A stretch of 64,000 nucleotides of DNA from a phage: assembly GCA_024449565.1 (NCBI GenBank), contig GCA_024449565.1_4810.1; one strand, written 5' to 3'. Numbering within the stretch: position 1 is the stretch's first letter; each line of letters begins with the position of its first letter. The position numbers and the translations under genes were made by a program. The notes below the pieces were generated by a model. The model was not told the DNA's origin. It was given only the letters and a program-made list of their open reading frames with translations, and ran no database searches. Shown here piece by piece: positions 1 through 64,000 of this stretch.

Positions 1-239
1 AGGTCTATCCAGTAGACAACATCGACTCAATTCAAGGCGAAACAGTATACTTTGAAGATGAATGCGTTCGCGGCATCGGCAAATTTATGGGATTGTGCCC
101 ATCTTCATCCAAAAATAAATTCTATCGTATTCAAGTTGAAGAAAACGATATGTTTGATAAAGTCACGCGCTCGATTGTTCCTGGCGGCGGAACTCCAATC
201 TTTATGGCAGAATCAGACATCAAGGGGATTATCAAATGA
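1..239 (+). CDS. 3-prime end of a hypothetical protein gene truncated by the window start
   Basis: Frame open from base 3 to TGA at 237-239; stop overlaps next start (ATGA). No start codon for this frame inside the window. Confidence 0.35.
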   Translation, partial: VYPVDNIDSIQGETVYFEDECVRGIGKFMGLCPSSSKNKFYRIQVEENDMFDKVTRSIVPGGGTPIFMAESDIKGIIK

Positions 240-475
240 GAACTTTAACCGAACTCGATGTTTTGAAAGACGTTGCAGCGGCGCTGGGCGTTGAAGTCTC
301 TGAAAAGTCGACACTGGGTGCTCTGCGTCGTGATTTACTCGAAGCCGTCGACCGCAACGATTTTGATCGTAAGTGTTTGCAAAAGAAGATTCGACAGGCA
401 GTAAGGGCGGGTAAGCGATTCCGTGCCAGGTCGTTTGCCGCAAGAAAGCTCGACCTTCAGCACGGAATGCTTTAA
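236..475 (+). CDS. hypothetical protein (79 aa)
   Basis: ORF track; AAGGGG purine-rich RBS upstream of ATG; convergent with terminase gene. Confidence 0.45.
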   Translation: MRTLTELDVLKDVAAALGVEVSEKSTLGALRRDLLEAVDRNDFDRKCLQKKIRQAVRAGKRFRARSFAARKLDLQHGML

Positions 476-478
476 TTG

Positions 479-1939
479 TTAAAGGTTAGAGAAGAAGCCG
501 GATGCTGCAACAATTGGTTTCATCAACGCCATGATTGCTGCGTCCGCTTTGTTAGGCGATTTGACTCCACGCTTTGCCATATCCTTTTTCGATTCAACTT
601 TAAACTTACCAAGCACAGACGTGTCTTTGCGCGGCGCTGACATCTCAAAAAGAAATGTCTCAATTTCTTCCGCAGACCAAGCAGGAATCCCAAGTTCTGG
701 AATGCCGTCTGTGTCGATGGAAATCAGCTCATCAGTCGGGTATACGGCCTGCCCTGTTGCATACTCATATGTCTTCCTGAATCGTTCGGCAATCTCAGTC
801 CATTTTTGCGCTTTTATGTTTGCGAAATGGTCTTTATTGAGTATTTCAACGTGTGGTAACTCAAGGAAGACGTCATCAGGATCATCAACAGCACCTTGCG
901 CGTTGAACGCATTAAATTCGATTCTTGGGAATGTTGGATTTTCATGGATTGCATACTCATTAAGCTCATCAAATTTTGAACCAGCAAATGCACCAACACC
1001 GATGGCGTCATAGGTAATTGATGCGCCGAATGTTAATGCATCTTTCCAAACTCCGCTTGCGGACTTAAGCAATTCATCTTCCAGACCTTCCCATGTCTTG
1101 ATGCCGCGCAATACGTTGCCCGTGACAAATGCTGTGGCGTTTAAGTCGTCGCCGTCGTCCGCCACGTCGAAGCCTATACGGTTAGACCCTGACAAGCTCC
1201 ATCCCAGCGTAGGGTGTTTGTGGAGGTTTAGCGCGGCTTTGACGAATGCACGGTTGATTACAGATTTGTCGCCGCCAGTCTTCGGAACGCCGCCATAAAC
1301 GTGCTCTGCCTTTTTTGGGTCGCGCTCGTACATGCCTGCGATAACGTCCAGCATTGTTTGCGACAAGAATGGATTATCTTGCCAGTTTATCTTTTTAACA
1401 ATGGCATTCTTCGGCGGTCGCATAACAAAGTTCTGGTAGACAAAATCGGCCTCTTCATCAGGGTTAAAGATGATCCATATTTCTGACCCTTCTTTACGGA
1501 TTGTTGGCTCAATAATGTCCCACTGTTCTTCAGTAAGCGCGTGCGCTTCTTCCAGCCAAAGTACGTCAACACCTTCCGTTGATTTGATTTCATCAACATT
1601 ACGTGCGATACCATAAAATAGAAATTCAGATTTAGTTCTTTTATGTTCGATAGAGTTCTTTAATAAATTGAACTCATCTTTGAAATCAGAAATTTCTATT
1701 TTGTCTTTTAATAGAGTATATACAGATTCAGAAATCTTGTTCTGGAATTGTCGAACGCAAAGGAATTTTAATTTGAAGTTTGCCGCCAAATAAATAGCAA
1801 AACCAGCGGCATCATGCGATTTGGAAGATGCACGACCGCCGTATATTACTTTGTATCGCGCTTTCGTCTTCCAGACTTCTTTTAAAGCAGGATTCAACTG
1901 GTACATGACTTTCCAATTATGTGTTAGTATTTTATTCAT
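479..1939 (-). CDS. terL: terminase large subunit
   Basis: 486 aa; N-terminal ATPase region (KVIYGGRASSKSHD Walker A-like, VLWLEEAH Walker B-like) and C-terminal nuclease-like acidic region typical of phage large terminases. Confidence 0.8.
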   Translation of the reverse strand: MNKILTHNWKVMYQLNPALKEVWKTKARYKVIYGGRASSKSHDAAGFAIYLAANFKLKFLCVRQFQNKISESVYTLLKDKIEISDFKDEFNLLKNSIEHKRTKSEFLFYGIARNVDEIKSTEGVDVLWLEEAHALTEEQWDIIEPTIRKEGSEIWIIFNPDEEADFVYQNFVMRPPKNAIVKKINWQDNPFLSQTMLDVIAGMYERDPKKAEHVYGGVPKTGGDKSVINRAFVKAALNLHKHPTLGWSLSGSNRIGFDVADDGDDLNATAFVTGNVLRGIKTWEGLEDELLKSASGVWKDALTFGASITYDAIGVGAFAGSKFDELNEYAIHENPTFPRIEFNAFNAQGAVDDPDDVFLELPHVEILNKDHFANIKAQKWTEIAERFRKTYEYATGQAVYPTDELISIDTDGIPELGIPAWSAEEIETFLFEMSAPRKDTSVLGKFKVESKKDMAKRGVKSPNKADAAIMALMKPIVAASGFFSNL

Positions 1940-2015
1940 ATTATAGTTTGCTTGTACAATCTATATCAAGTAAAATTATGATTCCAGCTTAGTAGTGGAT
2001 AAAGGGTGATCTTTC

Positions 2016-2043
2016 GGCCAGATTCTTTCTGGCCATTTTTTTT
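2016..2043 (+). terminator. intrinsic terminator-like hairpin (ggccaga/tctggcc stem, T9 run)
   Basis: 7-bp perfect stem, 5-nt loop, followed by atttttttt on the plus strand. Confidence 0.45.
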
Positions 2044-2063
2044 GATTAAAATTCACAAAAAGT

Positions 2064-2091
2064 TTGCCTTTCTGAAATTCTGCATTATAAT
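2064..2091 (+). promoter_or_regulatory. sigma70-like promoter (TTGCCT - 16 bp - TATAAT)
   Basis: -35 TTGCCT at 2064-2069, -10 TATAAT at 2086-2091, about 27 bp upstream of the 2118 start. Confidence 0.45.
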
Positions 2092-2117
2092 CATATTAAC
2101 TCAAAACCGGAGGTAAT

Positions 2118-2333
2118 ATGAAACTCATCGACCGCGCCATCAAAGCCATTGATAATCACTCCACAGCGATTGCTTTCGTAATGGGATTTTGTTTCACTGC
2201 TGCGTTTGGCGACGTTCACACATTCAAGTCTGTCATCTTGTGTTGGTCCATTTGGTCACTTATTTCTCTGGTTTTGATTCTTCCGATGACGTGGCTTGTT
2301 CTTACTTGTCTTGAATCTCAAGGTGAAGACTGA
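2118..2333 (+). CDS. small hydrophobic membrane protein (71 aa)
   Basis: GGAGG RBS 6 nt upstream; two predicted hydrophobic helices. Confidence 0.6.
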   Translation: MKLIDRAIKAIDNHSTAIAFVMGFCFTAAFGDVHTFKSVILCWSIWSLISLVLILPMTWLVLTCLESQGED

Positions 2334-2554
2334 TGAGACTATCAATCAAAGAGCGGGCAAAGCGGCCCAAAAGGAGTGAGCCAAAGGCCAAATACACATG
2401 CGTTGGCGGACCGTTCGACGGTCAAGTGGTGTGGCTTTCAAAATCTAATCCATCGACGGTTGAGTTCAGCCTTCGTGGAATGCGCGGCAGATACCTGCTA
2501 AATAGAGAAACAAGTGGCAGCACATTTGTGGAGTGGAAAGAAAATGGCAAATGA
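2333..2554 (+). CDS. hypothetical basic protein (73 aa)
   Basis: ORF track; start overlaps upstream stop (TGATG). Confidence 0.5.
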   Translation: MRLSIKERAKRPKRSEPKAKYTCVGGPFDGQVVWLSKSNPSTVEFSLRGMRGRYLLNRETSGSTFVEWKENGK

Positions 2555-2777
2555 ATTAACCTTAACGGTGCCAAAAGAAGTGCTAGACAAGGCATATGCA
2601 GATTCTGTAAAAGAATTAGCCGTAGTGCTTGGAATTGAAAGTGAATTCAACGTTCAGCTTCAATTCCTAAAAGATACTCTTCAAATCAAAGAGAATAGAG
2701 AGGCTGGCGGCGGTGCGCCTTTAGCTTTGGCAATAATCTATGCGGGATTAATTTTGAAGTCTGGAGATGAACTGTGA
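2544..2777 (+). CDS. hypothetical protein (77 aa)
   Basis: Start moved to internal ATG at 2544 preceded by GGAAAG; the longer track ORF 2514 has an implausible N-terminus. Confidence 0.45.
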   Translation: MANELTLTVPKEVLDKAYADSVKELAVVLGIESEFNVQLQFLKDTLQIKENREAGGGAPLALAIIYAGLILKSGDEL

Positions 2778-2929
2778 ATCGTTGGTGCAGTTGGAAGTTG
2801 AAACGTCTTGCCTGGGCCAATGCCGCCAATTCTGCTGGTGTCATCACCGCTGGCGTTGGGTCGGTATGGGATGGCGAAGGCCGTTGGGACTCGCTGTGTG
2901 GCACGCGCCTATTCTTTCGCGTAAAATAA
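2774..2929 (+). CDS. possible small Trp/Gly-rich protein (51 aa, GTG start)
   Basis: GTG start overlaps upstream stop (GTGA); GGAG 9 nt upstream; followed by 8-bp perfect hairpin cccttccc/gggaaggg. Not in ORF track (below size cutoff). Confidence 0.3.
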   Translation: MNRWCSWKLKRLAWANAANSAGVITAGVGSVWDGEGRWDSLCGTRLFFRVK

Positions 2930-2973
2930 TTATCGCCCTTCCCGAAATGGGAAGGGAATTTAAAGAGGTTATC

Positions 2974-3315
2974 ATGAACAACACTTTGTCACAACTGTTA
3001 ATCTGGACTATCGCTGCTATCATCGGCACCGTTATTATGATGTCAAGTGCAAAGGCTGAAACGGATATTTGCGGCAGACTTATTTCTGAAAACGGCGAAA
3101 TTTATTATGGCAACTCAAAAGGTGATTATATATCGCCTGAAGTTTGCGCTCAGAAGAAAGCAGAAATGCAAAAGCAGTATCATGAAGATCAATCTATATC
3201 TCAAGCCGCGCTGATTGAATTAAGTATATCAGCCATCATCTTTCTAATCGTTTTTATGCTCATTATTAAACCAAATAATGGCAGCCACCGTCATATTCCT
3301 CTCAAAAGAAATTAA
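2974..3315 (+). CDS. secreted or membrane-anchored protein (113 aa)
   Basis: Start at internal ATG 2974 with AAGAGG RBS; N-terminal signal-peptide-like segment and C-terminal hydrophobic helix. The longer track ORF 2767 has a junk-like N-terminus. Confidence 0.55.
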   Translation: MNNTLSQLLIWTIAAIIGTVIMMSSAKAETDICGRLISENGEIYYGNSKGDYISPEVCAQKKAEMQKQYHEDQSISQAALIELSISAIIFLIVFMLIIKPNNGSHRHIPLKRN

Positions 3316-3353
3316 GGTTATAATACGGTTGTCGACAAAACGAGGACCGTAAA

Positions 3354-5264
3354 ATGCCAAGGCTAATATTCAAAAACAACTTTGAGGTCGCGCTCGCTCA
3401 GCCAGCGACGACTTCAGACACCACAATCACAATCCGCTCAGGGTCGGGCTTTCCGACCTTGGGCGCAAACGAGCGTGTAGTGGCGACAGTCGTCGACGCT
3501 GCAACAGGCCTCCAATTCGAAATCATCACTGTAACAGCCGTGGTTGGAAACGTGCTAACCGTGCAGCGTGCACAGGAAGGGACTGCAGCGCGTGCATGGA
3601 GCGTCGGAGATTTTTTATCCATAAGGGTGACGGCTGCCATATTGACAAGCACAGTAAGGAATTTTGGAGAATTACCTTCTGGAATAAACTTAAATGCCCT
3701 TACTGGTTCTTGGTTCGGTCAATACCAGCAGTCTTCTAATTCTGCGGCTTCGCAAGTTCTGAATTATCCTGTAGCCCAATCAGGCAGCCTTGAGGTTATT
3801 TGCTCGGCAAACAACTCTGGTGACCAATCTTGCACGCAAATATACAGCACGAATCCTGACAACAAGCAGTACAAAAGAACTTATAATTCAGAAACAAGCA
3901 CATGGTCTACTTGGGCTAAAATATATAACTCTTCCGACGTGATTCCAGTCTCCAATGGAGGGACTGGTGTTTCAGACATAGGATCAATAAGAAGAGCAAT
4001 ATTGGTGCAAGGACTTGAATGTAATGATCAAACTGGTCCCCAATCATACAACAGCTATCGTTCACCAAATTCAGCATACACATGGAAAATAGATAACTCA
4101 GGACTTGTGCAAGTCATAAAGACTTCTGATGGTTCTGCAGTGCCAATACCTATTGAATCAGGAGGGACTGGTGGAATAACTGCTTATAGTGCAAGGGTTA
4201 ATCTCTCTTTGGATAGGCTGCGCCAAGAAGGTGCTTATACAGAACTGAATTCTGCGAACGGAAGATATAGATTTCTTGTAAATGATTCAGGAGATTGGGG
4301 AGGTTTTGATGGTTCCACAAACGGCTGGAAGCCATTGGCAATAGCGCAGGGAGGGACTGGATCAACCACGTTGGAAGGAGCAAGAACGAATCTGAAAATT
4401 GACAGGTTCTTGCAAGGTGATATTGATACAAAAATATCAACGCCTGATTCGCAATACAACTTTTTCATCACTGACGCTGATTGGGGTCTTTATGATGTAA
4501 CATCACTAAATAGAGTTGCACTCCCAATTGTCAGCGGCGGCACAGGCGGAGTAACTGCTGTTGAATCTTGCAAGTCTCTCGCAGCGATGCATTATAAATA
4601 CCCAGCGCAAACATCATTTGGGCAGCAATACATGGAGACTGGGGTTGGATATTACAGCACTGATCAGTCACCAAGTCCAGGTGGAAGCGGTTCTCCATAT
4701 AACTATGCCGAGATACTTACTATATCTGAATTTGGTAATGGAGCTAACTATTCTCAAATCGCATTTTCAGTGTTGACGGAACAACCGCCGCGATACAGAC
4801 AAAGGTTTGACTCTAATCCAAGGTTGACTAATTGGCGAGATTTCCTTATTCGCGATTTGAATACCAGCGTAGACAGCAACGGATTCATAAAAATTGCTTC
4901 ACCAATAGTCAAAATAAGATTTGATGGATCATTTGAGCTGAACAGCGAGTCAGAAGGCTGCACAGTGTCAAGAGAAGGAAAGGGGCACTATTTGATAAGC
5001 GGTTGCCTCGGATTAAATAGTGATGCCGCCTGGGGAGGCGTTAACGGCGGCTTTGAAATTCCAGTTGATGTGAATAAACAGCCTAGAATTTGGCTTGACT
5101 ATAAAGTGAATGAAGATGGATCAGTTGACGTATTCACATATCACAGGGTGCACAATGATGCCCCAGTTTTTGCAAGGAATAACCTTGAAGGTTATGCAGA
5201 CGGAGACCCAATAGACATACCAAAGGATGCATTTATCTCTGTGAGGGTGCAAATGCCAAAATAA
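3354..5264 (+). CDS. tail fibre-like protein with repeated GGTG motifs
   Basis: 636 aa; GAGGA RBS; four copies of [IV]xxGGTG[GAS]x(6-8)AR.NL motif typical of phage tail fibre shafts; Ser/Asn/Gly/Thr-rich. Confidence 0.7.
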   Translation: MPRLIFKNNFEVALAQPATTSDTTITIRSGSGFPTLGANERVVATVVDAATGLQFEIITVTAVVGNVLTVQRAQEGTAARAWSVGDFLSIRVTAAILTSTVRNFGELPSGINLNALTGSWFGQYQQSSNSAASQVLNYPVAQSGSLEVICSANNSGDQSCTQIYSTNPDNKQYKRTYNSETSTWSTWAKIYNSSDVIPVSNGGTGVSDIGSIRRAILVQGLECNDQTGPQSYNSYRSPNSAYTWKIDNSGLVQVIKTSDGSAVPIPIESGGTGGITAYSARVNLSLDRLRQEGAYTELNSANGRYRFLVNDSGDWGGFDGSTNGWKPLAIAQGGTGSTTLEGARTNLKIDRFLQGDIDTKISTPDSQYNFFITDADWGLYDVTSLNRVALPIVSGGTGGVTAVESCKSLAAMHYKYPAQTSFGQQYMETGVGYYSTDQSPSPGGSGSPYNYAEILTISEFGNGANYSQIAFSVLTEQPPRYRQRFDSNPRLTNWRDFLIRDLNTSVDSNGFIKIASPIVKIRFDGSFELNSESEGCTVSREGKGHYLISGCLGLNSDAAWGGVNGGFEIPVDVNKQPRIWLDYKVNEDGSVDVFTYHRVHNDAPVFARNNLEGYADGDPIDIPKDAFISVRVQMPK

Positions 5265-5338
5265 TTCACTCAAGGCGCTGAAAAGCGCCTTTACTTTATG
5301 CGCTATTAAGTTATACTCATTATACGTTAACAAGTGAG

Positions 5339-5629
5339 GTGAATGAAATGAAATTTGAAGACATCGACAAGGCCCAAAAAGCAAAGGCGCTGCCTAAATA
5401 TGTCATCTGTGGTATTGACCCTGAAGATAACCGCTTGGTTTTCTTAAAGCAAGTTGATAGCAATGAATCTGGCGACGCAGCTAATTGGTGCACCCCTTTG
5501 TTTGAGACAGCAGAAGAAGCCCAGAAGGTATTGTCAGAAAGCAATTTACCTAAACACTACAGTGTCGTTTCACAAGATGACATGGCAAAATTAGTGTTTA
5601 ATTTTTATGGATATGGGAGAAGATTCTAA
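5339..5629 (+). CDS. hypothetical protein (96 aa)
   Basis: ORF track; AAGTGAGGTG RBS upstream. Confidence 0.5.
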   Translation: MNEMKFEDIDKAQKAKALPKYVICGIDPEDNRLVFLKQVDSNESGDAANWCTPLFETAEEAQKVLSESNLPKHYSVVSQDDMAKLVFNFYGYGRRF

Positions 5630-5838
5630 TGGAAATTAAATTATTGTCTGATTTCGTAAAAAGTATTGAAGCCAAAGGCATGACAATCAAGGCTAAGAAA
5701 GGCGGCCTTGTTTGCATCGATAAGCAACAAAGTGATCAGAGTATATCTCTTGATGATATCAAGACAATGCAAAAGCTCAATAAGAAAGGTGATTTACACA
5801 AGTTCTTAACGGATATTGGAGCGGTGGACAATGGATAA
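5629..5838 (+). CDS. hypothetical protein (69 aa)
   Basis: ORF track; start overlaps upstream stop (TAATG). Confidence 0.5.
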   Translation: MEIKLLSDFVKSIEAKGMTIKAKKGGLVCIDKQQSDQSISLDDIKTMQKLNKKGDLHKFLTDIGAVDNG

Positions 5839-5929
5839 AGAGGCACGGCGCTTTGCATTTTGGGGCACGGTTTGTGTTGTCGCGCTGTTTGGAATTGCTT
5901 ATGCAATTGTTTACGCTGCAGCGGCATAG
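5831..5929 (+). CDS. possible small hydrophobic peptide (32 aa)
   Basis: ATG 5831 to TAG 5927-5929 encodes MDKEARRFAFWGTVCVVALFGIAYAIVYAAAA (single TM-like helix); fills the gap before the next gene. Below track size cutoff. Confidence 0.3.
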   Translation: MDKEARRFAFWGTVCVVALFGIAYAIVYAAAA

Positions 5930-5931
5930 TT

Positions 5932-6327
5932 ATGATCATCGATATTGAAAAGGCACTCAAGCGTGAATTGACGCCAGGTGCGACCCCTGGCGAAGAAGCC
6001 TACTACCGACCGAAAGCGCAGCGCACCAATGAGATTCCGGTTGTTAAGCGGACAGTGAATAAGAACGGTCAGAGGTCGCGACCGCGCTCTATCCGGTCCG
6101 GTGAAAGGCTGAAAACGATTCGCCAGTGTCTACAACGACTCGAAATCATGGGTTGCCGCGCTTATATCGACCCTGATGGAAAGGTTCTGGTGAGAATTGG
6201 CAATAGTACACAACTACAAGACGGATTGCCCTGTGGCGAATCCAGACCCATAGCAAAGACCGACCGTGTGGCTACTGGCCGCGAGATTGAGGAAAGTTGG
6301 TTGGGTGCTTTCTTATTAAAATATTGA
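5932..6327 (+). CDS. hypothetical Arg-rich protein (131 aa)
   Basis: Start moved to ATG 5932 (MIIDIEKALK...); the longer track ORF 5860 has a Cys-rich junk-like N-terminus. Confidence 0.5.
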   Translation: MIIDIEKALKRELTPGATPGEEAYYRPKAQRTNEIPVVKRTVNKNGQRSRPRSIRSGERLKTIRQCLQRLEIMGCRAYIDPDGKVLVRIGNSTQLQDGLPCGESRPIAKTDRVATGREIEESWLGAFLLKY

Positions 6328-6334
6328 GGATTAT

Positions 6335-6583
6335 ATGAATCAAAATGAATCAGTAGCGTTCTTACAATGGCTGGAAGGTGTTGTGGAGTATTACGCTCCA
6401 AAAGACCGTTTCATCTTTCAAGGCAAAAGTTATAAGCGCAAAGGACAGGCCCAGAAAGCTGCGCGCAAGTACTGGAAAGAAGTTTATTCAGAGTTCTTTC
6501 AGCAGATGGGCATCATCGGCTCGACCGTATCCGGCGACCCAGCACAGTTGGTATCGATTGATGAATCCAATCGTCACAATTAA
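6335..6583 (+). CDS. hypothetical protein (82 aa)
   Basis: ORF track; GAGGA RBS upstream. Confidence 0.5.
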   Translation: MNQNESVAFLQWLEGVVEYYAPKDRFIFQGKSYKRKGQAQKAARKYWKEVYSEFFQQMGIIGSTVSGDPAQLVSIDESNRHN

Positions 6584-6658
6584 TAAATCGATTTGAATGC
6601 CGCGCTATGCGGCTTTATTATAGTTATTGTTAATCACCCAAATATTGAAGGTAATGAT

Positions 6659-7039
6659 ATGTCAAATAAAAATGATTCTGTGAGTCACACATATACTAAA
6701 GGCAGCGGCATTGCTTTTGGTTCCAGCATCAAAATTGACGCTCCACCTTGCTATTCTGATGGATTGGAAGTTGGCAACCGCGACTTAACATGGGTTTTAC
6801 GTCGCCAATCCGATTTAGAAGAGAAGCTGGAAAATATTGAGCGTTCTCTTGAAAGTCTTCGCGACCAGCTTTTTGGTTGTCCTGAAGATGAGTCAAAACC
6901 TGAATCATATGCAGCCAATCGCGGTTTGATTGATAATATGCTTGCTATTACCGCTCGATCAATTGGTAAAACTGTGTCCATTGAATCATTGATCAGCCAG
7001 ATTGCGGATGGCTTTGGTGATGCCCATAAGAGCGAATAG
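6659..7039 (+). CDS. hypothetical coiled-coil protein (126 aa)
   Basis: Start moved to ATG 6659 preceded by GAAGGT; the longer track ORF starts at 6593. Confidence 0.5.
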   Translation: MSNKNDSVSHTYTKGSGIAFGSSIKIDAPPCYSDGLEVGNRDLTWVLRRQSDLEEKLENIERSLESLRDQLFGCPEDESKPESYAANRGLIDNMLAITARSIGKTVSIESLISQIADGFGDAHKSE

Positions 7040-7069
7040 TGGGTGGATGTTGCTTTAACCGTGAATCGT

Positions 7070-7096
7070 GGGTCGCTTAGTGCGGCCCTTTATTTT
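7070..7096 (+). terminator. intrinsic terminator after the 6659-7039 gene
   Basis: gggtcgc/gcggccc stem (one G-U pair), loop ttagt, then tttattttg. Confidence 0.5.
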
Positions 7097-7098
7097 GC

Positions 7099-7174
7099 CT
7101 GCCGCGCAGGAGTGTACTGCCGCGCAGGAGTGTACTGCCGCGCAGGAGTGTACTGCCGCGCAGGAGTGTACTGC
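7099..7174. repeat. tandem repeat, 18-bp unit ctgccgcgcaggagtgta x4 plus partial fifth
   Basis: Four perfect head-to-tail copies at 7099-7170 followed by ctgc; each unit is a near-palindrome. Confidence 0.9.
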
Positions 7175-7551
7175 AAATTTCCTGTGGGTACAAAATAGTA
7201 CGGTACTGTCTAGGACTTTTTCTTTGAAAAGTTAGTGGACCAAATGTGTCGTATTTTGATTAGTGTACCGCAAATTCCATCAAGTAGCAAAACGCACCAA
7301 AAGACCCATGCCCTAAAAACCACACGAACGCAATAATCAATCGCCGTTACAGTTTCCAGCGTTACAATTAGAAAGCGAATGATTCGATGCATAATAATAT
7401 GAAGCATAATGATTCGAAAGCTAATGGTTGCGCGTAGGATGATATCGGGAGGGATTATTCGAGATGCGTGTAATTTCGCATGCGTACTATTTTCGGGCGA
7501 AGGGTCGGCATATTCTTCGTTTTAGCTCGGAACGAAGGGAAAGTTTTGCGC

Positions 7552-7628
7552 CTTTATAAAACAACGACTTACGCGACCCGCCTTAACGGTCCGATATAGG
7601 TGTCTATATAAAACAAGGACTTACGCGA
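7552..7628. repeat. two 25-bp direct repeats (ctttataaaacaacgacttacgcga / ctatataaaacaaggacttacgcga)
   Basis: Copies at about 7552-7576 and 7604-7628, 2 mismatches, inside a ~570-bp non-coding stretch. Confidence 0.7.
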
Positions 7629-7750
7629 TGTTCTCCATTTAACGTAATACCTGTTATGCGAACTAAGGCGCATCTCGACGAAGATTGTGCGACGACGAAG
7701 GGAAGGATAAAGGAGTTTTCGCGTAGGAGCTCATCGAGATAGGGACGAAG

Positions 7751-7772
7751 AAAAGCCGCGACTAAGCGCGGC
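7751..7772 (-). terminator. terminator-like hairpin downstream of the 7793-8083 minus-strand gene
   Basis: gccgcg/cgcggc 6-bp stem, loop actaag; T-run on the minus strand (aaaa on plus at 7751-7754). Confidence 0.4.
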
Positions 7773-7792
7773 CTATTAGTAACGGAAGGGTA

Positions 7793-8083
7793 TTATAAGG
7801 AGACGATTTTAAAGAAAGAGTAACGGCCTTCGCCTTCGGATACCGCGATATATTCGCCGCCGAACTCCGTAGCAAAATAAACCTTGCCTTCGATAGTAAC
7901 GCGGAAGGTAGAAATATCTTCCTCTTCGAGTTCCGTAAATTCGCTAAAATCGATAGGACTATGAAGCTCCTCGATAGTCGCATCTACGTTAAAGAGATAA
8001 ACGTTTTTAAGTTTTTCGCCAAATACGTTAGAGTTTTCGGAAGTTTCGACGCGAGCGGAACGGATAGCGGCCAAAGTAATCAT
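7793..8083 (-). CDS. small acidic protein, paralog family member 1 (96 aa)
   Basis: AGGAGA RBS; CpG-rich codon usage; aligns with the 8719-9003 product (IRxAxVE, VYxxNVDxTIE, C-terminal GxxYFxAxE). Confidence 0.6.
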   Translation of the reverse strand: MITLAAIRSARVETSENSNVFGEKLKNVYLFNVDATIEELHSPIDFSEFTELEEEDISTFRVTIEGKVYFATEFGGEYIAVSEGEGRYSFFKIVSL

Positions 8084-8190
8084 AATATTCTCCTAGTTAG
8101 TCGGGAGGGTAGCGACCTATTCGCTACCTCATCCCCTCTCGATATAAAACATTATAGTCTTAGTGTACGAAGAAGTAAAGCACTTTTTCG
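8084..8190 (-). promoter_or_regulatory. upstream control region with AGTGTACGAAGAAGTAAAG element
   Basis: 19-bp element at 8162-8180 recurs at 8560-8578 (direct) and 8621-8639 (inverted, 2-3 mismatches); ctcgata(t/c)aaa also shared with the 8494-8560 region. Confidence 0.4.
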
Positions 8191-8493
8191 TTATTCTGCG
8201 ATAAAATATTTATAAGCTTTATCGCCTTCTACGTCGATATACTCGACGATAATTAACGCTTCGCCGCGCGGCGTAACCGTCTCGATAAGGGTAACGGCTT
8301 CGTCGTCGGTCTTCGCGAAGCGGATTGCGCTACGTTCGGCGTACTTAATATCATCGAAGGAAAGGCCGACGAAAGCGACCGCGCGGACCTTAATAATGGT
8401 AGATTCTAGTTCCGCGTTAACGGCAGCGATAAGAGAGCGAACGGTTAAACGGTCTTCGTCGTAAGTAAGGATAGAAGAGATTAAAGTAGTCAT
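8191..8493 (-). CDS. small acidic protein, possible distant paralog (100 aa)
   Basis: Start moved to ATG at 8493 with GGAG RBS (MTTLISSIL...); the longer track ORF ends at 8550. Confidence 0.55.
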   Translation of the reverse strand: MTTLISSILTYDEDRLTVRSLIAAVNAELESTIIKVRAVAFVGLSFDDIKYAERSAIRFAKTDDEAVTLIETVTPRGEALIIVEYIDVEGDKAYKYFIAE

Positions 8494-8718
8494 AATAAAA
8501 CTCCCGATGCTAGTAGAAGGAAGGGCCATCACCCGTCTCGATACAAACAAGTATACGCGAGTGTACGAAGAAGTAAAGAAAAAAGATAAAATAATTTATC
8601 TCATTTTTATCGAAAAAGTGCTTTACTTTTTTCTACACTATATTATAATGTACTCATATCGGGACGGGATGAGTTAACGAATAGGTCGTTAACGCCCGTC
8701 GAGAACTAGGAGTTTAAA
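8494..8718. promoter_or_regulatory. divergent intergenic control region
   Basis: Lies between divergent starts 8493 (minus) and 8719 (plus); contains inverted pair of the AGTGTAC...GTAAAG element and a tattataat -10-like box. Confidence 0.45.
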
Positions 8719-9003
8719 ATGGCTATTCTTAACGTTTCTTCCATCCGTAACGCTATCGTCGAGAACTACGGCGTAAAACAAATTTTATCCGAAGTTTACG
8801 CCGCGAACGTAGACCAAACTATCGAGGCGGGTGGGGTAACGGTCGCCGAGGCTTTTAAACTTTACGCGGCGCTACCGGAATCGGACCGCGAAGCCTTCGA
8901 AGTAAACGTTAACGGATACTTCTTCGAAGCGGTCGAAATCGGTAACATCTTACTCGTTATGGGCGAAGAAGAATTTGATACCTTCTCCCTCGTCGAAGCG
9001 TAA
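8719..9003 (+). CDS. small acidic protein, paralog family member 2 (94 aa)
   Basis: AGGAG RBS; CpG-rich codon usage; homologous to the 7793-8083 product. Confidence 0.6.
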   Translation: MAILNVSSIRNAIVENYGVKQILSEVYAANVDQTIEAGGVTVAEAFKLYAALPESDREAFEVNVNGYFFEAVEIGNILLVMGEEEFDTFSLVEA

Positions 9004-9083
9004 GAGAGGATTTTTAGAGCGTCGTGCGCGGCGCTTTAATAAAATTCTTTCGCGCCTAGCGCCCTAACAAATAGGAGTTCATT

Positions 9084-9710
9084 ATGGTTAGCTTAAATCG
9101 TTTCTCGACTAGCGGCGACGTTATCGCAACTAAGACCGCCGACCTCGTTGCATTTTATAATGCAAATTCAGGTTCGAAGCCGATTAAAAAATTTGCGGAC
9201 CGCCGGACCGCCGAGACTCGCGTAATCGCGCTAATCGAGTCCTTAAACGCGCTCGATGAGCCGTCCAACGAATCGCCAATCCCCGACGCGAAGCCGCGCG
9301 AGGAAGTGTCCAGCGATGTAAAAACGCATAAGGCGCGTGCGGTCGTTAAAAAGGCAGAGCCGACGCAGGAAGAACTCGACGCGATGAGCGATGAAGAGTA
9401 TGAAGCCTTCGTTAAGAGCGGCTTAAACGATAGTGCAAATTGCGTAGTGCAAAATGGAACTCCTTCCCATCGCCGTTCGAATAGCGAAGGTATTGCAAAA
9501 AGTTGGGACAATAAGGAAGTGGCGCAAAAGCGTCTCACCCGTAACGGCGTTATGGTCGAGGGTGTAGGAGAGTTCAAATCGGTCCGCGCAGCTTTCGCCG
9601 CGCTGGGATTACCGGATAGCAAGCACATTCGCTTCCGTATGAAGCTTAAGGAAGCTGGGCGCTTGAACTTCGAGTTCGGCAACAAGTCCTTTACCTTCCA
9701 GATTATCTAA
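9084..9710 (+). CDS. hypothetical protein (208 aa)
   Basis: AGGAG RBS; CpG-rich codon usage; two internal copies of the TAGTGCAAA(T/A) motif. Confidence 0.6.
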   Translation: MVSLNRFSTSGDVIATKTADLVAFYNANSGSKPIKKFADRRTAETRVIALIESLNALDEPSNESPIPDAKPREEVSSDVKTHKARAVVKKAEPTQEELDAMSDEEYEAFVKSGLNDSANCVVQNGTPSHRRSNSEGIAKSWDNKEVAQKRLTRNGVMVEGVGEFKSVRAAFAALGLPDSKHIRFRMKLKEAGRLNFEFGNKSFTFQII

Positions 9711-9760
9711 TCGAATGGCGGCCCTTCGGGGTCGCTTTTCATAGTGCAAATTGGTGGCTT

Positions 9761-10024
9761 ATGAATACGCTTATTCTCATCGCTACGTTGTCCATCGGAA
9801 GTGGTCGCACCTTATCCCTTTATGACCATAGTGCAAATTGCGCCTATCCTACGCGCGTTGCGGCGATAGTTAATAGTGCAAATAAGATGCTATTCGAGAC
9901 TTGCTGGAGGGTCGATAACGAGAAAGGTCGGGTAGTCTTAGGCTATAGTGCAAATCTGCTGGTGGAGTCGTTCGATTGGACGGTTGAAGGTCGTAAATTG
10001 TTACGTAAAGTGACTAAAAGATGA
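9761..10024 (+). CDS. questionable ORF (87 aa) carrying three in-frame motif copies
   Basis: Weak RBS; three in-frame AGT-GCA-AAT (Ser-Ala-Asn) copies of the motif; may be non-coding. Confidence 0.3.
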   Translation: MNTLILIATLSIGSGRTLSLYDHSANCAYPTRVAAIVNSANKMLFETCWRVDNEKGRVVLGYSANLLVESFDWTVEGRKLLRKVTKR

Positions 10025-10085
10025 CTTATAATAATACACTTTCTAACGCGTTTATGGTTACAACCTTCCCCGTCGTATTACCGAT

Positions 10086-10125
10086 GGCCCTAGAAGTGGA
10101 GAAAATGTGTTCTAGGGCCGTTTTA
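10086..10125 (+). terminator. terminator-like hairpin (10-bp perfect stem) between convergent genes
   Basis: ggccctagaa ... ttctagggcc with 14-nt loop, then gtttta; immediately followed by a motif copy. Confidence 0.45.
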
Positions 10126-10138
10126 TAGTGCAAATTGG

Positions 10139-10612
10139 CTAGTGGCGGGAGAATTGCTCTCCTTCTTTGGCCGCCTCTCCAAAATCCTTGTAGAAATCAT
10201 CCATGGAACGGCCCATTTTACTATTGCCATTTTCATCAATCATCGTGATGCCGTAGATGATATTCAGTTCACGAATGGCATTAAGTTTGGCTGATGCCGC
10301 GACTTCTGGATCACGCACAAGCTTCACTAGATTGTGGATGGAACTCTTTACGCTCCACAATTCCTTCAATGGCATCTCTTCCATACGCTTTTTGTAGCGC
10401 ATCTTGTAGTACGGATTGCGCTGAGTGCACAGGATTCGCTGGCCAGTGTAGTTATCGGTCGCAACCTCCATGCCAAATACTAGTGCAAAAGCTGCGCGCA
10501 TGTCATGGCCTTGAATAACAAGGTCAATGAACTCATCGAATAATGCCTGATTATGCTCTGCAAATCGCGGGTCTTCAAAGTCTTCAGGCATTGCTACATA
10601 ATCTTGACTCAT
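10139..10612 (-). CDS. hypothetical acidic protein (157 aa)
   Basis: Start moved to internal ATG at 10612 (MSQDYVAMPEDFED...); two motif copies abut the start on the other strand. Normal (non-island) composition. Confidence 0.5.
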   Translation of the reverse strand: MSQDYVAMPEDFEDPRFAEHNQALFDEFIDLVIQGHDMRAAFALVFGMEVATDNYTGQRILCTQRNPYYKMRYKKRMEEMPLKELWSVKSSIHNLVKLVRDPEVAASAKLNAIRELNIIYGITMIDENGNSKMGRSMDDFYKDFGEAAKEGEQFSRH

Positions 10613-10693
10613 AGTGCAAATCCCATAGTGCAAATTAATAGTGTGAATTATACAATGAATGAACATTATATTCAAGTGCAGATTGATGTTCAA

Positions 10694-11453
10694 ATTGGCT
10701 GTAAACGTACATAAATCATAGTGCTAAATGAATAGCGGACCGTGATGCGTGGTGTACTGTTTGATACGTATAAAAGAAATCCATCCCTTTCGCCGCTTGC
10801 TATGCAAATCAATGACTTAGCCGCTGCTGGCTGGTTGAAGCGTATCATGACGTATCATCCGTATTGCCGCAAGTCTTTGTTTTTACTTATATCTTACGGA
10901 TAATACGTATAAATATAAGTTCAGTATAAGTATGAGGATGTAGAAAAAAATTAATTTAAATTAATTCAAAATGGAGTTAATTGTTTTTTTCAAAGTTGTA
11001 TAAAGTATAGCGGCGACGCGTATCATCCGTATCATCCGTAAGATGTACCATTGAACCCAGTCGCGGCGCACCATAGAAGTGTGTGGAGTGAACTACGGAT
11101 AGGTCCAAATCTTACGTCATTATACGTTTAAATTCTATGCGTAAGGTTAGCCAGCTAACTATATCTCCTTTTTAATTTCAAGCGGCAATCCCAGAGACGG
11201 CGCACCATGTACACAAACACACCACGGTACACGCTCCAATTCCTAGTGATTTCCTCTCCAATCCCACAACACCACAGTACAATAATCTTCCAAAACCGCA
11301 CACATATTCAAGACGCAAAATTCACGTCACAATCCTCACTACCAACGACACTCTAATAGATTTACACAAATCAATCGATTTATCCGATAATAAAGACTCA
11401 CATTCCACAGGCAAATAAAAAGGGCCAATCGGCCCTCTTAACATTAATCATAA
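10694..11453. other. 760-bp non-coding region with iteron-like repeats, AT-rich dyad and strand-skewed CA-rich tract
   Basis: No ORF of 60 aa or more on either strand; CGTATCATCCGTA-type repeats at 10841-10870 and 11018-11040; AT-rich tract 10943-10991; CCCAGnnnCGGCGCACCAT at 11056-11074 and 11189-11207; G-poor tract about 11208-11400. Confidence 0.5.
11408..11437 (-). terminator. intrinsic terminator downstream of the 11454-11906 gene
   Basis: gggcc/ggccc stem with T-run on the minus strand (ctttttatttgcctg). Confidence 0.5.
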
Positions 11454-11906
11454 TTAAAATATAAAATTCTTCACTCCAAGCCTTTTAAATTCTTTCCTTA
11501 ACATCATATTAAACTTCTTCAATTTAGTTTTATTCATCCTTAGCGGATTGTAGGTGAACACCTTTTCTATTACTTCCTCACTCATTTTTGAGCGCATATT
11601 AGTTGCGTAATAGTTCTTGAACGTATAAATAAGGTAATTTGCTTCAAGCTTAAGTTCAATTACTTCCTCCGATTCATCAAGCTCAAGCAATCCTCTTTGC
11701 GTAAGAATATCTCTTAATATATCCTGACATTTCTTGCAATCACCTTTGCCTAAAAGCGAGTCGATGTAATCGCCGCTGACGCGCTCATCACCGAAGTATG
11801 TTGCGCGACCACAAAGGCTTTGCACTTCTCCTTCGTCAAAGTAGTGCGCGCGATGAGCCCACTTCGGTATGGCCCAACCAGCGGCGATAAGCTTATTACC
11901 CATCAC
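11454..11906 (-). CDS. hypothetical protein (150 aa)
   Basis: ORF track; 4-bp overlap with upstream gene. Confidence 0.55.
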   Translation of the reverse strand: MMGNKLIAAGWAIPKWAHRAHYFDEGEVQSLCGRATYFGDERVSGDYIDSLLGKGDCKKCQDILRDILTQRGLLELDESEEVIELKLEANYLIYTFKNYYATNMRSKMSEEVIEKVFTYNPLRMNKTKLKKFNMMLRKEFKRLGVKNFIF

Positions 11907-12502
11907 CCCTCCTTAACGACCCGATAAGCGATGATGTCTGAACCATAGCCAAGCAACGTTCTGTTCCAACCGATGCAGTCAGAAAAGACATCGTTAGCGA
12001 CAATGCCGTCTCTGTATTTGACGTCTACCCGTTTCCCAGGCACCGGATTCTCACCGCCATGCCACGCTGTCCAAGCATCACCATCATTGCTCTTGACAAC
12101 ACGATAAGCAGCAATGTCGCTGCCATTTAACGCTCCTATATGGCCCCAGTGAAGATGGTCAGAAAGTCTTGATAAAACTTTATCAGCCCCATCACGCAGC
12201 TTGTATTCAACAATCTCGCCAGGCACCGGATTCAAGCCACCAAACCACACATTCCACGCTTCTTCCTTCGGCGCATCCTCATCCACGCCTATAGTAGCAA
12301 CGACGTCGTGCAACTGCTTAACAAGCGCCGACGCATCACGGACCTGTGAGCGTAATGCAACCAACTCGCGTTGCGCTTCACTGTATTTCGCTTCCAGCGC
12401 GGCATAGTCCTCATATTCAACATAGCCGCCTTCATCATCCTTTACAACTTCGCAGGTGCAAGCGTGCTGCGTGCAATAATCAACATCGTAACGTTGTATC
12501 AT
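11903..12502 (-). CDS. hypothetical protein with two copies of a GGxNPVPG...DIIAYRVV repeat domain (199 aa)
   Basis: Internal ~55-aa duplication; N-terminal coiled-coil-like segment. Confidence 0.6.
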   Translation of the reverse strand: MIQRYDVDYCTQHACTCEVVKDDEGGYVEYEDYAALEAKYSEAQRELVALRSQVRDASALVKQLHDVVATIGVDEDAPKEEAWNVWFGGLNPVPGEIVEYKLRDGADKVLSRLSDHLHWGHIGALNGSDIAAYRVVKSNDGDAWTAWHGGENPVPGKRVDVKYRDGIVANDVFSDCIGWNRTLLGYGSDIIAYRVVKEG

Positions 12503-12993
12503 TTTAACTTCTCCAAAATTCCAATAGCGATTTGCGTCTGTTTCTCAAGCGCAAGACGCAGTATGTCAATTTGCAAGTCACGATGGGCCAGTTCAGCGGC
12601 GATGTCAGACTTGCTGTAAAGTCCTTCATGAGTCATGGCATAGATGTGGCGTGTATAATAGCCGCCCTCGTCGAGTTGCTCGATGTCACGTTGCCCGACT
12701 GCGTATTGGTCATCGGTCGATGGCGCTTGGTCCTGAATTTTAATTGCCGTCACTTCCTTTAATGAATCGCGTGATGCTGGCCTGTTCTCTTCGAACATCT
12801 TTCCATCACCAATTTGCTTGCACCAAAGCGAATCGCCGATTGCGTATCCCCACTGGCCGCAACAATCGTTCCATGCAGGCTTCCCCTCATACGCCCAGAT
12901 GGTTCCGTTAGAGTCACGTGCAACGAATTTTGCACGAGCGTCTATTTCGTATTCTTTGCCTTCAAAATTGATGCGTTGCGTTTTGTTAGTCAT
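12499..12993 (-). CDS. hypothetical protein (164 aa)
   Basis: ORF track; 4-bp overlaps with both neighbours. Confidence 0.55.
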   Translation of the reverse strand: MTNKTQRINFEGKEYEIDARAKFVARDSNGTIWAYEGKPAWNDCCGQWGYAIGDSLWCKQIGDGKMFEENRPASRDSLKEVTAIKIQDQAPSTDDQYAVGQRDIEQLDEGGYYTRHIYAMTHEGLYSKSDIAAELAHRDLQIDILRLALEKQTQIAIGILEKLK

Positions 12994-13322
12994 GATGCAT
13001 CCTTAGTTGGATAGAATTTAGGGTTTTTCTTATAGAACGCCTTGAGCCATGCCTTTGCTTCGGCAATGCTGCTGAACTCTTCCTTGGAGAGTCCGGTGCG
13101 GTCCTCGCCTGCGACCTTGAAATGGATGCGCACCTTGAGCCGAAGGTTGGTTGCTCTCGCGTAGTGGCCTTCATAGCCGTCATGATTAAGACTTACTATC
13201 GCGGCGAGCATCTCGCAGTCTTCTTTATCGGGATTGCCGCTGTAACAAATCGGCCAGCCGCGACGTTGGAATGACCTGTATTGGCCTGTCGGCTCAGGGT
13301 CCACGTACCATTTCAATTTCAT
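12990..13322 (-). CDS. hypothetical protein (110 aa)
   Basis: ORF track; 4-bp overlaps. Confidence 0.55.
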   Translation of the reverse strand: MKLKWYVDPEPTGQYRSFQRRGWPICYSGNPDKEDCEMLAAIVSLNHDGYEGHYARATNLRLKVRIHFKVAGEDRTGLSKEEFSSIAEAKAWLKAFYKKNPKFYPTKDAS

Positions 13323-13642
13323 TCAAATTTCTCCGTCTCTTTAATGCACTGTAATACCTCTTCGATGCCCACTTCAACTTGCACATCGCTTTGACGCATC
13401 TCATCGATGAATTCATCTTCACAGCGTATCGGGTTATGCATCGTTGATATTTCAAACACCTCAACGTGACTGACCAGCGGCAAAAGGTGCTTCCTTACTA
13501 ATTTGATTAAAACGTCGTGCGAGTCCTTGTCTTTTATTTCTGATTCAATATTATTTTCTTCACAGAAAAGTGACACTGTGTCACCATCCATGAATCCGAA
13601 CTTAGATGCAAGCGATTGCGCGCGCAAGTTAAGAGTTTTCAT
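13319..13642 (-). CDS. hypothetical acidic protein (107 aa)
   Basis: ORF track; 4-bp overlaps. Confidence 0.55.
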   Translation of the reverse strand: MKTLNLRAQSLASKFGFMDGDTVSLFCEENNIESEIKDKDSHDVLIKLVRKHLLPLVSHVEVFEISTMHNPIRCEDEFIDEMRQSDVQVEVGIEEVLQCIKETEKFE

Positions 13643-13980
13643 TTGACCTTCTCCAATTGGAATCTTGTTTCTGGAAAGCCTGCGACAAACATGTCACGGC
13701 CCTCGACATCACGCTTCACGAACCAACGCATTCCGCTTACTACCGTGAAGACAATTTGCCTTCCATCAATAATAAGTCCTTTTGCTTCATAAAGCAAATA
13801 GGTCTGACCGACTTTGAAGCTGGACAGCTCTTTGCTTGCGCTGGTGCACTTGAGCCGCCACTGGGTGAGATTGGATTCGCTCGCCTCGATGTCAACAACC
13901 TTACCGCGCAGCGGCGATGTGCGCTGAAGTTCGGCCATTTGTTCATCAAATGTCAGCTCACGGCCTTCTTGCTCTTCCAT
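13639..13980 (-). CDS. hypothetical protein (113 aa)
   Basis: ORF track; overlapping neighbours. Confidence 0.55.
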   Translation of the reverse strand: MEEQEGRELTFDEQMAELQRTSPLRGKVVDIEASESNLTQWRLKCTSASKELSSFKVGQTYLLYEAKGLIIDGRQIVFTVVSGMRWFVKRDVEGRDMFVAGFPETRFQLEKVK

Positions 13981-14480
13981 TATTCCTCCACGACGCGATA
14001 AGCAATGATGTCATACCCCGATTCTTTATGACTCCAACGGCATTTTTCGGATTCTGAAGGAAAAATCGTCTTTGTGCCTTGCCTTATTGCCACGCGGACT
14101 AATTTACCAGGCACAGGATTGCAGCCGCCAGCCCATTCAATCCAGCCGTCACTCGCCATCGGTTTATCCTTCAAGCACTCATGCTTCTCACCGATGTGGG
14201 CGACAGGTTGACGGCTTCCGTGATAGAATGCAAGCGCAACATCATGGCTTGGGTGAGTATTAGAAAGGCAAATGTCATCACACCAAAGCTCCATGGTGCG
14301 CGACTTAAGGGTCATGATATTGATATACCACTCGATGGTGTAGTGGTCATTAAGGTTGCCAACGATATAGAAGTTGCGACAAAACACCTTATCGCTATCT
14401 GACTTCTCGCGACGATAGCTTTTGATTGCGCCTGCCTTTACGGCCATTTCCAGTACTGCTTCGAGTTGTTCGATTTTCAT
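13980..14480 (-). CDS. hypothetical protein with one C-terminal GGxNPVPG...DIIAYRVV repeat domain (166 aa)
   Basis: C-terminal 55 aa match the repeat in 11903-12502. Confidence 0.55.
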   Translation of the reverse strand: MKIEQLEAVLEMAVKAGAIKSYRREKSDSDKVFCRNFYIVGNLNDHYTIEWYINIMTLKSRTMELWCDDICLSNTHPSHDVALAFYHGSRQPVAHIGEKHECLKDKPMASDGWIEWAGGCNPVPGKLVRVAIRQGTKTIFPSESEKCRWSHKESGYDIIAYRVVEE

Positions 14481-14713
14481 TTCTTTACTCCGAGTTCAAT
14501 TTGATAGCCGATTAACAATTCATTTTCGCCGATGGTAAATGCATCGACTGGCTGCGACATCACCGCTTTTAAATATACCTTCTTGCGCCGCTTTGCCTTG
14601 TACAAACAACGGTCGCCGCTGCGGTTGTAAATATTAAGCCAGGTGCGTTTACTAATCTTATGAGGCACATGCGGCTTGATGAATAATAAACGGGCTTTAA
14701 GATTTGATGTCAT
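14477..14713 (-). CDS. hypothetical basic protein (78 aa)
   Basis: ORF track; 4-bp overlap with downstream gene. Confidence 0.45.
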   Translation of the reverse strand: MTSNLKARLLFIKPHVPHKISKRTWLNIYNRSGDRCLYKAKRRKKVYLKAVMSQPVDAFTIGENELLIGYQIELGVKK

Positions 14714-15005
14714 AATATTTCCCTCCAGCCATATTCTCTTTAATTTCTTTTAATGCTGCACGACCTTTCTTTGTCATCACGACTGATGAATATCGGGTGG
14801 GGTCTTTCTCTCCTGGCACTTTCCAGTCAACAAGGCCCAGCCGGAATAAGACAGGAATTGATGGCGCGTTAACGTCGTGAAACAGTGAAGGCCGTTTCTC
14901 ATAAGCCTTCTTGCAGTCGCCGCGCAACATGTATGATGTGCTGTCTTCCATGCGATATAAGGTCTGAATCTGGGCTAGGCTTAATCTCATTGCTGTCTTC
15001 TCCAA
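14697..15005 (-). CDS. hypothetical protein (102 aa)
   Basis: ORF track. Confidence 0.5.
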   Translation of the reverse strand: MEKTAMRLSLAQIQTLYRMEDSTSYMLRGDCKKAYEKRPSLFHDVNAPSIPVLFRLGLVDWKVPGEKDPTRYSSVVMTKKGRAALKEIKENMAGGKYYDIKS

Positions 15006-15172
15006 ACTGCGTGTAATGTTTTCTGGTCGAACTTGGACAACGTTTCACGCTCCGAAGCCTTAAGGAATCGCGTGCCAAAGAACAGCATGCCTTGCGGCGT
15101 TTTAACGAGAGACACGCCTTTGTTACGGTAAAAGCTTACCATTGCTGAAGCGTTATGGACTTCGGTACTCAT
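14987..15172 (-). CDS. hypothetical protein (61 aa)
   Basis: ORF track; short, overlaps neighbour by 19 nt. Confidence 0.4.
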   Translation of the reverse strand: MSTEVHNASAMVSFYRNKGVSLVKTPQGMLFFGTRFLKASERETLSKFDQKTLHAVWRRQQ

Positions 15173-15174
15173 AA

Positions 15175-15477
15175 TTAAATCCCCTTAAAAACAAAGCCGC
15201 TGATAACAGATTGATAGTAGGTCACGCCGCGCACCTCTACAACCTTGCAGCGATGGGCCTGGCCCTTATATTCTATCCACCAGACTTCCATATCAGGCAA
15301 GTTGTTGCGACGCGTCAACCAGCCGTGAAACAGCTTGTATGTTTCGCCGACCTTAAAAGGTTTCAGCGTACCGTAAGAATCAACCTTGAATGCGCAGACA
15401 ACATCTTTGCTGTCTTTGTGTACAGCGTCATGAAATAATCCGCTTCTGCCAAACCTTTCGTCGTAACTCATAATCAT
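15175..15477 (-). CDS. hypothetical protein (100 aa)
   Basis: AGGAGA RBS; preceded by the 29-bp repeat element. Confidence 0.55.
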   Translation of the reverse strand: MIMSYDERFGRSGLFHDAVHKDSKDVVCAFKVDSYGTLKPFKVGETYKLFHGWLTRRNNLPDMEVWWIEYKGQAHRCKVVEVRGVTYYQSVISGFVFKGI

Positions 15478-15516
15478 TCTCCTTTGCTTGATGAACTAAG
15501 TATAATACAGGCAAAT

Positions 15517-15545
15517 AAAAAGGCAAGCATTTAGCTCACCTTTTT
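15517..15545 (-). promoter_or_regulatory. 29-bp repeat element: imperfect terminator hairpin with sigma70-like promoter (copy A)
   Basis: Minus strand reads aaaaaggtgagctaaatgcttgccttttt then tgcctgTATTATACT; identical 28-29 bp at 16770-16797. Confidence 0.45.
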
Positions 15546-15548
15546 GAA

Positions 15549-15809
15549 TTAAATATTCTTCGCCTCTTCGTGAAGTCCGACCGACCTTAGTTTGCGCCGC
15601 AAGTAAGCTTTCTTTTCGCTCTCCCGCCCTTTCGGAGTAACGCGCCAGCGTAATGTGTTCTCCAGATTCTTGCGTCGGTTGTGCTCGTCGAGTAGCTCTA
15701 CCAGTGCCTTTGCGTCGTCGAGTGTTAACACCACGGGCCGCGACCCATTAACGGCTTGTCGAAGCTTCCGCGCGGCAACGGCCAACTTGGTCATCGGACC
15801 CTTGTTCAC
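15549..15809 (-). CDS. hypothetical basic protein (86 aa)
   Basis: ORF track; 4-bp overlap with upstream gene. Confidence 0.5.
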   Translation of the reverse strand: MNKGPMTKLAVAARKLRQAVNGSRPVVLTLDDAKALVELLDEHNRRKNLENTLRWRVTPKGRESEKKAYLRRKLRSVGLHEEAKNI

Positions 15810-16189
15810 GGCAACTCCTTATTCATAGGCGTGATAGACAACACCTTCACTTCAGTGATGTCACGGTTGTATTGGCGCTTGATTTGTAGAATCTGAGATT
15901 GGATGCGCGCAATAAAGTGCGACGTGATTCCTTCCTTAACGTTAATCAAGGCCGCAAGCTGAATTGAGTCGATGTCGCTTCTCAATGTTGTTGGACAGTA
16001 AATCGTACTTGGTGCGCCGTAAGCCCGTTGCACTTCATAAGCAGAAGCTTTGAATGACACAAGAAACATTCTTTCTTCAAGTTGGCTTTCGCTTCTTGGA
16101 TTCTTATCGCAACCAGACATGTGTTTCACAAACTCTTCATGCGGAAGGTGCATGACGTCGTGGCAATAAGGGCAGCGTTTCATTCTCAT
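15806..16189 (-). CDS. hypothetical zinc-finger-like protein (127 aa)
   Basis: N-terminal CPYCHx(n)HxxxxC cluster. Confidence 0.5.
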   Translation of the reverse strand: MRMKRCPYCHDVMHLPHEEFVKHMSGCDKNPRSESQLEERMFLVSFKASAYEVQRAYGAPSTIYCPTTLRSDIDSIQLAALINVKEGITSHFIARIQSQILQIKRQYNRDITEVKVLSITPMNKELP

Positions 16190-16422
16190 TTTGCATACTC
16201 CATAGCATATTGCTGCAGCTTAAATGCAGCCTTGTTCAATTGTTTGTGCCTTGCGTACAAGCGCTCACGTTCTTCTTCAGGGCAATCGGCACGAAGAATA
16301 GTCATGGCAATACTTGACATCGCATTAAGGGTGCGCTGAAAAGCCGACACCATGCGCAGCTCATTACGCTTGTTGAAAGACAACTTACCCAGCGCGACAT
16401 TCATAATTGCACCTCGACACAC
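16186..16422 (-). CDS. hypothetical protein (78 aa)
   Basis: ORF track; 4-bp overlap. Confidence 0.5.
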   Translation of the reverse strand: MCRGAIMNVALGKLSFNKRNELRMVSAFQRTLNAMSSIAMTILRADCPEEERERLYARHKQLNKAAFKLQQYAMEYAK

Positions 16423-16718
16423 GATTCACTAGCCTTGAAGCTCCATCCTTCCAGACCGACTTCGCCGCAACAGCGCACCTTTGCCCATCCAGTCATGAGC
16501 CATTGGTGATACTTTTCGAAGTAGGTCGGCTTTTCTGAATAACAATGTATGAGGCCGTCATTGTCAATGGCCACGTAACGCGTCCAAGGCGCAACGGGTA
16601 CAACTACGTCGCCGTGGTCCTCTGGCCAAGGCTTGATGTGTACAGCTGTGTTCAAGTCTACGTTTAACACGCTTCCTAACCGCTCGTCTTGTTCCTGGTC
16701 GATGCCTAAGTAAATCAT
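16401..16718 (-). CDS. hypothetical protein (105 aa)
   Basis: Start moved to ATG at 16718 with AGGTGA RBS; the longer track ORF ends at 16778. Confidence 0.5.
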   Translation of the reverse strand: MIYLGIDQEQDERLGSVLNVDLNTAVHIKPWPEDHGDVVVPVAPWTRYVAIDNDGLIHCYSEKPTYFEKYHQWLMTGWAKVRCCGEVGLEGWSFKASESCVEVQL

Positions 16719-16769
16719 AATCACCTCACTTGTTCGTCTTGATGAAAAGAGTATAATTATTGATAAAAG

Positions 16770-16797
16770 AAAAGGCAAGCATTTAGCTCACCTTTTT
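16770..16797 (-). promoter_or_regulatory. 29-bp repeat element: terminator hairpin plus promoter (copy B)
   Basis: Same sequence as 15517-15545, followed on the minus strand by AATTATACT -10-like box. Confidence 0.45.
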
Positions 16798-16802
16798 GAT
16801 AT

Positions 16803-17135
16803 TCATTTTACATAGTGGAGTAGGTCAATCTCTATCTGTTCACGTGTCCTTGTTATCTTTGTATCACCCGTCCGGTGAGAGAATCGATAGATGGTCAACT
16901 CTCCGTCATTTCCTCTGTCAAACTTCATGCTGGCTAGTCTACAAGCATATATTGCATTAAGCCTTTCGCCATAAGACAGAAGATTGAAGGTCAATACTGT
17001 GTTGCCCATTCTTGCATTTTCTTTTATGCACTTCTTTAAGAAGTAATAAGAATCAGCAAATGCATTGGCCTTCTTCCACACTTCCTTTATCAATCCACGC
17101 TCATGCGCGGCGAGTATTTGATCACGGGTCATCAC
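16803..17135 (-). CDS. hypothetical protein (110 aa)
   Basis: ORF track; 4-bp overlap. Confidence 0.5.
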   Translation of the reverse strand: MMTRDQILAAHERGLIKEVWKKANAFADSYYFLKKCIKENARMGNTVLTFNLLSYGERLNAIYACRLASMKFDRGNDGELTIYRFSHRTGDTKITRTREQIEIDLLHYVK

Positions 17136-17368
17136 TGCACCTCTGTTATTCCGGTGATACGAACGATTACGGTGTCATCTAAATTGAACTGCTGCCGCGC
17201 GACGCGCTTGATGTCGTCCTTAAGGTCCGCAATCAACTCCCTTGTTAACACTGTACGCTCTGAAACGTCATATTGAACGTCAAAGGTATACTCGCCATAA
17301 AATACCGCGCCATTGGGAAGTTGCACGACATAGAATGCCATATACATGGCGTTAATATAATCTTCCAT
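17132..17368 (-). CDS. hypothetical protein (78 aa)
   Basis: Start moved to internal ATG (MEDYINAMYM...) overlapping upstream stop (TAATG). Confidence 0.5.
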   Translation of the reverse strand: MEDYINAMYMAFYVVQLPNGAVFYGEYTFDVQYDVSERTVLTRELIADLKDDIKRVARQQFNLDDTVIVRITGITEVQ

Positions 17369-17715
17369 TACACATTCTCCACGGGTCGACGGATGAGTTT
17401 GCGTAATCCTTCGGGCCAGACCTTCTTGATGACGGCTTTTGCTGGGCTGGATGAAAGCTTCTTCAGCTTCAATAGGACACACCCTTCATCATCGTTCGGT
17501 TGCACCTGGATAACGACTCGCGCTTGTCGGTCGATGACCATGACATCCCCAACGCGGATGTCTTTCACCAACACGCCCATCTCTTTCGTACCGGATATGC
17601 CAATCACGTGGTCGCAACGGACTCGCGACGGTATCAACGTACCGCCTTCAGCCATCTCACGCACGCGCTTCTTAATCTCTGCGCCATACAACGTTTCATC
17701 TTTAACATGAGCCAT
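17368..17715 (-). CDS. hypothetical protein (115 aa)
   Basis: ORF track. Confidence 0.5.
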   Translation of the reverse strand: MAHVKDETLYGAEIKKRVREMAEGGTLIPSRVRCDHVIGISGTKEMGVLVKDIRVGDVMVIDRQARVVIQVQPNDDEGCVLLKLKKLSSSPAKAVIKKVWPEGLRKLIRRPVENV

Positions 17716-18196
17716 GGTCGAGTACCTTATAAAGAGTGCAAGAAGGACTGCTGAATTCCCTTAATGCATAAGCCACGTTCAAGCTGCCAGGTTCTTTCTT
17801 TGCGTTTGTCACTTCCATGCATTGGCAGCCGTTTATGCTGTATCGTCTTACTACAACAGCATTGAAAATCTGACTGCCGTAATAGACGCAGACGATAACA
17901 TCACCGACTTCTATTTTATCAGCCGGAACAGGCTTAAGGCGCGGCTTTTTATCAACATAAGTCTTGATAGGAACTTGTACGCAACGAGATTGATGGTAAA
18001 TAGGTCTTGTTGCACCCTTGACGTTGCGCTTCAGCAATTCATCAATGGCATAGTCAACATCATCACTTTCAAACTCCTTCATGATGAAGTCTCTTACCCT
18101 TACACGAAGGTTAACATCTGCTTCTGCACGTCTCAATGCGTGTAAAATTTCTTCAGCTTCTTCTTTGTTCAACATTAAAGGGCGATGTATGATCAT
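17702..18196 (-). CDS. hypothetical protein (164 aa)
   Basis: ORF track. Confidence 0.5.
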   Translation of the reverse strand: MIIHRPLMLNKEEAEEILHALRRAEADVNLRVRVRDFIMKEFESDDVDYAIDELLKRNVKGATRPIYHQSRCVQVPIKTYVDKKPRLKPVPADKIEVGDVIVCVYYGSQIFNAVVVRRYSINGCQCMEVTNAKKEPGSLNVAYALREFSSPSCTLYKVLDHGSC

Positions 18197-18198
18197 AA

Positions 18199-18462
18199 TT
18201 AACCTCTGATTTGTGACACAAAACGTTTATAATGTTCTTTGGCCAGGACGCGTGCGCGCTCTTTCGTATGGCCGCTGGCTTCAAGTACGCGGCGAAGCTG
18301 CTTGATTGCGTCTGCCTTGCTGATTTTATTATTGCTAAATTGATATTTATTCATTTCTTCATCTTCTCTCAATTCTGATTCAAAATCCAAACAATCTTCT
18401 TCGCCACTTCTCGTTTCGAGAAATAATTTGCACTTGCCTTTTATCATAAGTTTGTTATTCAT
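18199..18462 (-). CDS. hypothetical protein (87 aa)
   Basis: ORF track; 4-bp overlap with upstream gene. Confidence 0.5.
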   Translation of the reverse strand: MNNKLMIKGKCKLFLETRSGEEDCLDFESELREDEEMNKYQFSNNKISKADAIKQLRRVLEASGHTKERARVLAKEHYKRFVSQIRG

Positions 18463-18680
18463 GCTTCACAAGCCGCCTTAATTTGACGTGGAGTAACGAT
18501 GACCACTTCACCAACCAGTGACTTGTCATCTTCTTTTACCGTATCGATTCGAACGCGATAGTGATTGCGACCGCGCGAATCAGTAAGGTGTTGATCCAGC
18601 TCAAGGATGGTTCCTGCACGCATGTGATGTCCTGATATCCAACGGATACGGTCGCCAGCCTTAAGGGTTTTCTTGCTCAT
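18459..18680 (-). CDS. hypothetical protein (73 aa)
   Basis: Start moved to internal ATG at 18680 (MSKKTLKAGD...); track ORF extends to 18845 with a junk-like N-terminus overlapping the upstream gene. Confidence 0.45.
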   Translation of the reverse strand: MSKKTLKAGDRIRWISGHHMRAGTILELDQHLTDSRGRNHYRVRIDTVKEDDKSLVGEVVIVTPRQIKAACEA

Positions 18681-18687
18681 CTTCAAC

Positions 18688-18966
18688 TCACTTATAATAT
18701 TTAAACATAGCCGCGCAAAAGTCTTGCATGGCATTCTTAATTTGCTTCTTAAACAACGGGTCATGCATCGTTTCAACATTCGTCTTAATCCGAACGTGAC
18801 CGATAACATCAAACGCAGTCGCTGGCATCGGCTCATAGATTTCATGATCGTTCAAGATTATATCTAGCTTTGACTCAGAAATCACGGGATAATTCTTGCC
18901 AGCAGTAAATTGGTCATCAATAGGTGATGTGCACTTGACAAAGAATACTTTGTATGTAGTAATCAT
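18688..18966 (-). CDS. hypothetical protein (92 aa)
   Basis: ORF track. Confidence 0.5.
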   Translation of the reverse strand: MITTYKVFFVKCTSPIDDQFTAGKNYPVISESKLDIILNDHEIYEPMPATAFDVIGHVRIKTNVETMHDPLFKKQIKNAMQDFCAAMFKYYK

Positions 18967-19172
18967 AGAGAATCCTTCGGGCCGCAGTAGCGCCCGTCCA
19001 GGTAGCGGTCATATTGGATTAAAGCGAATGTTTTCAGCGAAAGGTTACGGCGCTTAAACAGATGACCAGTTGCTGGATTCTGCTCGTGCGCCGTTGGATA
19101 AAGGCGTGACAGGTAGTGGATGAGGACTTGCAAAGCCCTACGTTGATTTGTTATTCTCCCCTGTGTATTCAT
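18963..19172 (-). CDS. hypothetical protein (69 aa)
   Basis: ORF track; 4-bp overlap. Confidence 0.45.
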   Translation of the reverse strand: MNTQGRITNQRRALQVLIHYLSRLYPTAHEQNPATGHLFKRRNLSLKTFALIQYDRYLDGRYCGPKDSL

Positions 19173-19362
19173 GGCTGAATCTACCCTCTGTCAATATCCG
19201 GTCATGGATGACTATACCAGTACAGCGCAGGCGGTTGGCATTGCTTCGCGCCTTTGCTGCTTGATGAGGATTGAACAAGCCAAACAAACTAGCCTTAAAA
19301 GCAAACTGGTAATATTTGATTAAGGTACTAAGTGCTAACTCAATCCTGTCTAAATTAATCAT
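19138..19362 (-). CDS. hypothetical protein (74 aa)
   Basis: ORF track; first gene of the minus-strand run. Confidence 0.45.
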   Translation of the reverse strand: MINLDRIELALSTLIKYYQFAFKASLFGLFNPHQAAKARSNANRLRCTGIVIHDRILTEGRFSHEYTGENNKST

Positions 19363-19401
19363 AATATCACCTCGTCAGAAAAGCAAATATTTTGATGATA
19401 A

Positions 19402-20049
19402 TTATCCTGTGGCCTGCATATTGCGTACATACTTCTGCTCTAATGAATAGATGAAGTCGGCGACAGTCAATCCCTTCGTGTGCCATTCATACATGGTGAA
19501 GCCTGTATTCAGGAAATAGCCGCGCACTTTATCCATTGCTTCAGCTTCCTCCATTGAAGCCATCAGCGCGGCGACGTTGTCATAAGAAGGCACAAATCCC
19601 TTCTTGCGTAGCGCATTGCGCAAATCTTTAGTTCTGAATCCAATCTTGCAAGGGTCATCACGACCAGTAGATGATGCAACCTTTGGTAGCGCAAGGAACT
19701 CTTTAAGGAACATTGCAATGTTCAAGTCGCCTGCGTCATCAAGCTTCTGGATTCGGTTGCGACCGCGACCCTTGAATTCACTTGCGCGAGGGTGAGTGCC
19801 AAAACAGTGCGCACCTTCCAGTTTAGGGTCGATGATCATTACATCTTTACCAATGCGCAGCTCTACGTAGTAAAGATAAGACTCATCGACAAGCTTTGTA
19901 CGCTTGCAAGTGATTGAGTCCTTATCATAACCAAAGCCACGCAACACGGTTGAAATCATCCGGTTCATTTCTTCGCCGTGAACATCACTTTCTTTGTTCA
20001 GTTCACCAAGATGTTGAAAGAATTTAGCGATGTTGATTGCTTTATTCAT
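19402..20049 (-). CDS. hypothetical protein (215 aa)
   Basis: ORF track; stop overlaps helicase gene start by 1 nt. Confidence 0.55.
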   Translation of the reverse strand: MNKAINIAKFFQHLGELNKESDVHGEEMNRMISTVLRGFGYDKDSITCKRTKLVDESYLYYVELRIGKDVMIIDPKLEGAHCFGTHPRASEFKGRGRNRIQKLDDAGDLNIAMFLKEFLALPKVASSTGRDDPCKIGFRTKDLRNALRKKGFVPSYDNVAALMASMEEAEAMDKVRGYFLNTGFTMYEWHTKGLTVADFIYSLEQKYVRNMQATG

Positions 20050-21719
20050 CAGAATTCATCCTTATCTCTTCCCAAAGAACGTTTACGTTCAATAACCTTC
20101 TTCAAGAACTCAATATCTTCAGGGTCAGACTCATCGCGGATAAGATACGCTAAGATGGTCATCAAGTCAGAAATGTATTCCCCTGCTTCATTCTTAATCA
20201 GCGGCGTAAAGTAACCGCGCTGGTTGCGATAGGTCGCAGGTTCAAAGCCAAGCTTTGACATGTGCGGCGCAAGGGTACGAGAGAAAGGCGACTTGCCGCA
20301 CTTCGCTCTGAATCCCATAGCGATAGCACCACTGGTAATGTGCCAGCGTCCGCTGTGATGTCGGTCATAAGGCGCGGTGATGACGACTTCAACAAGGTCG
20401 TTGTCAACCATCTCATCACGGATAACGCCTCGCGCACGTTCCATTTCATTCTTGCTGAACTCAGTAAGCATGCGAGATGTTTCACCAACAAACGCGTTAT
20501 AGCCTGCTTCGCCGTGCTTCTCCATCCACGCAGCACACTCAGCCATCAACTGCCAAACGTCTTCTTTCAAAGTAGAAAGGTCAGCTTGGAAGTCTTTCGA
20601 CCAGTTCGGTTGCCCGTCCTTATCAGCGAGTTGGCCAACAAAGATAGGATACACACGACGGTTGCCTGTGTCATCACGTTGCATGCCTGCGTATTCGTTG
20701 CCGTCCATGATAGCAATCCACTGGCGTGGTTTCACCTGCGTATCTTCAAATTTGAAGTCCAGGTCGTCTTCCGTCTTAGTCAGGAATGCTTTCATGTTTT
20801 CGATGTCGGCCTTTTTAAAGCCTGTCATCTCGCCGACGTTCGCGATAATTGAGCGACCCGTAATAGCTCGCAAGAACGGGTTGAAGTTCTGCGCGGCTAA
20901 GTTCAACGGAATCGGTGTTGCGTGGCGGTCGTTCATAATAGCTTCGCAAAGCAGCTTGCTAAAATAACTCTTGCCTGCGTTCTGGCCGCCGATGAGCGCG
21001 ATGGAGATTGGCGCTTGACAGCCAGGGTTGGTCAGGCGGTTGTAGAGCGATAGCCAAAAATACACACCGATTTGTCGGTTTAACTCTGTATCGAACGGTC
21101 GGAATAGCTCGATAAGGTATTTCTCGATGCGCGCAGTACCGTCCCATTCAGGCAGCTTCTTGTAGAAGAAGTCCATCAGGTCGTCACGCTGATAACGCAT
21201 GGCCCATTCCTTATAGGATTGAGCGACCTGACGTGAGTTTGGGTTGGACAGTCCTGCTGCGTCGACAGCGGCAACTATCTCTGTGACTTCTAAGGTACGG
21301 TCAGTGAATGTTTCGCCGCGATGGTCGACTAAGCGCCCACGAAAAGTATCTTTGTGAGGGAATGGAACAACGCCACTTCCCTTATCAAACAACGCGTCGA
21401 AAACCGCATAACGGTTCATGTCACTTGTCCGGTCTGCCTGTAGAACGAAGTCATCTTTGGTCGGCTTGTAGTGAGGGAACTTGATTACCTGAAGTGAGGC
21501 GAGCAAGCGTGCTCTTTCAACCAAGTCTTCTTCACCGTAGCATTCCATGCGCTCTGAATCTTTTTCAACGGCTTTATGTTGAAGGCTGATTTTAGCTCTG
21601 GTGCCTTGCTGCTCTGCTGCCTGCATTTCTTCCGAAACGCCTGCATCTTGAATTTCGTCAAAGATTGCACCAAATTCATCACCTGTATCCTCTGGAAGAT
21701 TGTCATTATTAATTGACAT
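20049..21719 (-). CDS. P-loop NTPase, putative primase-associated replicative helicase (VirE/D5-like)
   Basis: 556 aa; Walker A IALIGGQNAGKS; Walker B-like hhhhDG region; size and context of phage primase/helicase proteins. Confidence 0.6.
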   Translation of the reverse strand: MSINNDNLPEDTGDEFGAIFDEIQDAGVSEEMQAAEQQGTRAKISLQHKAVEKDSERMECYGEEDLVERARLLASLQVIKFPHYKPTKDDFVLQADRTSDMNRYAVFDALFDKGSGVVPFPHKDTFRGRLVDHRGETFTDRTLEVTEIVAAVDAAGLSNPNSRQVAQSYKEWAMRYQRDDLMDFFYKKLPEWDGTARIEKYLIELFRPFDTELNRQIGVYFWLSLYNRLTNPGCQAPISIALIGGQNAGKSYFSKLLCEAIMNDRHATPIPLNLAAQNFNPFLRAITGRSIIANVGEMTGFKKADIENMKAFLTKTEDDLDFKFEDTQVKPRQWIAIMDGNEYAGMQRDDTGNRRVYPIFVGQLADKDGQPNWSKDFQADLSTLKEDVWQLMAECAAWMEKHGEAGYNAFVGETSRMLTEFSKNEMERARGVIRDEMVDNDLVEVVITAPYDRHHSGRWHITSGAIAMGFRAKCGKSPFSRTLAPHMSKLGFEPATYRNQRGYFTPLIKNEAGEYISDLMTILAYLIRDESDPEDIEFLKKVIERKRSLGRDKDEF

Positions 21720-21794
21720 TTAATCCTCCTGATACGGCTTTGTTATATTGTTGCATGGATATATCCTTTCAGGGTGCGGTAAATAAACGCCAGA

Positions 21795-21814
21795 AATCTG
21801 GCGTTGTATATTAA
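21795..21814 (-). terminator. hairpin (aacgccag/ctggcgtt) between minus-strand genes
   Basis: 8-bp perfect stem with 4-nt loop; weak T-run on the minus strand. Confidence 0.3.
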
Positions 21815-21855
21815 TATAGTAAAACTCAATTTAAAGCAATATAACTGGTGAACTA

Positions 21856-22146
21856 TCAGCAAGGAAATTGGTCAGCGTATGCCTTTCTCAATTTGTTTAC
21901 TGATTGAACAGCATGAAGGTATTGGCAATCGGTGAAGATGCGGCGCAAATGATCCATAGAAGACAGGTCATCGTTAGTAACCACCAGAATCTCTTCCGAA
22001 GGGCAGCCAGCTTCTTTGACAATCTCATTAAGATTTTCGCCACTAATTTCTTCAACACGTTTCACCTCATCGATACCGTAAACATCAACGGCAACTTCGA
22101 TGTCGTCATCGCTGATATTTTCACCATAAAGAATTACAATATTCAT
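21856..22146 (-). CDS. hypothetical acidic protein (96 aa)
   Basis: ORF track. Confidence 0.5.
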   Translation of the reverse strand: MNIVILYGENISDDDIEVAVDVYGIDEVKRVEEISGENLNEIVKEAGCPSEEILVVTNDDLSSMDHLRRIFTDCQYLHAVQSVNKLRKAYADQFPC

Positions 22147-22247
22147 TTACTCACCCCTGCCAAATAATATGCCATATCCAATACATATAATAGCCCCAGG
22201 ATGATAACAAGGGAAATGATTAATGTGTATTTCTTTACGGCTTTCAT
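22143..22247 (-). CDS. possible small membrane peptide (34 aa)
   Basis: ATG to TGA overlapping downstream start (ATGA); encodes MKAVKKYTLIISLVIILGLLYVLDMAYYLAGVSK. Below track size cutoff. Confidence 0.3.
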   Translation of the reverse strand: MKAVKKYTLIISLVIILGLLYVLDMAYYLAGVSK

Positions 22248-22265
22248 AAGTATCTATACCTAAAT

Positions 22266-22529
22266 TTACTGTTGAGGATCACCAATGGAGTCTGTCGCAT
22301 CCCATTCAACGCGTGCTGTGCGTTCTGCTGGTGGGCAACCTTCGCCAGCTTGAAGCTCAACAACACCTTCATGAGAGCAGCACTGGCACTCTACAAGGTC
22401 GCCATCTTCCCAGGCACCTTCCTCCGCGTTGCGATGCTGCCGCACCTTGATAACATCGCTTGCACAGTTAGGACAAGTCGAGAGATTGCTGGTAACGTTC
22501 CAGGTGAACTCGTTACGGAAAGCACCCAT
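22266..22529 (-). CDS. zinc-ribbon protein (87 aa)
   Basis: Start moved to internal ATG (MGAFRNEF...); CPNC and CQCC pairs. Confidence 0.45.
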   Translation of the reverse strand: MGAFRNEFTWNVTSNLSTCPNCASDVIKVRQHRNAEEGAWEDGDLVECQCCSHEGVVELQAGEGCPPAERTARVEWDATDSIGDPQQ

Positions 22530-22530
22530 G

Positions 22531-22821
22531 CTACACCTCTTGATCTCTTTGCTGTTGAATCGCGGCTGAAGCTTCGTCAAAATTGACTGGCTCAACGGTG
22601 AACGTTGCACTGACCGTAAGGTTTTTAATAGTCAGCAGCGTATTGAATCGTTCGGCCTGAAGATTCATAGCGACATGCGTGGATACGTTAAGGATTGCCC
22701 CAACAACTTCCTCCACTGCGTAGCCTGCAAACAAAGGAAGAATCTGGTTGACAAGCTTAAGCTCGTTTTCAACACGAAGATTTTGTGCTTCTTCAACGGT
22801 CATCATTTTTGGTTCGTTCAT
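22531..22821 (-). CDS. hypothetical protein (96 aa)
   Basis: ORF track. Confidence 0.5.
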   Translation of the reverse strand: MNEPKMMTVEEAQNLRVENELKLVNQILPLFAGYAVEEVVGAILNVSTHVAMNLQAERFNTLLTIKNLTVSATFTVEPVNFDEASAAIQQQRDQEV

Positions 22822-22823
22822 TT

Positions 22824-22970
22824 TTATTCCTTAACAAATTCAGAGTAGTGTTGGGCCGCAGCCGCTTGATGGTGAGCCATGACTCCTTGAAGGGTCGGAA
22901 GCTCTGCTGGTTTAGGTTCTAACGACTTTAACAGACATTCAACCTCGATGTTCAATTCTTCGCTTTGCAT
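22824..22970 (-). CDS. possible small protein (48 aa)
   Basis: GAGGTG RBS before ATG; encodes MQSEELNIEVECLLKSLEPKPAELPTLQGVMAHHQAAAAQHYSEFVKE. Below track size cutoff; coordinates approximate. Confidence 0.3.
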   Translation of the reverse strand: MQSEELNIEVECLLKSLEPKPAELPTLQGVMAHHQAAAAQHYSEFVKE

Positions 22971-23028
22971 GAATCACCTCTGCTTCAGTTCATAAAATGA
23001 TTATAGTTGCTATGAAAATAAAAGCAAA

Positions 23029-24111
23029 CTATTTTATGCCACCTGCACGACGATTTATCATGTCAAGTTGATTCTCAATATAAGGCATGACGATTGCTTC
23101 AACAAAAGCAGTCCAACCTTTCTTGCCTTCCCCTTTCCGGTGACAGTCGTGGGCGCAACCGAACACAAACTCATGTTCTGCACCAGGAATAGGGCCGCGA
23201 AAGTAAGCGCCATACGGGTCGCCGTTGGTGTGTTCTTCACCCCAAGGACAGATTATGCGGCACTTGCCTGACATGTTCTCGATGACGTCGCCATCAGACC
23301 CTTCACCCATTTTGTTGCGCGATAGAATCTGCTGGGCTATTTTATACCAAACAGCATCATACTTGTATTCATCGACGTCAATTTGAATCTCACGCTTTTG
23401 CGGCATGACGACGTGAAAGCCAAATGCCTGACAAATGTCTTCGATGGTGTAGCGCAATGAGTAGTCTGCATGGACAAGTCGGCAGCGGAACGGGTCGCCG
23501 TTCTCATCGACATATTTATAGGGGCCGTCGTGAGTCACACGCTTGTTGTTGATGCACCCAGGAACACGGCCCACGCGCGTTACGTCTTTAATCGTGTTGT
23601 CGCCGCCCTTCTTGAGTACCATGTTAACGAAAGACCCAAGGAACGCTTTGAACTGAATAAGATGGTCAATCGGTTCTTTAAAGAAGTACCAAAGCTGGTG
23701 GTTGTTCGGTGAAGTCTCGACGATGACAGTCGGCTTCAGTCGCTCAAAAAAGAATTCCAAATCTAAATCGCCTTTGGACCCTTTACCGTGACCGATGTCG
23801 TCGACCATCATCGCCATGCCATGGCCAAAGGCCGACTCTGTACGCCAGTATCGCATCTCACCCGTCTTTGGGTTGGGAGACTTACGCATTGAACTTATGC
23901 AGGCGTAACCGTTCTGATGTTGCATCAGCGGCTTTCCCAACTTCCAAGGCTTAGGCCAGAAGCTACTGTTAATCTTCTTGCCGCGCTCGTCAGTCTGCAC
24001 CGTTGCTTCAGGCGCAAACACCGTCATGACGCGCTCATCTTCTGGAATGCCTCTTTGGAGTTCTGTTAAAAACTCTTCGATTATTTTTGCTTCTTCTCTT
24101 AAACTAGCCAT
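23029..24111 (-). CDS. putative DNA primase / primase-polymerase-like protein
   Basis: 360 aa; acidic hhhVDDIGHG motif; Cys/His cluster CPWGEEHTx(n)FGCAHDCH; adjacent to P-loop helicase. Assignment by motif and context only. Confidence 0.4.
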   Translation of the reverse strand: MASLREEAKIIEEFLTELQRGIPEDERVMTVFAPEATVQTDERGKKINSSFWPKPWKLGKPLMQHQNGYACISSMRKSPNPKTGEMRYWRTESAFGHGMAMMVDDIGHGKGSKGDLDLEFFFERLKPTVIVETSPNNHQLWYFFKEPIDHLIQFKAFLGSFVNMVLKKGGDNTIKDVTRVGRVPGCINNKRVTHDGPYKYVDENGDPFRCRLVHADYSLRYTIEDICQAFGFHVVMPQKREIQIDVDEYKYDAVWYKIAQQILSRNKMGEGSDGDVIENMSGKCRIICPWGEEHTNGDPYGAYFRGPIPGAEHEFVFGCAHDCHRKGEGKKGWTAFVEAIVMPYIENQLDMINRRAGGIK

Positions 24112-24271
24112 CTTTCTTTCCTTCGGTGATCAATACCTGCAGTATAATATTGAGTGATACAAAGTCAACAATATTTACCATTTAGTTCACAATTTCGATT
24201 TACTTTGCTTTATACTATATCTGCAATTATACTATCAGAAAATATTTCCGCACTAACAAAGGTCGCCTGAA
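24112..24271. promoter_or_regulatory. divergent promoter region between primase-like gene and plus-strand replication block
   Basis: AT-rich 160 bp with several TATAAT/TATACT-like boxes on both strands. Confidence 0.4.
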
Positions 24272-24598
24272 ATGAACGAAAAAGAGACGAAGCAACGCGA
24301 ACGTGCAACACACGTCGGAATCGTTGAGTCCTTCCTTAATACAAGATTGAATTCAAGCCTAACAATCATGCGATTCCTGGGTCAACCAGACAGAATCAAA
24401 TTTATTTTTGCCGCAAATCCGGTATCGCTGTACATCCCTGTTGAATCCATGGCGTACTTAGTGCGCGACGAGAAAGGATGGAAGATACCAAACACAACTG
24501 TTTTCTTCAGTCATGTTGATGGTGAGATGTTTGAACGAAAAGAAGATTGCCATTTTATTCCAGTATATCTGGACCTTGACAGCGTAGTGGAGTTATAA
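24272..24598 (+). CDS. hypothetical protein (108 aa)
   Basis: ORF track; stop overlaps helicase start. Confidence 0.5.
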   Translation: MNEKETKQRERATHVGIVESFLNTRLNSSLTIMRFLGQPDRIKFIFAANPVSLYIPVESMAYLVRDEKGWKIPNTTVFFSHVDGEMFERKEDCHFIPVYLDLDSVVEL

Positions 24599-25782
24599 TG
24601 AACATTCCAGAATTTAATGATGAGCCAGTGATTCAGTTTAACGCGCAACAAATCGATGCCATCGAGAAGGCCGTTGCATGGTACAAGCGGTTGCAGGACG
24701 GTAAAACGACGAAGCGTGTGTTTTTCATTGCTGGCTATGCAGGGACTGGTAAAACCTCTATTGCTCGCGAGATTGTGCGTCGCTGTGTCGGTGAGTACGG
24801 CGCTATCTATATTGCGCCGACCGGAAAGGCTGCAAGCCGATTAAAGCAAAAAGGCTGTCGTGGCGCTAAGACCCTTCACCAGTTCATCTATAACGTGCGC
24901 GGCGTAAATGACGACAATGAGCCAATCTTTTCGAGAAAGTCAAAGCTGGATGAAAGGCCGCACCTTGTTGTACTCGATGAAGCGTCGATGGTTGGCGAGT
25001 GGGACACAGAGCGCCTTCTTGATCACCGCATCCCTGTCCTGGCATTAGGCGACATTGGACAAGTCCCTCCGGTAAAAGCCGCTGCCTACTTTACTGAAGA
25101 TGCCGTTGACGTGCTGTTAACAGAAATCATGCGGCAAGGGAAAGAGTCCAATATAATCCGCGCCTCCTTCTTCGTGCGCCAAGGCAACCGCCTTCCTCCG
25201 CGTGAATACGATGACGTCAAAGTATTGGCAGAATCGCCGCGCGTTACTGCATTGAAGAAATTCATGGGCGAAGATGATCAAATTATTTGCTCCTATAATA
25301 GCACCAAAGATAAATGGAATTCGTTATTACGGCAAGTGAGCGGACGTATAACGCCAATGCCAGGAATCGGCGAGAAGGTTATTTGCACCTTCAACCAACA
25401 CGGTCCAGGATTCTGTAATGGCGAGCAGGGGATTGTTATTAGCTATGAGCCAGTGCCGGACTTTGAAAGGGATGAAGACGAGTCGAATGAAATGATGTAT
25501 GTCAACTTGCGCTCATTGACTGATGGTAAAGATATAAAGGTAAAGATTAATCCTCTTTCCTTCTCTACTGATCAGGAAGTGCGCAAAGAAGCGCAACGTG
25601 CTGTTGGAGGCATGGACTATGGATATGTCATCACGGTGCACAAATCGCAAGGCAGCGAGTGGGACAATGTGTGCGTGCTGGAAGAAATCTTGCGCGGCGT
25701 TCCGTACTCCAAGATGATGTACACCGCAATCACCCGTGCCAAGAAGAATCTGACCGTGTACCGTGATTTGAAAGCGCGTTAA
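24598..25782 (+). CDS. SF1 DNA helicase, Dda/RecD-like
   Basis: 394 aa; Walker A GYAGTGKTS, DEAS box VVLDEASM, C-terminal VHKSQGSEWDNV and TAITRAK motifs. Confidence 0.8.
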   Translation: MNIPEFNDEPVIQFNAQQIDAIEKAVAWYKRLQDGKTTKRVFFIAGYAGTGKTSIAREIVRRCVGEYGAIYIAPTGKAASRLKQKGCRGAKTLHQFIYNVRGVNDDNEPIFSRKSKLDERPHLVVLDEASMVGEWDTERLLDHRIPVLALGDIGQVPPVKAAAYFTEDAVDVLLTEIMRQGKESNIIRASFFVRQGNRLPPREYDDVKVLAESPRVTALKKFMGEDDQIICSYNSTKDKWNSLLRQVSGRITPMPGIGEKVICTFNQHGPGFCNGEQGIVISYEPVPDFERDEDESNEMMYVNLRSLTDGKDIKVKINPLSFSTDQEVRKEAQRAVGGMDYGYVITVHKSQGSEWDNVCVLEEILRGVPYSKMMYTAITRAKKNLTVYRDLKAR

Positions 25783-25940
25783 TGTTGACGTAAATTTACG
25801 AAAAATAAAACTGAAAATCAGTTTAATTAAAGTGGCATTGCCGCCATAGTTTTTAGTTGCTACTGGCGGCGACTGAAGGCATAATTAAGTTATCCCAAAC
25901 GGGGAATATAAAATAAACTAATTTATTTAAGGACTGTCAA

Positions 25941-26780
25941 ATGGCCGAAGCAATCAAAGTATTATCTAAAGAAGAAAAACAAGCCGCTGCAGCAGAACGT
26001 CGTCGCGTAGCTGAAGAAAAACGTTTGGCTAAAAAGAAAGAAGCCGAAGAAAAGCGCCAGAAGCGCGAACAGGAAAAACAAGCCAAGCGTGAAGAAGCCG
26101 CGCTGAAACGCAAGCAGGCTGCTGACGAGAAGGCTCAGAAGCGTGCTGAAGAAGCAGCTAAGAAAGCTAAAGAGCGTGCAGAAAAGGCCGCTGCTAAGAA
26201 AGCAGAGCGTGAAGCCGCTAAAGCAGCAAAAGAAATCGAAAAGGCAAAGGCTAAAGAAGAAGCCAAGCGCCTGAAAGCCGAGCAGGCTGCGGCCAAGAAA
26301 GCAGAGCGTGATCAAGCCCGTGCTGCAGCGAAGGCCGAAAAAGAGAAGGCCAAAGAAGAAGCTAAAGCGAAACGCAAGGCAGAGCGTGAAGCTGCTAAGA
26401 TTGCGGCGAAAGAAGCTGCAGAACAGCAGAAAGAACAGCGTAAGAAAGAAGCTGAAGAACGTCGCAAAGCCATCGCAGAACGTAAGGCTGCTAAAAAGGC
26501 AAACGGTCAGCGTCGTGCAAAAGCCACTCACTTCATCTACACTGGCAATGGCCTGAGCCAGCCGCAAGAGCATTCCACCCGTGGACGCGTTCTGGCGGCG
26601 ATCAAAGAAGGCGAAGTTGGCGTGGCACAGTCTATCGATGAGCTGGGCGAAAAAGTTAAAGATCAACTGTTTGGCGCTTCCGTTCGCTCCTACCTGAGCA
26701 AGCTGGAAGAGATGGGACACATCGAGTTTGTCGATGTTGAATCCAACGACGATGCTGAAGACGGTGATCAAGCGGAATAA
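25941..26780 (+). CDS. Lys/Ala/Glu-rich low-complexity coiled-coil protein with globular acidic C-terminal domain
   Basis: 279 aa; ~190 residues of KAE-rich repeats (EEKRxAKK, AEREAAK) then ~80-aa non-repetitive acidic domain. Confidence 0.65.
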   Translation: MAEAIKVLSKEEKQAAAAERRRVAEEKRLAKKKEAEEKRQKREQEKQAKREEAALKRKQAADEKAQKRAEEAAKKAKERAEKAAAKKAEREAAKAAKEIEKAKAKEEAKRLKAEQAAAKKAERDQARAAAKAEKEKAKEEAKAKRKAEREAAKIAAKEAAEQQKEQRKKEAEERRKAIAERKAAKKANGQRRAKATHFIYTGNGLSQPQEHSTRGRVLAAIKEGEVGVAQSIDELGEKVKDQLFGASVRSYLSKLEEMGHIEFVDVESNDDAEDGDQAE

Positions 26781-26808
26781 CCTGTAGGACGGTTATATAG
26801 CGGTAATT

Positions 26809-26836
26809 GACCCACACTTGATGTGGGTCTTTTTTC
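26809..26836 (+). terminator. intrinsic terminator after the KAE-rich gene
   Basis: gacccaca/tgtgggtc 8-bp stem, loop cttga, then ttttttcg. Confidence 0.6.
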
Positions 26837-26914
26837 GTCTGTACTAAATAGAAATGACTTGTTGCTGTAAATTAATTTAGCTATTATACTTCTCATATCA
26901 CCCACAAAGGAAAA

Positions 26915-27910
26915 ATGAACATGAAACAACCTGTAATGATTATCGGCGGCGGCTTGGCAGGACTTATTACCGCGTGTCACTTCCCGAACTCCATTGTGTA
27001 CGAAGCAGGGGAACGAGCGCCACAGCACAAGGCGCTGCTACGCTTTCGCGGCGAAGAAGTAAGCCGTATTACCGGAATCCCTTTTAAGGCCGTGACAGTT
27101 GACAAGGCTGTGTATTTTCGCGGTAACTACTATAACGACCATTGCCCAATCAACCTTGCCAATATGTATTCGATGAAGGTCACCAATCAGTTTGGTAGCC
27201 GTTCAATCATGAAGCTTAAAACTGCAACGCGTTATATTGCGCCGGACGACTTCTATGATCAGCTTGTCGATAAACTGGGTGATCGCATATTCTTCAATAC
27301 TCCGGTTGACACGCTTTGCGGCTATAGCGAGACGCCAATCATCAATACATCGCCGCTGCCAGTCATGATGAAGCTGGCAGGAATTGATCAAAATATTGAC
27401 TTTTCATTCGATAAAGCAAACATTCGCGTTTACCGCTTTAAGATTAAACGTAAGTGTGAACTGTATCAAACCATTTACTTTCCTGATTGCTCCGTCAGAA
27501 CTTACCGTGCATCAATCACTGGCGACACATTGATCATTGAAACAATTCCTTTGGTTAGCGTAAGTGAAGCCGCAGTTGAAGCCGCTGGCGGCATTACTCG
27601 TTACCGTGACATTAAGTTGCGTGCAGAAGTTGACGAAGTGTTGACGGCCTTTGGTCTTTCATGGAGTGACATTTCTCTCGAAGAAGTTGAAAAGGTCGAC
27701 CAGAAGTATGGCAAGATTGTCGACATTCCGAAAGACTTGCGACACGCTCTACTCCTACAGCTGACCATGGATTTGAACGTATTCAGTGTCGGTCGATTCG
27801 CTACTTGGCGAAACATTTTGCTTGATGACGTTGCTCATGACCTTGTTGAAGTTGAAAAACTCATCAAAGCAAATAACTATCAAAAATTTGCTTATATTGC
27901 TAATAAATAA
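26915..27910 (+). CDS. FAD/NAD(P)-binding oxidoreductase-like protein
   Basis: 331 aa; N-terminal dinucleotide-binding fingerprint VMIIGGGLAGLITA. Confidence 0.55.
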   Translation: MNMKQPVMIIGGGLAGLITACHFPNSIVYEAGERAPQHKALLRFRGEEVSRITGIPFKAVTVDKAVYFRGNYYNDHCPINLANMYSMKVTNQFGSRSIMKLKTATRYIAPDDFYDQLVDKLGDRIFFNTPVDTLCGYSETPIINTSPLPVMMKLAGIDQNIDFSFDKANIRVYRFKIKRKCELYQTIYFPDCSVRTYRASITGDTLIIETIPLVSVSEAAVEAAGGITRYRDIKLRAEVDEVLTAFGLSWSDISLEEVEKVDQKYGKIVDIPKDLRHALLLQLTMDLNVFSVGRFATWRNILLDDVAHDLVEVEKLIKANNYQKFAYIANK

Positions 27911-27918
27911 TTTGCTTT

Positions 27919-27955
27919 CTGCTTCAATGGGCGTATACTTTAATCATTGAAGCAG
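27919..27955 (+). other. 11-bp perfect inverted repeat (possible RNA processing or attenuator hairpin)
   Basis: ctgcttcaatg ... cattgaagcag with 15-nt loop; no T-run. Confidence 0.4.
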
Positions 27956-27976
27956 AACTCATAAGAGGAAACGAAA

Positions 27977-28423
27977 ATGAAACGCATCACTGGAATCGCG
28001 CTTGCCGCAACTGCTATTCTCGGAACCATGTATATGGAAGCGACTGAAGCTGCCATCCGTACTTCCGATTCAATCGCTGTTTACGATTGCGAAGCGATGG
28101 ACGGCAAGACCGCAGCGACGACTGGCGCAACAATTACCACTTACATCGGTGTGAACGAGCAGGAAGGTCTGAATATTCAGATTCAGGGATTCACCGGAAA
28201 AGGCGCCAACCGGACTCCGTGGATGCAGCGTTTCACTTTCGTTCAGCCTCGTTCGACTGGCGACTTTATTAACCTGATTGGTGAAAACCGTTCTGGTGCA
28301 GAAATCTTTACCTCAATGAGTTCTAATAATGAACCAAAGAAAAGTTTTCAGTTGCTTTATAACGCACAATTCGTTTATCATTGCACCTTCTCTGGTGATC
28401 AGCAACTAGTGAATTACCGTTAA
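27977..28423 (+). CDS. secreted protein with signal peptide (148 aa)
   Basis: AAGAGG RBS; N-terminal signal-peptide-like segment MKRITGIALAATAILGTMYMEATEAA; two Cys in the mature part. Confidence 0.6.
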   Translation: MKRITGIALAATAILGTMYMEATEAAIRTSDSIAVYDCEAMDGKTAATTGATITTYIGVNEQEGLNIQIQGFTGKGANRTPWMQRFTFVQPRSTGDFINLIGENRSGAEIFTSMSSNNEPKKSFQLLYNAQFVYHCTFSGDQQLVNYR

Positions 28424-28436
28424 TAGGATAATTAAA

Positions 28437-29246
28437 ATGAAAGTTGAATTAATTCGATACACCCAAGATGCACTTGACCTTTTGCTGGAAACAAAGAACA
28501 CGCGCATGACTGGTAAGCCAGTCTCTGAGATGACAGAATCAGAGAAGCAAGAGCACTGGCGCTACATGCTTGATACAATCAAGTCTCCTTTTGACTTTGT
28601 GGACTATATCTTTGATATCACAGCTGTATCAAAGAACATGACCCATCAGATGGTACGCACACGCACAGGCGCATATCAAGAACGCACCAGCCGCGCTCAG
28701 GAGTCGTCTGCATTTGATGCGATTCGTCCGAAGGCATTCGAGCACCCTTCTGACTGCAATGATGAAAATGCATTTGATGATGTGCACATAAGAAATCACT
28801 CATTGGCAGAGAAGTGGGATGATGCGATGGCCACGATTGACGCTCTATACCAAGAGCTTCGCGCGGCTGGCGCAGAGATTCAAGATGCACGTGCCGTGTT
28901 GCCTTCTAATATGCAAACGCATATCATGGCAAAGTTCAACTTGCGCACTCTACAACAAATGGCCTCTAACCGCTTGTGCACGCGTACTCAAGGCGAGTAT
29001 CAAGAAGTATTCCGTGCAATGGTTGCGGAAGTCCTTAAGGTGCACCCGTGGGCCAATCCTTTACTACAGCCGCAGTGCATCGGTATGGGTAAGTGTGCAT
29101 TTCCTCGTCACGGTAAGGCCCATTGCCCATGGTATCGTGATTGGATGGATACGACTGCACAGCAAGAAGAATTGCGCATTCAGTTTTGGGATGCCGCGCC
29201 AATCACCAACAATCCAGTTGCTAAAGATGGAGTATCAAAAGGATGA
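28437..29246 (+). CDS. thyX: flavin-dependent thymidylate synthase (ThyX)-like protein, divergent active-site motifs
   Basis: 269 aa; SPFDFVDYIFDITAVSKNMTHQMVRTRTGAYQERTSR matches the ThyX core, with RHR as RTR and SPFEH as SPFDF. Confidence 0.6.
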   Translation: MKVELIRYTQDALDLLLETKNTRMTGKPVSEMTESEKQEHWRYMLDTIKSPFDFVDYIFDITAVSKNMTHQMVRTRTGAYQERTSRAQESSAFDAIRPKAFEHPSDCNDENAFDDVHIRNHSLAEKWDDAMATIDALYQELRAAGAEIQDARAVLPSNMQTHIMAKFNLRTLQQMASNRLCTRTQGEYQEVFRAMVAEVLKVHPWANPLLQPQCIGMGKCAFPRHGKAHCPWYRDWMDTTAQQEELRIQFWDAAPITNNPVAKDGVSKG

Positions 29247-30115
29247 GCATTAAAAACAGCGAAATCTTAAATGTATTCGACCTTGACGGAACGCTGTTTG
29301 ATGACCGTTGGCGCTTAGACCGCATTAAGGTGGCAGGTCCGTTGTCAGACTATGATGATTATCACAGCGGTATTGGTTATGATCAGTTCTATCCTCACAT
29401 TGCATCAGCAGTAGAGTCGGCATCTCTTCGCGGTGAGGCGGTTGAATATTGGACTGCAAGGCCAGAAAAATACAGACAAGTGACTTTTGAACGTCTGGAC
29501 AATGTTTTTCCTTTTGATGAATTTACAATCAAGATGAGAGACTATGGCGACAAACGTCCATCAACTATTATGAAATCTGCATGGCTATCGCACGCATTGC
29601 GGCACGGCGATTATCGAATCATCAACGTATTCGACGACCGACAAGACGTACTCGCGCGGATGCAAGATGAAGCATTGTATTATAATTCCGTTGCTCAAAA
29701 TAAAATCGCTTTTACATTTAATCTTTGCAAGGCAGGTGAAGTGGTGCAACAATTAGCAATTGATCCAAGCGCAACAGGGCAAGAAGAGACTAAGGCTGTG
29801 GAAGTTGAACAATCTCCGGCAACTGCCGCCGATATTCTTGATGCAATGGCAGCAACCTTCCGTGAGCGCAACGCTGTCTATGGCGATAACGCTGTGATGG
29901 TAGGTCAGGTTATGCAAGTGCTTTTCCCTAATGGCGTGACGTTGAAAACGCCGGAAGACTACCACATGTGGCATCTGTTCGAGCTTAAGATTGTCAAGCT
30001 TACACGCTTCGCAATCAGCGGCCTGAAGCACGAAGACTCTATACACGATGATGGTGTTTACAGCGCCATGTGTGAACGTCTTGTTAACACCCATAATATT
30101 AATTTCAATAAATAG
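29243..30115 (+). CDS. HAD-superfamily phosphatase-like protein with unknown C-terminal domain
   Basis: 290 aa; HAD motif I FDLDGTLFDD at the N-terminus; start overlaps ThyX-like stop. Confidence 0.55.
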   Translation: MSIKNSEILNVFDLDGTLFDDRWRLDRIKVAGPLSDYDDYHSGIGYDQFYPHIASAVESASLRGEAVEYWTARPEKYRQVTFERLDNVFPFDEFTIKMRDYGDKRPSTIMKSAWLSHALRHGDYRIINVFDDRQDVLARMQDEALYYNSVAQNKIAFTFNLCKAGEVVQQLAIDPSATGQEETKAVEVEQSPATAADILDAMAATFRERNAVYGDNAVMVGQVMQVLFPNGVTLKTPEDYHMWHLFELKIVKLTRFAISGLKHEDSIHDDGVYSAMCERLVNTHNINFNK

Positions 30116-30144
30116 TTTACTTGTGCGTTTCGATGAGTTATATT
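30116..30144 (+). promoter_or_regulatory. sigma70-like promoter (TTTACT - 17 bp - TATATT) within conserved element
   Basis: Shares ~26 nt (GAGTyATAwTTAyyTCATCGAAACGAA) with the element upstream of 37108; overlaps an 11-bp perfect inverted repeat. Confidence 0.45.
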
Positions 30145-30180
30145 TATCTCATCGAAACGAAGTCCAAAAAGGATAAATAA

Positions 30181-30864
30181 ATGAAAAAAGTAATTGTTGT
30201 AACTGGCTGCAATTCCGGTCTTGGTAAGTCCATTTTTGACACCCTTGGCGCTTACGGTCATGAAGTTGTCGGTATTGATTTGGAGAACGGCTATGACATC
30301 CGTAACGCGAAACAGATGAAAGAGCTTCTCTCTCAATACGACGTAGAAGGCTTGATCAACTGCGCTGGCGTCAACTCCAACAACTGGTTCGAAGATGTTA
30401 ACTACGAAGAGTTCAATCGCGTTATGCACACCAACGCCTTCTCTTTCGTCAACACGACTCAGGCCGCGCTGAAAAGTCTTATTGACAACAAAGGTTTTGT
30501 GATCAACATCGTTTCCAACGCTGCGCATATTCCTATGACGTCCAGCTTGTGTTATAATGCTTCCAAGGCTGCTGCGCTCATGATTAGCAAGCAGATGGCT
30601 CACGAGCTTACGCCTAAATACGGGATCACGGTATTCTCTATTAGTCCTAACAAGCTACGTGGTACTGGCATGTCCAAACAGATTGAAGATGCTGTTTGCG
30701 CGACTCGCGGCTGGACTCCTGAATACGCTGCTGAATACCAGAAAAAGGCACTGATGAATGGATTGGAGACTGAGCCGCAAGTAATTGCTGACTTCATTCG
30801 CCATATCTTAATTACGGGCGCATGGCGCTTTATGTCTGGTACTGATATTCCATTTGGGAAATAA
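30181..30864 (+). CDS. short-chain dehydrogenase/reductase (SDR)
   Basis: 227 aa; cofactor motif VTGCNSGLGKS; catalytic YNASK (YxxxK). Confidence 0.75.
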   Translation: MKKVIVVTGCNSGLGKSIFDTLGAYGHEVVGIDLENGYDIRNAKQMKELLSQYDVEGLINCAGVNSNNWFEDVNYEEFNRVMHTNAFSFVNTTQAALKSLIDNKGFVINIVSNAAHIPMTSSLCYNASKAAALMISKQMAHELTPKYGITVFSISPNKLRGTGMSKQIEDAVCATRGWTPEYAAEYQKKALMNGLETEPQVIADFIRHILITGAWRFMSGTDIPFGK

Positions 30865-30867
30865 ATC

Positions 30868-31038
30868 ATGACTATCAAAGTTGTTGTAGAAGTGATTGGC
30901 GACGTAGCAGAAGTGAAGATTGATCAAGAAGGTGTTGGATTTGAAGTAATAAGAATCGAAAACGCAAAGATTAACCACGAGCGCGTCGGTTCCATTGAGA
31001 CTTATTCCATCGAAGGCAACACAGTAATTAATCAATAA
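30868..31038 (+). CDS. possible small protein (56 aa)
   Basis: ATG 30868 to TAA 31036-31038 encodes MTIKVVVEVIGDVAEVKIDQEGVGFEVIRIENAKINHERVGSIETYSIEGNTVINQ. Below track size cutoff. Confidence 0.4.
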   Translation: MTIKVVVEVIGDVAEVKIDQEGVGFEVIRIENAKINHERVGSIETYSIEGNTVINQ

Positions 31039-31058
31039 TATTTAATTAAGGAAACAAA

Positions 31059-31610
31059 ATGCCACATTTTAAAATTGAACAAATCGCCCTGTCAATCCCA
31101 GATGCTCAACGCGCTCAGGACTTCCTGGCTAAAATAGGCCTGACAGAATGGTTCCATGATCACGTTGTTGCTACTGGTCGCGTATTTGAAGCTGATTACT
31201 TTAAAGGTCAGCGCGGCGATTGCACCAATGAAGCTAACTTGCGCTTCAACTATCAGGCTGGCAACGGTACTGATGGCGGCGCTGGTAAGCCTCTTGAGCT
31301 TGAAATCCTTGACTATACAAAAGGTTGCAACTGGATTCGCGAAAACATCGAATACATCGATGCGCACGACAATCAGGTTAGCCATCTTGGTATGCACGTG
31401 ACTGCCGCTGAACTTGCTGAATGGCGCAAGTTCTTTAAAGAAGAAGGCATTCAGGTTGCGCAGGAAGTTGTGACCGACTCTCACACCAACCCAAACATTG
31501 CTGGTCAGCGTCGTTACAACTATGTAATCTTTGATACGCGTGAAATCATCGGCGTTGATTTGAAGTTTATCGTGCGGTTGAATCAAGACGGTACTCCGTA
31601 CACTGCATAA
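31059..31610 (+). CDS. VOC (glyoxalase/dioxygenase-like) family protein, tentative
   Basis: 183 aa; AAGGAAA RBS; N-terminal HFKIEQIALSIPDAQRAQDFLAKIGL resembles the VOC beta-alpha-beta-beta-beta signature. Confidence 0.45.
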   Translation: MPHFKIEQIALSIPDAQRAQDFLAKIGLTEWFHDHVVATGRVFEADYFKGQRGDCTNEANLRFNYQAGNGTDGGAGKPLELEILDYTKGCNWIRENIEYIDAHDNQVSHLGMHVTAAELAEWRKFFKEEGIQVAQEVVTDSHTNPNIAGQRRYNYVIFDTREIIGVDLKFIVRLNQDGTPYTA

Positions 31611-31626
31611 CGAATCTTGAATCTGT

Positions 31627-31651
31627 GGCCGTCCTAATGGGCGGCCTTTTT
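31627..31651 (+). terminator. intrinsic terminator after the enzyme cluster
   Basis: ggccgtcc/gggcggcc stem, loop taat, then ttttt. Confidence 0.55.
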
Positions 31652-31664
31652 GTAGGAGGCCAAT

Positions 31665-32207
31665 GTGTTATTTCTCCCTTATGACTTCGAAACAACAGGA
31701 TTAACCGTGCACCCGAAAGCGCCGCTTGGAATGCAGCCGCGCCCTATTGAATTTGCAGGGTTGTTGACGGACGGCAAAGAGATTCTTGAAACGTTCGAGT
31801 TCATAATTAATCCTGAAATTGTGATTGAAGAAATCATCACAAAGATTACCGGATTGACAAATGAAGACCTTGAGTGCAATCCACCATTCATCAATTTTGT
31901 CCCGCAGCTAAAAGAAATCTTCAAGAAGACGGATGCCACTATCGCGCACAACCATGCGTTCGATAAAAACATTCTTGATTATGCACTACAGCGCGAAGGA
32001 CTTACGCTTGATGATGTTAATTTTCCAGAAATAAACATTTGTACAGTTGAGCAAACCTTGCCTATTTTTGGCCGAAGAGTTAAGCTTCAAGAGCTGTATG
32101 AATTATATTTCGGAAAATATGAACAGAAACACCGTGCATTAGACGACGTAATATTACTGCACAAAGTCTGCCAACAAATTGGCGTATATGACATCTGGAG
32201 TAAATAA
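31665..32207 (+). CDS. DnaQ-like 3-5 exonuclease (DEDDh family)
   Basis: 180 aa; GTG start with AGGAGG RBS; Exo I FLPYDFETTGL, Exo II HNHAFDKNIL, Exo III HRALDDV. Confidence 0.8.
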   Translation: MLFLPYDFETTGLTVHPKAPLGMQPRPIEFAGLLTDGKEILETFEFIINPEIVIEEIITKITGLTNEDLECNPPFINFVPQLKEIFKKTDATIAHNHAFDKNILDYALQREGLTLDDVNFPEINICTVEQTLPIFGRRVKLQELYELYFGKYEQKHRALDDVILLHKVCQQIGVYDIWSK

Positions 32208-35104
32208 TGTTTCCACAATTGAGAGTTCGCAGCGGTTACACGTTCAAAGAAGTTTATGGACGGCATCCTGAAATTATAGCACGGCTCAAAGAGTTGGGCT
32301 GCGAAGTCGCGGCATTAGTTGATAACAACACATGGGGTCACGTTCGCTGGGAAAAGGAATGCCAGAAAAATGATATTAAGCCTATGTTTGGAATGGAGAT
32401 TCCAATCATCGACCCTGATGCGGACCCGAAAAAGGGATTCAAACCGAAGGCTTGGATATTGGCCCTTGACTTAAAATCTTTTTACAACGCTACAACACTT
32501 GCAACGCAGCGCGGTGGACTTACCCGTGCAGAGTTCGGTGCGCTTGATGGCGTCGTTAAATTCTGTGGCGGTGCCGTGGAGTTGCTGCGGCCAGAGGACT
32601 ACGACTATATAGACGTCAACCCATCATCGTTCCTTTTGGCAAAGCGCCAGGCATTGGCTCATCGTAGCAGTGGAAGGCCGCTGGTTTTAACCGGATACAA
32701 CCACATGCCTTCACCTGAGCACGTTGACTTTGCTTATGCGTGGGAAGTGCGCGACACGGTCAAGCCGCACTGCATCGTTGACGCGGAAGACTTGCGAAAA
32801 CAGCTTAAAGGCATCTTGACTGAAGATGAACTTGATCAGGCAACGGCCAATGCTGTTGACATAGCAAACGGCATAGTCGGACTTGACCTGAAATTACGCA
32901 AGGCACCGATTATTCACCTTGCTGGTGACATGGTAAAGCTTGCTCGCGAGGGTATGGAGTACCGTCTAAAAGCAGGTCACATCAAAGAATGGACTCAGGA
33001 ATACGAGGACCGCTTCAACGAAGAAATTCACCAGATTCAGCTGAAAGATTTCGACTCATACTTTCTGGTGGTAGCGGACCTTGTACGATTCGCAAAAACA
33101 AAAATGCTCGTCGGTCCTGCGCGCGGCTCATCGGCTGGTTCACTTGTTTGCTATTGCCTCGGCATCACGGAAGTGGACCCAATCCCGTATAAGCTGCTGT
33201 TTGCCCGATTCATCGACGTAAGCCGCGCCGACCTTCCTGACATCGACATCGACTTTGAAGATACCAAACGCTATATGGTGTTTGATTATCTTAAAGAGAA
33301 ATATGGCGAAATGAACGTTGCAAAGCTTGGCAACATCAACACGCTTAAGGCCAACTCAGTAATGGCTCAGGTTGGTAAGAAGTTCAACATTGGATATCAC
33401 GAAACAGCCAACATCAAAAACGCATTGCTTGAATACTCATCCGGTGACGCCCGTTATGGTCACGGTCTGGAGGATACCTTTGCAACAACGACCACGGGCC
33501 AAGAGTTCGTGGCGAAATATCCTGACGCCGCGCGATGCATGGGTGACCTTGAGATTCACCCTTCCCACACTGGCGTTCACGCAGCGGGAATCATTGTGTG
33601 TAATGACCCAATCTCTGATTACTGTACTGTAACTGCAGAAGGGATTGCGCAAATCGATAAGCCTGACAGCGAATACCTCAACCTTTTGAAGCTTGATGCG
33701 CTGGGCCTTCGTACTCTCGGTATTATTTCTGATACAGGCGTTATTGATGCTGAAACGCTCTACGGAATCAAGCTTGATGATCAAAGCGTCCTTGACATTC
33801 TTAACGAAAACAAGATGTCAGGCATCTTCCAGTTTGAAGGTGATGCTGTACGCTCAGTAACAAACTTTGTTCATGTCGATAACTTTAACAAAATCGACAA
33901 CCTGACAGCTTTGGGTCGACCTGGCCCGTTGTCATCCGGTATGGCCCAGAAATACATTGAACGCGCGGCAGGGCGTGCGCCGATTGAATACGACGTGCCG
34001 CAGCTTGAGCCGTACTTAAAAGAGACTTACGGCGTGTTTCTTTACCAAGAGCAAATCATGGCCGTGGTTAAAGAGATTGGTTCATTTGACTGGGCGAAAA
34101 CGTCCGCTGTGCGTAAGGCGATGTCAGGCCGTAAGGGTGAAGAATACTTTAACAAGCTTGGCGAGGACTTTGTTGCAGGCGCAATCAATAACGGCGTACC
34201 GGAAGCGGATGCAAGAAAGCTTTGGCAAGCAATGGCTACGTTCGGGTCATGGGGCTTTAACAAGTCGCACTCCGTGTCATACGCGGTCGTGACCTACTGG
34301 ACATTGTGGCTTAAGCGACACTACCCGTTGGAATTTGCCGCTGCCTGCTTACGCGCTGCTAAGGACGAAGACCAGACGATTGCGATATTACGTGAACTTG
34401 CGAAGGAAGGCGTGGATTACGTTCCAATCGACCCTGATCACTCTTCGATGAACTGGACCATCGCGAACGGAAAGCTAATCGGCGGCATTATGAACGCGAA
34501 AGGGTACGGAATGGTGAAGGCGATGAAGTACATCGAAGCGCGTGAAGCCGGAACCTTAACGCAGAAGCAAAAGGACGCATTGGCCAATGCTGAAGTAAAA
34601 TATGGCGACCTTACAGAGATGCACACAAAGTTCGGCTGGGCGTATAATGACCCGTATCTGATTGGCGTGACGTCCGGCGCTTCAATACGCCAGATGAAGG
34701 AAGTCGGTGATGACGAGCGCGCAATAGTAATCGGCAAGTTGACAAAGAAAGTGCTTGCGGACGAGAACGAAGCAACACGCATCCGTAAACGACTTGAGCG
34801 CGGCATCTATACAAAGCAAGGCAAGCTTAAAAAGGGTCTTCAAGCTGATGGCCGCTACGCAGAGTTTGACCAGTACGGGAACAAGCTTGAGACTCAGTTC
34901 ATCGACCTTATGTGCAAAGACGACTCGACCGACTCGCCAATGCGCTTCAGGATTCGTCCAGAGAAGTTCCAGAAGTACGGGAAGTACATCGCTGAAAACG
35001 TCGGGAACGGCGCATTCTTCCTGATGAAAGGTCGTAAGCTTGAAGGCATTGACATGTTCATCGTTGACGTGATCAAACAGGTGTATCCAGATGGCAACAA
35101 ATAA
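32207..35104 (+). CDS. dnaE: DNA polymerase III alpha subunit-like replicative polymerase (DnaE family)
   Basis: 965 aa; degenerate N-terminal PHP region; polymerase core GPARGSSAGSLVCYCLGITEVDP ... DLPDIDIDFE matches the DnaE palm motifs. Confidence 0.85.
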   Translation: MFPQLRVRSGYTFKEVYGRHPEIIARLKELGCEVAALVDNNTWGHVRWEKECQKNDIKPMFGMEIPIIDPDADPKKGFKPKAWILALDLKSFYNATTLATQRGGLTRAEFGALDGVVKFCGGAVELLRPEDYDYIDVNPSSFLLAKRQALAHRSSGRPLVLTGYNHMPSPEHVDFAYAWEVRDTVKPHCIVDAEDLRKQLKGILTEDELDQATANAVDIANGIVGLDLKLRKAPIIHLAGDMVKLAREGMEYRLKAGHIKEWTQEYEDRFNEEIHQIQLKDFDSYFLVVADLVRFAKTKMLVGPARGSSAGSLVCYCLGITEVDPIPYKLLFARFIDVSRADLPDIDIDFEDTKRYMVFDYLKEKYGEMNVAKLGNINTLKANSVMAQVGKKFNIGYHETANIKNALLEYSSGDARYGHGLEDTFATTTTGQEFVAKYPDAARCMGDLEIHPSHTGVHAAGIIVCNDPISDYCTVTAEGIAQIDKPDSEYLNLLKLDALGLRTLGIISDTGVIDAETLYGIKLDDQSVLDILNENKMSGIFQFEGDAVRSVTNFVHVDNFNKIDNLTALGRPGPLSSGMAQKYIERAAGRAPIEYDVPQLEPYLKETYGVFLYQEQIMAVVKEIGSFDWAKTSAVRKAMSGRKGEEYFNKLGEDFVAGAINNGVPEADARKLWQAMATFGSWGFNKSHSVSYAVVTYWTLWLKRHYPLEFAAACLRAAKDEDQTIAILRELAKEGVDYVPIDPDHSSMNWTIANGKLIGGIMNAKGYGMVKAMKYIEAREAGTLTQKQKDALANAEVKYGDLTEMHTKFGWAYNDPYLIGVTSGASIRQMKEVGDDERAIVIGKLTKKVLADENEATRIRKRLERGIYTKQGKLKKGLQADGRYAEFDQYGNKLETQFIDLMCKDDSTDSPMRFRIRPEKFQKYGKYIAENVGNGAFFLMKGRKLEGIDMFIVDVIKQVYPDGNK

Positions 35105-35513
35105 CCGTGAGCAGAAATACATATTCGTGCCTTTGAAGAAGCATTCAGAATCGGTATTGAAGCTTCAACGAATCGAGTCGATGACTGGTGATGGCGTGCC
35201 GGACGTAATCGGCACCAACCGGAAAGGGCGCGGCTTTTGGCTTGAAATGAAGTTCTTTGAATCGTGGCCTGCAAGGGCCACCACTGCACCTTTTAGAAAT
35301 GCATTTGAGAAAGGCCAATGCAGCTTTCTTTCTTCGTGGAATGATTGGAAATACCCATCATTTGTTCTGCTTAAGGTTGATTCTGAGAAGATGTTTTATT
35401 TAGTCCACCCTTCTATTGAATTAAAGCGTTATAATATTGCAGACGTTCAACGTGAGATAATCGTGAAGGGAACTATTCATCACATCATCAAGTATTTAGA
35501 GGAATTGTCATGA
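35091..35513 (+). CDS. PD-(D/E)xK nuclease-like protein (VRR-NUC-like), tentative
   Basis: 140 aa; GVPDVIGx(n)FWLEMK fits the PD...ExK pattern; overlaps DnaE end by 14 nt. Confidence 0.45.
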   Translation: MATNNREQKYIFVPLKKHSESVLKLQRIESMTGDGVPDVIGTNRKGRGFWLEMKFFESWPARATTAPFRNAFEKGQCSFLSSWNDWKYPSFVLLKVDSEKMFYLVHPSIELKRYNIADVQREIIVKGTIHHIIKYLEELS

Positions 35514-37033
35514 AAACACAAGGGATGCGCCACCAATTATTGGCGCTTGATAAAGCAGGTCGCAGAAAATACTTTGCTTATTTTATGGAGCAGGGTCTTG
35601 GCAAAACCTGGACTGCTTTGGCAGAGTTTGAAAAACACTTCGCCGCTGGCGCATTTGATGCCATGGTTATCATCGCTCCTAACGGTGTACACTCAAACTG
35701 GATTCGCCGTGAAGCACCAGAGCACCTTTCCATCAAATGGATTGGTCATTACTGGCGCGGCAATGACAAGATGAAAACTAAAAAGGGCAAAGCAATTTGG
35801 GAGAAGATGTTTGCTGATCACTATCCTGAAGGTGAAGTGCCTGCGCGCATCTTCTCATTCAACATTGACACGGTGAATACGCCAGTCGGTTATCAACACA
35901 TCGAATCGGTCCTGAAGAAGTATCGCTGTTTGATGATCATTGATGAATCGACGCGTATCAAAAATAACACAGCCAAACGCTCCATCAAGGTTGTAGAATT
36001 GGGACGGCTGGCAAAGGCCCGTCGAATCCTTTCTGGCACGCCGCTGCCACGCTCGCCTGCTGATATTTACATGCAGTATCACTTCCTTGAAGCTGGCTTG
36101 CTTGGCACCAAATCGTTCCGTGCATTCAACTCTGAATTCACAGTACTGCTTGAAGCGCACGACCCAGAGATGCAGGCCATTCTCAAGAAAATCGGCGGCA
36201 ACGGTTATGGCATTCCGCAAGTGCCGCGCAAAGACCAGTTTGGTCGACCGATGTACAAAAACCTTGACAAGCTTATCCGGCTGATGGAGCCGCACTATTT
36301 CCGCGCGACAAAAGCGGAATACTTGCCGGACCTTCCAGAGAAGGTGTACAAGTTTATCGACTTCGAGTTGTCGCCTAAGCAGCGCGATGTCTACGATGAA
36401 CTCAAGAATGAGTACAACTATCTGATGGAGTACAAAGGGGAAGAAGAAAACGTTAAGTTTGAGATGATCGCATCTCGCACTAAGATGAAGCAGGTGACAT
36501 CAGGCTTTGTTAAGGTATATGATGAGATGGTCTACATGGAAGACAACCCACGATTCACAGCCTTTAAGGATTATGTGGAAGGGGTGCTGGAAGACGACCC
36601 AGAGCGCAAATTCATTGTTTGGGCCATCTTTAAGGAAGAGATGAACCAGATTAAGGACTGGCTTGAGTCTGAAGGCGTGGTCACTGGTGTGTATAACGGT
36701 GAGACATCAAAAGAGCAGCGTGAGTTCTTGATTGATGATTTCCAGAAGAACACAGTCGAGAACGGTGGGACGCAAGTGTTGGTTTGTCACGCTGCAGCGG
36801 CAGGCATCGGGATCACGCTTACCGCCGCCGACTTGGCAATCTATTATTCTTGCAACTATGACAACGAGTTGCGCAAACAATCCGAAGACCGAAATCACCG
36901 CATCGGCACCAAATCAAGCGTGTTGTATGTTGATTTTATTGGGGTTGATACCATCGACGAAGAAATTCAGCGTTCATTAAGTATGAAGTCTATGCTTGCT
37001 GATCACATCCTCGACGGCAAAAAGATGAATTAA
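35510..37033 (+). CDS. SNF2/DEAD-like superfamily 2 helicase
   Basis: 507 aa; motif I EQGLGKT, motif II IIDESTRIKN, C-terminal helicase region. Confidence 0.8.
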   Translation: MKTQGMRHQLLALDKAGRRKYFAYFMEQGLGKTWTALAEFEKHFAAGAFDAMVIIAPNGVHSNWIRREAPEHLSIKWIGHYWRGNDKMKTKKGKAIWEKMFADHYPEGEVPARIFSFNIDTVNTPVGYQHIESVLKKYRCLMIIDESTRIKNNTAKRSIKVVELGRLAKARRILSGTPLPRSPADIYMQYHFLEAGLLGTKSFRAFNSEFTVLLEAHDPEMQAILKKIGGNGYGIPQVPRKDQFGRPMYKNLDKLIRLMEPHYFRATKAEYLPDLPEKVYKFIDFELSPKQRDVYDELKNEYNYLMEYKGEEENVKFEMIASRTKMKQVTSGFVKVYDEMVYMEDNPRFTAFKDYVEGVLEDDPERKFIVWAIFKEEMNQIKDWLESEGVVTGVYNGETSKEQREFLIDDFQKNTVENGGTQVLVCHAAAAGIGITLTAADLAIYYSCNYDNELRKQSEDRNHRIGTKSSVLYVDFIGVDTIDEEIQRSLSMKSMLADHILDGKKMN

Positions 37034-37046
37034 TATCAAAAATAAT

Positions 37047-37075
37047 TTGACTTGTCACGGAAGATGAGTCATAAT
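37047..37075 (+). promoter_or_regulatory. sigma70-like promoter (TTGACT - 17 bp - CATAAT) within conserved element
   Basis: Near-consensus hexamers; followed by TCATCGAAACGAA as at 30145-30160. Confidence 0.5.
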
Positions 37076-37107
37076 TACTTCATCGAAACGAAACAGAGGA
37101 ATACAAA

Positions 37108-37371
37108 ATGGTACGCATCCTTGAACGTTACAAAAATGAATCTACTGGCGCAATCGCTTTCAAACGTCTTTTGGTCAAAGAAATTGACGGTATGTTCCGC
37201 GTTGTTAAAGAGTTTGATTATGGCAACGGTGCTGGGGTGAATACCGTTATTATGCCTGGTATCAAGGCATATAAAACATTAAAAGGCGCTGAGAAGGCTT
37301 TGGCGGCTTGGAAGTCTGAACGTTATCAAATGACCCGTGTTGAAGGTCTAATGCAAGAAGGTAAAATATGA
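37108..37371 (+). CDS. hypothetical protein (87 aa)
   Basis: ORF track; AGAGGA RBS. Confidence 0.5.
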   Translation: MVRILERYKNESTGAIAFKRLLVKEIDGMFRVVKEFDYGNGAGVNTVIMPGIKAYKTLKGAEKALAAWKSERYQMTRVEGLMQEGKI

Positions 37372-37619
37372 GCAACAAAGTATTGTTAATTGGTCCGCCA
37401 GCTTGCGGCAAAACGACTAGCGCAAAGAATATTGCTGAAGTCATGGGATTGAATAACATTTACGACATAGGAAAGGGTGGAGAAGACAATTTTAAGTCCG
37501 CACTCAAAGATGACAAGGAAGGTCTTTATGTCACTGTGAAATTACCGCGCGGCATTCGCCGTGAACAATTTGATATTGTAATTGAAGTCAACAGAGGATT
37601 TATCGATGTCAGATATTAA
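37368..37619 (+). CDS. small P-loop-containing protein (83 aa)
   Basis: Walker A LLIGPPACGKTT; too short for a complete kinase or ATPase. Confidence 0.5.
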   Translation: MSNKVLLIGPPACGKTTSAKNIAEVMGLNNIYDIGKGGEDNFKSALKDDKEGLYVTVKLPRGIRREQFDIVIEVNRGFIDVRY

Positions 37620-38163
37620 TTGGGAAGATGATTTGCCGCAGGTTGCTCCTGAGAGCATTCAAGAGCGCCTTGCGCGCTTAGTATCGGAATTGGCAGAACG
37701 CCAAGAAGCTTTGACAGAGCTTGAAGATGAAGCTGATATGCAAAAGCAGCGCATCAGTGAAATCAAAACTGTTCTGCTTCCTGGTGTTATGGATGAGCTT
37801 GGCGTGTCCGAAATCAAGCTTGAAGACAAGACCAAAATCAAGGTCGAGTCAAAAGTGAATGCTTCAATCAAGAAAGAAAACGAATTAAAAGTTTTCGATT
37901 GGCTTGTCAACAACGGTTACGGCGGCCTGATCAAGTCCAGCGTCACGGCTGAGTTCGGTCGCGAAGAAATCGAACAGGCGCAAGAGATTGTTGCCGCACT
38001 GCGTGAAGATGGTGTTGAAGCCACATTGAAACAAGGCGTTCATTCTGCTACACTGAAGTCGTTTGTAAAAGAACAGCTGGAAGCAGGCAATCCAGTTAGT
38101 GAAGATATTAGCGTTTTTGAATACAAAGAAGCTAAAATAACCTTGCCTAAAAGCAAAAAGTAA
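37606..38163 (+). CDS. hypothetical acidic coiled-coil protein (185 aa)
   Basis: Start moved to ATG 37606 (MSDINWEDD...). Confidence 0.5.
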   Translation: MSDINWEDDLPQVAPESIQERLARLVSELAERQEALTELEDEADMQKQRISEIKTVLLPGVMDELGVSEIKLEDKTKIKVESKVNASIKKENELKVFDWLVNNGYGGLIKSSVTAEFGREEIEQAQEIVAALREDGVEATLKQGVHSATLKSFVKEQLEAGNPVSEDISVFEYKEAKITLPKSKK

Positions 38164-38222
38164 TTTAACCTTTATCTTGAAATCAGGTTGCCACGAAACT
38201 TGATACTATAGGAAAATATCAA

Positions 38223-39083
38223 ATGTCTAAGAAAGAAACTACCGAAGTTGCAGCGAAAAACACCCAGATGTCCGCTATGGCTGATTTTGTCGACATGACC
38301 GATTTTGGCGCTGGTTTTGAAGGTGCCGATGCCGATGCGTATGCCATTCCTTTTATCGTCGTACTGCAAAAGATGTCTCCGATGGTCGACGAAGATGATC
38401 CAAAACACGTGCCTGGCGCAAAAGCTGGTATGCTGTACAACACCGTTACTGGTGAGTTGTATGACGGCAAGAAAGGCGTGCAGATCATCCCTTGTGCATT
38501 CAAACGCACCTTCATCCTTTGGGGCGGTCGCGAGTCCGACGATAAAGGCTTTAAAGGTGAATTCACCAAAGAGCACGTTGATGCAGAAGTCGCGGCAGGC
38601 CGCGCTGTTGAAATCAACGGTAAGGTGTTTGTTCCAGACGAAAACGGCAAAGTGCACGAGAAAAAATCTCCTTACTATGCAGATACACGTAACCACTTCG
38701 TCATTCTGTTGAATGAAGAAACGGGTGAATTTGGCAGCGCCATGTTGTCTTTGACTTCTTCAATGATCAAGCCGTCTCGAATGCTGATGACCGCGCTACA
38801 GCAGAAGAAAGTTCAGACTCCGCAAGGTCTGAAAACGCCGCCGACCTTTATGAACATCGTTCGCATGGGTGCTGCATCCCAGTCCAAAGACGGCAACACC
38901 TGGTCCGTTCTGAAGTTTGAGCTGGAAGGTCTGGTGCAGGACAAAGGTCTGTACGAAGTCGCCAAAGCATTCCACAACGACGTGGTTGGCGGCAACGTTA
39001 ACATTGACCGCAGCAAGCAGGAAGAAGCAAGCGGTGCCGCTGGTCCTGTCAATGAAACTCCGACCGACGCAGAAGAGTTTTAA
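38223..39083 (+). CDS. putative single-stranded DNA-binding or annealing protein (acidic C-terminal tail ending in Phe)
   Basis: 286 aa; C-terminus ...NETPTDAEEF resembles SSB-type acidic tails; position within replication block. No fold-level evidence. Confidence 0.4.
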   Translation: MSKKETTEVAAKNTQMSAMADFVDMTDFGAGFEGADADAYAIPFIVVLQKMSPMVDEDDPKHVPGAKAGMLYNTVTGELYDGKKGVQIIPCAFKRTFILWGGRESDDKGFKGEFTKEHVDAEVAAGRAVEINGKVFVPDENGKVHEKKSPYYADTRNHFVILLNEETGEFGSAMLSLTSSMIKPSRMLMTALQQKKVQTPQGLKTPPTFMNIVRMGAASQSKDGNTWSVLKFELEGLVQDKGLYEVAKAFHNDVVGGNVNIDRSKQEEASGAAGPVNETPTDAEEF

Positions 39084-39099
39084 TCGACAATCAAATCAA

Positions 39100-39130
39100 C
39101 AAGGCTGCCGATTGGCGGCCTTTTATTTAT
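39100..39130 (+). terminator. weak terminator-like hairpin after 38223-39083
   Basis: gccg/cggc stem region followed by cttttatttatc. Confidence 0.3.
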
Positions 39131-39140
39131 CTGGTGCATC

Positions 39141-39659
39141 ATGATAGAAAGAATTGTACCGCTCCTGAAGATTCTGGCCCTTGTCGGCGCGTTTGCCGCT
39201 GGATCATACGTTGAAGACCTTAAGCAAACCAACGCATCACTGGCCAAGGATAATCAATATCTGACATCGCTTAATGAGCGTAAGGACAAGATAAATGCAC
39301 TCGAAGAGCAAATTGCAACTTTACAGGTTGAATCGGCATCGGCATATGAGAAGGGTCGCCAGGAAGCGCAACTGGTTGCTGATGACACTATTGCTCGTTA
39401 CAAGTCTGGGAATATCAAGCTGCGCGAGCAACTCAGCTGCTCCCGTGAGTTACTCAGGAGTGTGCCCGACTCTGCGACCACTGGACGCCTCTCTATCCCA
39501 GAAGGAAACTGTGGACTATCAGAAGAAGATGTCAGATTTCTTGTTCAGTTCGCCGCAGAAACAAATCGATTAAAAGAGAAAGTTAATAGCTTGATTGATA
39601 CTTATAATCAGGCTAAAATAAAAATCGATCAATTCAATGCATCAAAGGAAAATAAATGA
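39141..39659 (+). CDS. i-spanin-like protein (Rz-like): N-terminal TM anchor plus coiled coil
   Basis: 172 aa; TM helix IVPLLKILALVGAFAAGSYV then coiled-coil region; contains embedded lipoprotein ORF in another frame. Confidence 0.5.
   Translation: MIERIVPLLKILALVGAFAAGSYVEDLKQTNASLAKDNQYLTSLNERKDKINALEEQIATLQVESASAYEKGRQEAQLVADDTIARYKSGNIKLREQLSCSRELLRSVPDSATTGRLSIPEGNCGLSEEDVRFLVQFAAETNRLKEKVNSLIDTYNQAKIKIDQFNASKENK
39346..39573 (+). CDS. o-spanin-like outer-membrane lipoprotein (Rz1-like), embedded in alternate frame
   Basis: Track ORF 39295-39573; lipoprotein signal with lipobox-like LVTSLGISSC; entirely inside the i-spanin-like gene. Start codon uncertain. Confidence 0.45.
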   Translation: MRRVARKRNWLLMTLLLVTSLGISSCASNSAAPVSYSGVCPTLRPLDASLSQKETVDYQKKMSDFLFSSPQKQID

Positions 39660-40279
39660 AACAGATTTATGCAAACATTCGCCATTGGGCTTCTGACCGT
39701 AACATCATCCAAGGTTGCGACCTTAAGGACCAATACCCGAAGCTTATCAGCGAGTTTGGGGAGTTAACCGACCACGTTGATCAACTCCATGACCTTGTGT
39801 TCTTCGACCCTGAAATTGGCTATACAGAGCAGGCCATCTGTGACTTGCAGGCCGCAATTAAGGACGACATTGGCGATTGCCTTGTTGTGTTGACCATCCT
39901 GGCAGCGCAAAACGGTACTGAAATCGAAAACATTAATGGCGGCGGTTGCGCTGATAAAGGTGCTCACCCTCATTCATTTATCCTTCGCCTGGCAAAGACC
40001 CTTGGACGACTTGGTGATGCTATTGCCAAGAATCAGACCATGGATATTGACGTCACCATCATGGCCGCAGTCGATTACCTTTCCGGCGTAGCTCATGATT
40101 ATGGCCTTCGCTTATCCGACTGTGCGCAAGCGGCCTACGAAGACATCAAGGACCGCAAAGGTGTCATGTACAACGGAACGTTCATCAAATCTACTGATCC
40201 AGCTTATGAGCACTCCTGCAAAATGGTAAAGAAGCTGGAACTTGAAGACCGTGTGATCAGAGAAGTTACAGGACAATAA
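39656..40279 (+). CDS. MazG-like nucleoside triphosphate pyrophosphohydrolase
   Basis: 207 aa; EFGELTDH motif (ExxGEL) typical of all-alpha NTP-PPases. Confidence 0.5.
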   Translation: MKQIYANIRHWASDRNIIQGCDLKDQYPKLISEFGELTDHVDQLHDLVFFDPEIGYTEQAICDLQAAIKDDIGDCLVVLTILAAQNGTEIENINGGGCADKGAHPHSFILRLAKTLGRLGDAIAKNQTMDIDVTIMAAVDYLSGVAHDYGLRLSDCAQAAYEDIKDRKGVMYNGTFIKSTDPAYEHSCKMVKKLELEDRVIREVTGQ

Positions 40280-40281
40280 TT

Positions 40282-41244
40282 ATGACAGCATTAAAACCAA
40301 TGAAGGGTTGCCAACGTAAGCAGATTATCGAGCGCGGCGAAGATGTGCCGCTGCCTTGCGGACTTTCATTCAAGGTCGATGGCATACGCGCAATGGCGTA
40401 TGACAACTTGCCAATGGGCACATCCGGCATGGCGCTGAGAAACGTTCAAATCAAAAAAGAGTTCCTCTTTTTGGGTGAACTAATTCACGGACTTGATGGA
40501 GAGCTAATCGACGGCAATCCAAATGACAAGAACGTCATGCAACAGGCCTATACTGCATGCATGAATACTGATGCAATCACTAACTTTACATGGTGGGTGT
40601 TTGATGACTTCAGCGACCCTGATTTGCCTTTTGAAAAGCGTTATGCAAACTATCGAGCTAGAGTTGCTGAAGTTAATCAACATCTCATCAACCATGGTCG
40701 ACGCCCATTCCTTCGCGCTCTCGAATATCGCAACATCGAAAATATGGAGCAGTACGCGGCAATGCAAATCGAAGCAGACCAGCTTGGCTATGAAGGCTTG
40801 TATGGCAAGTCTTGGACGGGCAAATACAAGCATGGCCGCGCAACGCCAAAGTCACGTGATGTGTGGAAGGACAAGCCGTGGACAGATGAAGAAGGGTTGA
40901 TCATAGACTTCGTTGAGATGATGGAGAACAACAACGAAGCATTCATTGACGAATTGGGTCGCACCAAGCGTTCAAAAGAGGCTGAAGGCTTAGTTGCAAA
41001 AGGATACCTTGGATCATTTGTAGTTGTCAATCCAAAATATGTTGATGAGAAAGGTGAAATGATTCCTTTCCGCGTCTCCGCTGGTTCAATGCCTATGGCA
41101 GAGAGAAAAATGCTTTGGGAGAATCGCGAGAATTATCGAAACAAGTATTTGACATATAAATTCTTTAACTTTGGCATAGTTGACGTGCCGCGCTCTGCCT
41201 TGTATAAGTGCTTCCGTGATATTACCGATATGGAGTATTTTTAA
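40282..41244 (+). CDS. ATP-dependent DNA ligase (nucleotidyltransferase superfamily)
   Basis: 320 aa; motif I SFKVDGIR (KxDG), motif III LDGELI, motif IV YEGLYGK, motif V-like VWKDK. Confidence 0.65.
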   Translation: MTALKPMKGCQRKQIIERGEDVPLPCGLSFKVDGIRAMAYDNLPMGTSGMALRNVQIKKEFLFLGELIHGLDGELIDGNPNDKNVMQQAYTACMNTDAITNFTWWVFDDFSDPDLPFEKRYANYRARVAEVNQHLINHGRRPFLRALEYRNIENMEQYAAMQIEADQLGYEGLYGKSWTGKYKHGRATPKSRDVWKDKPWTDEEGLIIDFVEMMENNNEAFIDELGRTKRSKEAEGLVAKGYLGSFVVVNPKYVDEKGEMIPFRVSAGSMPMAERKMLWENRENYRNKYLTYKFFNFGIVDVPRSALYKCFRDITDMEYF

Positions 41245-41318
41245 CACACTGGATAAATAATTGTTGCGTATAATCTATCGCGCCGTTTTCTAGAATTTAA
41301 TATACAGTGTATACATAA

Positions 41319-41344
41319 AGCCGGAAATTTCCGGCTTTTCTTTT
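41319..41344 (+). terminator. intrinsic terminator after ligase gene
   Basis: Palindrome agccggaaatttccggct then tttctttt. Confidence 0.55.
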
Positions 41345-41419
41345 ATTTACTTTCGGCGTATTTACTTTCAAAACCTTGAGCCTATACTATTAATATTCAT
41401 AATCAAAAGGTGAATTATA

Positions 41420-41962
41420 ATGAAAGCGAACAAATTAAAGATTGTTTTGATCATCATCATGGCTATGCTGACAGTTATATTCTTCACCAAGACTGCATCG
41501 GCTGAAAATATGTTTACGCCGCCGAATGGAAGTGCAAAAGTTTTGACAAGATATTTCAACAATGGGCAGTCATTTGAGTTTTGCTGGAATAAATACGACG
41601 TAATAAAAGAAAGATTTGACAAAGAAAAGATGTGCGTAATGAATGATCGCGGTCGGCAGGTCGTGTCGTTTGTGTTCGGAATGTCAATGGCAAAAGTTGA
41701 TGCCCCTGAAATCGTTGTCAGGTATAATACATTGGACAGCGGCCTTGTCGACAAGACATACCCTGTTGCAGTAGACAGCAGGACAGGCGGCGCACTAATA
41801 CTCACTCCAGAAGATAAATCAGATGTCGTTAACATGCTCATCAACAGCAAAGACGTAATCGTGTTTTATCACATTGAAGGCGTATCAGACTACCAAATGG
41901 CCTACTATCCACTGCCCTTGAGAGATGCTTCAGGTAATGTTAAGACACAGGAAGTGCGTTGA
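41420..41962 (+). CDS. secreted protein with signal peptide (180 aa)
   Basis: N-terminal KLKIVLIIIMAMLTVIFFTKTASA signal-like segment; AAAGGTG RBS. Confidence 0.55.
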   Translation: MKANKLKIVLIIIMAMLTVIFFTKTASAENMFTPPNGSAKVLTRYFNNGQSFEFCWNKYDVIKERFDKEKMCVMNDRGRQVVSFVFGMSMAKVDAPEIVVRYNTLDSGLVDKTYPVAVDSRTGGALILTPEDKSDVVNMLINSKDVIVFYHIEGVSDYQMAYYPLPLRDASGNVKTQEVR

Positions 41963-42189
41963 CATGGGTGGTAGTTATGCAGAAAGATTTGGAAGAAAAC
42001 AAAAGGCTGAAAAAGGCTTTGACGTCTCAAATCTTATCCCTGTTGGTAAAGCTTATTGGGGAGTCAATTAGCAACAAGGTGGCACGGGCCGCGATTGTGG
42101 GTGCAATTGGTATGGCGGGGTATTATTTCGACTTACCAGACATTGATACAAGTTCCGCTCCGCCCGTCCAAGTTGAAGCCGTAAAATAA
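41959..42189 (+). CDS. small membrane protein (76 aa), possible holin-like
   Basis: One hydrophobic helix AAIVGAIGMAGYYF; convergent with the endolysin gene. Function is inference. Confidence 0.4.
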   Translation: MTWVVVMQKDLEENKRLKKALTSQILSLLVKLIGESISNKVARAAIVGAIGMAGYYFDLPDIDTSSAPPVQVEAVK

Positions 42190-42191
42190 AC

Positions 42192-42213
42192 AAAGGCCCA
42201 TATGGGCCTTTTT
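42192..42213. terminator. bidirectional terminator between convergent genes
   Basis: Palindrome aaaggcccatatgggccttttt with A-run before and T-run after. Confidence 0.6.
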
Positions 42214-42214
42214 C

Positions 42215-42859
42215 TTACATAACTGCTAGTGCATCTTTGTAACGCTTTCTTCGCAACTCACCGTGGTTTGCTGCGTTCGGCGCGGCCCCGTTAATCCGCT
42301 TAACGGTTGAATCAAAATTTCCTGCATCCGCAAGAGGAATACAGCCGCTATTCTTAAAGAACCATGCCGCGCTGTCAGCAATGTATTTTGGTTCAGTCAG
42401 AATATCAGGATTGTTCAATGCATCATAGCCTGATTGACGCGTATATTCCGCATAGTTGGCCTTTCCAGTCAGCTGAATGGCACCACGGCCACGGTACTTC
42501 CAACCGTCGCCAGATGCTACTGAACCGTTGCCCATGCGGTTTGCATATGTATTATTGGCGATTTCCACAGGTTTACGGGCAATCGACAGTGCCAATGAGT
42601 TCGGGGCACTTCCAGAGCGACCGTTGACGCTGTAACGACTAGGCCATGTATTGGCAAGACCTTGAGCGGAATAATTCAGATTTTCCACAAAGGTCTTCAG
42701 ACTGCCTGTTTCCACTCCTACGTTTGCAAGCAGCGCCGCGACGGCATTCTTGCTTTTGATTCCGTAGTGCTCACAAGCCTGCTTGAAGGGGTCGACCCAT
42801 TTTTCAGCAACATCCATGCTGCATCCGGTCCCTTTAGATATTACGTTTGCATTAATCAT
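42215..42859 (-). CDS. endolysin, glycoside hydrolase family 19 (chitinase-like) type
   Basis: 214 aa; GVETGS and RGAIQLTGKANY motifs characteristic of GH19 phage lysins. Confidence 0.7.
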   Translation of the reverse strand: MINANVISKGTGCSMDVAEKWVDPFKQACEHYGIKSKNAVAALLANVGVETGSLKTFVENLNYSAQGLANTWPSRYSVNGRSGSAPNSLALSIARKPVEIANNTYANRMGNGSVASGDGWKYRGRGAIQLTGKANYAEYTRQSGYDALNNPDILTEPKYIADSAAWFFKNSGCIPLADAGNFDSTVKRINGAAPNAANHGELRRKRYKDALAVM

Positions 42860-42867
42860 AAATCACC

Positions 42868-44652
42868 TTATGCGCTTCTGTACCAGCCGTTCAAGACGAC
42901 ATATCGCGGCAGAGTTGAAACAGCCGTCGGCACGGACTGTCCTGCATCGCCAGTGTTACCGACCACATCGTGAGTGTGAGCGGGAAGTGTATAGCTGTGG
43001 CTGTGATTTCCGGAAAATTGAATATTCAAGCCATGGGTGTGTGAACCAGAAGATTGAATATTGTGGACATGGTTGCCGTTAGTTGAAGTGTTGAATTTGT
43101 AGTTATCATAATCCGTCTTTCTGCTTCCAATGTTGTTGTTTGTTCCATCATAAACTCCGTATCGAGCTTGGTCGGCAAACGCCTCGCCCCATCCGCTGTC
43201 GTGATGGTGGTTACCAGCTGCATCCATACCGTGAGAGTGAGCACCGTTTTGGCTTGTATCACCTATGTGGTTATGGTTGCCTGCGTCTCCAGTGGTATTT
43301 GACCATGGACCACTTTGTCGCGTGGTAATGTTCACGCTGTGATTGTGGAGTGGAAGCATTGCAGCGGTAAGGGTAACAGAGTCTGCACCGCCTGTATCAA
43401 GACCGTTTCGCGCCGTGCCAGACGTGCGAATCACCATGTTATCAGGCAACCTTGTCCATACCTGACCGTAAGCGCCCAGTTTAGTATTTGGGTTAGTCCC
43501 GTTGGTAAGGAATCGAGTCTCACCAACTTCGAATACGTCGCCCATGGTAATCAACTTCGCGGCAAGCGCGTCAAGTTGCCTTTTGGTAACAAATTGCTGC
43601 GGCTCCGTAGCATCAACGCCGATTTGCGCCGCGCCGAATGCCTGAAGAAGACGCCAAACAGTGCCGTCATAGATGATGGTGAATGGCAACAGGCCTACGA
43701 TAGCGCCAGCTGGCAACTCGCTGCCGTCGAATCCAAGAACGGCAACTTTGTTTACACCAATGGTCACGGTGACAGGTCCGGTAGTCGTCACATCATTGAC
43801 GATTGTCAGGCGACTACCTGCTGACGGAGGCCATGAATACCCTGCTGGAACGGTAAGGATTATGTCTTGCGCTCCTTTACCTGATGCAAGATTCGGCGTT
43901 CCAATTTGCACGTCTTGAACAGTGGCATTTTGAATCCAAGCACTCCAAGCACCAGAAGTATAAGAGCGAGTAAACAAATAGCCATTCATTGATGTATATT
44001 GCTGCAAGGCAAAGGTTTGCGCATCGACCTGCCAAGCGCAGACCTGCAGCCGACCTGCAACCTTCGTTGCGCCAACTGCATTCGGGATGTTAGAGCACAG
44101 AGCGGCGACGGAATCGGATTGAATCACGATAGTTGTGGAAGTCGTGATATTATCGAAGTCCACAAAACTTGAAATCAATCCACGAACAAAGTACGGGTTT
44201 TGCGCATCGCCGCCAGCAGGCATCGGAATGTATTTTCGCGCTTCGCTGGGCAGCGTTAATTCCTGCCAAGATTCCGTTTCTCCGTTGGCTGGCACGGCGC
44301 TTGTGTTGCCGTCGACCACGCTTTGAAAGATGCGCCACTCAGGCGCTGAAGGCGTTCCAGAGTTGCTTACTACGATGGCGTTTTTCGGGTATCCATCCGG
44401 CTTCAAGTCAGAAGAGAAATATTGTTGAGCGCCATGATCTTGAATAAACATAAGGTTGTCTGTAATCAAATTCAGCAACCAGTTCATGGATTCGCGCTCA
44501 ACAGCTTTCGCGGCGACGTTTCCAGCCTCCAGGGCAAGCGCATAGTCAGGGGTGTAGCCGCGCTGGAAGTTCACATAACCACTTGGGCTTGCATCCGGCA
44601 CCACGGATACATCACCGCTTTGCGCGAAAGGTCTGTTAATAAGTGTTGGCAT
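42868..44652 (-). CDS. tail fibre protein with C-terminal His-x-His repeat region
   Basis: Start moved to internal ATG with GAGGA RBS (MPTLINRP...); C-terminal 150 aa contain many HxH motifs as in metal-binding tail-fibre tips. Confidence 0.65.
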   Translation of the reverse strand: MPTLINRPFAQSGDVSVVPDASPSGYVNFQRGYTPDYALALEAGNVAAKAVERESMNWLLNLITDNLMFIQDHGAQQYFSSDLKPDGYPKNAIVVSNSGTPSAPEWRIFQSVVDGNTSAVPANGETESWQELTLPSEARKYIPMPAGGDAQNPYFVRGLISSFVDFDNITTSTTIVIQSDSVAALCSNIPNAVGATKVAGRLQVCAWQVDAQTFALQQYTSMNGYLFTRSYTSGAWSAWIQNATVQDVQIGTPNLASGKGAQDIILTVPAGYSWPPSAGSRLTIVNDVTTTGPVTVTIGVNKVAVLGFDGSELPAGAIVGLLPFTIIYDGTVWRLLQAFGAAQIGVDATEPQQFVTKRQLDALAAKLITMGDVFEVGETRFLTNGTNPNTKLGAYGQVWTRLPDNMVIRTSGTARNGLDTGGADSVTLTAAMLPLHNHSVNITTRQSGPWSNTTGDAGNHNHIGDTSQNGAHSHGMDAAGNHHHDSGWGEAFADQARYGVYDGTNNNIGSRKTDYDNYKFNTSTNGNHVHNIQSSGSHTHGLNIQFSGNHSHSYTLPAHTHDVVGNTGDAGQSVPTAVSTLPRYVVLNGWYRSA

Positions 44653-44662
44653 TGCCGTTCCT

Positions 44663-47401
44663 CTACACGATGTATTTAATTTTTGATAAAAGGGTTGATG
44701 CCCAATCACCAGTTAAGTCAGTTATGTTCATGCTTGAAACATAACCGCCAGCAGCACTTCTTGGAAAGTTTACTGTCGCTACAACATCCCCATTCGAAGC
44801 TATCAATTGAACTCCAGTCGCCAGTGACCCTGGGTTTTTGATGTATATAGAAGTTGCAGTTTTCTTTGCAAAGTCTTCGCTTGTTGAAATCGCAAGCGCA
44901 TTCATCGTATTACCAGAAACAAGCATCAAGCTTAAAATATCAAGTTCAAGAGTCGTACCAACTTCGGTCGGCAAGTCTTTCCCTGATATCAAGCCAATGC
45001 TTATTCCACCTGTCGAACCATCCCAAGTCGTTCCTGCAACAATCTCAGCGGCAAGGTCAACTTCGATACGTTGCAAATCACCTGCGCCTATGCTGTAGAA
45101 TTTAGGGATATAGCCGCCCATACCATCCGGTACGGTTACGAAAAGTTTTTGACCGTTTACCGTGTTGTTTTTAACTATTGCGATAAATGACAAAGGACCA
45201 GTCAGGCTGCCAGTGTATTTAGTAGCAAGTACAGCGCGTGCATAACCGGACGCTGGCACAGTTCCTATTGTAGCGGAAAGCTTGAATGATGGGAACTGGT
45301 TGGGCGCACCGCTGATTGGCGTCGCCGTTACCGTGTTATCTCCGTCCTTGACGATATTGCCAAAAGATGTGCCGTCATTGGGCTGTGTGTATCGCCAGTA
45401 GTTTGTGATCGCGGCACGTGGGATTTCACGACCAAAGTCATCTCTTGATGCTTTTGAGATTGAATAGTCGTTGACAAGTGCGCCGTCGATAACTTGGTTC
45501 ACACCTTTCAGAGATTCAAGCTGTCGTATTACGCCTTTAAAGTTGTTCAGCGGCCACTCGTTTATGCCGCCAACTCTGATGATGCCGTCAGTGTTAATCC
45601 ATGCGACACCTTCCGTTTCGAATCCTACTCGCGTGTCTGTTATGTTGCTGACAGTCAAATCAATATCAGATAAGTCTGCGACTTCTTGGTAAAGCTGCCA
45701 ACGTATTCCGGCATTTGCTGGCAAGAATCCTTCATTCCTGTCGCCAACTAGCGTCTTAAAGTTGTCGGATAAGTTGTTGGCGAAATAAGGCCCGATGACA
45801 TATTCCATGTAATAGTCAGCGGTCGGCGGCGGCGGTACGCCGTCCAATCGGCTAACGTTCCATGAGCGTCTGATGCCGTCAGTCTCTGCAATCAATGTTG
45901 CGTTTCCTGGGTACGGGTAGCCGCCGATTGAACCAGAGTATGCAAGCGATGAACCAGGCTGCATGAATGATTCACCTACCACGCCATCCCTTGTTGTCAA
46001 CGGACCGTTTGCGCAAGATATGTTGTTGAGCGTTCCTGCCGTAACAGACAGGATTGCCGTTCCATCTGCAGGAGGATTTTGAGTCCCATAGAAATAAGGC
46101 TCAGGCCCATTAGGATTTTGAACAGGGTCGCAAACACAAATGGAGTATCCAAAAAGAAGCGCATCAGACCCTTCAGGCAATTCGCGAGTCTGGGTTGATC
46201 CAGCGGCAGTTGCTTTCAACTCAATTGAAAAGCTTGTTTTCACCCCAGCCGTCGCGTTTGCAGTTTGCTCTACAATCCAGATTCTGTACCAATCGCCGCC
46301 GATTGCCTTGATGCCACCACGATTTGATTCCCTTCTCACACCGTCGAACTTGCCTGTGATGAAATAACTCAAAGAAGAGTCAAGGTTGAACTGCCCAGTC
46401 ACTGGGTCGAAAAGTTTTCCATTACTCGATGCATCACTGTTCTCTGTTACGGAAACAGAAGCCACGTTTTCAGAAAGCACTTTTATGTAGAAGCTATAGC
46501 AAACGTTGACACCAGCCTGAGAAGGAAGCGCAATAGATTGGGCGCTTGGATTATTGGCCAAAGAATACACAGGCTCGCCGCTGGAAGCGGTCTTGATGAC
46601 CCGTACTGCGTTGGCGAAATTCTCTATGGCCTCTCCTGGGTAGTCACCGCACAGTTGTCCGTAATAGTCAGGGCCGCCATATTGTCGTGTATCGCCGCCG
46701 ACAATACCAGCGCCGGAACCATTGCCCCATGAATACCAGTCTGGGTGCGCCATCCGTGACACGGTGCCTGACACTCCGCTGATGGTAAGTCCTGCGTTGT
46801 TGCCATGGCTTAAAAGTATCTGCTTATAATCGTGCTGAATCTCAGTTGACCCTTGCCAGTCGTACAGAAGGAATGAGCCATTGGTTGATTCAGACGAAGA
46901 CACCGCGCCTTGAGTATTGTCGGTCACATATGCGTAGCGTGATGAAGAATAATCCCAAGCCTCTCCACGGTTGAAAATCCACTTAAGCATGCGGTTGATA
47001 CTTTCGATGCGGCCATCACTTGTAAGCGTCAGATAACGAAGCTTAAGAAGTATGCGTGCTTCTTCGATATTCTTTACAACCTTCCCGCCAGCACCAAAGA
47101 AGTTGCCGCCGATGTTGTCCGCACCTTCAAAGTTGTCGCGCGTCGGTCCAAACGCCCAGTTGTGCTCATAATTGCTTAAGTCCACAAAGTCTCTTGGTAT
47201 GCAAAGAATGTCGCACCAAATATAAATGCCCATTGCATCACAAGTATCAATGTTGAATATGTTCTTGTACCAGTCAATCCAAAACTGATCTTGATATCGC
47301 TCGTACCAGTCACTTTTCTTTTGCACCAAAGATGTGATGTTTGGCGCATTGTTCTGCATCCACTTAAGGTTTTGCAACAGGTTTGTGTCAAACTTTTGCA
47401 T
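44663..47401 (-). CDS. large tail fibre or baseplate-associated structural protein (912 aa)
   Basis: Position between baseplate-like gene and tail fibre; Gly/Ser/Asn/Thr-rich. Confidence 0.55.
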   Translation of the reverse strand: MQKFDTNLLQNLKWMQNNAPNITSLVQKKSDWYERYQDQFWIDWYKNIFNIDTCDAMGIYIWCDILCIPRDFVDLSNYEHNWAFGPTRDNFEGADNIGGNFFGAGGKVVKNIEEARILLKLRYLTLTSDGRIESINRMLKWIFNRGEAWDYSSSRYAYVTDNTQGAVSSSESTNGSFLLYDWQGSTEIQHDYKQILLSHGNNAGLTISGVSGTVSRMAHPDWYSWGNGSGAGIVGGDTRQYGGPDYYGQLCGDYPGEAIENFANAVRVIKTASSGEPVYSLANNPSAQSIALPSQAGVNVCYSFYIKVLSENVASVSVTENSDASSNGKLFDPVTGQFNLDSSLSYFITGKFDGVRRESNRGGIKAIGGDWYRIWIVEQTANATAGVKTSFSIELKATAAGSTQTRELPEGSDALLFGYSICVCDPVQNPNGPEPYFYGTQNPPADGTAILSVTAGTLNNISCANGPLTTRDGVVGESFMQPGSSLAYSGSIGGYPYPGNATLIAETDGIRRSWNVSRLDGVPPPPTADYYMEYVIGPYFANNLSDNFKTLVGDRNEGFLPANAGIRWQLYQEVADLSDIDLTVSNITDTRVGFETEGVAWINTDGIIRVGGINEWPLNNFKGVIRQLESLKGVNQVIDGALVNDYSISKASRDDFGREIPRAAITNYWRYTQPNDGTSFGNIVKDGDNTVTATPISGAPNQFPSFKLSATIGTVPASGYARAVLATKYTGSLTGPLSFIAIVKNNTVNGQKLFVTVPDGMGGYIPKFYSIGAGDLQRIEVDLAAEIVAGTTWDGSTGGISIGLISGKDLPTEVGTTLELDILSLMLVSGNTMNALAISTSEDFAKKTATSIYIKNPGSLATGVQLIASNGDVVATVNFPRSAAGGYVSSMNITDLTGDWASTLLSKIKYIV

Positions 47402-47407
47402 AGTTCC

Positions 47408-48679
47408 TCACACAAATTTAACGTTGATGAAGCCGCGCATAGTATTCGCCTTATCCCAAGGGTTGGCAATCCACTCGCTGCCGTAATCGGATGGATAATT
47501 TGGCGCTGCCTGTCCGCTTTTTACTGCTGCAATTTTGCAATCTTTGATATAAAGTCCTGGATATTCGCAGGATACTGCTGAAGCAATTTCAAAAGAAGAT
47601 TGAGATTGACCCACTGCATATCCTTGCTCGCCGTTAAAATTGCCATTGCCGTAATTCAGTACAGCGGCAATAATAGACTCTGCATCAGCGGTCGCCGTTC
47701 CTCTTGAAACGGTTATGTCAACATACAAGTCATATATCACTGCAGTATTAAATTTGACAAAATAAGACAGTTGCGATTCTTCGTCGACAACTTCTATTCC
47801 ATCAGGCGAGTTGACTGGATCACCTTGATTAGCAGCGCCAAAGTCCCAAGGTTGACCGCCCATCTTCGCCTTGAATATCGTCTCCGCAAACACTTGCTTG
47901 TCAAATGTTCCGCTTGCGCACACCCAAACACCGTTAGGCGTTGAGAAGGTGATGCCGCGCACCGTTCCAGGCGCTCCTGTGTCGTTCTCAACGACCATCA
48001 CAGATTCTACACCGTCGACCGACATGGCGCGAGCGCGAATGGCACCAAGCGATGCAATGCCCTGCTGGTAAAGACGCTTAACACGAGCGGCCTTTAATGC
48101 TCCGTCGCTCATGTATTGTGTTCCTGGCACGGTCGTTGTTGCCGACGTTGAATAAGTTCTTGACCATCCGATGACATCATAACCTTGCACCACTGTAAAC
48201 TCTTCATCAGGCGCAACAGTGAATGATCCATAATCTTTTGACGCAAGAGTCATATTGCTTGTCTTGCCAGTCGAAGTGATTTGAACGTCTTCCAGAACAT
48301 ACCAGTATGTACCATTTGAATCAGTAAGAAGACTTCCAGCAGGAATTTCCAGCAGCGGCGTTCCCTCTGCAGTCACACCTTTCAACATCGTGCTTACGTT
48401 CTTTGTGCGCTCGATACCAAGAAGCGCCGCGATTGCATCAAGATATACTCCATATGAGTAGTTAGGGTTGATGAGACTTCCCAATTCGGCATTGTTCTTC
48501 ATCACTGAAGTTCTTGCCAACGTTTCTGTTGCGATTAGAGTGCCTTGCGGCGTCGAAGCATCAACATCAAGCCCGACCCCTAAAGACTCAATCCATTCAC
48601 CTTGAACATCAGCCAATAAATCTGCCGTGTCAATGGTGATCACACCAGTGCTTACTATGTAAGAATATTGTGCACTCAT
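47408..48679 (-). CDS. baseplate protein, putative baseplate J-like wedge
   Basis: 423 aa; size and position upstream of fibre genes. Context only. Confidence 0.4.
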   Translation of the reverse strand: MSAQYSYIVSTGVITIDTADLLADVQGEWIESLGVGLDVDASTPQGTLIATETLARTSVMKNNAELGSLINPNYSYGVYLDAIAALLGIERTKNVSTMLKGVTAEGTPLLEIPAGSLLTDSNGTYWYVLEDVQITSTGKTSNMTLASKDYGSFTVAPDEEFTVVQGYDVIGWSRTYSTSATTTVPGTQYMSDGALKAARVKRLYQQGIASLGAIRARAMSVDGVESVMVVENDTGAPGTVRGITFSTPNGVWVCASGTFDKQVFAETIFKAKMGGQPWDFGAANQGDPVNSPDGIEVVDEESQLSYFVKFNTAVIYDLYVDITVSRGTATADAESIIAAVLNYGNGNFNGEQGYAVGQSQSSFEIASAVSCEYPGLYIKDCKIAAVKSGQAAPNYPSDYGSEWIANPWDKANTMRGFINVKFV

Positions 48680-49428
48680 TCTATCATATTCCCAGTTCTG
48701 TTTCCAGGCCCGTTACCGATATGCCCGTGAGTGGATACATCAATGCCGCCGACCGTTGTGCCAGTCGGAAGCGTTGCCGTCGTTCCTTCTTTGCCTTCTA
48801 TCCCACCATTGAATGTTGCCTTTCCATTTACTATCAATTGTTGATCGATAGTGGTTATCGGGGTCTTGACGTTTACTCCAGCAGACGCAGTTATGTTTAT
48901 TGAGTCATCGCTTAGTGCAATTCTCACAGCGCCGCTGAGGGATTGAATTACCATTGACCCTGCATCCTCTCCGCTTATGGTGTATTTTCGGAATACATCC
49001 GGTATGAACAGTCCATCAGCGAAAGTTTTTACACGGCCATTGGTAGGCGCGGTCGGCTTCAATTCTTCAAGGAATGTCGACAACTCGCGGTCGCCAGCGA
49101 ATATCCAGCCCAAGTCGCCTTCCTTCAAAGGGAAGTTGATCACGAATCCGCCGCCGCCGATTGCCAGTACCGGAATTGACACCAAAGGTTGACGCTCCAC
49201 TGGCTTATCATCAAGACTTACGAAATGAATAACAGGTTTTATGACTGCTAAATTTTTCTTGCGGTCATAAGATATTACTTGCGCAGGAATCATACCATCA
49301 GTGGTATACTTGCCACGGTCCAGCATTCCCTGAAGCGCGGCAAACATACTTGATTTGTCAGTTTGGTTGGGGCTTGTAAGTTGGGTTAACTTTTCTGCCA
49401 TCATAGACTCCTTATATCTGATCAACAA
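48676..49428 (-). CDS. baseplate component, tentative (250 aa)
   Basis: Gly/Thr-rich C-terminus; position in baseplate block. Context only. Confidence 0.4.
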   Translation of the reverse strand: MLIRYKESMMAEKLTQLTSPNQTDKSSMFAALQGMLDRGKYTTDGMIPAQVISYDRKKNLAVIKPVIHFVSLDDKPVERQPLVSIPVLAIGGGGFVINFPLKEGDLGWIFAGDRELSTFLEELKPTAPTNGRVKTFADGLFIPDVFRKYTISGEDAGSMVIQSLSGAVRIALSDDSINITASAGVNVKTPITTIDQQLIVNGKATFNGGIEGKEGTTATLPTGTTVGGIDVSTHGHIGNGPGNRTGNMIE

Positions 49429-49461
49429 ATTATAATCTATAAGGAGTCTATAAGCAATATT

Positions 49462-49983
49462 TTAGCGATTTGACTTTGATTCTTTAATGGCAGCTTCGTT
49501 TGAGTAGGCTTCATTAAGTGATTTTGCTATTAAACCATCAAACATGGCAAATGCATCACGCAGTGAATAGTATTCTTCCAACTCCTTTAAAGATGCAAGG
49601 CCGTTATTTATTAGACTTGCAACCATTGGCTCAAGATAATTAGGCTCTACTGTCGGTGCATCCGCCAAGAATCTATTTGGAATTTTGGTGCTTTTCCAAT
49701 CGCTAAGGAATCCAAAGTTGTGCTTTTTAACGGCTTCCATCAATACTTTCAACACAAGATTAGGCGGCAAGTGATTAGGAATACTTTTCACTTCCTCACT
49801 AATTACTTTTTCAGAATTAAGCCTTACTTTGGACCCGTCGTATTTGATTACATAACATTCACTCAATAATTCAAGTGGGGTTAATATACTTATGTCATCG
49901 ACCATTTCAAATGCATCTATTGCGCTGAATTGATGAATTTCATAAGTTACGCCAAACAAGTCGATTATTTTATTCTTTCTCAT
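49462..49983 (-). CDS. hypothetical structural-module protein (173 aa)
   Basis: ORF track; within tail/baseplate block. Confidence 0.5.
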   Translation of the reverse strand: MRKNKIIDLFGVTYEIHQFSAIDAFEMVDDISILTPLELLSECYVIKYDGSKVRLNSEKVISEEVKSIPNHLPPNLVLKVLMEAVKKHNFGFLSDWKSTKIPNRFLADAPTVEPNYLEPMVASLINNGLASLKELEEYYSLRDAFAMFDGLIAKSLNEAYSNEAAIKESKSNR

Positions 49984-49985
49984 AT

Positions 49986-50858
49986 TTATGCCGATGGTGC
50001 AACGCCGCCCGTCACCGTAAATATATCATCACGACTCGCTAAATCATATTCAAGTTGCATGATGACAAATGTGGTGTCGTTCAAGCTTGGGTTTAAGACT
50101 GATTTGAATTTAACACCTTGTGCAAGCTTCAAATCTGCGTTATACATACAAGTGAAGTCTGCACCCCACTCGTTCCACATCGGTATTCCGACAAATTCCT
50201 CAATGACTGTAATCTGGTCTGGATTTAGAATTTTGTCTTTATCCTTAACAATTAACGTATCGTCATCAATGTATGCCGCGATTGAGTTGCGTTGATAGTT
50301 CTGGATCTCAAGCAGCAGCGCAGCAGCAACATATGTTGTTCTTCCTGGGTTCACAAGTCGCTGATTGTTAATCGACGTGTCACAAATAACAGTATCGATG
50401 CCCATTTGTTTTGCAGACCATTCCACAAACTCTTTGAAAGTCGGGTTGGATGGCGCGGCTTGAGTTATGAACTTCGTTCTGTTTATTTGGTTGGTGTAAC
50501 AAGTGATTCTGATGACAATATTCGGCGGCGGTGCTGTGATCTCAACTGTCGTCACCTGTCCCTTGTATACCAAGTTGCTGCTGATTACGCTCCCTTCTCT
50601 GTATCCAGCTTCAATAGTCACGTTAACATAGTTCGCCGCCAACTGACCTTGATCACGCAGACGTTTGTTGAATGCCGTGAAGTTGGAAAGCAGGTACTCT
50701 CTCAAGTACCCTGTCAATCCTGCGACTTCAATCGTGGCCTTATTCTGAACGGAAAGTGCTGCCTTTTTGATTCGGCATCTAAGCATCAATCCTTCATCAA
50801 GCACTTGGCTTGTGCCATCCGGCATAGATAAGGTGACTTTAAGGATTCTCTTTTTCAA
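49986..50858 (-). CDS. tail/baseplate hub-like protein, tentative (290 aa)
   Basis: Immediately downstream of the tape measure gene. Context only. Confidence 0.4.
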   Translation of the reverse strand: MKKRILKVTLSMPDGTSQVLDEGLMLRCRIKKAALSVQNKATIEVAGLTGYLREYLLSNFTAFNKRLRDQGQLAANYVNVTIEAGYREGSVISSNLVYKGQVTTVEITAPPPNIVIRITCYTNQINRTKFITQAAPSNPTFKEFVEWSAKQMGIDTVICDTSINNQRLVNPGRTTYVAAALLLEIQNYQRNSIAAYIDDDTLIVKDKDKILNPDQITVIEEFVGIPMWNEWGADFTCMYNADLKLAQGVKFKSVLNPSLNDTTFVIMQLEYDLASRDDIFTVTGGVAPSA

Positions 50859-50862
50859 ATTA

Positions 50863-53043
50863 TCACCACTTCAAAGGTGTAGCAGTAAGGTTGTTTATGT
50901 CATTGATATCATCTTGTTCAAGCACTCGTTTCGTTTCGAATGCCGTGCTGCGTGGGTCTTGAGCGCCGTTGACGTTGATGACAACGTTTTTCTGACCCAT
51001 AGTAATATCACGCCCACCAGGTCGACTATTCGCGGAAAGGTCGCCGCCGTATTTCTGGAATGCCTCAAGTTGGAATGCAGCAAGACGAGCATTCTTCATC
51101 GCTTCGGCTTGAATGTTCGGTCTTACACCTGGAGTTGAAGCCAGTTGCATGTTTTTAATATAATCCCTTTGCGTTCCAAGTTTAAGGTAAGTTTGAGCAA
51201 AGTCAATATCGCCTTTGTTAACTTGCCCTTGCATCAACTGCTCAACTGGCACGTTTAGGTATCCTGCAACGGCTTCTTGCAACTGTCTGTATTGCACCGT
51301 TTGGCGGGATTGGCCTTGTACTGGTGCATAACGGCCCTTTGGTGCTTCCGCTCCGCTACCGCTAAGTACTGGAGTAACTGGTGCACCTTGCGGCGCTCCT
51401 GTGGCGTATTCTCCATTCGCCTGTCGGTCGAGAGCGGCCATTACCTTGCCAGGGTATGCACGGGTGTTCTTTCCCCATCCGCTTCGGTCATATCCACCGT
51501 GATACATAGTCAGCGCAAGATTCCAATCGCCATTGGCAGCTGTTAAATATTCCTTGAGAAGTTGAGCGCCGCCCATAATGTTTTGTCTTGGGTCGTTACC
51601 GTCTGTGATACCAAGTCCCTTGAAGTTGGAAGGCATTATTTGCATCAATCCGGTCGCGCCTGCTCCGCTCACAGCGTTAGGGTTGAATCCAGATTCGACT
51701 TCTGTGACGGCCTTCATCATCGCAACAGGGATTCCATAACGCTTGGAAGCTTCCTCATAGATTGAGTCATATGCAGTCGGATTTCCTGACCCCAAGTTGT
51801 TGCCTACGGTCGCACCAGTGCTTAGTGCTGGTGTGCCAGGCATTGCGGATTGGCCTGCGCTTCGTCCTATCTCACCAGCCCATGCAGCCCACGCTTGTCG
51901 CTCATCAATAACACCAGCAAAGGTTGAAACGGCGCTTGAAAACAGGTTGATGTCGCGAGTGAAAAGTGCTTGCGCAGAGCGTTGTTCAGCCGCGTTTTGC
52001 TCCTGGTTCCTCTGGCGCTTCACATCGCCGTCAGCCATCTGAGTTATCCATCTATCAACGGCACGCTCGTGACGCTCGTTAACAGCCGCCTGTTTATCGA
52101 ACGGGTGTTTCAAATCAGCGATGAAATTGTCGACAAATTCAGACCATCCATCAGACATCCTTTGGAACATCATCTGGAATCCTTCGACTGTATCGGCAGT
52201 CTTGCTGACAAGCGTCGAGAATGCTGGCATCACGTTCTCGCCGATTACCAGTTCAATGCGTCGCCAGTCTTCTTGAATTTGGCCCATGCTGTTTCGTATC
52301 GTTTCAAGCGCAGCCTGCTGTCTTTGCAGCTTCGCCGTTTCTTCGTCGCTTATACGGGTGCTTTCTTTGACTGATTGATTTCGCTCACGAAGCGCACGGA
52401 CTTCATCGGCGGTAAAACCTGCCAGAGCACCAATAGCACGAGCGGTTTGCTCATTCACACTTCTCAGCTTTGTGCCAATTTCATCAAGCAGCTGGTTTGT
52501 GTCTTTGATGCCGCCGTTACTGTTGAAAGGACTGGTCCCCATCTTGTTCAGCAGCAAGTTATCCTTGTTCATCACATCTGGGTTGGTGTATGCGTTGAAT
52601 GCGAGATTAGAAGCCTTGCTGATTAAATCCCTTGACCCTTGCGCACCAAGAACTCCGCCTGAACTTTCATTCAATTGTCGCTGTAATTGCTCTACGCCAA
52701 TTGGTGAAAGACCTGCTTCAAATCCAAGCTTCCTTTGCGCTTCGTATTCTTTTCGAACATCAACGATAGATTTGACTACGACAGCCAATCCTGCGACAAC
52801 AGGGACGAGCGCGGCAAAGCGATAAGTAAGCCGCGCAAGGATTCCGTCAATAGACCCCAGTTCAGCTGTGAGAGGCTTCAACTCACCAAACACATCCTTG
52901 AATGCTCCAGTGAAGTCTTTGCCAGCGGACTTTGCCTTTTTGTTTGTCTGATCAACCTTATCTTGCAATTGCTCAAGACGATTGATGGACTCTTTCAAGT
53001 CCACCGTATATTGAAGAACAAATTTTTCTAATGAGTCAGACAC
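50863..53043 (-). CDS. tail tape measure protein with lytic transglycosylase (SLT) domain
   Basis: 726 aa; N-terminal coiled-coil-like region; SLT signature VTEVESGFNPNAVSGAGATGLMQIMP; position between tail and baseplate genes. Confidence 0.7.
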   Translation of the reverse strand: MSDSLEKFVLQYTVDLKESINRLEQLQDKVDQTNKKAKSAGKDFTGAFKDVFGELKPLTAELGSIDGILARLTYRFAALVPVVAGLAVVVKSIVDVRKEYEAQRKLGFEAGLSPIGVEQLQRQLNESSGGVLGAQGSRDLISKASNLAFNAYTNPDVMNKDNLLLNKMGTSPFNSNGGIKDTNQLLDEIGTKLRSVNEQTARAIGALAGFTADEVRALRERNQSVKESTRISDEETAKLQRQQAALETIRNSMGQIQEDWRRIELVIGENVMPAFSTLVSKTADTVEGFQMMFQRMSDGWSEFVDNFIADLKHPFDKQAAVNERHERAVDRWITQMADGDVKRQRNQEQNAAEQRSAQALFTRDINLFSSAVSTFAGVIDERQAWAAWAGEIGRSAGQSAMPGTPALSTGATVGNNLGSGNPTAYDSIYEEASKRYGIPVAMMKAVTEVESGFNPNAVSGAGATGLMQIMPSNFKGLGITDGNDPRQNIMGGAQLLKEYLTAANGDWNLALTMYHGGYDRSGWGKNTRAYPGKVMAALDRQANGEYATGAPQGAPVTPVLSGSGAEAPKGRYAPVQGQSRQTVQYRQLQEAVAGYLNVPVEQLMQGQVNKGDIDFAQTYLKLGTQRDYIKNMQLASTPGVRPNIQAEAMKNARLAAFQLEAFQKYGGDLSANSRPGGRDITMGQKNVVINVNGAQDPRSTAFETKRVLEQDDINDINNLTATPLKW

Positions 53044-53046
53044 AGT

Positions 53047-53463
53047 TTACCCCTTGTTTGGAGTCTCGCCGCTGAGGAATGGCGCGATTAATCGCATCGA
53101 TTCGCCAATAAATGCTGCAGCCATTTCGCCGCCAACCTGTTCCCAGTATCCTTCACGTTCAGCGTGAGTCTCTGGGTTGATTCCGTTTTCCATCAACACC
53201 GCTTCGAAAACCAATTTTAAGTTTTCCCAGTCGCCAAGATGGTTGTCAATAAGTGCGCCAGTGCTCAGAGGAATTTCTTGCCCGACATCAAGTTCAACCT
53301 TCGCAAAGCTTAATACTTCCATTGTGTATTCTGAACGAAAGGCGGGGTCTTTTGACATCGCAAATTCGATGAATCGGCGCTGTATGTTCCAACCTTCCAT
53401 CGCAGTCATTTTGCTGATTTTAATTTCTACTTTGCGACCAGTTTGTTTATTGGTGATCTTCAT
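53047..53463 (-). CDS. tail assembly chaperone-like protein, tentative (138 aa)
   Basis: Directly upstream of tape measure gene. Context only. Confidence 0.35.
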   Translation of the reverse strand: MKITNKQTGRKVEIKISKMTAMEGWNIQRRFIEFAMSKDPAFRSEYTMEVLSFAKVELDVGQEIPLSTGALIDNHLGDWENLKLVFEAVLMENGINPETHAEREGYWEQVGGEMAAAFIGESMRLIAPFLSGETPNKG

Positions 53464-53464
53464 T

Positions 53465-54025
53465 TTATATTCCTACTGTTGATTTTATTTTATTATATAA
53501 CGAACTCACAGTTGTAGTCAAACTGACTGGCTCTTTAATAGCCACGCCATTTGACGATTCATCTGCGGACTGTTTAGGGTCAAAGCTTCCTTGAATACTA
53601 AATGACGTCTGTTCAAATGTTATTACAATTGAGACTCCATTCAGGTTTTCTTCTGACTGAGTTATTTCGACATCAGACATCGACATTTTGCTTGCAATTA
53701 TGCTTCGAGAAGTTATTGAAAATGTAACTTCATCATTGTCGAATGTATTAATTATGTTTTCAATAGTCGATTGGTCATTGCAAATTACGTTTAGCGCCAT
53801 GTGCGCTGGCATTATTACTTTTGCCGCCTGTAGATTGCTTACTGAGGATATGCTTGATACTTCCACCACCTGCATTGCCGTTCCAGCAAGTGGAAATTGA
53901 GTGGTTTCTGCTGGTGATGTTATTTCTGCAGATACTGGAGAAAGCTTTGTCCATACAGGAATCCCTGTTGACTCATTCGTTATGGTCAAAGATTGACCAG
54001 AGAGCAGAATCGAAACAAAGTCCAT
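53465..54025 (-). CDS. hypothetical tail-module protein (186 aa)
   Basis: ORF track. Confidence 0.5.
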   Translation of the reverse strand: MDFVSILLSGQSLTITNESTGIPVWTKLSPVSAEITSPAETTQFPLAGTAMQVVEVSSISSVSNLQAAKVIMPAHMALNVICNDQSTIENIINTFDNDEVTFSITSRSIIASKMSMSDVEITQSEENLNGVSIVITFEQTSFSIQGSFDPKQSADESSNGVAIKEPVSLTTTVSSLYNKIKSTVGI

Positions 54026-54558
54026 CAGAACATCCCCTTGATGCCATTCATCACCTTTGTTGCAACGCCAGTGACGCTGGCAGTGGTTTCTTTTATATAA
54101 GCTATGCCGCGCTCGATGACAGTTGAGTCGGCTGCTTGCGCTGTTTGAATAGACACATCCTGCTGTGTTAATATTTCGTGGAATACCAGTTGTATGGGTT
54201 GTGAAGTTATATTGTCAGCATCTTGGCTGAAATTGTTATTTTGCAGCACCATACGTTCAAATATTAGCCCACGAGAATTTATTGTGTATATCGTGGACCT
54301 GTTTTGCAACATCTTTGCGATTGCGTCGGACGCGCTTTTTGTCTGTGCTATTACAGTCACAGTCAATATTCTAGGCATTTTGACTCTGCCATCGACGATA
54401 TAGCTTCCGTCTTCCCTTTGGTTTTTGAATATCTTTGCTTGGAGTCTTATTTTAACGTTAACAATCGCCCAACCAAGCGTTGACACTTCCCCAAGGTTGA
54501 AGCTTCTTATTGTGAAGCTTCTGTTGGAAAGACTATATGACAATAAATCGATAGCCAT
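54025..54558 (-). CDS. hypothetical tail-module protein (177 aa)
   Basis: ORF track; start overlaps upstream stop. Confidence 0.5.
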   Translation of the reverse strand: MAIDLLSYSLSNRSFTIRSFNLGEVSTLGWAIVNVKIRLQAKIFKNQREDGSYIVDGRVKMPRILTVTVIAQTKSASDAIAKMLQNRSTIYTINSRGLIFERMVLQNNNFSQDADNITSQPIQLVFHEILTQQDVSIQTAQAADSTVIERGIAYIKETTASVTGVATKVMNGIKGMF

Positions 54559-55055
54559 TAAATTGACCCCAATATGCTCTGCACCACGCCTTTTGCAATT
54601 TGCGATGTGCTCTGTGCGCCGCCGTAGCTGGCAAACACGAATGTGTATCTGTTTGTCTTACGACGACCGGACTGCTCAATGGAGTCGCCAAGCGGACCGC
54701 TGATGATGGTCCCGTTCGAAAACGCCACTCTGCCGCCATCAGGATATGTAATAAGCATTGATGTGACATCCTGGATAGGAAGCCACTTGAATCCGCCTTT
54801 ACGAGCGGAAAGCAAAAGCTTTAGGTTTATGTCGTCTTCAGTGTTTGGGATCACTGCAATGGATACGCGAACGACGGCGGCCTTGTCATAAATACAAATG
54901 CCGCCGTCATAAGTAAGTTGATAGCCTACTGATTCAACTTCCTCAATAATTAGCGAATCCTGGTCATCAGACAAAGAACTGATATTCAGCCCAACAGGAA
55001 AAGATTGGAGAGCGACAATTCTAATGCTTGTGCCAAATCCACTAATATTGACCAT
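54558..55055 (-). CDS. tail tube-like protein, paralog of 56006-56473 product (165 aa)
   Basis: N-terminus MVNISGFGTSIRIVALQSFPVG versus MINVSGFGASIRLVASNTFPNG; similarity continues along the protein. Confidence 0.5.
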   Translation of the reverse strand: MVNISGFGTSIRIVALQSFPVGLNISSLSDDQDSLIIEEVESVGYQLTYDGGICIYDKAAVVRVSIAVIPNTEDDINLKLLLSARKGGFKWLPIQDVTSMLITYPDGGRVAFSNGTIISGPLGDSIEQSGRRKTNRYTFVFASYGGAQSTSQIAKGVVQSILGSI

Positions 55056-55057
55056 GT

Positions 55058-55324
55058 TTACTCCGCAGATGCAGATTTAACTGCTGCAAGAATTTCATCC
55101 TTATAAGAAAGACCTTTGATGTCAATCTCATGTTCCTTTGCATAAGCCTTCAATTCAGAGACGCTCATTGAATCAAAATCAACTTTCGATTCTACTGCCT
55201 TCTCTTCAACCTGTTCTTTCTTCTCCGCAACAGGGTTTGAAGTCTTTTTGAATAATTCCGATGCGTCTTCAAATTTTTCTCCAAATTTCATGACGCCATT
55301 AGCAAAATGAATTACTTGTGCCAT
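55058..55324 (-). CDS. hypothetical protein (88 aa)
   Basis: ORF track. Confidence 0.5.
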   Translation of the reverse strand: MAQVIHFANGVMKFGEKFEDASELFKKTSNPVAEKKEQVEEKAVESKVDFDSMSVSELKAYAKEHEIDIKGLSYKDEILAAVKSASAE

Positions 55325-55680
55325 TATTGATTACTCACCTTTATACGTTCGCCATAAATAGTCACCACTTCAGCGGTGAATCCAAGAATACCGTTTTGGA
55401 TGGTGACAGTCAATGAGTCGATTCCGGCAACGTCTGCTTTCTTCAGAATAGCATCTGCAATCGACTTTCTCGCACCGTCTTCATCAACGGGCGATTTGAA
55501 AACAGTGCCCAAATAATCGACTCCGTTTTCAACATCGTACAAGTCTTCACCAAGTCGCATTTGATGCGCCGCCTTGATAACTTGTACCATGGCCTTTTCT
55601 CCTGACAGAATATTCAAATTTCTTCCATCAGGCAGAAACAGGTCATTGTTATCATTAACTTCAATCGTTAGAGTTGTCAA
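55324..55680 (-). CDS. hypothetical protein (118 aa)
   Basis: ORF track. Confidence 0.5.
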   Translation of the reverse strand: MTTLTIEVNDNNDLFLPDGRNLNILSGEKAMVQVIKAAHQMRLGEDLYDVENGVDYLGTVFKSPVDEDGARKSIADAILKKADVAGIDSLTVTIQNGILGFTAEVVTIYGERIKVSNQ

Positions 55681-56006
55681 ATTGCAAACTCCGCTTCAGC
55701 AGTTTTCTGGAATTCAGCCAACTCAGATTCTGACATGTAATATAAATTACAGCCGCCAGAGTTAAAATGCTCATAATCGGGTACGCTGTCAAAAATAAAG
55801 TTGCCGTACCCAATCATGAGATATTTATAAGGCACCATTGGTATACCACCAAAACAACGTACCCCCTGAATCAACAATTCGCCATTGCGGTAAACATCTG
55901 CGCACATGTGCTCAATTGCGGCGAATATGTGCAGCTGCCAATAAGCACCGTCAACGTTAAAGCTGATATTCTGGTTAGGTACACTGTCAAGTGGTATTTG
56001 ATACAT
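55677..56006 (-). CDS. hypothetical protein (109 aa)
   Basis: ORF track; 4-bp overlap. Confidence 0.5.
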   Translation of the reverse strand: MYQIPLDSVPNQNISFNVDGAYWQLHIFAAIEHMCADVYRNGELLIQGVRCFGGIPMVPYKYLMIGYGNFIFDSVPDYEHFNSGGCNLYYMSESELAEFQKTAEAEFAI

Positions 56007-56473
56007 TATAAAATCTCTTGGTTGCTCACGCCAGTTTTGACTACGTTCTCAAACTTAAAGCGATATTGACGTGTTTTTACACGACCCTGAGACTGGATGC
56101 CAGGAATCACTGAACCAGTCGTCAAAGTTCCCTTGTTCAGTGTGATGACCATGCCAGAAGGGTAGGTCAGAATAAGGGTGATCACGTCTTTCGCAGAGTT
56201 CTTGCGCTTGCCTACACGGTTAGCCGCTGCCAGAACATCTAAGTTTACATCGCTTTCAGAAGTAGGGATGATGTTGACGCCTACTTCAAGAGGGTTGGCA
56301 CGGTTCCAGACTACCAAGTCACCGTTCAATCCCATTGCCGCTTCAGAGATTTGAAGATCAGGCGCGTCAATCGGATCAGCATCATCTGCGAAATCAGAAA
56401 GAGTTACACCATTTGGAAAAGTGTTTGATGCCACTAAACGAATCGAAGCGCCAAAACCGGAAACGTTAATCAT
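56006..56473 (-). CDS. putative tail tube protein (155 aa)
   Basis: Directly downstream of the putative sheath gene; paralog of 54558-55055. Confidence 0.5.
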   Translation of the reverse strand: MINVSGFGASIRLVASNTFPNGVTLSDFADDADPIDAPDLQISEAAMGLNGDLVVWNRANPLEVGVNIIPTSESDVNLDVLAAANRVGKRKNSAKDVITLILTYPSGMVITLNKGTLTTGSVIPGIQSQGRVKTRQYRFKFENVVKTGVSNQEIL

Positions 56474-56520
56474 TACAGATTCCTCTCAGAGAGATGGCCG
56501 CCAGTTACGGCGGCAATTAT

Positions 56521-58059
56521 TTAGATAAGAACGTCACGACCTTCAACGCGACGCACAGCATCATCTTTAGAGTAGATTAGCGTGTATGTTGCATAGTATT
56601 CGGTGCGCCCATCGGAGGTGGTTTCAGTATCAAAGTCTACAGTCAGCCAGTAACCGATAGTTTCAACCTGCCGCCAAGCAGTGTTGTCACCGGAAGTTTG
56701 CGTGATGTATTGTTTCTGAATCTCAGTCAGCGCCTTGCCAACAGAGATGGTGCCGTTAACCTTTGCATTGTCAACAGCAACTTGAATCATGGCTTGTACA
56801 GTCGCTTTACCTTCTTCGTTTGCAGGCACGCGACCAAGATTCAAGAACATGCTGAACAGCTGAGAAGTGATAGCAGATTTAAGCCACATCTCGTTGGCAT
56901 AAGTATTCATGTCAACTGCTGCGGTAGACCCGCCCATCAATACGCCGCGCTGGAAGAATGCCAAGGTTTGTCCGGCCTGCTGAGTTGCACCGATGTAGTT
57001 AGCACGGTTTTGATCAGCAGTATCTGCGCGAGAGTCAGTTGAAACAGTCACATTGCGAGTATCAAACTGATAATACATGTAGTTTTGAGTTGCATTCACA
57101 GTATTATAGTTTGTTGCCGCGAGGATTTCAGCAGGTGCTTGGTCGATGTAATCGTTTGCAAGGTTAGTTGCACGAATCATCATGCCAACGCCTGAGTACC
57201 CTTTCAGAGCGGTATAGTATGACCCGATATTAGCGAACGAAGTCGAGAATAAATACATGTACATATTATTCTGCGAATGAGTCCACGCTGCCACAGCGGT
57301 AATCTCTTCCAGAGTTCGGTCTGCTCCAGCGAAAAGGAATGAGCCGAAGTTGTTGGAGATTTCCACAGATGCTGCGATTGCTTCTACCGGACTTGAAACG
57401 CCCTGGCCTGCAACGGTTACGGTGCCAGTGGTGGTCCAACCCAATGCTTGAGACGGGTCTGTCGGTTGGCCTGTGACGTTGATAGACAGATTGCCTGCAC
57501 CAGCAGTCGACGGCGCTGCTTCCAGCGTGAACTGCTGAGTATTAGCGTTCCAATACACTTCTGCATCAGCAAGTGCAGGCACCGACGTACCGCCTTCTGC
57601 TGCAAATTTAGTATTGATTGCCGTTTCCAGAAGTTCAGCCACATTCGCCAGACTTGTTGCCGCTGAAAGGTTAATTGCGTCAGTCAGGTAGTCTGTGCCA
57701 TCATAAGTAATGCTTAAGATAGCGCCAGTGAATGCTTGAAAAGTAGCAAGCACTTTAGGCTCAGTATCACCGATTACCATTGCTGGAATCGCAGTTGAAA
57801 CAATTCGCGAGAAGCTGATTGAATCAGGCGAGTTAATTTGCTTGCTGATGAATCCAAAATATGATGCTGCGCGCTTATATTCTTCGGAAGAATAACCGAA
57901 ATATGATCCAACAGCATCAGCCGTTGAAAATTCTGCTACAATGCCTGGCGGCAGAACTGTATTAGAAGTCATGACGCGAAGCGACAGTTTGCGAACTGCA
58001 ACAGCCGCGCCTGCTCCGACCCCTGATACAATTTTAATATAACGAGATTGACTGATCAC
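56521..58059 (-). CDS. putative tail sheath protein (512 aa)
   Basis: Large Ala/Thr/Ser-rich protein immediately upstream of tube-like gene. Inferred from gene order and size. Confidence 0.45.
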   Translation of the reverse strand: MISQSRYIKIVSGVGAGAAVAVRKLSLRVMTSNTVLPPGIVAEFSTADAVGSYFGYSSEEYKRAASYFGFISKQINSPDSISFSRIVSTAIPAMVIGDTEPKVLATFQAFTGAILSITYDGTDYLTDAINLSAATSLANVAELLETAINTKFAAEGGTSVPALADAEVYWNANTQQFTLEAAPSTAGAGNLSINVTGQPTDPSQALGWTTTGTVTVAGQGVSSPVEAIAASVEISNNFGSFLFAGADRTLEEITAVAAWTHSQNNMYMYLFSTSFANIGSYYTALKGYSGVGMMIRATNLANDYIDQAPAEILAATNYNTVNATQNYMYYQFDTRNVTVSTDSRADTADQNRANYIGATQQAGQTLAFFQRGVLMGGSTAAVDMNTYANEMWLKSAITSQLFSMFLNLGRVPANEEGKATVQAMIQVAVDNAKVNGTISVGKALTEIQKQYITQTSGDNTAWRQVETIGYWLTVDFDTETTSDGRTEYYATYTLIYSKDDAVRRVEGRDVLI

Positions 58060-58071
58060 GTCGGTGTCCTC

Positions 58072-58557
58072 TTATTTAATGACTTGGCTGCTGACAGATT
58101 GCCACATGAGGCTAGTGTGAATCAAAGGCTTGTCGAATCCCTTCACACGTACAGTATATCTGGCGTTTGGTTGCCACGGTCCGTTTTTAATTGATTCGAC
58201 AATCTTTGCTTCCATCGCAAGCCCAATTTGACCCAATGCCTGTCTAGCGTCTATTTTACCGGAAAAAATCTTTTTAGCAATTTTATTCTCTATTTCACTG
58301 CGCTCACTAACGAATAATTCATAGGCATATCTCATGAATGGTCTGGGTGGCACTTCTACCCTGACTGGGCCTTGTCCAAAGTTCAAAACGGCTATGTGAC
58401 CAAACTCGTTAAGCCGCGCGACTTCTGACACCAGTATGCCTTCTCCACCAGTTTCTGAAGGGTATCTGGTAGAATCAAACCATCCTGCCTCAACAGTAAG
58501 ACCCTTCATAGATTGAAGTGCCTTAATCTGTTTTTCTATCATTTTTGATTTTGTCAT
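58072..58557 (-). CDS. hypothetical head-tail joining region protein (161 aa)
   Basis: Start moved to internal ATG (MTKSKMIEKQ...); the longer track ORF overlaps the upstream gene. Confidence 0.45.
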   Translation of the reverse strand: MTKSKMIEKQIKALQSMKGLTVEAGWFDSTRYPSETGGEGILVSEVARLNEFGHIAVLNFGQGPVRVEVPPRPFMRYAYELFVSERSEIENKIAKKIFSGKIDARQALGQIGLAMEAKIVESIKNGPWQPNARYTVRVKGFDKPLIHTSLMWQSVSSQVIK

Positions 58558-58558
58558 A

Positions 58559-59140
58559 TTACACCGGAACGTCACCCAAATCATTATTAACAGCTCTTGC
58601 CACTGCAGGAGTATCAATTGAAATTGCGTTTCTGTGAAGTATTACCAAATCAAAAGAAGGGAATGATTCAAACTGCGACATGTCATCATAAAACTTTTCA
58701 TTATTATTCATGTCGATTCGATATACTGATGCTTGATGCTTTTTGAACCAATCTCTCAGATTGGCTTTATGAGTTATGAATCTTGCTAAATAAGTCAAAA
58801 CATCATTAGCTGTAGGCTTTTCTGGATTGCCAGGGACTTCTGGAAATAAGCCGCTAATTTGAAAACGTGTTGCGTATATTTGATCTTCAATATCTTTAAA
58901 TTTGCCATTGACGAATTGAGATTCATCATTGACAAATTCATTCTTTCTCATCGACCAACCGAATGGAACTGAGAATAAAAGGTTAAACCAAATCTGATCA
59001 CCAGTCGGAATGCCCTGTTGAGTCGGTTGATACTTTTTCTGGACCGGAACAGCAGAAAGGTCTGCACGACTATACGCCGCCAGACCTTCTTCAATTCGCG
59101 TCGCCAGCATGTCAATCAGGTCGACATCTGTCATATACAC
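58559..59140 (-). CDS. hypothetical virion-module protein (193 aa)
   Basis: ORF track. Confidence 0.5.
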   Translation of the reverse strand: MYMTDVDLIDMLATRIEEGLAAYSRADLSAVPVQKKYQPTQQGIPTGDQIWFNLLFSVPFGWSMRKNEFVNDESQFVNGKFKDIEDQIYATRFQISGLFPEVPGNPEKPTANDVLTYLARFITHKANLRDWFKKHQASVYRIDMNNNEKFYDDMSQFESFPSFDLVILHRNAISIDTPAVARAVNNDLGDVPV

Positions 59141-59141
59141 C

Positions 59142-59528
59142 TCAAGTAGACACTGGAAAGCTTTGTTTTACTTCCACGGCAAGGCAAGACGTCCAACCAT
59201 CTTGGTCAAACCATGTCGTTTCATCTTCCATCTTGTACGTTTTGCCACCAAACACAAAATAGTCGCCGGAAGCGTCGCGGTCAAGGTCAACAATGTCTTT
59301 GTCCACCCAGATTTTGACATAGTTCTTTTGAAGCTCTAATCCAAGCTCAACGTATTGGTTTCGAAGAACAGCCTGCACCGAAGCAAGTAGGGTGATTGGT
59401 TCTTCATATGTAGTGACATAGTTGCGCATCTTATCAAGGGTGCGCCCCTTGTACATGTAATATTGAATCGGTTGGCGACCGATGACCTTTGTCGCAACTC
59501 GATATAAGTTTACGCCAGGAATCCTCAC
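59142..59528 (-). CDS. hypothetical virion-module protein (128 aa)
   Basis: ORF track. Confidence 0.5.
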   Translation of the reverse strand: MRIPGVNLYRVATKVIGRQPIQYYMYKGRTLDKMRNYVTTYEEPITLLASVQAVLRNQYVELGLELQKNYVKIWVDKDIVDLDRDASGDYFVFGGKTYKMEDETTWFDQDGWTSCLAVEVKQSFPVST

Positions 59529-59989
59529 CAGAATACCCCACCAATTTTACGAAAGCCTTCGCGCTCTGGAAGCCCACCGAATGACAAGCCGCCAACGGCC
59601 AGTGCTTGCAGAAGCGCCCAAAGCGCCATGCCATAAGGAGTGCTTGAAAGCCAGTATTCCCAACCATCACTCGCAGGCGGCGCTACCTTATTCACGGTGA
59701 TGTCACCGATTGTTGCACCAGTCACGAAGCCGCCTTGTTCAACTCCGTCACCAGAAGACACAGACACCTGTTGGTCTGCGGCTATGCATAAAAGATGAGC
59801 CGTCATATATTCCAATGCCAGCTCCAATTTACTGCCATTTAAAACACGACAAGGACTGTCTTGTGATTCAATAAATTCACATGCCATGTCATAGAATACT
59901 TGAAGCGTTGTGTCAGGGAATTTGACCTGATCAGCAAACTGTGGAAATTTTATTCTGAACTTTTCGTAATCTAATGACATGGCATTCAC
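59525..59989 (-). CDS. hypothetical virion-module protein (154 aa)
   Basis: ORF track; 4-bp overlap. Confidence 0.5.
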   Translation of the reverse strand: MNAMSLDYEKFRIKFPQFADQVKFPDTTLQVFYDMACEFIESQDSPCRVLNGSKLELALEYMTAHLLCIAADQQVSVSSGDGVEQGGFVTGATIGDITVNKVAPPASDGWEYWLSSTPYGMALWALLQALAVGGLSFGGLPEREGFRKIGGVFW

Positions 59990-59994
59990 CTTAT

Positions 59995-60459
59995 TTAAAC
60001 GCGGAACAAATCATCTTCTTGTTCGCCGCTCAATTTAACCTTGATGCGCTTGTCAGCCGTCTCACGCGTCATAGGTGCGAACGGGTCATCTGACATGCCG
60101 CGCACTTCTTTAGCGACAGCTTTATGATTGCCAACGATGTCGTGGTTAACCACTTTAACCAGACCTTTTTCAAGGTGCTGCTTGAATACGTGATGATCTT
60201 TTAAATGTTCAAAATCAGCATCGCTTACAACGGTGACGATTCCTTCAGGAGTCCACAAAGGTGCACCATCAGCGCCTTTTGCCATTTCACCAAAGCCGGA
60301 AGTTGCCGAAGTAAGACCAGCACCGCCCTTGATCAGAATCTGTTTGCGAATATTTGGAAGAGCGCCTGAACCAGCTTTTGCATTCGGGTTTTCTTTCACT
60401 TCCGTATAGAAAGTGTAGTTGACTGACATAGACATAGTTGAAACGATGTATTTTGGCAT
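59995..60459 (-). CDS. hypothetical virion-module protein (154 aa)
   Basis: ORF track; downstream of capsid gene. Confidence 0.5.
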   Translation of the reverse strand: MPKYIVSTMSMSVNYTFYTEVKENPNAKAGSGALPNIRKQILIKGGAGLTSATSGFGEMAKGADGAPLWTPEGIVTVVSDADFEHLKDHHVFKQHLEKGLVKVVNHDIVGNHKAVAKEVRGMSDDPFAPMTRETADKRIKVKLSGEQEDDLFRV

Positions 60460-60520
60460 TTTGTAGTCCTATTTATATAAGCCTCAGATAAGCCCCTACA
60501 GCCCTTGAGGTCTATTGATA

Positions 60521-60546
60521 TGGGGCGAAGCCTTTCGACCACGCCC
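60521..60546 (-). other. stem-loop downstream of the major capsid gene
   Basis: ggggcg ... cgcccc inverted repeat in the 115-bp gap after the capsid stop; no clear T-run. Confidence 0.3.
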
Positions 60547-60574
60547 CATGTGTTTTACTGTGTAATCACAGCAA

Positions 60575-61714
60575 TTAAATACCAGTCATACGGACGACTG
60601 CGAACGGACGCTTGAGCAGAACGCCTGCTGTTGCGTTTGCGTAGTCTTCAACGTAGCTCTTAGCACGCTTTTCAACGCCCAGAGTCATGAACTTGGTTTG
60701 AACCAGCTGACTGAATACGGAACCATCATCGCTTGAACCATCGATTGAGGAATCGATGTGATCAGCGTACAGGTATGCCACGTTCAAGAAAGTCGGGTCG
60801 CTGCCAAGTGCGCCGTTGAGTTCCGGTGCAGACTTGATCTTCATCTTCGGATAAGTCTGGGTGATCCAGTCACGTACAGAAATACCGAAGTCAGTGGTGT
60901 TGGACAGCCAATCGATAGAGTTAGTCGGCAGCGCAAGAGTCATGTCAACCTTCTCTGGATCAATCTGGTCCTGAGAGTTCACACGAATTTGACGAACCAT
61001 CAAACGGATGTCTGCAGTCACCTGTTGGAAAGTCGCAGTGGCCCAGCCGGAAGTGGTGGTGGAAGTCATCGCCGCTGGCAGGTTTGGATCATTCAGGAAG
61101 CCGAACGTGCGGTTGTTCCCGTTGTACCAACCATAGAAGCCGATTGCGTTACGCATGATTTCCAGAGATACAGCAGCCTGCTGGCGTTTGGTTTCTGCGG
61201 AGTTCAGACGCATCGCAGACGCGCGGCCTTCTTCCAGCATACCAACTGCCATGCCCATTTCACCGCGAACGATAGAGCGACGTTCAAAGTTTACGTTCCA
61301 GCTTGCCAGAGGAATAGAGGTGAAATCACCATATTCAACTGCGGTGCCAGCTGGTTCAACGATGCCCTGAACGATTTCTGCATCTTCCCACTGACCAACG
61401 GTATCAATACCAACCAGCTCGTCGATTTTACGAGCAGCTGTCATGATTTTGACGAAGCCAGGCAACCACTGCTGCAGGAACTGCAACGGGGTCGGGATTG
61501 ACGGAGTAGTCTGCGGCGCAGTAAACGCGGCATCACCTACGCGGAAAGCGCCTGCACGGTTTAAGTGCTCAATCTGATCACGCACAATCGCGGAATCAAA
61601 CACAATACCGATACGAGCAAGCTGGGAAACAGCCGCGTCGGTGACGGATTGCATATCAAAAGGGCGCACCTTGCTCGCTGGGAGGCGAGAGTGTGTTTGG
61701 CTAATGCGAGTCAT
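60575..61714 (-). CDS. putative major capsid protein (379 aa)
   Basis: Size and position downstream of scaffold/protease-like gene and upstream of tail genes; followed by long gap with stem-loop. Not confirmed by homology. Confidence 0.55.
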
Positions 61715-61728
61715 TATTCACCTGCCTA

Positions 61729-62367
61729 TTAACGAGTCAATTGTACAATGGTATAAGTGGAAGACTGGACGCTTGGGCCGGAAAGGGCAATAGCAGTCGG
61801 GTCAATCACGATACCGCCTGGAATGGCAACCATGCCAGTTGGCAGTGAGCCAGTATAGGCGATAATTGCACCAATAGGCAAGTTGTTCGGGTTATCCGTG
61901 CTGGAGATGCCTTTAGGTACATAAGCGAGCAAATCGCCATAGTTAAGCGTCTGCGGGCTGGTGCTTGGGTTGAATACTTCAACTACGAGGCCCGTGCACA
62001 TGTCGTAGAACTCGCCTTCGCTGTATTGAGGCAGAACCATGCTGGCGCCCAAAGGACCAGTAGAGTTGCCATACAGCGCGTAACGCTTGCTATTGCCGAG
62101 GATGCCGTAGTAGTTGGTGCCGCCCAGCTCAACTTCAAAGTCCTGCGCGCCCAAAGTTTTGGTTTGACCAGTGCCCATTAAGGATACGTCAGCCTTAAAA
62201 CCGAACACACGGCTGATGGCGTTTACGTTTGCGCCTTCGTTGGCGTTGGCAATTCGACCTGGCTTCCCACGCTGTGGGCCGTCGCGAACGATGTCGCCAG
62301 GAAAGCCAGTTGTATATTGACGGCCTACACTAGTTTGGAAAGTCATGTTTATTCCCCTTTCAACCAA
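61729..62367 (-). CDS. head-module protein, possible decoration or accessory capsid protein (212 aa)
   Basis: Gly-rich; between scaffold-like and capsid genes. Confidence 0.45.
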   Translation of the reverse strand: MVERGINMTFQTSVGRQYTTGFPGDIVRDGPQRGKPGRIANANEGANVNAISRVFGFKADVSLMGTGQTKTLGAQDFEVELGGTNYYGILGNSKRYALYGNSTGPLGASMVLPQYSEGEFYDMCTGLVVEVFNPSTSPQTLNYGDLLAYVPKGISSTDNPNNLPIGAIIAYTGSLPTGMVAIPGGIVIDPTAIALSGPSVQSSTYTIVQLTR

Positions 62368-63767
62368 GCTTCAAATGCTTCGTCAGTTGCTGCAGAATCC
62401 GCAGCGGCCTTTTGTTTTGCGACTACACGCTGTTTTTGACCGTGTTCAACGCCACGCAGATAATTATCCACCACGTCAAACTCAGCACCATCAACGCACT
62501 TCAAGCCTAACTTTTTAGCGCCATATTTCGCTACGGACTTGGAGTCCATAGTTGCATGATCAAAGGCACCAACAACTTTAGACAGGCGCTGGTAGAGGCT
62601 ATTCTTACGAGCAGAATCAGCGTAGAAAGCAGCAACTGCTGAATCAGATGCCATTGAGTGTTCCCCTTTTGCTGGACCTGGCGACGCTTTCGCCGCTTTT
62701 GTCGGTTTGTCATCTTTTTCGACCGAAGCCCCCTTTACGTTGCTGTTTTGCAGGCCGCTAACCACATCTTCAGCTTTGTCGCAAGGTGATACATCTTCAG
62801 CCTTGACTTCAACTTCTTCGTCTTTGACTTCGGCTTCAACTTCTTCTTCATCACCTACCGCGCCACCTTTCAGTTTTGCAATAAGTGCTTCGATTTGGCT
62901 GATCAATTGCGGAAGTTCGCCGCCAGCGTTAGATTCAGTTTCAACTTCAAACTTCTCTTCACCTTCTGGGGTTTCTTCTGCTTCTGCCTTGACTTCTGGA
63001 TCAACCATTACTTCTTCACGATTTTCGGTTGAGTCCTTCTCTTCTGCTTTCACTTCAACTTCGTCCTGATGAGCAGCTTCAGTACTCTCTTCATTCAGAA
63101 ATTGTTCGAGCGCAGGGATCAGTGATTTCAGCTGTTCAACAGCATTATCACGCGCTTTACCTTTTAACGGTTTTAGCATGTCTAAATCCTCGTTGGATGG
63201 TGTTACAGTCGTCAAACAAAGATGGTCAAAGCAACGACCATCCAGCACCCGTGCACCTGGTACTCGACCAACGTCCACGAGAGCAATGTGGTTGCCGCGA
63301 AGAGTTGTCTGCACCACTTCATACGGCTGCCCGTCAAACTCTCCAGACTGTATGATGAATTCACAGTCATATCCCAAAGACAAGTCAACCTTTCCAGAAT
63401 CAATGGCCTTCTTCAGACGACGGCTAAACACTTTAAGGTCGCCGCGCATCCATGGCTTGTCATAATAAACATTGCCAGTCAGAACGCCATCAACTCCATA
63501 CTCTTCGGGTGCTGTGTTATCCTCATCACCTTCGAATCCAGAAAGCATTTCGTGATTGTCGATGAAAGGGATATTTTTGAATGAATCTATCGCTTCGGGG
63601 TCTTTCACCGCTGACTCTGGGCGATAAACTTTTACGATGCGATTCGGATCACCATCAAGTCCAACCTGACCTGCAGAATAATCAAAAATGCCAAATGACG
63701 AAATGGGACAACCCACAATCATCAAGAATCCATTTTTGTCAATTTCGCGTGCCGTTTGCATTCGCAT
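62349..63767 (-). CDS. putative prohead scaffold/protease fusion protein
   Basis: 472 aa; N-terminal globular domain, highly acidic Glu/Val/Lys-rich middle typical of scaffolds, C-terminal domain; first gene of structural operon in the window. Confidence 0.45.
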   Translation of the reverse strand: MRMQTAREIDKNGFLMIVGCPISSFGIFDYSAGQVGLDGDPNRIVKVYRPESAVKDPEAIDSFKNIPFIDNHEMLSGFEGDEDNTAPEEYGVDGVLTGNVYYDKPWMRGDLKVFSRRLKKAIDSGKVDLSLGYDCEFIIQSGEFDGQPYEVVQTTLRGNHIALVDVGRVPGARVLDGRCFDHLCLTTVTPSNEDLDMLKPLKGKARDNAVEQLKSLIPALEQFLNEESTEAAHQDEVEVKAEEKDSTENREEVMVDPEVKAEAEETPEGEEKFEVETESNAGGELPQLISQIEALIAKLKGGAVGDEEEVEAEVKDEEVEVKAEDVSPCDKAEDVVSGLQNSNVKGASVEKDDKPTKAAKASPGPAKGEHSMASDSAVAAFYADSARKNSLYQRLSKVVGAFDHATMDSKSVAKYGAKKLGLKCVDGAEFDVVDNYLRGVEHGQKQRVVAKQKAAADSAATDEAFEAWLKGE

Positions 63768-64000
63768 CCACCCTCAAATAAGTATTGTGTATTATATCTA
63801 ATGAAAAAAACTTAGGCAAACAATAATTATGGTTTGAATATGTATAACAACCGATATAGCCGCGCCTTAATTAGTGTGATACGGATGATACGGATAAAAT
63901 GAGGCGTATTTTTATCCGTATCGGTGTATAAGCCGCGCTATCACTGGTGTGCTACGGATGATACGGATGATACGGATACTTTTCATATATAAGAGTTTAT
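63768..64000. promoter_or_regulatory. upstream region of the structural operon with TACGGATGATACGGA iteron-like repeats
   Basis: Repeats at about 63878-63896 and 63954-63980 are reverse complements of the CGTATCATCCGTA repeats at 10841-11040; AT-rich. Confidence 0.45.

Follow-up and report, generated by a model that had tools for sequence, protein, structure and literature searches.

A Predicted Long Charged Helix and Winged Helix: A Candidate DNA-Organising Protein of PB1-like Phages

INTRODUCTION

What does a phage do with a protein of which two thirds is made almost entirely of lysine, alanine, glutamate, arginine and glutamine? The question is raised by positions 25941-26780 (+ strand) of the window, the whole 64,000-nt stretch of DNA analysed here, which comes from a Wifcevirus, one of the myoviruses of E. 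coli and kin of the Pseudomonas PB1-like phages. The gene is present in at least six genera of this clade, highly expressed and constrained like replication enzymes, yet hundreds of records either leave it unannotated or wrongly call it "TolA" or "structural protein." Its carriers are of practical as well as biological interest: few Pseudomonas phages see more use in therapy than Pbunaviruses, extremely fast replication has been reported for Wifceviruses, and the hypermodified DNA of relatives has only recently been shown. A predicted winged helix coupled to a rod with its basic residues segregated onto one face provides a testable hypothesis, namely, that the protein coats or bridges DNA and is possibly delivered with the genome.

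A GENUINE GENE WITH ITS OWN SIGNALS

The coding sequence at 25941-26780 (+) begins with ATG, specifies 279 aa plus a stop, and belongs to PHROG 4765, a phage family annotated as function unknown. The full-length query matches the family profile over residues 1-279 (E = 2.4e-84), and the C-terminal 96 aa alone match it at E = 2.1e-47. The ORF is a genuine gene of PB1-like phages. Across nine orthologues, 84 of the 94 variable sites in the coding sequence fall on third codon positions of the + frame; in a 269-aa ORF on the opposite strand (25962-26771, −) these are first positions. This pattern marks the + frame as coding, and the antisense ORF, which is present as initially annotated, is therefore spurious, as had been supposed; it arises because the complement of GAA, AAA, GCN and CGT codons is poor in stops.

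The ribosome-binding site AAGGA (25929-25933, +), read off the sequence, lies 7 nt 5′ of the ATG. It is preceded by a sigma70-like promoter (TTGCTA-17 nt-CATAAT; 25857..25885, +), both hexamers of which are unchanged in nine Wifcevirus sequences. The aligned promoter in Serratia MTx and Pseudomonas 14-1 reads TTGCCT/TTCCCT...GATAAT, and these hexamers are the sole common part of the upstream regions across three genera. Further upstream, 3′ of the Dda-like helicase gene, two hairpins (25804..25847, +) give an RNA fold of −12.1 kcal/mol (z = −3.8); the first is a dyad, AATAAAACTGA-N3-TCAGTTTAATT, and the second is GTGGC...GCCAT followed by a T-rich run. These are terminator-like, or possibly an operator. 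On the 3′ side of the gene, the intrinsic terminator (26809..26835, +) consists of an 8-bp GC-rich stem (arms 26809-26816 and 26822-26829), a 5-nt loop and T6. At −17.2 kcal/mol (z = −4.4; 0 of 200 shuffles equally stable), it bears out the initial assignment of a terminator of the gene's own at 26809-26836. Its stem is unchanged across nine Wifcevirus sequences, and the orthologues in 14-1, LBL3, MTx, WFC and WFH also have a terminator 3′ of the gene; both promoter and terminator are kept across three genera. Judged by these signals, the gene is a stand-alone transcription unit with its own sigma70-like promoter, strong ribosome-binding site, optimal codons and terminator. An Rfam search of 23-30 kb of the window and a comparison with PADLOC defence models each gave no match.

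A PREDICTED LONG HELIX WITH ONE BASIC FACE

The first 190 residues or so were initially described as composed almost entirely of K, A, E, R and Q in heptad-like repeats. The compositional half of this description is accurate: the five residues account for ~92% of the first 190 positions, with a net charge of +28, and aa 1-195 consist of 30% A, 24% K, 20% E, 11% R and 6% Q, contain no Pro, and include only 11 L/I/V/M/F residues in total, none clustered. The heptads, on the other hand, disappear on analysis. Power at period 3.5 is 0.05-0.06 for Ala or for AILVMF, which amounts to nothing, and the window protein exhibits no significant hydrophobic periodicity. Because the a/d hydrophobic seam with its 3.5 period is absent, a canonical heptad coiled coil is not supported. 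Neither is the segment a repeat in the stricter sense, as the gene contains no DNA tandem repeats except one 15-nt x 2 match, and protein self-similarity does not rise above that of shuffles.

Instead, aa 10-188 (25968..26504, +) are predicted to form a single unbroken alpha-helix of 179 residues, ~27 nm in length, based on the AF2 model (pLDDT 81-97), periodicity and conservation; the alignment given to AF2 was shallow (10 sequences), and such confidence may be inflated for long low-complexity helices. Along this helix K/R recur every ~3.68 residues (3.68-3.70; 11/3), a periodicity matched in strength by 1 of 500 shuffles, and the helix would therefore carry one continuously basic face, with Glu, Ala and Gln on the face opposite. 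In the central sector of the basic face of the window protein, 23 of 32 residues are K/R and none is acidic. The same organization extends through the family, where the top K/R peak lies at 3.65-3.70 in 22 of 25 members and is significant in ~20 of the 25, and E/D and Ala sit ~180 degrees from K/R in nearly all. The helices of homologues range from ~90 to 260 aa, and their net charge is mostly only +5 to +14. The 11/3 charge stripe is a simple mark in the sequence by which these proteins can be told apart from generic low-complexity helices rich in Lys, Ala and Glu.

A BASIC HINGE, A PREDICTED WINGED HELIX, AND AN ACIDIC TAIL

The initial annotation also distinguished a separate C-terminal domain ending in an acidic tail, and this division is upheld. 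A flexible basic hinge, NGQRRAKA (aa 189-196; 26505..26528, +), is marked by a dip in pLDDT and by the family alignment, in which R191, R192 and K194 are kept in at least 93% of members. Composition is ordinary over aa 196-265. From the AF2 model, fold comparison and the family alignment, aa 197-265 (26529..26735, +) are predicted to adopt a winged-helix fold, with a strand at 197-200, H1 at 213-222, a strand at 229-231, H2 at 232-238, H3 at 248-257 and a strand at 261-264; this beta-H1-beta-H2-H3-beta topology resembles that of known winged helices. The motifs SxPQ..SxRG and RSxLSKLEExGH are invariant in the family. Conserved basic positions comprise R191, R192, K194, R214, R/K216, R249 and K254, and conserved Arg, Lys, Ser and Gln residues are exposed on predicted H1 (R214, R/K216) and H3 (R249, S250, S253, K254). 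The core of the domain is slightly acidic across the family (mean net charge −2.3). The protein closes with a disordered tail (aa 266-279; 26736..26777, +; composition and AF2 model) of sequence VESNDDAEDGDQAE. Seven of its residues are acidic and none is basic (net −7), and in most homologues the tail is likewise acidic, frequently ending in ...AE.

Sequence and profile searches of PDB and Pfam with the C-terminal domain returned nothing significant, and Foldseek against PDB gave no match with E below 0.3. The only recurring weak profile match is NA37/YejK (E 0.005-0.4), which is absent from the fold searches, and a search of BFVD viral structures recovered family members only.

A fold shared with many repressors invites the reading that the winged helix recognizes a specific sequence, either an operator at the promoter dyad and half-site or a candidate origin, and that the protein serves as an autoregulator, middle-gene factor or origin factor. 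The dyad described above and a related half-site do flank the promoter, and a GC-skew minimum and divergent promoters lie 1.7 kb away. However, the candidate operator motif AATWAAACTRA occurs in the window about as often as chance would give (7 matches vs. 6.6 expected), the upstream regions of the three genera have only promoter hexamers in common, the very high abundance indicated by codon bias and MS is unusual for a specific regulator, and the 180-residue basic-faced helix is left with no role. We regard sequence-specific regulation as improbable.

ABUNDANCE AND PRESENCE IN PHAGE PARTICLES

All 25 Arg codons of the gene are CGT or CGC, compared with 67% in other long ORFs, and 8 of its 10 Leu codons are CTG, compared with 21%. 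The identical protein has been detected by MS in CsCl-purified particles of vB_Eco4M-7, where it ranked 7th of 33 proteins; 7 peptides gave 25.8% coverage, and its score, 1197.6, stands beside 1112 for the portal and 936 for the major capsid protein (PMC7048862). The lack of expression during infection, initially named as grounds for discarding the charged-protein proposal, is contradicted by this detection (PMC7048862). Together, codon bias and MS signal suggest an abundant protein. The phage ECML-117 yielded only a trace (2 peptides, score 3.2), similar to a co-detected reductase, and plainly non-structural proteins, namely a DNA helicase, an endolysin and a glyoxalase-like protein, were found in the same preparations (PMC7048862).

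Such data raise the possibility of a packaged internal protein, a DNA-associated rod within the capsid that would leave with the genome and act in the first minutes to protect or organize the incoming DNA, a role compatible with DNA binding. The vB_Eco4M-7 score, close to those of portal and major capsid protein, and the recurrence in ECML-117 speak for it. So does its absence from the LiCl/DNase "ghost" particles of Pbunavirus SCUT-S1, a treatment that strips DNA together with DNA-bound proteins, and a helix ~1 nm thick followed by an 8-kDa domain could conceivably fit through the tail tube. Against this stand the position of the gene in the replication module, behind an early-type sigma70-like promoter and away from the late structural genes, the trace level of the ECML-117 signal, and the non-structural proteins in the preparations. 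Neither the E217 nor the Pa193 virion model includes the protein. In the FoX7 record, proteins of the structural module are termed "putative structural protein," a set that we take to be the 13 virion proteins verified by MS in PMC9151335, whereas the homologue is left "hypothetical." The "structural protein" labels elsewhere derive from a guess by similarity in the LBL3 record ("putative cell wall associated hydrolase") and from BLAST transfer, not from proteomics. On balance, we consider packaging unlikely.

A phage scaffolding protein, which would be encoded next to the protease and major capsid genes and be lost from mature heads, was rejected, given a gene in the replication module and a protein present in purified vB_Eco4M-7 particles. 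Homology to a scaffold, the other finding initially set against the proposal, was likewise not found; in Pbunavirus the candidate for that part is a different gene, Pa193 gp24.

A CONSTRAINED FAMILY IN A REPLICATION NEIGHBOURHOOD

An exhaustive search of 1.84 billion proteins identified only 28 representatives of the family, in which the C-terminal domain always occupies the C-terminus; a word-indexed search with that domain recovered only three fragments, and it took a full-length query as well as exhaustive searching to assemble the family. The architecture is conserved as a KAE-rich helix, an RRxKATH hinge, the winged-helix domain and, mostly, an acidic tail. Within aa 1-195, a single amino-acid change separates nine phages, and dN/dS is ~0 against Bas99 and vB_Eco4M-7. 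Purifying selection on the gene equals that on the neighbouring helicase and primase.

The gene resides within a replication and nucleotide-modification module, near the orf331/ThyX cluster and 1.7 kb from the point of divergent transcription. In six genera the Dda-like helicase gene always directly precedes it, an adjacency that may mirror only the general synteny of related genomes. The carefully annotated Bas99 genome lists no SSB or histone-like protein. The anti-END inhibitor was rejected as an identity, being 14-1 gp88, a different gene. The DNA of Pbunavirus relatives contains hypermodified thymidine.

This neighbourhood also accommodates an adaptor of the replisome or of DNA modification, in which the winged helix and acidic tail would bind proteins, such as the Dda-like helicase, a DnaE-like polymerase or thymidine-modification enzymes, and the helix would act as a rigid spacer of ~27 nm. 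Such modules serve protein-protein contacts in other systems: the winged helix in RPA32C, the acidic tail in SSB and T7 gp2.5. The slightly acidic core, the acidic tail and the invariant place beside Dda and the orf331/ThyX cluster all agree with an adaptor, as does a seamless helix enriched in K->E i+4 pairs (z = 3.4; E->K, z = −0.5), as in SAH spacers. A plain spacer, however, needs no conserved, face-segregated, acid-free K/R stripe, and SAH charges are spread round the helix. The wide variation in helix length among homologues argues against a fixed ruler, and the tail has no hydrophobic or aromatic tip of the kind usual in SSB-type tails. An adaptor, too, we consider unlikely, on a par with the packaged protein.

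A CANDIDATE DNA-ORGANISING PROTEIN

We tentatively favor, at a probability of roughly 0.4, an abundant, clade-specific architectural DNA-binding protein belonging to the replication and DNA-metabolism program of these phages. A candidate role in DNA binding agrees with the DNA-metabolism context, namely, the Dda adjacency, the replication module, the lack of an annotated SSB or histone-like protein in Bas99 and an Ino80/CHD1L-like translocase encoded by relatives (PMC12390725). The basic stripe, the conserved basic positions, the high abundance and the strong constraint also speak for it. The nucleoid-binding part of the initial proposal is likewise consistent with the predicted winged helix (the fold class of the H1 globular domain), the RRxK hinge and the acid-free Lys/Arg face. 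In such a protein, the winged helix and hinge would anchor on double-stranded DNA, and the basic face of the rod would lie against the DNA or bridge it. Alternatively, the basic face of one rod could zip together with the acidic side of the next to produce cooperative coating. The acidic tail might compete with DNA for basic surfaces or recruit a partner, and such a histone-like protein could act on the DNA of the phage or on the nucleoid of its host. Observations that run counter to DNA binding are the slight acidity of the winged-helix core, the modest charge of most homologue helices, well short of a polycation, and the lack of any enriched candidate binding motif in the window.

A more elaborate version of this architectural protein, which we find distinctly doubtful, is a phage chromatin protein, whose 27-nm "Janus" helices, basic on one face and acidic on the other, would zip side by side into cooperative filaments or sheets on DNA, anchored by the winged helix; the assembly could be packaged and ejected with the hypermodified genome, and would shield or organize the DNA during the first minutes of a very rapid infection. 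The Ino80/CHD1L-like translocase might remodel the helix assembly in such a scheme. A phage-chromatin family of this sort may be of a previously unrecognised kind.

COMPARISON WITH KNOWN SYSTEMS

The system most often named in the databases is TolA, whose domain II is also a long Ala/Lys/Glu-rich predicted helix and is the source of the label; some GenBank records accordingly suggest a TolA-like envelope protein or a cell-wall-associated hydrolase. Shared composition produces a BLASTP E-value of 1e-32 against E. coli K-12 TolA, which weakens to 0.18 upon composition correction. There is no Pfam family at E <= 1 and no TolA, hydrolase or other NCBIfam match, the predicted C-terminal winged helix is not domain III, and the N-terminus, MAEAIKVLSKEEK, offers no signal peptide, transmembrane segment or membrane anchor. 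Despite its similar composition, E. coli TolA domain II lacks the 11/3 (3.67) K/R periodicity. At the level of sequence, the TolA or hydrolase reading is already refuted, with next to no probability remaining, and the label is a compositional artefact.

H-NS presents the same layout of helical oligomerisation domain, basic linker and C-terminal DNA-binding domain, and by eye MAEAIKVLSK resembles H-NS MSEALKILNN, and QRRAK...RGRVLAAIK resembles QRPAK...QGRTPAVIK. Homology was nonetheless rejected (BLASTP E = 0.14 and 0.32; hhalign probability 0.8% and 0.2%; no Pfam match); the N-terminal resemblance is not conserved in the family, and the phage C-terminal fold is a predicted winged helix. With ER/K SAH domains the predicted phage helix shares great length, the lack of a seam, a high E+K+R content (~55%) and enriched i/i+4 opposite-charge pairs, whereas it differs in that it is 30% Ala, places its charges on two opposite faces (11/3) and is not enriched in E->K i+4 pairs.

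The predicted topology of the C-terminal domain is that of wHTH domains such as Fur/PerR, MecI/BlaI, ArsR, MarR, ORC and PriA, and its H3-plus-wing pattern, xRSxLSKLEExGHxxF, resembles the LxxLExxGxI common in wHTH domains. The phage domain differs in being slightly acidic, in carrying one more strand at its N-terminus and then a long SxPQ loop, and in its fusion to a 180-residue helix, and homology to wHTH domains was not detectable by sequence, even with the family profile. Plasmid KfrA, alike by description, joins an HTH domain to a long Ala-rich alpha-helical tail in the opposite domain order; no KfrA-type domain model was matched, since the full-length protein has no Pfam family at E <= 1. 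A further likeness by description is phi29 p6, a histone-like protein made early and in abundance, which coats the genome and combines a basic amphipathic helix with an acidic tail at the C-terminus; it is ~100 aa long and lacks a winged helix.

The linker histones H1/H5 similarly combine a small winged-helix domain with a long Lys/Ala-rich extension and are abundant. Their domain order is reversed relative to the phage protein, and the H1 tail is acid-free, disordered and Lys/Ala/Pro-rich, whereas the phage extension is 20% Glu, Pro-free, predicted helical and charge-segregated. The linker-histone Pfam model matched neither the protein nor 27 family members, and Foldseek matches to Hho1p GII and H1 were not significant (E 3.6-7.2). 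The initial annotation, which envisaged an H1-like or TolA-like, nucleoid-binding protein, is therefore best retained in part: TolA drops out and H1 serves as an analogy only, while a nucleic-acid or nucleoid role provides the best fit.

Genomic setting of the gene

The ORF at 25941-26780 on the plus strand (840 nt, 279 aa), preceded by AAGGA 7 nt 5′ of its ATG, has counterparts in 29 phage genomes, 94-98% identical in nucleotide sequence, every one a Wifcevirus myovirus infecting E. coli or Shigella (including WFC, WFH, FEC19, ECML-117, vB_Eco4M-7 and BASEL Bas98-101). Its product, the window protein, belongs to PHROG 4765 and is labeled "hypothetical protein" or "TolA protein" in Wifcevirus records; in the published work consulted, we found no function assigned to the gene. 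It resides in the replication and nucleotide-metabolism arm of the genome, where the order is RepB-like primase (minus strand), divergent point, orf108, Dda-like SF1B helicase, the gene itself, a 331-aa protein, a 148-aa protein, ThyX, PNK-like, SDR, and DnaE-like polymerase. The Dda-like helicase gene immediately precedes it in six of six genera examined, across a spacer of 110-165 nt. The divergent-transcription point (24112-24271, between the primase gene and the orf108/Dda operon), 1.7 kb from the gene, coincides with a local cumulative GC skew minimum and may thus hold a replication origin or early promoters. A secondary GC-skew minimum has been reported for the replication-gene region of Pbunavirus (PMC12390725), and judging from 14-1 coordinates it would lie close to the Dda-like gene. 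Pbunavirus genomes include a gene for an Ino80/CHD1L-like translocase (PMC12390725), and neither an SSB nor a histone-like protein is annotated in the Bas99 genome.

The downstream 331-aa protein (26915-27910, plus strand) carries an N-terminal GxGxxG dinucleotide-binding motif, MIIGGGLAGLITA, and has no match in Pfam, NCBIfam or PADLOC. Its position as downstream partner of the 279-aa ORF is conserved in Pbunavirus, Myosmarvirus, Carpasinavirus and Gekk3-15, and its gene precedes those for ThyX, PNK-like and SDR. Because hypermodified thymidine is present in Pbunavirus DNA (PMC12191111), the 331-aa protein is a candidate modification enzyme, and this gene together with ThyX, PNK-like and SDR forms a plausible set of modification genes. 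The 148-aa protein (27977-28423, plus strand), encoded amid the nucleotide-metabolism genes, has a signal-peptide-like N-terminus, MKRITGIALAATAILGTMYMEATEA, and no family match.

Expression and constraint

The gene forms a transcription unit of its own. Its sigma70-like promoter, TTGCTA-17-CATAAT (25857-25885, plus strand), has hexamers that are invariant in nine Wifceviruses; their aligned counterparts are TTGCCT...GATAAT in Serratia MTx and TTCCCT...GATAAT in 14-1. The terminator that the initial annotation had assigned to the gene is real: an 8-bp stem (26809-26829, plus strand) followed by T6, with a folding energy of -17.2 kcal/mol (z = -4.4; 0 of 200 shuffles as stable), and a terminator also lies 3′ of each orthologue in 14-1, LBL3, MTx, WFC and WFH. 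Upstream of the promoter is a perfect-spaced dyad, AATAAAACTGA-N3-TCAGTTTAATT (25804-25828), and downstream of it a related half-site, AAATAAACTAA (25911-25921). Since the motif occurs in the window about as often as expected (7 matches against 6.6), the dyad could be the terminator hairpin of the helicase gene or a local operator. That the window protein itself acts as a sequence-specific regulator or an origin factor, in this neighborhood of a candidate origin, we consider very unlikely.

Codon use leans toward the optimal codons of E. coli: CGT/CGC account for 25 of 25 Arg codons, versus 67% in the window's other long ORFs (p ~ 5e-5), CTG for 8 of 10 Leu codons, versus 21% (p ~ 1e-4), and ATC for 7 of 8 Ile codons. 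Purifying selection is extreme. Among nine phages, the 195-residue low-complexity part shows a single amino acid substitution (Q162K) although 64 nucleotide sites vary, and the pairwise dN/dS of the gene is ~0; the primase and helicase genes reach 0.006-0.016, and the two genes next downstream 0.03. The 269-aa opposite-strand ORF, previously regarded as spurious, is present but does not code: 84 of the 94 variable CDS positions among the nine Wifcevirus orthologues fall at plus-frame codon position 3, which is its own position 1. Expression is proven by LC-MS/MS on CsCl-purified particles (Necel et al. 2020; PMC7048862), which found proteins identical to the window protein in vB_Eco4M-7 and ECML-117. 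The gene is real, expressed, and strongly constrained.

Virion association

Whether this is a virion protein is ambiguous. A packaged, ejected internal protein, a role compatible with DNA binding, would fit the strong signal in vB_Eco4M-7, where "TolA protein gp83" scored 1197.6 with 7 peptides and 25.8% coverage, seventh of 33 proteins (portal, 1112; capsid protein, 936), and also the lack of the protein in SCUT-S1 Pbunavirus "ghosts" prepared with LiCl/DNase, a treatment that strips DNA-associated proteins. However, the ECML-117 counterpart was detected at trace level (2 peptides, score 3.2; PMC7048862), a helicase, an endolysin and a glyoxalase-like protein were detected alongside it in those preparations, and the position and promoter type of the gene are unfit for a late structural gene. 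Database labels also count against it: the Pbunavirus "putative structural protein" labels derive from the words "putative cell wall associated hydrolase" in the LBL3 record and from BLAST transfer, the original 14-1, SN and PB1 records read "hypothetical," and so does the homologue in the FoX7 record, whose own "putative structural protein" labels appear to mark MS-verified virion proteins. The Pbunavirus scaffold candidate is another gene, Pa193 gp24. We consider packaging rather unlikely.

CsCl-purified particles also reproducibly contain several further proteins whose genes lie outside the structural module (vB_Eco4M-7 gp70, gp71 and gp77; ECML-117 gp68 and gp75; PMC7048862, Tables 1-2), and these may be packaged non-structural proteins. 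These Wifcevirus detections include 31.2-kDa, 20.7-kDa and glyoxalase-like 20.8-kDa proteins, and a 32-kDa counterpart occurs in SCUT-S1 ghosts.

Family architecture and predicted fold

When 1.84 billion representative proteins were scanned exhaustively with HMMER, only 28 clusters were recovered, with the domain C-terminal in all 28, and tblastn located it in 357 phage genomes, including Pbunavirus (PB1, 14-1 ORF66, E217 gp68, JG024 gp67), Myosmarvirus (Serratia MTx), Pantoea Kyle, Carpasinavirus (Xanthomonas FoX7), Tabernariusvirus, Burkholderia phages (including BcepF1) and Aeromonas Gekk3-15. Members share a K/A/E/R/Q-rich stretch of ~90-260 residues, a GxRRxKATH hinge, a domain with invariant SxPQ..SxRG and RSxLSKLEExGH motifs and, in most, an acidic or Pro-rich tail that frequently ends in ...AE. 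The N-terminus is His-rich (MSHGHHHH...) in some Pseudomonas-type members; MSHGHHHHTQDAGHTHG... or a similar start precedes the charged helix in many homologues, the metagenomic and Pseudomonas-type relatives P0007, P0008, P0009, P0011, P0014, P0021, P0023 and P0024. The His-rich start suggests metal binding at the N-terminus, a feature absent from the Wifcevirus protein.

The initial annotation's description is largely confirmed: residues 1-195 are 30% A, 24% K, 20% E, 11% R and 6% Q (net charge +28), residues 196-265 are ordinary in composition, and the last 14 residues include seven acidic and no basic ones. Using a 10-sequence family alignment, AlphaFold2 (mean pLDDT 83.9) predicts one continuous helix at residues 10-188 (179 residues, ~27 nm at 0.15 nm per residue), then a lower-confidence hinge, a compact domain (strand 197-200, H1 213-222, strand 229-231, H2 232-238, H3 248-257, strand 261-264) and a tail disordered from residue 268. 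Modeled alone, the domain keeps its topology (pLDDT 78.7, pTM 0.64). Foldseek against the PDB gave no significant match (best E 0.3), and neither phmmer, nor a 27-member profile run against the PDB, nor the Pfam and NCBIfam libraries gave a relative beyond the family. With no significant relative from either approach, the winged-helix assignment places the protein in a predicted fold class, as distinct from family membership, and the fold scores are moderate.

Tests for membership among TolA, linker histone and H-NS proteins were negative. The first ten residues, MAEAIKVLSK (25941-25970), are 5/10 identical and 9/10 similar to MSEALKILNN of E. coli H-NS (E = 0.14), a start not common to homologues from phages of other hosts; the likeness may be accidental, or the segment may mimic the H-NS dimerization helix in a host-specific way. 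Within the K/A/E-coding region, 86 nt (26149-26234) match "transcriptional activator" genes of Vibrio siphophages at 78-80% identity, most likely as low-complexity coding similarity.

A predicted charge-segregated helix

A new feature of the helix is the segregation of charge by face. In the window protein, Lys/Arg residues show a periodicity of 3.68-3.70 residues, a signal matched by 1 of 500 shuffles, and a peak at 3.65-3.70 is the top one for K/R in 22 of 25 family members, significant (p <= 0.02) in ~20, although the charged regions are unalignable across the family. In nearly all members, Glu/Asp and Ala lie ~180 degrees opposite at that period. The 60-degree sector centered on the basic stripe of the window protein is acid-free, with K/R at 23 of its 32 positions, and the three opposite sectors hold 31 Glu. 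For an alpha-helix, this 11/3 period would yield a near-straight basic stripe, winding by an estimated two-thirds to one turn over the rod. Set beside ER/K single alpha-helix (SAH) domains, the predicted helix is likewise charged and seamless, yet K->E pairs at i+4 are enriched (z = 3.4) and E->K pairs are not (z = -0.5), with the charges kept to two faces.

The "heptad-like repeats" proposed initially did not hold up, and the coiled-coil reading is wrong: Ala/hydrophobic residues have a power of 0.05-0.06 at period 3.5, the membership test for a heptad coiled coil was negative, TRF found only a 15-nt x 2 match, and self-similarity of the protein is not above shuffles. Neither does the "TolA" reading survive. 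Domain II of E. coli TolA, a control of comparable composition (A 40%, K 19%, E 15%), lacks the K/R signal (power 0.07-0.35) and has its own periods of 5.3 and 7.25, and we reject a TolA-like envelope protein as wholly improbable.

Interpretation

The best-supported reading, to which we give a probability of about 0.4, is an abundant architectural DNA-binding protein, and the nucleoid-binding idea is plausible. We infer each mechanistic step: the predicted winged helix and RRxK hinge would anchor the protein on DNA, the rod's basic face could run alongside DNA, bridge it, or zip onto the acidic side of a neighboring rod, and the acidic tail might tune binding or recruit a partner. Weaknesses of this reading are the moderate fold scores, the slightly acidic winged-helix core (mean -2.3), the net charge of only +5 to +14 in the helix of most homologues, and the capacity of winged helices to bind proteins rather than DNA. 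An adaptor of the replisome or modification machinery, with the helix as an SAH-like spacer, is possible but unlikely. As an architectural DNA-binding protein, the window protein would functionally most resemble nucleoid proteins composed of a helical domain, a basic linker and a DNA-binding domain, and may be likened to p6 of phi29, a phage histone-like protein.

Follow-up and report, generated by a model that had tools for sequence, protein, structure and literature searches.

The window analysed here, a 64,000-nt stretch of DNA, belongs to a Wifcevirus, an E. coli myovirus, and contains an operon that we hold, on somewhat better than even terms, to be the Wifcevirus form of a module, found in phages only, for making sugar-derived hypermodified thymidine of the Pbunavirus type, the link being circumstantial. 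Five of its seven genes, encoding a flavoprotein, a ThyX-clade enzyme, a HAD phosphatase, an SDR and a VOC-like protein, appear from their sequences and distribution to form the module, with the first three as its conserved and phyletically coupled core. The initial annotation had proposed an undescribed pathway for a modified nucleotide or base, and this idea gains circumstantial support from the conserved gene neighbourhood, an odd ThyX, LC-MS data on Pbunavirus and restriction resistance, but its seven-gene unit and its redox-trio core did not hold. If the proposal is true, the operon would supply the genes of a pathway for which none has been named so far.

The cluster had been placed at positions 26915-31610, and seven ORFs on the + strand were found exactly there, flanked by two strong terminator hairpins, with the quoted motifs GGGLAG, FDLDGTLFDD and YNASK all present in the translations. 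The intergenic gaps from gene 1 to gene 7 are 66, 13, -4, 65, 3 and 20 nt, and a Shine-Dalgarno-like purine run precedes each of the seven starts. The upstream intrinsic terminator (26809-26835, + strand), which closes a unit encoding a helicase and a Lys-rich protein, consists of a hairpin at 26809-26829 with an 8-bp stem (GACCCACA/TGTGGGTC) and a run of six T, and the downstream one (31627-31651, + strand) of a hairpin at 31627-31646, with seven G-C pairs in its 8-bp stem, and a run of five T. These were the best two terminator-like sites in an 8.5-kb scan, which detected no comparable site inside the cluster; as the scan overall was not enriched (14 sites versus 9.8 +/- 2.9 in shuffles), the weight rests on these two strong hairpins only. 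The annotation of phage Mansfield has terminators at both corresponding places, upstream and downstream of the cluster. A candidate sigma-70-like promoter with a weak -35 and a good -10 (TTGTTG, 17 nt, TATTAT; 26859-26887, + strand) was read by eye and is missing from the calls of the promoter scan. The layout suggests that the seven genes are co-transcribed. A second hairpin (31643-31661) overlaps the downstream terminator and covers the AGGAGG that precedes the exonuclease gene, which starts with GTG.

Gene 1 (26915-27910, + strand) encodes a 331-aa FAD-binding protein (phrog_4828) with the fold of UDP-galactopyranose mutase (Glf/UGM), protoporphyrinogen oxidase and amine oxidases, flavoenzymes that are among the closest known systems. 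It has no match in Pfam, and its assignment as an FAD/NAD(P)-binding protein was confirmed by structure, as an FAD protein. UGM is its best structural match and also the label that the Mansfield annotators gave, by HHpred, to its counterpart, and renalase, an oxidase of NAD(P)H isomers, is among its structural neighbours. The family is phage-only: when 100,044 species genomes were scanned, just three MAG contigs were returned, with ThyX on each. We propose that this protein handles the sugar, or catalyses an oxidation, in the modification pathway.

Gene 3 (28437-29246, + strand; 269 aa) had been called ThyX-like, in agreement with its match to PF02511 (9e-30), over positions 2-191 of 191. It shares the fold family of the canonical ThyX proteins of T. 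maritima and M. tuberculosis, and in the alignment with solved ThyX structures all the dUMP-binding Arg, and also the Gln, are conserved. By contrast, the sequence departs from the RHR(X)7S signature: gene 3 shows RTRTGAYQERTSRA in place of the canonical RHRxxSxxxxSxRY, and its score against the NCBI equivalog TIGR02170 is 80.3, below the cut-off of 87.9. Among the module ThyX proteins the His of RHR is replaced by Thr, Ser or Asn in 87 of 87, the Ser of the signature is mostly Thr, the Tyr/Phe that follows it in canonical enzymes is Ala or Val (Ile in one), and a second conserved His, in the SEHA/DSHA segment of canonical ThyX, is an invariant Arg. Also unlike canonical ThyX, the module enzyme has a partner flavoprotein at every locus, and tblastn matches of gene 3 with at least 35% identity in a phage database came from the same taxa, with the same counts, as those of the flavoprotein. 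On these grounds the enzyme represents a distinct ThyX clade, found only where the flavoprotein is found, and we propose that it transfers a one-carbon or alkyl group onto C5 of a uracil nucleotide.

The product of gene 4 (29243-30115, + strand; 290 aa; phrog_4889) is a HAD phosphatase of the T4 Pnkp type, as expected from its motif (HAD_PNKP, 5e-8), and motifs I-IV (D13xD15, T71, K111 and D131D132) are invariant across 43 homologues. Its AF2 model (pLDDT 90) gave the phosphatase of T4 Pnkp (5uj0), the closest solved structure, as the best Foldseek match, and both proteins share a cap-less HAD fold with four catalytic motifs. The extra C-terminal domain noticed in the initial annotation is indeed present: the HAD part (residues 1-175) is followed by a linker and a four-helix domain (around 195-280) with the motif R..Y...FP.G...K..R...H.DS..D...Y, related to DUF6378/DUF3310 through weak matches in orthologues, and it stands where T4 Pnkp has a kinase domain, absent here. 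At several loci the two halves are separate ORFs.

Gene 5 (30181-30864, + strand; 227 aa) encodes a classical SDR, with TGxxxGxG and YNASK motifs and an adh_short match (1e-31) that bears out the earlier call, and its nearest solved structures are FabG proteins (6e-13), a generic likeness. The VOC-like assignment of gene 7 (31059-31610, + strand; 183 aa; glyoxalase/bleomycin-resistance/dioxygenase superfamily) is weak for this protein itself (Glyoxalase_4, E 0.0023, below the cut-off) and stands for its family, in which 20 of 34 orthologues match, the best at 7.5e-6. The family has invariant residues, and the candidate metal ligands are Q8/E7, E82, H109 and D167; no relative of solved structure came up in a profile search, and the Mansfield annotators noted InterPro IPR029068 for its counterpart. 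Both proteins are candidate accessory tailoring enzymes. The remaining two ORFs are confined to this genus. Gene 2 (27977-28423, + strand; 148 aa) begins with a plausible signal peptide (MKR, 17 hydrophobic residues and an A-x-A-like site), has no match in Pfam, PHROG or NCBIfam, and is probably outside the pathway; its HMM matched in Wifcevirus loci only, and five small ORFs fill its slot in Pbunavirus. Gene 6 (30868-31038, + strand; 56 aa), which matches no Pfam or PHROG family, is present in some Wifcevirus loci only, and unrelated small ORFs occupy its slot in other phages.

Conservation of the neighbourhood in related phages, which had been suggested as a check, extends far beyond the genus. 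In all the related phage lineages sampled, the module has one order and directly precedes the genes for the exonuclease and Pol III alpha; annotated phages of Serratia, Luteibacter and Xanthomonas show this order too. For co-occurrence counts, IMG/VR flavoprotein loci were grouped into 55 lineages, in which the flavoprotein is followed downstream by ThyX in 43 of 43 and by HAD in 36 of 37; SDR was found in 27 of 36, and of 32 lineages 24 had SDR together with VOC and 7 had neither. The core is also found outside this replication block, in unrelated podophages and in a jumbo phage: in the Cronobacter podophage Ss1 flavoprotein, ThyX and HAD are contiguous, and in a 207-kb Rhizobium jumbo phage they lie within 7 kb, with a HAD whose C-terminal domain is the same (48% identity). 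The triad is encoded by Pbunavirus F8 and 14-1, too. The seven genes do not behave as one unit, since the 148-aa and 56-aa ORFs are genus-specific fillers. Nor is the redox trio (flavoprotein, SDR and VOC) the core, as Pbunavirus, where three proteins of Wifcevirus (SDR, VOC-like and 148-aa) are all missing, still has the modification. ThyX and the phosphatase, which had been seen as ordinary salvage enzymes, both belong to the conserved core with the flavoprotein, and this ThyX is itself not ordinary.

The same synteny admits a second explanation, less probable but a serious one, in which these are replication-support genes that share the replicase operon by descent, the DNA modification being due to other genes. 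ThyX would boost dTTP, the flavoprotein would assist in redox chemistry (returning flavin to its reduced state, for example), HAD would act like Pnkp as a 3'-phosphatase that cleans up DNA ends before polymerase and ligase, and SDR and VOC would be unrelated auxiliary metabolic genes. The linkage of the module to the exonuclease (30 of 31) and to Pol III alpha (29 of 30) is as tight as that among module genes, so synteny may reflect one inherited replication block. As all its substrate-binding Arg are kept, and PF02511 is matched end to end, gene 3 may simply make dTMP; the closeness of HAD to the T4 3'-phosphatase, the label 'FabG-like moron' given to the SDR by database annotators, and the dozens of early genes without assigned function in the genome, which could encode the actual pathway, also fit. 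However, this explanation does not account for the exclusive and constant phage-only flavoprotein partner of this ThyX clade, even in other genome architectures, when ordinary phage ThyX genes need none, nor for the constant replacement of two His and a Tyr in ThyX, nor for the gain and loss of SDR and VOC as a pair.

The chemistry comes from Pbunavirus, a sister genus that shares this genome architecture and carries the flavoprotein-ThyX-HAD core at the same position. In the Pseudomonas therapy phages F8 and 14-1, LC-MS detected a sugar-derived hypermodified thymidine at TG, with derivatives of 362 and 390 u replacing around a quarter of T, described by the authors as tetrose sugar-alcohol and cyclic aldopentose derivatives that differ between the two phages; no biosynthetic genes are named in the preprint (Yee et al. 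2025, bioRxiv 10.1101/2025.03.31.646159). Between F8 and 14-1, the most divergent genes of this region are HAD (81% identity) and the small ORFs between flavoprotein and HAD (78-89%), in contrast to pol, exo and Dda (96-99%).

In the pathway that we favour, whose steps are all inferred, the ThyX-clade enzyme with reduced flavin would attach a one-carbon unit to C5 of a uracil nucleotide as an exocyclic methylene, and this electrophile, besides being reduced to thymine, would be intercepted by a hydroxyl group on a sugar or polyol phosphate. Preparation or oxidation of the sugar would fall to the flavoprotein, HAD would remove the phosphate, and SDR and VOC, as an optional pair, would oxidise and epimerise or isomerise the appended sugar, with the 148-aa and 56-aa ORFs as bystanders; with the modified T in place, phage DNA would be shielded against restriction enzymes. 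Capture of the ThyX methylene intermediate by nucleophiles has been discussed previously, and thymidylate-synthase homologues begin all known pyrimidine hypermodification pathways. An objection to this pathway lies in the TG specificity, which suggests that the modification is made on DNA: ThyX is known solely as a mononucleotide enzyme, and no recognisable DNA-binding or sequence-reading domain was found in the module proteins.

The thymidine hypermodifications of ViI, M6, PaMx11, PhiW-14 and SP10 (Lee et al. 2018, 2021, PMC8989533) share with the Pbunavirus relatives a sequence-dependent partial replacement of T in virion DNA, start from a thymidylate-synthase-superfamily enzyme, and include in their tailoring an FAD oxidoreductase working on DNA, FAD enzymes being known to act on T adducts in DNA (PMC8989533). 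They differ in using a ThyA-type dUMP hydroxymethylase, a P-loop 5-hmdU DNA kinase and an aGPT-Pplase amino-acid:DNA transferase, none of which was detected in this phage, and in appending amino-acid-derived groups (PMC8989533), whereas here the synthase is of the ThyX type and the adduct of the relatives is sugar-like. Phages with glycosylated cytosine (T4, glucosyl-5hmC; RB69 and DLP3, arabinosyl-5-hydroxycytosine; RL38J1) also make the attachment point with a thymidylate-synthase homologue of altered chemistry and encode sugar-handling enzymes nearby, UGM in RL38J1 (PMC13326640). A search for a glycosyltransferase, a nucleotidyltransferase or a kinase found none, which counts against the favoured pathway. 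The UGM likeness of gene 1 and the HHpred label of its Mansfield counterpart, together with an SDR, an epimerase-like protein and a phosphatase, enzymes typical of sugar tailoring, and a signal-peptide protein in the operon, would also suit a nucleotide-sugar or rare-sugar pathway (UGM-like mutase, SDR reductase, VOC epimerase and sugar phosphatase) whose product would serve a purpose unrelated to DNA, such as changing the glycans of the host surface or yielding a secreted compound connected with the signal-peptide protein, a reading that we consider improbable.

Restriction data bear on the favoured pathway, DNA hypermodification. Wifcevirus phages have been described as restriction-resistant "without any known protection", being insensitive to all the Abi and RM systems tested but EcoP1, which eliminates Bas98-100; these plate at around 1 on both EcoRV and EcoCFT_II, with values of 0.27-0.92 on EcoRI, and the Bas99 genome has 19 EcoRI and 92 EcoCFT_II sites. 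The EcoCFT_II site, which k-mer counts indicate to be CACAG/CTGTG, contains two TG, and TG is absent from that of EcoP1 (AGACC/GGTCT). Resistance at the first and sensitivity at the second point to the DNA itself, and match the resistance of Pbunavirus DNA at TG-containing restriction sites. As EcoRI and EcoRV sites have no TG, a TG-only modification cannot explain resistance to either enzyme; EcoRI cuts F8 DNA, whereas Wifcevirus phages, in which the modification is predicted, plate almost normally on it. More improbable still is a counter-defence module unrelated to DNA modification that destroys or rebuilds a small molecule of host immunity (for example, a nucleotide-derived signal, a compound related to NAD or dNTPs of a depleted pool), as the broad insensitivity to Abi and RM systems, the renalase likeness of gene 1 and the presence of phosphatases and oxidoreductases in known phage counter-defence pathways could suggest, because no anti-defence family was matched in Pfam, PHROGs or NCBIfam, small-molecule metabolism does not explain resistance to type II enzymes, which act by cutting the DNA itself, and the split between CACAG and AGACC points to DNA.

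The window covers the greater part of a genome of around 68 kb that belongs to a Wifcevirus, a myovirus of E. coli/Shigella, and the 4.9-kb region studied here showed 92-95.5% identity to 29 Wifcevirus records, with ManiWeber/Bas99 as the top match. Translation recovered all the ORFs that the initial annotation had described at 26915-31610 on the + strand, which encode a flavoprotein, a 148-aa protein, a ThyX, a HAD protein, an SDR, a 56-aa protein and a VOC-like protein (genes 1 to 7). Successive ORFs are spaced by 66, 13, -4, 65, 3 and 20 nt, and a Shine-Dalgarno-like sequence precedes all seven starts. The terminators proposed to bracket the cluster, at 26809-26835 and 31627-31651, were the two strongest terminator-like hairpins in an 8.5-kb scan, and both carry a terminator annotation by the curators of phage Mansfield. 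As the scan as a whole was not enriched (14 sites against 9.8 +/- 2.9 in shuffled sequences), weight is given to these two hairpins alone. At 26859-26887, visual inspection showed a sigma-70-like TTGTTG-17-TATTAT that the promoter scan did not call, so that, with the scan unenriched, co-transcription of the cluster can be reasonably inferred rather than taken as a result.

Two observations concern the borders. The downstream terminator hairpin (31627-31646) overlaps a second hairpin (31643-31661) through a common GGCC 3' arm (window 31627-31665), and this second hairpin holds AGGAGG, the ribosome-binding site of the exonuclease gene, whose start codon is GTG; the hairpins are mutually exclusive and might link termination with the expression of exonuclease and polymerase. 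Upstream, the gene at 25941-26780 (+) encodes a Lys/Glu/Ala-rich protein of 279 aa (pI 9.6) with KAEEAAKK-type repeats, which also produce a spurious antisense ORF of 269 aa (25962-26771, -). Its conservation with the Pbunavirus homologue, annotated as a structural protein, is limited to the C-terminal 85 residues or so, and the myovirus-type loci all have it ahead of the flavoprotein gene.

The flavoprotein encoded by gene 1 gave zero Pfam or NCBIfam matches at E <= 1, fell outside the GLF family (PF03275) by sequence, and is a member of phrog_4828, a PHROG without assigned function. Among solved structures, searches with the single sequence and with a 31-sequence profile found nothing past the GxGxxG segment, which the profile matched only in amine oxidases with E values of 0.27 or weaker. 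The AF2 model, built from 40 homologues, reached a pLDDT of 86.8, and an N-terminal beta-alpha-beta unit with GxGxxG together with the overall fold place the protein among the FAD enzymes with two dinucleotide-binding domains (UGM / PPO / amine-oxidase type). The protein collection contains 1913 members of the family, which is present in 362 phage records, 292 of them Pbunavirus; the others include Wifcevirus, phages of Serratia, Pantoea, Xanthomonas, Xylella, Luteibacter, Burkholderia, Erwinia, Aeromonas and Salmonella, podophages of around 40 kb of Cronobacter and Vibrio, a 40.6-kb Ralstonia phage and Rhizobium jumbo phages. The family is essentially phage-only, since a scan of one genome per species across 100,044 species of bacteria and archaea gave only three MAG contigs, all of them phage-like and all with ThyX adjoining the flavoprotein. 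As these contigs were all that was found, the attempt to borrow a function from cellular relatives failed.

Gene 3 matched the whole Pfam profile Thy1 (PF02511) with 104.3 bits (cut-off 24.8; 9e-30), and scored 80.3 bits against the NCBIfam equivalog TIGR02170, just below its cut-off of 87.9. At the RHR site, the solved ThyX proteins from M. tuberculosis, C. glutamicum and T. maritima show the motif RHRxxS[YF]xxxSxR[YF] and the window protein reads RTRTGAYQERTSRA, in such a way that RTR(X)7T stands in place of the RHR(X)7S signature. The signature His is absent from all 87 ThyX proteins of flavoprotein loci (Thr in 69, Ser in 15, Asn in 3), the second signature Ser is replaced by Thr in 66 of the 87 and kept in 20, and where canonical enzymes have an aromatic residue following the last Arg, 86 have Ala or Val and one has Ile. 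Alignment further places an invariant Arg of this clade at the His of the SEHA/DSHA segment of canonical ThyX. In the T. maritima ThyX structure, both of the replaced histidines contact FAD. The clade keeps Q71, R74, R76, R86, R152 and R179 (numbered as in the window protein) without exception, and these align to the dUMP-binding Gln and Arg residues of solved ThyX proteins, which we take to be Q75, R78, R80, R90, R147 and R174 in T. maritima numbering. Phage-database matches at 35% identity or higher had the same taxa and the same numbers as those of the flavoprotein, so that, judged from these matches, the RTR-type clade is phyletically coupled to the flavoprotein; the next tier, of actinophages and archaeal viruses, showed only 25-30% identity.

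Gene 4 encodes a cap-less HAD phosphatase of the T4 Pnkp type (PF25109, 33.5 bits against a cut-off of 27.6), with HAD motifs I-IV (DxD, T/S, K, DD) formed by D13, D15, T71, K111, D131 and D132, all invariant in 43 sequences. A sequence search of solved structures gave nothing useful; the AF2 model (pLDDT 90) had the T4 Pnkp phosphatase 5uj0 as top fold match, in a search run with the whole-protein model whose matches fell on the HAD part. Despite the Pnkp annotation in databases, a P-loop kinase domain was absent in Pfam, NCBIfam and the model. After a linker, the model shows a C-terminal four-helix bundle with the conserved pattern R..Y...FP.G...K..R...H.DS..D...Y. Its orthologues gave weak matches to DUF6378 and its Cronobacter phage counterpart matched DUF3310 (4e-9), two families for which a literature search returned no functional data. 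Assignment of this domain as a MazG-like NTP pyrophosphatase was unsupported, the conserved acidic EExxE-type motif being missing. In many metagenomic relatives the HAD and the helical domain are separate, slightly overlapping ORFs (comparison loci L042, 12290-13107; L051-L054; L073; L078; L087; L092; and others), and a second HAD-like ORF lies between flavoprotein and ThyX in L023, L025, L026, L028, L030, L032, L033 and L040. The HAD proteins of the Serratia and Luteibacter phages, with 453-474 aa, have an extra N-terminal part.

Gene 5 encodes a classical SDR, with TGCNSGLG (TGxxxGxG), YNASK (YxxxK) and an adh_short score of 110 bits against 26.6 (1e-31). Its nearest solved structure is FabG (6e-13), a generic match that is uninformative on the substrate. 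Two roles, as a FolM/PTR1-like pterin reductase and as a regenerator of NADPH for ThyX, were considered and rejected: neither gave a specific signal, and the nearest families are generic FabG and glucose dehydrogenase. Gene 7 reached 18.6 bits against Glyoxalase_4, under the cut-off of 27 (E 0.0023), and 20 of its 34 orthologues matched this family at E <= 0.05 (best 7.5e-6); its profile search found no solved relative. Residues Q8, E82, H109 and D167 are invariant and lie at the places expected for VOC metal ligands, as candidate ligands. Gene 7 thus probably belongs to the VOC superfamily, and its candidate ligand set (Q/E, E, H, D) looks more like that of the glyoxalase I / epimerase type; this set would disfavour a dihydrodiol dehydrogenase / extradiol dioxygenase pair for the SDR and the VOC-like protein. 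Gene 2, whose product has a signal-peptide-like N-terminus, and gene 6 gave no Pfam, PHROG or NCBIfam match.

The conservation of the module, which we define as flavoprotein, ThyX and HAD with or without SDR and VOC, was analyzed with HMMs from annotated examples run on 80 IMG/VR flavoprotein loci (55 lineages at 90% identity), counting for each feature only contigs long enough to judge it. As these loci are the closest 80 of 360, the sample leans to one replication-module type. Downstream of the flavoprotein gene, ThyX was found in 43/43 lineages, HAD in 36/37, the exonuclease in 30/31, Pol III alpha in 29/30, SDR in 27/36 and VOC in 25/32, and a Dda helicase lies upstream in 19/40. SDR and VOC occurred together in 24 of 32 lineages, were both absent from seven, and one stood alone in a single lineage. 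The five genes keep an identical order in the annotated Serratia WR01, Luteibacter Pluto and Xanthomonas FoX6 phages; Pbunavirus has flavoprotein, ThyX and HAD, and lacks SDR and VOC. Conservation of the neighbourhood in related phages, suggested in the initial annotation as a check, therefore holds for five genes and their order, and genes 2 and 6 were found in Wifcevirus only. The adjacency of the replicase genes is as constant as that among the module genes, and the synteny could be no more than the inheritance of a single replication block. Two independent cases were found: Cronobacter podophage Ss1, where flavoprotein, ThyX and HAD-DUF3310 are contiguous, and a 207-kb Rhizobium phage, where flavoprotein, ThyX and HAD lie within 7 kb among unrelated genes and the HAD shares the C-terminal domain of gene 4 type with 48% identity.

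In two unrelated phages, homing-endonuclease genes (HNH_3/NUMOD3; Seg-like) are directly beside module genes, at 9280-9726 of L007 (Cronobacter phage Ss1 orf31) and 7909-8559 of L008 (Rhizobium phage). The early region of Serratia phage WR01 (L010, 2350-2850) encodes a 166-aa protein annotated as 'family 3 glycosyl transferase domain-containing', which denotes the anthranilate phosphoribosyltransferase / nucleoside phosphorylase family; we noticed no counterpart in the window.

The presence of the core triad (flavoprotein, ThyX and HAD) in both F8 and 14-1 may connect the module to a chemically described modification. These Pbunavirus phages, long thought unmodified, were examined in a 2025 preprint by the Bondy-Denomy and Weigele laboratories, and LC-MS of their DNA showed thymidine derivatives of 362 and 390 u at around one quarter of the T, located at TG sites (bioRxiv 10.1101/2025.03.31.646159). 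The hypermodification is sugar-like and is sensed by defence nucleases, and the preprint states that Pbunavirus lacks the genes previously implicated, leaving the biosynthetic genes unnamed (bioRxiv 10.1101/2025.03.31.646159). By mass arithmetic, 390 equals 5-hmdU (258) plus a pentose residue (132), and 362 equals 5-hmdU (258) plus a tetritol residue (104), an isomer of a C5-linked 1-deoxypentitol on dU. Between F8 and 14-1, which carry different adducts and were compared over 3.7-7.2 kb of each locus (L098 from F8, L097 from 14-1), polymerase, exonuclease, Dda and flavoprotein are 96-99% identical, the HAD is 81% identical and the small ORFs from flavoprotein to HAD are 78-89% identical; the HAD difference includes the repeat length in an acidic linker. 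Divergence at HAD and small ORFs would fit the differing adducts, a weak but consistent indication.

For Wifcevirus itself, the available evidence is a restriction phenotype. Plating efficiency is around 1 on EcoRV, EcoCFT_I and EcoCFT_II and 0.27-0.92 on EcoRI, and zero plaques were obtained on EcoP1; Bas99 has 19 EcoRI, 4 EcoRV, 92 EcoCFT_II and 89 EcoP1 sites (BASEL data). The BASEL authors noted EcoP1_I as the exception to the resistance, despite a site number equal to that of the resisted EcoCFT_II. In the rebuilt Bas99 and Bas98 genomes our k-mer counts matched exactly the published EcoRI, EcoRV and EcoP1 numbers, and CACAG/CTGTG was the sole 5-mer counted 92 times in Bas99 and 93 in Bas98, so by inference CACAG would be the EcoCFT_II site. 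CACAG/CTGTG contains two TG dinucleotides and the EcoP1 site AGACC/GGTCT none; for this reason a TG-specific T modification like that of Pbunavirus would predict exactly the split between these two type III systems, EcoCFT_II being resisted and EcoP1 lethal, that puzzled the BASEL authors. T in TG context makes up 26.3% of the T in the window. A TG-only modification fails as the cause of all the restriction data, as the EcoRI and EcoRV sites are without TG.

On balance we lean, with caution, towards the involvement of the module in making a thymidine hypermodification. Every known pyrimidine hypermodification pathway starts with a thymidylate-synthase homologue of altered chemistry, and capture by nucleophiles of the exocyclic-methylene intermediate of ThyX has been discussed (PMC8989533, PMC13326640); the tailoring of DNA-borne T adducts by FAD enzymes is also known (PMC8989533). 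From these precedents and the adduct masses, a sequence of steps can be proposed, each held with much lower confidence than the involvement of the module itself. The ThyX-clade enzyme would put in the C5 methylene, part of which would be trapped by the hydroxyl of a sugar or polyol phosphate; the UGM/PPO-like flavoprotein would activate or oxidise the sugar, the HAD would take off the phosphate, and in the phages having both, the SDR/VOC pair would oxidise and epimerise the sugar.

The thymidine pathways of Lee et al. 2018/2021 use, in contrast, a ThyA-type dUMP hydroxymethylase, a P-loop 5-hmdU DNA kinase and an aGPT-Pplase transferase. None of these was found in the seven proteins, in ten other unassigned window ORFs of at least 125 aa or in the annotations of Mansfield, Bas98 and Bas99, and the same proteins, ORFs and three annotated genomes gave no glycosyltransferase, kinase or nucleotidyltransferase. 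A tentative reading, in our judgement less likely than not, is a third, new route, in which a ThyX-family enzyme and a UGM-like flavoprotein would both use covalent flavin-N5 chemistry to attach a sugar-derived unit at C5 of uracil/thymine, without ThyA-type hydroxymethylase, DNA kinase, aGPT-Pplase or glycosyltransferase. The HAD would dephosphorylate and SDR plus VOC would diversify the sugar. On this reading the module, which occurs in hundreds of phages, the Pbunavirus therapy phages among them, would be a portable cassette that accompanies phage replicases of the Pol III alpha type.

Against the module as the source of the modification we weighed the dozens of small early genes that have no assignment. 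The TG specificity suggests chemistry on DNA; to our knowledge ThyX acts on mononucleotides only, and no DNA-reading domain is visible among the module proteins. The main rival, rather doubtful in our judgement, keeps the genes ordinary: ThyX as a dTMP synthase, the flavoprotein as a redox helper, the HAD as a DNA-end phosphatase, and SDR and VOC as unrelated auxiliary genes. Less likely than this, and improbable, is a nucleotide-sugar pathway serving non-DNA targets; a small-molecule counter-defence role, also behind the ordinary-gene explanation, appears more improbable still.

Hypermodification of phage pyrimidines around a thymidylate-synthase homologue is already known as a kind of system. 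In the involvement that we favour, the proposed parts, which described pathways lack, are the ThyX-type synthase, the UGM-like flavoprotein and the Pnkp-type HAD with its DUF6378-like domain, and there is a fair chance of new chemistry in the module. Our literature search, with subscription journals outside its scope, found no paper in which the hypermodification of these phages is tied to ThyX or to a UGM-like protein. The analysis directly names candidate genes for the open question of how Pbunavirus, among the most used therapeutic phages against Pseudomonas aeruginosa, makes its modification, and the candidate, a three- to five-gene module with a non-canonical ThyX and a flavoprotein family that lacks a functional assignment, is testable by knockout or co-expression. 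If it is correct, a ThyX-based entry point and a new flavin chemistry would join the known routes of DNA-base modification, the restriction resistance of Wifcevirus would be explained, and its enzymes could serve to produce sugar-decorated DNA. Flavoprotein plus RTR-type ThyX would then be a sequence marker by which hypermodified genomes could be predicted among over 360 sequenced phages and numerous metagenomic contigs.

Further downstream in the window, the genes at 39656-40279 and 40282-41244 (+) match in size and position two genes annotated in Bas99 and Mansfield, for the MazG-like pyrophosphatase and the ATP-dependent DNA ligase respectively; a phage-encoded MazG could be relevant to how nucleotide pools are controlled when a modified base is made. 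The unassigned proteins encoded at 37582-38163 (+) and 38223-39083 (+) matched the Pam3 gp33-like family (DUF7307, 3e-37) and the Pam3 gp34-like Pfam family (2e-85), respectively, and sit between the helicase genes and the lysis/MazG/ligase block.

Follow-up and report, generated by a model that had tools for sequence, protein, structure and literature searches.

The gene at 27977–28423 (ORF A) of the window, i.e. of the whole 64,000-nucleotide stretch of phage DNA analysed here, is on balance best explained as an accessory gene for a small exported barrel protein with a possible envelope-directed role. The window represents an E. coli phage of the genus Wifcevirus, with about 95% nucleotide identity to Bas99, WFH and FEC19; its region 26000–32000 is 94–96% identical to the DNA of about 29 Escherichia/Shigella Wifcevirus myoviruses, including ManiWeber_Bas99, WFH, WFC, FEC19 and ECML-117. 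An earlier note on this DNA had pointed to three plus-strand genes with signal-peptide-type N-termini, and all three proved to be there:

27977–28423, plus strand: ORF A, 148 aa, ortholog of Bas99_0051, annotated "hypothetical protein"
41420–41962, plus strand: ORF B, 180 aa, corresponding to Bas99_0034, annotated "hypothetical protein"
2974–3315, plus strand: ORF C, 113 aa, corresponding to Bas99_0110, annotated "hypothetical protein"

A Shine-Dalgarno sequence is found 7–13 nt 5' of each start (AAGAGGA for ORF A, AAAGGTGA for ORF B, AAAGAGG for ORF C). No start earlier than the ATG is possible after the preceding in-frame stop in ORF A and ORF B; the reading frame of ORF C opens earlier, at 2767, and the ATG at 2974, with its Shine-Dalgarno sequence, is the annotated start of Bas99_0110. 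Each of the 29 Wifcevirus records carries all three genes (29/29), with amino acid identities of 95–99% for ORF A, 92–100% for ORF B and 96–100% for ORF C. Among seven Wifcevirus genomes ORF A shows a dS of 0.21 and a dN of 0.015 (dN/dS 0.07), like the neighbouring SDR gene. ORFs A, B and C are real, conserved genes, and ORF A is under selection. A relationship between ORF A and ORF B was considered and rejected (hhalign probability 2%).

The ORF A family and the N-terminal signals

A word-indexed protein search with ORF A alone returned its own Wifcevirus cluster only, and an exhaustive HMMER scan of 1.8 billion representatives added a single protein, P0002 (129 aa, 31–35% identity, E=4e-4). 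A third family member was found by reading the syntenic slot in Pantoea phage PA1, and further relatives came from a profile search (P0004, P0005 and P0006) and from tblastn (Kyle gp76). The family thus delineated has eight members, i.e. ORF A and seven divergent relatives at 17–35% identity to it, in Kylevirus and metagenomic phages; all eight share two invariant cysteines, C38 and C136 by ORF A numbering. Pfam gave no match for ORFs A, B and C at E<=0.01, and none for the eight ORF A family members at E<=1. PHROGs, NCBIfam and PADLOC gave no match for the three proteins or their relatives, and no PDB sequence was matched by the ORF A family profile or by ORF B alone. Across Pfam, PHROGs, NCBIfam, PADLOC and the PDB sequences, no homology of ORF A was found to known superinfection exclusion (Sie), lysozyme-inhibitor or defence/anti-defence families. 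ORF A-like DNA is absent from 5,426 E. coli genomes, a scan of GTDB genomes returned no ORF A relative, and scans of IMG/VR and the JGI metagenomes returned already-known contigs only. Judged by these searches, ORF A founds a tiny family that had not been annotated before and is restricted to Wifcevirus, Kylevirus and a few relatives.

The predicted N-termini read MKRITGIALAATAILGTMYMEATEA↓A in ORF A, MKANKLKIVLIIIMAMLTVIFFTKTASA↓E in ORF B and MNNTLSQLLIWTIAAIIGTVIMMSSAKA↓E in ORF C (the arrow marks the predicted cleavage site). By simple descriptors, namely the charge of the n-region, the length of the uncharged run (16–26 residues) and the peak hydrophobicity (2.3–3.5), they fall within the range of the OmpA, PhoA, MalE and DsbA signals, with the exception that ORF C has no basic n-region. 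The signals of the seven ORF A relatives and of the ORF B relatives, apart from the atypical P0011, lie in that range too; the N-termini of ThyX, the HAD protein, the SDR and the ligase fall outside this range by the same descriptors. A crude signal rule also flags 33 of 407 mechanical ORFs and, as a false positive, the Rossmann N-terminus of the FAD-like protein, and because of this the support for the signals above chance from any single sequence is weak. For ORF A, the comparison among homologs is convincing:

27977–28051, plus strand: predicted Sec signal peptide of ORF A, aa 1–25, cleavage ATEA↓A, with n-, h- and c-regions and a conserved A↓A column

In the seven Wifcevirus genomes the 25 signal codons show 0 non-synonymous versus 46 synonymous pairwise differences, and the tripartite signal is kept in 7/7 demonstrable homologs of ORF A (17–35% identity) despite their changed sequence. 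Every family member starts with MK(R/T/N), continues with an uncharged hydrophobic run and reaches an AxA-type site (VGA↓A, VGA↓G, ANA↓A, SFA↓A or ADA↓Q in relatives), which lies 3–6 residues past the h-region in all members; the A↓A column was invariant in the first alignment. The h-region of ORF A has the moderate hydrophobicity and the Gly/Thr content typical of cleaved signals, and its c-region, with two Glu residues (MEATEA), is less canonical than in the relatives. No lipobox ([LVI][ASTVI][GAS]C) was found at the end of the h-region in ORF A, B or C, whose signals contain no Cys; the signals of PA1, P0004 and P0005 do contain Cys, at non-conserved positions that do not fit a lipobox. On inspection, targeting as a lipoprotein or by Tat was rejected, as neither a lipobox nor a twin-arginine motif is present. 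ORF B and ORF C each have exactly two cysteines past the predicted signal. An N-terminus whose properties are kept without its sequence, together with a Cys pair in the exported part, is the pattern expected of a cleaved, periplasmic, disulfide-bonded protein. We consider Sec export and a periplasmic location of ORF A well supported by this pattern, place its putative cleavage at A25↓A26 with moderate confidence, and regard ORF B and ORF C as very probably exported as well.

The slot between the FAD-like gene and thyX

As the earlier note described, ORF A is flanked by the FAD-like gene on one side and by thyX on the other, and this part of the window contains the following features:

26809–26829, plus strand: intrinsic terminator from the terminator scan, left bound of the unit from the FAD-like to the VOC gene; also annotated in WFH
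26915–27910, plus strand: gene for an FAD/NAD-type protein with a GxGxxG motif, otherwise assigned only to phrog_4828, of unknown function
27912–27939, plus strand: candidate sigma70-like promoter, TTGCTT-N16-TATACT, from a pattern search, directly 5' of ORF A
27917–27957, plus strand: 14-bp stem-loop, specific to Wifcevirus, overlapping the promoter-like site (RNA fold dG -20.4 kcal/mol, z -4.2)
28437–29246, plus strand: ThyX gene (Pfam Thy1, E=9e-30), beginning 13 nt past the stop codon of ORF A
31627–31646, plus strand: intrinsic terminator from the terminator scan, right bound of the same unit; also annotated in WFH

In all eight genomes of the ORF A family the member is located 3' of a gene for a FAD-like protein of ~320 aa and 5' of thyX. 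That the place beside the FAD-like gene is so strictly kept among deeply diverged members could also point to functional coupling.

In all, 362 phage records contain the FAD-like gene, from Pbunavirus, Myosmarvirus, Xanthomonas, Luteibacter and Rhizobium phages and others; an ORF A relative accompanies it in 29 Wifcevirus and 3 Pantoea records, which leaves 330 without one. The enzyme genes being so widespread without ORF A, the enzymes work without it, and the suggestion of the earlier note that ORF A could be a binding subunit finds no support. The content of the slot differs among WR01, LS1, Kyle and L017: Serratia phage WR01 has an unrelated 86-aa protein without a signal, Pbunavirus LS1 five small soluble ORFs, and Kyle two signal-peptide proteins. 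The second of these could not be demonstrated to be a paralog of ORF A (probability 6.5%), though the two cysteines align. Judged by these gene contents, the slot is evidently a variable hot spot for accessory genes.

The 66-nt spacer 5' of ORF A holds the promoter candidate. The two hexamers of the candidate and the TAATYAYTGAAGCAGA that comes after them do not vary in the Logan relatives, where the ORF A proteins are only about 31–35% identical, and a sigma70-like site is found at the corresponding position in PA1, Kyle, L017, L019 and even WR01. In Kyle a 22-nt core, GCTCAAGGATGAGCGATAATCA, is duplicated, with one copy before each of the two signal-peptide genes. The left arm of the overlapping stem-loop is not conserved in L009/L013. 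From this conservation we infer that 27912–27939 functions as a promoter. The terminator scan found no terminator of ORF A's own in the 13-nt gap to thyX. With a promoter-like site directly 5' of it, ORF A would be the promoter-proximal gene of the thyX unit instead of a gene wedged inside an enzyme operon, i.e. a promoter-proximal accessory gene and not an enzyme subunit.

The earlier note had also called an exported protein within an operon of cytoplasmic enzymes unexpected. Little of that surprise is left when the conserved promoter-like site splits ORF A from the FAD-like gene, the slot is as variable as WR01 and LS1 indicate, and the i-/o-spanin pair (39141–39659 and 39295–39573) resides in the same plus-strand cluster, between a gene for a 286-aa protein and the MazG-like and ligase genes. 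There is also a precedent in T4, where Spackle (gp61.3), an early periplasmic exclusion protein with a cleaved 22-residue signal and one disulfide, is encoded by a gene named for its place beside replication gene 61 and binds the gp5 tail lysozyme in the periplasm (PMC7650644, PMC7677548). The spanins and T4 Spackle are envelope genes among enzyme genes, so an exported protein encoded beside thyX is not surprising. That two genes are neighbours in a phage early region tells of timing and of insertion slots and not of a biochemistry in common, and reading more into it calls for correction.

ORF B, ORF C and their neighbours

ORF B belongs to a different locus, which contains the following features:

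41361–41388, plus strand: promoter-like site TTTACT-16-TATACT, 5' of ORF B and after a terminator at 41317–41338
41420–41962, plus strand: ORF B, with a predicted signal peptide at aa 1–28 (TASA↓E), a mature part of 152 aa and conserved C55 and C72
41959–42189, plus strand: gene after ORF B for a PA1-LRP homolog (phrog_5165), a small holin-like membrane protein (BLASTP E=2e-13, 54% identity)
42192–42211, no strand assigned (minus strand in the scan): hairpin terminator in the 25-nt gap between the ORF B–LRP unit and the endolysin gene
42215–42859, minus strand: endolysin gene, convergent on the ORF B–LRP unit

Three relatives of ORF B at 61–63% identity were found in metagenomic phages, and others at 34–37% in the Pantoea phages PA1 (34%) and Kyle. 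The full-length relatives that were checked have signals with ARA↓A- or TFA↓A-type sites and conserve both C55 and C72. One relative, P0011, on a contig of 906 nt, has a short atypical N-terminus starting MG-, with no basic n-region; the tblastn match in Kyle begins only at residue 31. The gene order of the window recurs in PA1, where ligase, ORF B homolog (ORF14) and LRP run towards a convergent endolysin gene; L021:2550 is the site to which the PA1-LRP primer maps. PA1-LRP, which is small and hydrophobic, is reported to be toxic and to aid the endolysin in lysing cells, the evidence for its holin-like nature coming from over-expression only (PMC11538084). By its gene arrangement, ORF B appears to form with LRP a two-gene unit that converges on the endolysin gene and is separate from ORF A. 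Since ORF B stands beside a homolog of the holin-like LRP and faces the endolysin gene, our best guess is that it may have a role in lysis or in its timing.

ORF C lies elsewhere again, next to a tail-fibre gene:

2974–3315, plus strand: ORF C, with a signal or transmembrane segment at aa 1–28 (SAKA↓E), a predicted periplasmic segment of ~50 aa with C33 and C58, and a basic tail
3205–3267, plus strand: predicted C-terminal transmembrane segment of ORF C, aa 78–98
3354–5264: gene for a T-shaped tail fibre, immediately downstream of ORF C

The conservation of the ORF C signal is documented within the genus only. Its predicted segments point to an inner-membrane protein, either bitopic (type I after cleavage) or a two-pass hairpin. 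The receptor-binding domains of the adjacent tail fibre are reported to vary widely (PMC11990801), whereas ORF C is 96–100% conserved in the genus, and a role of ORF C as an exclusion factor matched to the receptor is for this reason unlikely.

Predicted fold and possible role of ORF A

28052–28420, plus strand: mature domain of ORF A, 123 aa, 13.7 kDa, pI 5.8, predicted 8-stranded beta-barrel

From a single sequence, AlphaFold yielded an uninformative model of ORF A (pLDDT 32); with a six-sequence alignment the model reached moderate confidence (pLDDT 66, pTM 0.61). It has residues 1–24 at pLDDT <50 and eight beta-strands over residues 28–147, with C38 on the first strand and C136 on the last, and the BFVD model of the Mansfield ortholog is concordant with it (TM 0.75). 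The exported nature proposed in the earlier note is supported: the Sec-type signal of ORF A is conserved, its Cys pair is invariant, and the predicted barrel starts just past the predicted cleavage site. Foldseek against the PDB gave weak matches to lipocalins (TM 0.3–0.4, best E=0.009), and the model is similar to small barrels of a generic kind, among them PliC, lipocalins and Cap15; with the confidence of the model only moderate (pLDDT 66, 6 sequences), such matches are generic. The assignment of ORF A to the small secreted beta-barrels is reasonably supported by the model, and a disulfide closing the barrel is predicted with moderate confidence.

Comparison with known families did not place ORF A in any of them. 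Lipocalins (e.g. E. coli Blc), which share the 8-stranded meander topology with the ORF A model, are its top Foldseek matches in the PDB and, in BFVD, the next-best recognisable class (non-significant) after the self-match of the Mansfield ortholog. Unlike lipocalins, of about 150–170 aa, mature ORF A has 123 aa and a model without a C-terminal helix, and membership was rejected, there being no GxW near the mature N-terminus, no terminal helix in the model and no Pfam match. The predicted barrel may be of the same general form as that of PliC/MliC, and many unrelated barrels score as well or better; no member of the ORF A family matches Pfam MliC (PF09864) even at E<=1, so that membership was rejected too. 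The sequence SGAEI of ORF A was rejected as the inhibitory-loop motif of PliC/MliC, because it occurs in ORF A only and is not kept in the family alignment A2, which is itself too divergent for pattern scanning. ORF A resembles T4 Spackle in being small, with a Sec signal, one predicted disulfide and a gene among replication and nucleotide genes; Spackle, in contrast, is a 75-residue alpha-helical bundle with no sequence relationship to the predicted all-beta barrel of ORF A. Membership in the Spackle family was rejected on this structural difference and on the lack of a PHROG or Pfam match. The Ail/Lom/OmpX family was likewise rejected (no Pfam match, no C-terminal aromatic residue, short strands).

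As for gene context, phage morons and the receptor-blocking or exclusion lipoproteins T5 Llp (PMC9586334) and Cor are like ORF A accessory envelope-targeted genes between backbone genes, often with their own promoter. Of the features that characterize morons, the promoter-like site, the position between backbone genes and the variable slot content were found for ORF A, and an own terminator was not. ORF A differs from morons, Llp and Cor in that it lacks a lipobox and an own terminator, and in that it is present in every member of the genus rather than sporadically. The ORF A family is a new small family of an already familiar kind, that of phage-encoded secreted accessory proteins.

We propose that ORF A is made as a precursor whose signal peptide, of the Sec type (signal peptidase I), would direct it to the periplasm and would be cut off after Ala25. 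The 123-residue mature protein would fold as a small 8-stranded up-and-down beta-barrel, probably stapled shut by a DsbA-made disulfide between the cysteines of its first and last strands. As an accessory gene that is apparently always promoter-proximal or near-proximal in the slot between the FAD-like gene and thyX, ORF A would share its transcription from a host-type promoter with the genes of nucleotide metabolism and would stay outside their chemistry. The protein may bind or inhibit a target at the envelope and in this way protect or condition the infected cell, either through superinfection exclusion or by blocking muralytic or other activities in the periplasm, much as T4 Spackle or the bacterial PliC/MliC do. 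The assignment of this particular function, a protective binder or inhibitor acting in superinfection exclusion or on a muralytic enzyme, is tentative; the superinfection exclusion suggested in the earlier note is a reasonable guess.

Other explanations differ in where they place the protein and in what they make of its neighbours. If the signal were not cleaved, ORF A would be a type II signal-anchored inner-membrane protein with a periplasmic barrel, or a cytoplasmic protein with a hydrophobic helix. The uncharged run, of 17 residues in ORF A and up to 27 in PA1, is indeed of anchor length in some members, and the c-region of ORF A is acidic; we nevertheless find this unlikely, given the AxA-type site kept at a short distance from the h-region in every member and an h-region typical of cleaved signals, and a cytoplasmic location would in addition leave the conserved tripartite N-terminus and the invariant Cys pair unexplained. 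ORF A would also be exported if it were a BAM-inserted protein of the outer membrane, with a small beta-barrel like that of Lom/Ail/OmpX, but this barrel would have to be built from a mature chain of only 103–123 aa with several predicted strands of only 6–9 residues; the rmsd of the model to outer-membrane proteins (3.3–3.9 A) is worse than that to soluble barrels (2.6–2.7 A), ORF A ends in ...VNYR with no C-terminal aromatic residue, no member matches the Pfam families Ail_Lom or OMP_b-brl even at E<=1, and the conserved Cys pair would be unusual for such a protein. This makes an outer-membrane barrel highly improbable.

A periplasmic protein, as we prefer to see ORF A, could still serve other ends. 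It could be coupled to the neighbouring enzymes, as a lipocalin-like ligand binder for the FAD-like/ThyX/HAD/SDR/VOC module or as a true subunit. A family member follows the FAD-like gene directly or nearly directly and precedes thyX in all eight genome types at 17–35% identity, ORF A appears to be co-transcribed with thyX across the 13-nt gap, and a lipocalin-type barrel is a classic binder of small molecules. On the other hand, the about 330 phage records with the FAD-like gene and thyX but no family member (Pbunavirus, Myosmarvirus and others), the promoter-like site between ORF A and the FAD-like gene, and the fact that an exported protein cannot physically be a subunit of cytoplasmic enzymes all speak against such coupling, and the fixed position carries little weight where genome synteny is conserved overall in the phage group; we judge it quite unlikely. 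A more specific version, in which the family would be a periplasmic lipocalin-like receptor tied to the FAD-like/ThyX/HAD-phosphatase/SDR/VOC module, for example capturing an extracellular or periplasmic precursor for a nucleotide- or DNA-modification pathway behind the restriction resistance of Wifcevirus, is a long shot; if true, it would give a metabolic pathway of a phage an uptake component of its own in the periplasm. ORF A could instead be a lysis-timing factor like ORF B, i.e. an antiholin or spanin regulator of the periplasm, akin to T4 RI. Like RI-type regulators it is predicted to be periplasmic, small and disulfide-bearing, and the lysis of Wifcevirus is reported to be unusually fast, with the holin unannotated. 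ORF A is, however, 11–14 kb away from the lysis genes, behind a host-type promoter and with early replication and nucleotide genes, and ORF B is a far better placed candidate, which renders a lysis-timing role of ORF A very unlikely.

An exported accessory protein with a possible role at the envelope is therefore the explanation of ORF A that we retain. Phage-encoded periplasmic proteins are few, and they are often exclusion factors, lysozyme inhibitors or lysis regulators; such proteins are relevant in practice to phage cocktails and to host-range engineering. With Bas98–101 in the BASEL collection, the genus gains three defined and testable envelope-directed candidates (Bas99_0051, Bas99_0034 and Bas99_0110), and for the one that corresponds to ORF A an alignment of its family, the cysteine pair, and predictions of the cleavage site and the fold are at hand.

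Conserved DNA upstream of ORF A and matching sites in the window

The predicted secreted protein encoded by ORF A (27977-28423, plus strand) is less conserved than the intergenic DNA upstream of its gene, according to alignments A5 and A7, which took in window positions 27912-27957 together with loci L009, L013, L010, L020 (Pantoea phage Kyle), L017, L019 and L011. Across relatives whose ORF A proteins are 31-35% identical, neither the sigma70-like sequence TTGCTT-N16-TATACT nor TAATYAYTGAAGCAGA downstream of it varies. In Wifcevirus the -10 element is overlapped by a 14-bp hairpin (dG -20.4, z -4.2), while the Kyle/PA1 lineage possesses a different small palindrome, GCTCA-AGGA-TGAGC, within the promoter spacer. 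This stretch may act as an operator or as an RNA element at the 5' end.

In the Kyle slot between the FAD-like gene and thyX, two signal-peptide genes are adjacent and the 22-nt promoter core GCTCAAGGATGAGCGATAATCA is duplicated (L020 1875-2396), with one copy before each gene; this arrangement resembles moron-like cassettes in tandem. Annotation gives the first gene a GTG start, but an internal start (MKRF...) yields a clean signal peptide.

Counted over the whole window with up to 2 mismatches, TTGCTT-N16-TATACT occurs at 16 sites, versus 5.9 +/- 2.3 expected, for example:

23000-23027, pattern match
24141-24168, pattern match
30117-30144, pattern match

A number of these sites fall between genes and immediately precede a coding sequence (primase, SDR), and the pattern suggests a putative family of host-type early promoters.

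Lysis genes in the replication cluster

Directly 3' of ORF B, which encodes another predicted secreted protein, lies a small gene (41959-42189) orthologous to the one for PA1-LRP, known in Pantoea phage PA1 as the "lysis-related protein". The two genes form a terminator-promoter-two genes-terminator unit (41317-42211). No holin is annotated in Wifcevirus. The endolysin and spanin genes lie at:

42215-42859, minus strand, endolysin, convergent with the ORF B-LRP unit
39141-39659 and 39295-39573, embedded i-spanin/o-spanin pair

The o-spanin has the lipobox ...GISSC. The pair is flanked by a 286-aa gene and by genes for a MazG-like pyrophosphatase and a ligase, a long way from the endolysin gene. 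The genes for lysis are dispersed through the replication cluster.

The enzyme unit and the gene preceding it

The enzyme unit (26830-31646) is bounded by terminators and preceded by a low-complexity gene, annotated in some relatives as "TolA protein", whose 269-aa minus-strand shadow ORF is almost certainly spurious:

25941-26780, 279-aa Lys/Ala/Glu-rich protein (phrog_4765)
26830-31646, GxGxxG FAD-like protein, ThyX, HAD/PNKP-like phosphatase, SDR, 56-aa ORF, VOC/glyoxalase-like protein

The phosphatase has an extra C-terminal domain. The FAD-like protein (phrog_4828) has no sequence match in the PDB, and its annotations elsewhere vary (polyamine oxidase, UDP-galactopyranose mutase, oxidoreductase). 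According to the BASEL study, Wifcevirus resists most restriction systems, and no mechanism of protection is known; the module is therefore a candidate for a nucleotide or DNA-modification pathway.
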